NCBI GenBank assembly: GCA_005191425.1
Contig: SUPR01000156.1
Location: 1 to 6,309 of the forward strand
Direction: 5' to 3'
From: Candidatus Helarchaeota ASGARD archaeon Hel_GB_B
GTDB lineage: Archaea; Asgardarchaeota; Lokiarchaeia; Helarchaeales; HEL-GB-B
Length of the DNA stretch: 6,309 nucleotides
This document shows positions 1 through 6,309 of the stretch, one piece after another. The translations under genes were made by a program, and so were the position numbers. Under the pieces are notes generated by a model. It saw only the letters and a list, made by a program, of their open reading frames with translations. It was not told the origin of the DNA and did no database searches. Positions within the stretch are counted from its first letter, which is position 1, and each line of letters opens with the position of its first letter.

Positions 1-312
1 GGACCCGGTAATTAAAATATTATACTTATCTTTATTAACATCATACTCGCCTTTAATATAATTTTTCCATTTTGCATATTTATGAATTTCATCAAAAATA
101 ATTAGAGACGCTTCCGGATCAAAACGAGAATTTAAAATATCTTTTCTATCCCTGTGATTATCCCAATTTAAATACATATATTTCCCATATTCAGATTGAC
201 CTATTTGCTTAGCTAAGGTAGTTTTCCCGACCTGACGAGGACCACCAATAAAAACCATTTTATCCTTTAAATCATTTTTAATATATTTAAATATATTTCT
301 TTTTTTATCCAT
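1..312 (-). CDS. AAA+ ATPase (AAA_14 family, probably with DUF4143), 5' part only; runs off the left edge
   Basis: Not in the ORF track; translated by hand from ATG at 312: MDKKRNIFKYIKNDLKDKMVFIGGPRQVGKTTLAKQIG...LIIFDEIHKYAKWKNYIKGEYD...NILITGS. Walker A GPRQVGKTT, Walker B IIFDE and the ITGS motif match the two complete ATPases in the window. Confidence 0.9.
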   Translation of the reverse strand, partial: MDKKRNIFKYIKNDLKDKMVFIGGPRQVGKTTLAKQIGQSEYGKYMYLNWDNHRDRKDILNSRFDPEASLIIFDEIHKYAKWKNYIKGEYDVNKDKYNILITGS

Positions 313-346
313 TTTACTTAATATTAGTTAAAATAATTACAAGAAT

Positions 347-374
347 ATTATACCATAGTCAATAAAAATGTCAA
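347..374 (-). promoter_or_regulatory. Consensus sigma70 promoter for the left ATPase
   Basis: Minus strand reads TTGACA (374-369), a 16-nt spacer, then TATAAT (352-347) preceded by TG-G (extended -10). It lies 34 nt upstream of the ATG at 312. Confidence 0.7.
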
Positions 375-432
375 GATTTTTATACTATTGTAAAAAATTA
401 TTTTAGTTAATTCAGAGATATAATTAATTATA

Positions 433-483
433 TTTTTAGCTATCGAGTAGCTTTAAAGCTACTCGGTAGCTAAAAAACTCAAA
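433..483. repeat. Long palindromic element, copy 1 (44-bp palindrome with 1 mismatch plus an AACTCAAA tail)
   Basis: TTTTTAGCTATCGAGTAGCTTT|AAAGCTACTCGGTAGCTAAAAA at 433-476; near-identical to 5915-5960. Confidence 0.9.
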
Positions 484-587
484 CTCGCAATCAAATATGT
501 AAGTGAACTTATTTAAAACGCTTACATCAAAGCAGTTAAAAATTTATAAAGCAAAATTTTATTGAACAACAAAATTAAAAATAAAAA

Positions 588-1709
588 CTAGAGAATAAAA
601 TCCAAATAATTATTCTGACTAATTACTTCATATTCCGCATTATCATAAGTTTCTTTCCAAAGCTTCGGTTCTTTTACTTTTTTATCACCCCACTTAAATT
701 CAAAACCAAATAATTTTCCGTCCCGCTCTTCAACCCAATCAATTTCTTTTTGGTCATAAGTCCGCCAAAAATAATTATTGGTATAAATTGGCGTATATGC
801 CTGCTTCTTTAAGCGCTCCATAACAAGAAAATTTTCCCAGAGCTGACCAATATCATTTCTATCTGCTAAGGAATTAAACTGAGAAATAATTGCATTCCTA
901 ACACCATTATCATAAAAATAATATTTATATTTACGGCTTAATTCTTTTCTTAAATTACGGCTAAAAGAACCAAGACTTTTAATCACAAAACCTTTTTCTA
1001 AAATATCAAGATAACGATCAACTGTTTTTACATCAAGCTTTACCTGCCTTGCTAATTCATTCAAAGATACTTCGCTTCCCACTTGAAAAGCTAAAAGTTT
1101 TAACAATTTCATTAACACACTTGATGATTTAATTTTTTCTAATAATAAAACATCTTTCAGTAAATAAGAATTGCTTATTTCTTCTAAAACATTTATTTTT
1201 TCTTGCTTGCTAGCACTAGTAATACATTCTGGATAAGAACCAAAAATTAAAAAATCTTCTAATTTTTCTTTAAGTTCATACTTATTATACTTATTTAATA
1301 ATTCTTTCTGTGAAAGCGGATAAATATTTTTAGTTATTTTCCTCCCAGTAAGAGGCTCTCCTATTTTTTGAGATAAATCAAAAGAAGCTGAACCACTAAC
1401 TATAATCATTAAACCTGGAACTTGATCAATTAATATTTTTAAACCCATCCCAACATTAGGTATCTGCTGAGCTTCATCTACAACAATTAATTCATAACCA
1501 TGAGCATAAGACAGAATTTGATCAAAATCTTGAGAACTTAATATTTCTTGAGTTTTTATATTATCACCTGAATCAAGTTTATATTTTAGTTTTGTTTGTT
1601 TTAAAAATTCCTGTAATAAAGTCGTTTTTCCAACCCTCCTAGGACCATAAATAACTAAAACTTTTTGTTTTTTAAGTAAGTTATTCAAATTATAAGATCT
1701 TTTTAACAT
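588..1709 (-). CDS. AAA+ ATPase, AAA_14 + DUF4143 (C-terminal PD-(D/E)xK-like) family, 373 aa
   Basis: Walker A GPRRVGKTT, Walker B IVVDEAQ, SGSAS and EPLTGR motifs, an HTH-like segment (SLNELARQVKLDVKTVDRYLDILE), KYYFYDNG, and C-terminal EIDW...FEFKW. Confidence 0.92.
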   Translation of the reverse strand: MLKRSYNLNNLLKKQKVLVIYGPRRVGKTTLLQEFLKQTKLKYKLDSGDNIKTQEILSSQDFDQILSYAHGYELIVVDEAQQIPNVGMGLKILIDQVPGLMIIVSGSASFDLSQKIGEPLTGRKITKNIYPLSQKELLNKYNKYELKEKLEDFLIFGSYPECITSASKQEKINVLEEISNSYLLKDVLLLEKIKSSSVLMKLLKLLAFQVGSEVSLNELARQVKLDVKTVDRYLDILEKGFVIKSLGSFSRNLRKELSRKYKYYFYDNGVRNAIISQFNSLADRNDIGQLWENFLVMERLKKQAYTPIYTNNYFWRTYDQKEIDWVEERDGKLFGFEFKWGDKKVKEPKLWKETYDNAEYEVISQNNYLDFIL

Positions 1710-1720
1710 ATTATTCCTTA

Positions 1721-1767
1721 TATTATTATAAATTTATGGAGTTATAGTCCATAAATTTATAATAATA
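1721..1767. promoter_or_regulatory. Perfect 20-bp inverted repeat (7-nt spacer) upstream of the ATPase; operator-like
   Basis: TATTATTATAAATTTATGGA-GTTATAG-TCCATAAATTTATAATAATA. The arms are exact reverse complements; a regulatory role is inference. Confidence 0.7.
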
Positions 1768-1787
1768 CAAACTTATAGTATTGTCAA
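1759..1787 (-). promoter_or_regulatory. sigma70-like promoter for the 588..1709 ATPase
   Basis: Minus strand TTGACA (1787-1782), a 17-nt spacer, then TATTAT (1764-1759). The -10 box lies inside the inverted-repeat arm. Confidence 0.6.
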
Positions 1788-1801
1788 TATGTTTATATTT
1801 C

Positions 1802-1897
1802 CTTAATTCCGTCAATAGACTGACTGAATTTAGCTTAATTCCGTCAATGAACTGACTGAATTTATATAATTTCCGTCAATGAACTGACTGAATTTAA
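1802..1897. repeat. Tandem repeat, 3 x 32 bp, each unit internally palindromic
   Basis: 26-bp core TTCCGTCAAT(GA/AG)ACTGACTGAATTTA at 1807, 1839 and 1871, an exact 32-bp period. Internal dyad is AATTCCGTCA-N6-TGACTGAATT. Confidence 0.92.
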
Positions 1898-2027
1898 AAA
1901 TATAAACTAAAAATTAAGCTTAATTTTCCTATTTATAAAATAGTATTTTATATTTGGTCATACTATTTATAATAGTAATACACAAACATAATAATAATTC
2001 ATAAAAAAATTTAAATTTATTTGCTAT

Positions 2028-2057
2028 CGTAGAGACGCGATTAATCGCGTCTCTACG
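2028..2057. repeat. GTAG-type REP-like perfect palindrome (30 bp)
   Basis: CGTAGAGACGCGATT|AATCGCGTCTCTACG. The GTAG...CTAC architecture is typical of REP elements associated with RAYT tyrosine transposases. Confidence 0.8.
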
Positions 2058-2155
2058 GACAAAACACCACCCGAAACCTATATAAGCACAAAAATCTTGG
2101 AATACAGACAAATCCTAATATCTCACCATAAAAATAATAATAAAATAATCAATTC

Positions 2156-2184
2156 ACCCCGTTAGACTTTTATTTAACTGGGGT
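2156..2184. other. Stem-loop immediately 3' of the DUF1566 gene stop (possible DGR recognition hairpin or terminator)
   Basis: ACCCC-GTTAGA-cttttA-TTTAAC-t-GGGGT: a 5-bp and a 6-bp stem with one bulge and one G.T pair, abutting the TGA. Confidence 0.45.
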
Positions 2185-2336
2185 CACCGGCAGACGCAAC
2201 GGGCATAGAAGTTAATTACCTTAATAATGTAACCAGTGCTCCCGTAGCCCAAGCCGACGTGCCAGGCACCGCCGGCACCACCATAGTCCTCGGTCGACGA
2301 CCAATAGTTGATAGCTGAATTAGGTATATTATTAGC
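2184..2336 (-). other. Putative DGR variable region VR1
   Basis: Collinear, gap-free alignment with 3599-3751. Over the last 42 codons 22 of 27 differences are at codon positions 1/2, and the final 24 nt are identical. Confidence 0.75.
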
Positions 2337-3056
2337 AGAACCATCTACATAAGCTATCATTAATTCTTTCTGGCTTGGCAAATACCAATCTGTCTCATCT
2401 ATTCCGTCACCATCCGCATCTAAACTTAAAGATTCACAAAAATCAACGCTATCTCCGCCTTCGGCATCCAATCCGTCATCTGTATCAGCAATAACGCCGT
2501 CTAAAGTAAAGCTATTTTCTATCTCATCACAAGACCCGTCCTGCGCTGATGAATAACAATCCGACCAATAAAGCCCAGTACGCGCGTCTCGCTTTACCAC
2601 CCCGGAAGCAATCGTCTCTGACCCCAGACTGGTATCAGTCGTACTTGCCCAAGCACCTTCTTCCTTATTCATATCAACCCCGCCCGCATAAGCCGAAGCC
2701 AAATCACTAGAAGTCGCGGCTTCATCACCTTTCCAATCGTCCCAGATTTGGTTTTTGAAATTCTGATAATTTATTATCGGTCCGGCATTACCATCCACAT
2801 AAACATCCTGAATAAATTCAAGCCTTTCAATAATAGACCCATCAGCATTTTCCCCAACTTGAGTTGAAGAAAAATCATTATCCGCATTATTCGCCCCCAA
2901 AATATTCTCCGTAAAATCTTGATCCGAAGCGGACGGAGCTACAGTCGGTTCAATAAAAGAAGCGCGAGTATAATAAAGTCCGGCAGAAATTAAAGCAATG
3001 CTAATCACAAGCGTCAATAATAATTTGTTTTTAAAAATAAAATTGTTTTTTTTCAT
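2184..3056 (-). CDS. Membrane-anchored/secreted DUF1566 (Lcl C-terminal, C-type lectin fold) protein, 290 aa; putative DGR target
   Basis: N-terminal basic then hydrophobic segment (LLLTLVISIALISAGLYY), an acidic stalk, and DUF1566-type motifs RTGLYW..C, FC..L, DWYLPSQKEL and YWSSTE...AW.V...G...K...ARCV. Confidence 0.85.
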   Translation of the reverse strand: MKKNNFIFKNKLLLTLVISIALISAGLYYTRASFIEPTVAPSASDQDFTENILGANNADNDFSSTQVGENADGSIIERLEFIQDVYVDGNAGPIINYQNFKNQIWDDWKGDEAATSSDLASAYAGGVDMNKEEGAWASTTDTSLGSETIASGVVKRDARTGLYWSDCYSSAQDGSCDEIENSFTLDGVIADTDDGLDAEGGDSVDFCESLSLDADGDGIDETDWYLPSQKELMIAYVDGSANNIPNSAINYWSSTEDYGGAGGAWHVGLGYGSTGYIIKVINFYARCVCR

Positions 3057-3073
3057 AAATATTATAAGCGAAA

Positions 3074-3110
3074 TTAACGCTGATTATTACGCCGAAATTA
3101 CGCAAAATTT
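3074..3110. repeat. Inverted-repeat arm downstream of the GxxExxY gene
   Basis: TTAACGCTGATTATTACGCCGAAATTACGCAAAATTT matches the reverse complement of 3546-3582 at 30/37 positions. Confidence 0.75.
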
Positions 3111-3114
3111 TTAA

Positions 3115-3516
3115 TTAATGTTTTGCTTTATTTCTGGCAGTTTCATATATTACACGTTTAATTACTAATTCTGTTGGAGAAAAATTTATCAAAAATCCAA
3201 GTTTATAGCTTGAACCTTTTAAATATTTCCAAAATTGATCAATATCACCTTTAGTTAAAACTGCTTTGCATTTTAATTCTATAATAATTTTATTTTCAAC
3301 AATTACATCAGGAATATATGTACCCACTTTTATACCTTTAAAATAAATATCAATTCTTTTTTGCGATTCAATTGTTAGCCCTTTATATTTTAAAGCAATT
3401 TGCAAGGATCTATCAATAACACTTTCTTTAAATGCCCCTCCAAATTCATTCCAAACCTCAAAACAAGCCCCACGAATCAAATAAGATTCTTTTTCATACA
3501 ACAGCTTATTAACCAT
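3115..3516 (-). CDS. GxxExxY family protein (PD-(D/E)xK nuclease-like, PDDEXK_3), 133 aa
   Basis: Typical length and motifs: IRGACFEVWNEFGGAFKESV, PDVIVENKIIIELK, YLKGSSYKLGFLINF. Confidence 0.88.
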   Translation of the reverse strand: MVNKLLYEKESYLIRGACFEVWNEFGGAFKESVIDRSLQIALKYKGLTIESQKRIDIYFKGIKVGTYIPDVIVENKIIIELKCKAVLTKGDIDQFWKYLKGSSYKLGFLINFSPTELVIKRVIYETARNKAKH

Positions 3517-3545
3517 AATTATAAACTTAAAAGCTAATCAAACAT

Positions 3546-3582
3546 AAATTCAGCGTAAATTCCGCATAATAATCCGCGTCAA
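3546..3582. repeat. Inverted-repeat arm upstream of the GxxExxY gene
   Basis: AAATTCAGCGTAAATTCCGCATAATAATCCGCGTCAA; partner of 3074-3110. Confidence 0.75.
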
Positions 3583-3598
3583 TCTCTGCAGCACACAA

Positions 3599-3751
3599 TC
3601 ACCGGCAGACGCAACGGGCATAGCCATTACCTGCCTTACTGCCGTTACCAGTGTCCCCATTGTACAAGTAGACGAGCCAGGCGTAGCCGGCATTACCATA
3701 GCCCTCGGTAGACGACCAATAGTTGGTGGCTGGATTAGGTATATTATTAGC
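3599..3751 (-). other. Putative DGR variable region VR2
   Basis: Same evidence as VR1. Scaffold codons are identical (TGG, GAG, GCC, GTC, TTG, GGG, ACT, AAG, CGT, TGC, CGG) while NNY codons vary. Confidence 0.75.
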
Positions 3752-4525
3752 AACTCCATTAATATAAGCCTGCATCAGCTCCTTCTGCGTCGGTAACCTC
3801 CAATCAGTTTCATCCGTTCCATCGCCATCCGCATCAAGGGACAAATCCAAACAATAATCAATTGCCGACCCATCACCGTCATCATCATAACAATAATAAT
3901 CTTCCGAACAGCAATTGCCGTTAATAATATCCGCGTCACTACAATCATAACCACTGCCGTCCCCTGAACAGCCCCCATCATCCCAAATATCAAAATCATT
4001 ATCAATCGTATCGCAGGATCCTTGACCGGAAGTAGAATCATAACAATCCGCCCAATAAAGTCCGGTACGAACGTCTTTTTTTACCAGCCCGGAAGCCACC
4101 AAAGATCCATTCAAATCTGTATCAGTAGAACTGGCCCAAGTCCCCTCTTCTCCCGTATACTCAGGGTCAGAAGCCGCGCAAGCCGAATCCTCTGTTTCAT
4201 CATTATTATTAGCACAATTATAATCGTCATAAACCTGATATTGCTGGGGAGCCGAATCAAACATGTTTGACTGGATATAATCCAAACGCTCAATAATACT
4301 TCCGCTTGAGCTCGCCGTAACCAAAGAAGAATCATAATCATTATCAGCATTATTCGCCCCCAAAATATTTTCCGGAAAATCCTGGTCACTTGAGCTCGGA
4401 GCCACAGTCGGCTCGGTAAAGGCGGCGAAGATATGGATTGTTGTTCCGGCGATAATGCTTAAAACAAAAATAGTTAAACTAAGCCAGAGAAGATTCTTTA
4501 ATTTTTCTATTATTTTATATTTCAT
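3599..4525 (-). CDS. Membrane-anchored/secreted DUF1566 (C-type lectin fold) protein, 308 aa, Cys/Asp-rich; putative DGR target; paralog of 2184..3056
   Basis: Hydrophobic N-terminus (LLWLSLTIFVLSIIAGTTIHIF), stalk FTEPTVAPSSSDQDFPENILGANNADND shared with the paralog, and motifs RTGLYWADC, YCLDL, DWRLPTQKEL, YWSSTE...AWLV...ARCVCR. Confidence 0.85.
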   Translation of the reverse strand: MKYKIIEKLKNLLWLSLTIFVLSIIAGTTIHIFAAFTEPTVAPSSSDQDFPENILGANNADNDYDSSLVTASSSGSIIERLDYIQSNMFDSAPQQYQVYDDYNCANNNDETEDSACAASDPEYTGEEGTWASSTDTDLNGSLVASGLVKKDVRTGLYWADCYDSTSGQGSCDTIDNDFDIWDDGGCSGDGSGYDCSDADIINGNCCSEDYYCYDDDGDGSAIDYCLDLSLDADGDGTDETDWRLPTQKELMQAYINGVANNIPNPATNYWSSTEGYGNAGYAWLVYLYNGDTGNGSKAGNGYARCVCR

Positions 4526-4572
4526 ATTTTTTTTATTTTAATAATTTAAAATTTTTTTTAACTACCATATTT

Positions 4573-4589
4573 TAGCTACTCAGTAGCTA
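4573..4589. repeat. Single half-unit of the long palindromic element
   Basis: TAGCTACTCAGTAGCTA is 15/17 identical to AAGCTACTCGGTAGCTA (5934-5950) and ends 7 nt from the ATPase stop codon. Confidence 0.7.
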
Positions 4590-4596
4590 TTATTCT

Positions 4597-5778
4597 TTAA
4601 AATATTTCTCCACCCCAGATATAATCATTATAATTTGGCGAACTATATCTCCCGATTAAACGACTTTTTTTAACCCCAGCTTTTTTTGATAATAAGGAAA
4701 GATCTGACTGTTCTCCTAAAATAGGTTTTTCCTTAATTTCAAAAGCTTCCTTTTTATTAAAAATAAAATCAATTTCTCTCCCATTTTTTAAAGCATAATA
4801 TTGGATATCACCCTGTGCGTATAGTTGATTAAAAACTGCATTCTCAAACTTTGCACCACTATTTAAGTCTGAAAGAATTCCTGCTAAGCCATTATCTAAA
4901 AAATAGAGCTTTTTTGCTTTAACAATTTCTCTCTCGGGACTTTTTGTAAAAACCGGCACTCTTTTTATCAAATAAGTTTTTTCAAATAAATCAAGATAAT
5001 TAAGAACTGTCGGCCGACTAAATCCACAACTACGCGATAATTTTGAATAATCTAAACGAGTAGCAACACGGACTGACAATAATTTAAGTAAATTATAAAT
5101 ATCATGTTCTTTTCTAAAATCCAAAAGTGATTTTATATCAATATTAATATAAGAACTAATAATATCAAATAAAATATCTTTTTTTTGATCAGTACTCTCT
5201 GCTAAAGCAACTTCCGGAAAACCGCCATATTCAATATATTCTTCATAATAATGTCTCAAAGCTTCGTAAGCAGTTTTATTAAATTTTTTATCCTGCCACT
5301 TAAGTTCTTTTTTCCATGAAACATTTTTAAAACCCAAATATTCTCCAAAGTCTAAAGGAAAAAGCTCAAAAATCTTTTTACGCCCGGCTAACGATTCTGA
5401 AAATAAATCTTTAAGATAATATGAACTTGATCCGGTAGCAATTATTTTAATATTATAATTATCATAAAAATATTTTAAAACACTGGCAATTTTCGGTAAA
5501 AGTTGAATTTCATCAAAAGCCAAGAAAATTTTTTTCTTAATATCAATCCCCGAATTTTCCAGATCACGCATGATATTATCATAATTACTTTGAGAAAAAA
5601 GTTCACGATTATCCAATCGTTCCAAATCAATATACAACTTATTATCAGAATCAACTTCCCTTAGGAGCTCTTTTATAATGGTAGTTTTCCCGGTCCGTCG
5701 CATTCCAGTCAAAATACTAATTTGCTTTTGCTTAAGATGATCTTTTATTTTAGGATATAATTTTCTAAATAAAAACAT
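4597..5778 (-). CDS. AAA+ ATPase, AAA_14 + DUF4143 family, 393 aa
   Basis: Walker A GMRRTGKTT, Walker B LAFDEIQ, ATGSSS, ESLAGR, YGGFPE, an HTH-like segment (YSKLSRSCGFSRPTVLNYLDLFE), KLYFLDNG, and EIDF...FEIK. Confidence 0.92.
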   Translation of the reverse strand: MFLFRKLYPKIKDHLKQKQISILTGMRRTGKTTIIKELLREVDSDNKLYIDLERLDNRELFSQSNYDNIMRDLENSGIDIKKKIFLAFDEIQLLPKIASVLKYFYDNYNIKIIATGSSSYYLKDLFSESLAGRKKIFELFPLDFGEYLGFKNVSWKKELKWQDKKFNKTAYEALRHYYEEYIEYGGFPEVALAESTDQKKDILFDIISSYINIDIKSLLDFRKEHDIYNLLKLLSVRVATRLDYSKLSRSCGFSRPTVLNYLDLFEKTYLIKRVPVFTKSPEREIVKAKKLYFLDNGLAGILSDLNSGAKFENAVFNQLYAQGDIQYYALKNGREIDFIFNKKEAFEIKEKPILGEQSDLSLLSKKAGVKKSRLIGRYSSPNYNDYIWGGEIF

Positions 5779-5885
5779 ATTTTTAGATTTGCAAGAAAAC
5801 TACTTATAGTCTTCCCTTTTGTCATACTAAATTTATTTCTAATTATAAATTAGTATTTTACATTTAGTAATACTATTTATAAAGT

Positions 5886-5914
5886 AGTATATAATATTTA
5901 CTAGTCTTTGTCAA
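5886..5914 (-). promoter_or_regulatory. sigma70-like promoter for the 4597..5778 ATPase
   Basis: Minus strand TTGACA (5914-5909), a 17-nt spacer, then TATACT (5891-5886). It directly abuts the 36-bp palindrome. Confidence 0.65.
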
Positions 5915-5960
5915 TAGCTACCGAGTAGCTTTAAAGCTACTCGGTAGCTAAAAACTCAAA
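5915..5960. repeat. Long palindromic element, copy 2 (perfect 36-bp palindrome plus an AACTCAAA tail)
   Basis: TAGCTACCGAGTAGCTTT|AAAGCTACTCGGTAGCTA at 5915-5950. It differs from copy 1 (437-483) by one substitution and one A in the tail. Confidence 0.92.
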
Positions 5961-6161
5961 TTTATTTTACTACGCATTCTCATATCTGTAATAATTACAT
6001 TACATATTTACGCATTTATGTAATAAATGCATTACATTACAGCAACCTGCCAACCTCTTTAGTAAAACTCATCTTTTTAAAAATTCACTTATTTTTATAT
6101 TAATTTAGATATTAGAAATTTTTACACTATTTAGTGTATATTATTACACTAGCAATACTAT

Positions 6162-6309
6162 TTACCTATAAATATCACTACTCTTCTCAATCCTCACATT
6201 AAAGCCGGTATTATCTTTTATAAAATTCCCTTCAATATCAACTTCAGAATTAATATCTGCAAATACGCCATAGCTTTTATTGTCTGTAATAATATTGTTT
6301 TTAATAATA
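6162..6309 (-). CDS. 3' end of a parallel beta-helix (PbH1/NosD-like) repeat protein; partial at the right edge
   Basis: Hand translation: IIKNNIITDNKSYGVFADINSEVDIEGNFIKDNTGFNVRIEKSSDIYR*. It contains two I..N.I..N..G.-type beta-helix repeats. Confidence 0.65.
   Translation of the reverse strand, partial: IIKNNIITDNKSYGVFADINSEVDIEGNFIKDNTGFNVRIEKSSDIYR

Follow-up and report, generated by a model that had tools for sequence, protein, structure and literature searches.

The window, which is the whole stretch of DNA analysed here (6,309 nt), contains two paralogous genes, A and B, with a PDDEXK_3 gene between them (Table 1). The contig is derived from a Patescibacteria (CPR) bacterium and was mis-binned in an Asgard assembly (G000), the remaining 181 contigs of which come from an Asgard archaeon instead of the CPR host. 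The metagenomes in which the contig occurs are from hydrothermal vents and marine sediment (runs X1-X3, JGI 3300013103, ENA ERZ27227322, GCA_029935855.1). The CPR origin supports the CPR context assumed in the original prediction.

Table 1. Features of the locus in the order of their coordinates in the window
Feature	Position	Strand	Description
Decayed bAvd 5' stub, 13 codons	2091-2129	-	Matches, by local alignment, the region that follows L029 T2 and genuine bAvd starts
Conserved post-VR AT-rich box	2130-2152	-	Locally aligned with the region behind L029 T2
31-nt insertion	2153..2183	-	CCCC...GGGG stem; directly after the gene A stop, separates VR-A from the post-VR box
Gene A	2184..3056	-	ORF, 290 aa; domain plan as in gene B; ortholog of L029 DGR target 2
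VR-A	2184..2322	-	TR-homologous part of gene A
PDDEXK_3 cassette	3070..3586	-	Occupies the position of bAvd, TR and RT in relatives
Inverted repeats, 50 nt, imperfect	3070-3119 and 3537-3586		Bracket the PDDEXK_3 gene; 76% complementary, 417 nt between the arms
PDDEXK_3 (GxxExxY) gene	3115..3516	-	Pfam PDDEXK_3, E = 5e-29
Gene B	3599..4525	-	308 aa; signal anchor, conserved N-terminal module, C-terminal Lcl_C; ortholog of L029 target 1
VR-B	3599..3737	-	Homologous to the TR of orthologous DGRs; ends with a GC-rich IMH-like segment and the stop codon

Both gene products belong to the Lcl_C family (PF07603), with Pfam scores of 45.4 bits for gene A and 57.0 bits for gene B, above the curated gathering cut-off of 34.9. 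The structure model of gene B contains a helix (2-36) and a confident C-terminal domain. Its top fold match is the Lcl C-terminal domain 8q4e, followed by C-type lectin-like domains. The variable regions (VRs) lie at the C-terminal end of this domain, as judged from Pfam Lcl_C and the model. The two proteins had been described as membrane-anchored, with DGR-type VRs at the C-terminus of a CLec fold. The predicted N-terminal signal anchor, the Pfam assignment (Lcl_C, formerly DUF1566) and the fold matches support this description.

The final 42 codons of genes A and B and the stop codon align without gaps, as claimed originally. The 28 nucleotide differences in this block are distributed 10/13/5 over codon positions 1, 2 and 3. 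The pattern is the one described initially, although the counts given then were slightly different (27 differences, 22 of them at positions 1 and 2, instead of 28 and 23). Fifteen codons are variable at the amino acid level, 14 of them being NNY in both genes, and one further codon differs silently (AAC/AAT). Upstream, the pattern is the opposite, again as predicted. Synonymous differences at codons for the same amino acid are found in 4 of 35 cases in the last 52 codons versus 51 of 117 upstream (Fisher p = 5e-4), and the ratio of differences at positions 1 and 2 to those at position 3 is 23:5 in the VR versus 174:130 upstream (p = 0.014). The reported G+C counts are exact (36/60 at 2221-2280 and 22/60 at 2341-2400). 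The final 25 nt, including the stop codon, are the same in both genes, and thus the VRs share a GC-rich IMH-like 3' end. The homologous stretch in L029, a locus with an intact DGR core, is where the homology between template repeat (TR) and VRs ends, and VR-B is in register with VR1, TR and VR2 of L029.

The same two Lcl_C genes flank a bAvd-TR-RT core in L029 and in L031-L034. The orthologous loci L029 and L031 have one TR and two VRs each. The bAvd and RVT_1 domains of the orthologous loci are confirmed by Pfam, and the reverse transcriptase (RT) has an IGNLSSQ motif, as read from the translation. In the tree of non-VR parts gene B groups with L029_T1 (support 97/94, 82% non-VR identity) and gene A with L029_T2 (support 100/100, 68% non-VR identity). 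Genes A and B are orthologous to the two DGR targets. A second bAvd is located at the end of L031, so relatives may have more than one Avd-type gene. Complete DGR cassettes are also present in more distant members of the family (L003 and L011). All TR/VR differences of L003 fall on TR adenines. The L011 target is frameshifted at the VR. L036 (P0002) is 86% identical to gene B and differs from it at nearly all AAY sites; therefore diversification in this clade continued until fairly recently. There is no avd directly behind the post-VR box of L036, whose contig stops 122 nt past the stop codon.

There is no cognate TR at the window, and the correspondence of variable positions to template adenines was scored against the TRs of the orthologous loci L029 and L031. 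Thirteen of the 15 amino acid-variable codons are AAY in the TRs of both. The exceptions are ATT/AGT, which is AAT in L029 and ACT in L031, and GTA/GCA. Over the TR-homologous stretch, 22 of the 30 differences between VR-A and VR-B fall on L029 TR adenines, and the other eight on non-adenine sites. Between VR-B and the L029 TR itself there are 23 adenine-site and 10 non-adenine-site differences. Hence the variable codons coincide with AAY codons of orthologous DGR template repeats, and this part of the original prediction is supported.

The eight non-adenine differences set the window apart from the intact loci. The two VRs of one locus differ at 0 of 85 non-adenine sites in L029 and at one site in L031, whereas the corresponding count in the window is 8 of 85 (Fisher p = 0.007). 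Each VR has about 50 adenine-derived sites besides these. Six of the eight differences affect the third codon position, and the non-adenine distance between VR-A and VR-B matches that between VRs of different lineages (3-12 sites). One TR shared by both VRs was considered and rejected: four codons also differ at the third position, which would need AAA codons. In the outgroups, the third-position differences at these four codons are C/T changes at non-adenine sites. On the other hand, several non-A-to-N substitutions are frequent in CPR DGRs (Wu et al. 2018, PMC5758913), and thus 3-5 non-A changes per VR are by themselves no proof of inactivity.

At its ancestral place between the two genes the DGR core is absent. 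Downstream of gene A the bAvd stub reads M-V-R-Y-stop-D-L-S-V-F-Q-D versus MARYQHLPVFQD of bAvd. The same truncated avd stub occurs behind T2 of L029. The post-VR AT-rich box lies behind the VRs of L029, L031 and L036, and in L030 behind the downstream VR. In the window it is absent after VR-B and displaced by 31 nt from VR-A; the insertion responsible is defined by comparison of the post-stop sequences of L029, L031, L030, L036 and the window. L030 is a second lineage with independent decay. It has a 44-codon bAvd stub, and neither TR nor RT was found there by tblastn or among the called genes. Its two targets are separated by a different PDDEXK_3 gene, 39% identical to that of the window.

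Other components of a DGR were sought in several collections. In blastn of both VRs against the window and G000 (word size 7, two scoring schemes), the only matches were the two VRs, a result uninformative for the CPR host. No PF00078 (RVT_1) match was found in G000, which is not the host genome. The search of the complete genome for a TR and an RT, proposed in the original prediction, does not apply to this assembly as worded: none is found in G000, but the absence of an RT from G000 says little, since the bin is an Asgard archaeon and the contig is from CPR. The RT and bAvd of L029 and L031 gave no tblastn match in the window, L025, L028, L001 or G000; the sole match with this query set was the bAvd stub in L030. 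An adenine-tolerant scaffold pattern was run over JGI metagenome contigs, among them those of the sample with this contig. Only the contig with the two VRs was found, and no third TR-like copy; this pattern demands an exact match, and a TR with one scaffold change would escape it. Logan contigs from four runs, aligned to 2100-3850 at 80% or higher likeness, contained no variant VR and no TR-like contig. This test is weak: it is based on contigs, three of the runs are shallow, and the threshold coincides with the identity of about 80% expected for a TR, so it says nothing about absence. Among 5.8 billion proteins, those closest to the L029 RT were the protein itself, an 84% protein in its own cassette from other samples, and then proteins at 66% or less. 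No orthologous RT was observed in the protein collection, which includes three assemblies of the window organism. In sum, no cognate TR differing only at adenines was found in the window, G000 and the JGI contigs. Of a DGR-clade RT and Avd, only the decayed 13-codon avd stub was seen, and this does not imply absence from the host.

Identity to four further assemblies of this organism is 99.3-99.8%, and none of the 36 SNP sites falls in either VR. Zero SNPs in 276 VR nucleotides is expected by chance with p = 0.2. In an intact relative (P0007, L031-L034) the VRs are likewise identical across four samples. Invariance of the VRs was therefore discarded as strong proof of inactivity: intact relatives are equally invariant, and the value of 0/276 nt is not significant.

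Genes A and B are probably orphaned, drifting DGR targets, that is, frozen relics of a system that has lost its core. Going by the orthologous loci, the C-terminal segment of about 139 nt was written by mutagenic retrohoming from the single TR of a CPR-type DGR. The ancestral layout, kept in the nearest relatives, would be target 1 -> bAvd -> TR <- RT -> target 2. In the lineage of the window the bAvd-TR-RT core would then have been lost, with the inverted-repeat PDDEXK_3 gene taking its place. After the loss the VRs would no longer be rewritten and would drift like any coding sequence, largely through silent changes, with the genes still intact. Under the same explanation the products of genes A and B are likely to be secreted or membrane-anchored Lcl_C binding proteins of the CPR bacterium. 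We infer that no other DGR in the host genome still rewrites genes A and B, and that the PDDEXK_3 cassette caused the loss of the core rather than merely following it. The VRs might still be competent targets, given the same 25-nt IMH-like end and the intact frames.

The original prediction was that of a remote DGR array with several targets, diversified in trans. In such a case the core (RT, Avd and one or two TRs) would have moved rather than been lost, and from elsewhere in the CPR genome it would still diversify both VRs. This appears unlikely. Non-adjacent targets do occur, in 45 of 372 DGRs (Wu et al. 2018, PMC5758913). In the same study, targets more than 100 kb from the RT were found only in Lineage 4 DGRs and their neighbours in the tree. 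The identical GC-rich 3' end, the open frames and the possible additional Avd-type genes, such as the second one of L031, would also fit active targets, and the CPR host genome is unsampled. However, the ancestral place of the core is between the two genes, where the PDDEXK_3 gene is found instead, and neither VR has the post-VR box in its usual place. The eight non-adenine differences, compared with 0-1 in intact loci, would need two TRs or a long time without homing. Neither a TR-like copy in the JGI sample with this contig nor an orthologous RT in the collection with three assemblies of the organism was found. The prediction is thus not upheld, and the relic that it had named as the alternative provides a better fit. 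Continued rewriting of one gene or both by a core somewhere in the unsampled CPR genome, probably via separate TRs, is quite improbable; if it did occur, a CPR bacterium would have genes A and B as remote DGR targets, after displacement of the core by a PDDEXK_3 inverted-repeat cassette.

A history with no DGR at all, in which gene conversion homogenised the 3' block of the paralogs and positive selection then acted on ligand-binding codons, fits the homogenised block with silent-site identity and the GGT that both window VRs have where two codons of the L029 TR read AAT/AAC, but is very hard to reconcile with 13 of 15 variable codons on orthologous AAY, 22 of 30 differences on TR adenines, 14 of 15 NNY codons in both genes, and orthologs that are demonstrably targets of one TR. 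It is equally hard to believe that the core-less order reflects faulty assembly or an uncommon deletion haplotype in a population that keeps an intact cassette: DGR loci are repeat-rich and often mis-assembled (the frameshifted L011 target is an example), but the order gene B - PDDEXK_3 - gene A recurs in independent ENA and JGI assemblies (L026, L027), Logan contigs of the best run follow this arrangement along most of its length with hardly any deviating letters (two contigs from other runs have skip joints of unknown content), and none of the contigs examined joins an RT or Avd to genes A and B.

The frozen targets can be compared with several known systems. CPR-clade DGRs (the CPR set of Wu et al. 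2018, PMC5758913; clade 2 of Roux et al. 2021, PMC8144416) come from the same host group. They have a C-terminal VR in a CLec-fold target and an AAY-rich TR, like the window genes and their orthologs, and a bAvd and an RT with the IGxxxSQ motif, also present in the orthologous loci, of which L029 and L031 are complete cassettes. In contrast, the window retains the two targets alone, without bAvd, TR and RT. Moreover, targets flank the core on both sides in its intact relatives, whereas Wu et al. 2018 (PMC5758913) describe a tendency to a single target in CPR DGRs. In LdtA of Legionella pneumophila and other VRs of the DUF1566/CLec2 class (category 'd', PMC5758913), the VR is at the extreme C-terminus of Lcl_C and there is an N-terminal surface signal, as here. 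However, LdtA is a diderm lipoprotein with a working cassette, whereas the products of genes A and B combine a signal anchor with a CPR-specific N-terminal module, and the genes have no cassette. In the DGR of Treponema denticola (TvpA and remote targets), which is the model behind the remote-target idea, paralogous CLec-fold targets share one TR. There the genomic TR matches all targets; here no matching TR was found, the VRs differ at non-adenine sites, and the eight such differences bar one TR for both. The degraded DGR of Anabaena sp. 90 (PMC7517822) is similar in the partial loss of components and in mobile-element genes nearby. It keeps only the RT, and the window presents the reverse: targets kept, RT, TR and Avd gone. 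A literature search on remnant or orphaned DGR targets produced no more than a brief reference to this Anabaena cassette (PMC7517822).

Conclusions from the G000 assembly on DGRs or lectin-fold surface proteins of Asgard archaea would be wrong. The locus is mostly a clean worked example and involves no new mechanism. It illustrates the death of a DGR: the targets outlast the enzyme and the template, keep their frames, and gather ordinary, mostly silent substitutions at sites that the retroelement had left alone. L030, with its own PDDEXK_3 gene, is a second core-less lineage. The number of non-adenine sites at which the two VRs of a locus differ (0-1 where the core is intact, eight here) provides a simple clock-like test for live and frozen targets that requires no population data.

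The window is the entire contig C66 (6309 bp) of an assembly of 3.54 Mb in 182 contigs, and all its genes lie on the minus strand. The products of both paralogous genes under study, gene A and gene B, exceed the curated Pfam cut-off for Lcl_C (PF07603, formerly DUF1566). In an AlphaFold model of the gene B product, built from 59 homologs, an N-terminal helix (residues 2-36) leads through a poorly ordered linker to a C-terminal domain predicted with confidence, whose model matches best, among solved structures, the C-terminal domain of Legionella Lcl (8q4e) and then many C-type lectin-like domains. The N-terminal parts (residues 1-85) of both proteins contain a signal anchor, the motif A-A-F-T/I-E-P, and then SDQDFxxNILGANNADN ... 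GSIIERL. This part is found at 50-76% identity in many CPR proteins (P0078-P0119) with other C-terminal domains (PF17170, PF07588, PF09603 or none), and looks like a common, putative surface-display or sorting module.

Genes and gene remnants of the window
Feature	Coordinates	Strand	Remarks
Beta-helix gene fragment	6162..6308	-	
AAA_14/DUF4143 ATPase gene	4597..5778	-	
Gene B	3599..4525	-	308 aa; Pfam Lcl_C
PDDEXK_3 gene	3115..3516	-	
Gene A	2184..3056	-	290 aa; Pfam Lcl_C
Decayed bAvd start	2091-2129		13 codons, in-frame stop; downstream of gene A, after 31-nt insertion and AT-rich box
AAA_14 ATPase gene	588..1709	-	
AAA_14 ATPase gene	1..312	-	

The AAA_14 ATPase genes are accompanied by several repeats. 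A 40-nt palindromic element occurs twice at their boundaries (433-476 and 5915-5954, 98% identical), three 32-nt repeats stand in tandem (1802-1897) upstream of the ATPase gene 588..1709, and a 47-nt repeat (1926-1972 and 5836-5882) is common to the upstream regions of two of these genes. These ATPase genes resemble duplicated modules, each with its own control region.

The final 42 codons of gene A and gene B align without gaps and with an excess of differences at codon positions 1 and 2, as originally predicted; the number of differing nucleotides is 28 on recount (10, 13 and 5 at codon positions 1, 2 and 3), not 27. Fourteen of the 15 amino acid-changing codons are NNY in both genes, and the scaffold codons are alike including silent sites. 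Codons for the same amino acid differ in 4/35 cases within the last 52 codons versus 51/117 upstream (p = 5e-4). Thus the predicted predominance of NNY codons and the synonymous divergence upstream of the variable regions (VRs) are both borne out, and the earlier G+C counts for the VR and the upstream stretch were exact.

Complete diversity-generating retroelements (DGRs) are present in relatives. The distant family members L003 and L011 have cassettes with the order target, Avd, template repeat (TR), reverse transcriptase (RT); in L003 all TR/VR differences fall on TR adenines. The closer locus L029, which encodes P0003 (80% identical to the gene B product), has the order target 1, bAvd, TR, RT (opposite strand), target 2, AAA_14 ATPase gene. 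L031-L034 share this order, and their target 1 protein P0007 is 58% identical to that of gene B. All of these loci combine a single TR with two VRs. The bAvd and RVT_1 domains in the relatives' loci were confirmed with Pfam, and the translated RTs of orthologous loci contain the motif IGNLSSQ, of a type typical of DGR RTs. In L029 (2886-3038, 3039-4208), L003 and L031 the TR shares the strand of avd and the targets and abuts the 3' end of the convergent RT gene, whereas L011 has its RT on that strand too. The L011 target ORF (10001-10863) stops inside the VR of an otherwise complete DGR; the spacing between TR and VR is 744 nt for one half of the repeat and 743 nt for the other, implying a one-base indel, and the target could be frameshifted or an assembly artefact from a heterogeneous VR.

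In the tree of non-VR sequences gene B pairs with L029 target 1 (82% identity, support 97/94) and gene A with L029 target 2 (68% identity, support 100/100). Because of these pairings, the window order gene B - X - gene A is orthologous to target 1 - [bAvd, TR, RT] - target 2, with X now the PDDEXK_3 gene. With the window VRs placed in register with the L029 TR, 22/30 differences between VR-A and VR-B (the VRs of gene A and gene B) in the TR-homologous stretch fall on TR adenines. Moreover, 13/15 amino acid-variable codons are AAY in both the L029 and L031 TRs, the two exceptions being ATT/AGT (AAT in the L029 TR, ACT in the L031 TR) and GTA/GCA (ACG and ACC). This upholds the prediction of DGR-like variable regions and, at the level of sequence comparison, points firmly to tails written by a DGR of the L029/L031 kind; plain gene conversion with selection is excluded by the same match of variable positions to TR adenines and AAY codons.

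On either side of the PDDEXK_3 gene stand 50-nt imperfect inverted repeats (3070-3119 and 3537-3586, 76% complementary), and this unit covers nearly the whole interval between gene B and gene A, which gives it the look of a self-contained cassette. The locus L030 contains a 44-codon truncated bAvd (10335-10466), 75% identical to that of L029, after its second Lcl_C gene, and no TR or RT in called genes or by tblastn. Between its two targets (8090-9270) lies a different, tandem PDDEXK_3 gene, 39% identical to that of the window and flanked by direct repeats of its own. In L030 a DGR locus has decayed a second time, independently. Since L030 too lacks the bAvd-TR-RT core and has a different PDDEXK_3 gene between the targets, the core seems to have been lost more than once, and in each case a PDDEXK_3 gene now occupies the place between the targets.

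The avd stub that follows gene A does not stem from the recent loss of the core: the same truncated stub follows target 2 in L029, where the core is intact. The stub is thus old, and it shows target 2 to be a duplicate of target 1 plus the avd start. Downstream of the stub, a perfect hairpin (GTAGAGACG..loop..CGTCTCTAC) occurs at 2029-2056. A similar hairpin in L036 (2165-2192) follows the post-VR box at the expected place of avd and is followed by an ORF start MELYKNKYRI. These hairpins may be REP-like elements at rearrangement junctions.

The contig is probably of Patescibacteria/CPR origin, binned into an Asgard (Helarchaeota) genome with an estimated contamination of 4.9%. Indeed, all 16 related loci among 185,579 species genomes are in Patescibacteria, including Parcubacteria and Falkowbacteria, as are the named homologs; 150 further genomes from the phylum of the assembly yielded no homolog; and the order of a beta-helix protein gene followed by paired surface-protein genes recurs in the Parcubacteria genome L001. 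No RT or TR was found in the rest of the assembly, and because of the misbinning this says nothing about the real CPR host. In L001 a 23S_rRNA_IVP/bAvd-like four-helix-bundle gene (8102-8542) lies immediately upstream of that surface-protein gene pair, and no RVT_1 was found in that genome.

According to the original prediction, the tails are still being diversified in trans by a remote DGR. Our data argue against this, and writing of the window VRs has probably stopped. Paired VRs differ at 23 adenine and 0 non-adenine sites in L029 and at 22 and 1 in L031, versus 22 and 8 in the window, where 8/85 non-adenine sites differ (Fisher p = 0.007), 6/8 by third-position changes. Comparison with an outgroup assigns five of these to VR-A and three to VR-B, and the distance is like that between VRs from different lineages (3-12). 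One single TR would reset non-adenine sites on each homing event. No trace of bAvd or RT was found in the window by tblastn. When JGI metagenome contigs were scanned with a 71-nt pattern of the scaffold, in which variable sites could be any base and A was permitted at doubtful ones, no third, TR-like copy appeared; the sole match was a contig of the same organism with its two VRs. No orthologous RT was found in the protein collection, which includes three assemblies of this organism: the L029 RT matched itself, an 84% identical protein (two other samples, own cassette) and then proteins of <=66% identity. Finally, the VRs of L029, L031 and L036, like the downstream VR of L030, have a conserved AT-rich box immediately behind them. 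The window has no such box after VR-B, where homology of gene B to relatives ends three bases past the stop codon, and a 31-nt insertion stands between VR-A and its box. The VR of Bordetella phage has a structure downstream, and by this analogy we infer that the box may matter for targeting.

There remains a modest chance, clearly the smaller one, that a core elsewhere in the CPR host genome, with its own TR or TRs, still rewrites the VRs. The host genome itself is unsampled, and VR-A and VR-B still have open frames and end in the same GC-rich 3' sequence. Several non-A-to-N substitutions have been reported for CPR DGRs (Wu et al. 2018, PMC5758913). Besides, the L036 protein P0002, 86% identical to that of gene B, shows entirely different residues at the AAY sites, and so diversification continued until shortly before the window's lineage split off. 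On the side of inactivity, four further assemblies of the organism, at 99.3-99.8% identity, have 36 SNP sites, none in either VR, and four near-identical gene B versions differ in two non-VR residues and share the VR. However, this invariance is a weak sign of inactivity, as zero in 276 nt is expected by chance with p = 0.2 and the intact relative is equally invariant over four samples (L031-L034).

DGRs of CPR, DUF1566/CLec-fold targets and non-adjacent targets have been described already (Wu et al. 2018, PMC5758913). In the degraded DGR cassette of Anabaena the RT alone is left (PMC7517822), whereas in the window it is the targets that survive. We found no literature on DGR targets outliving the core; such survival is how DGR decay would be expected to end. 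The locus is probably an example of targets outliving a DGR core.
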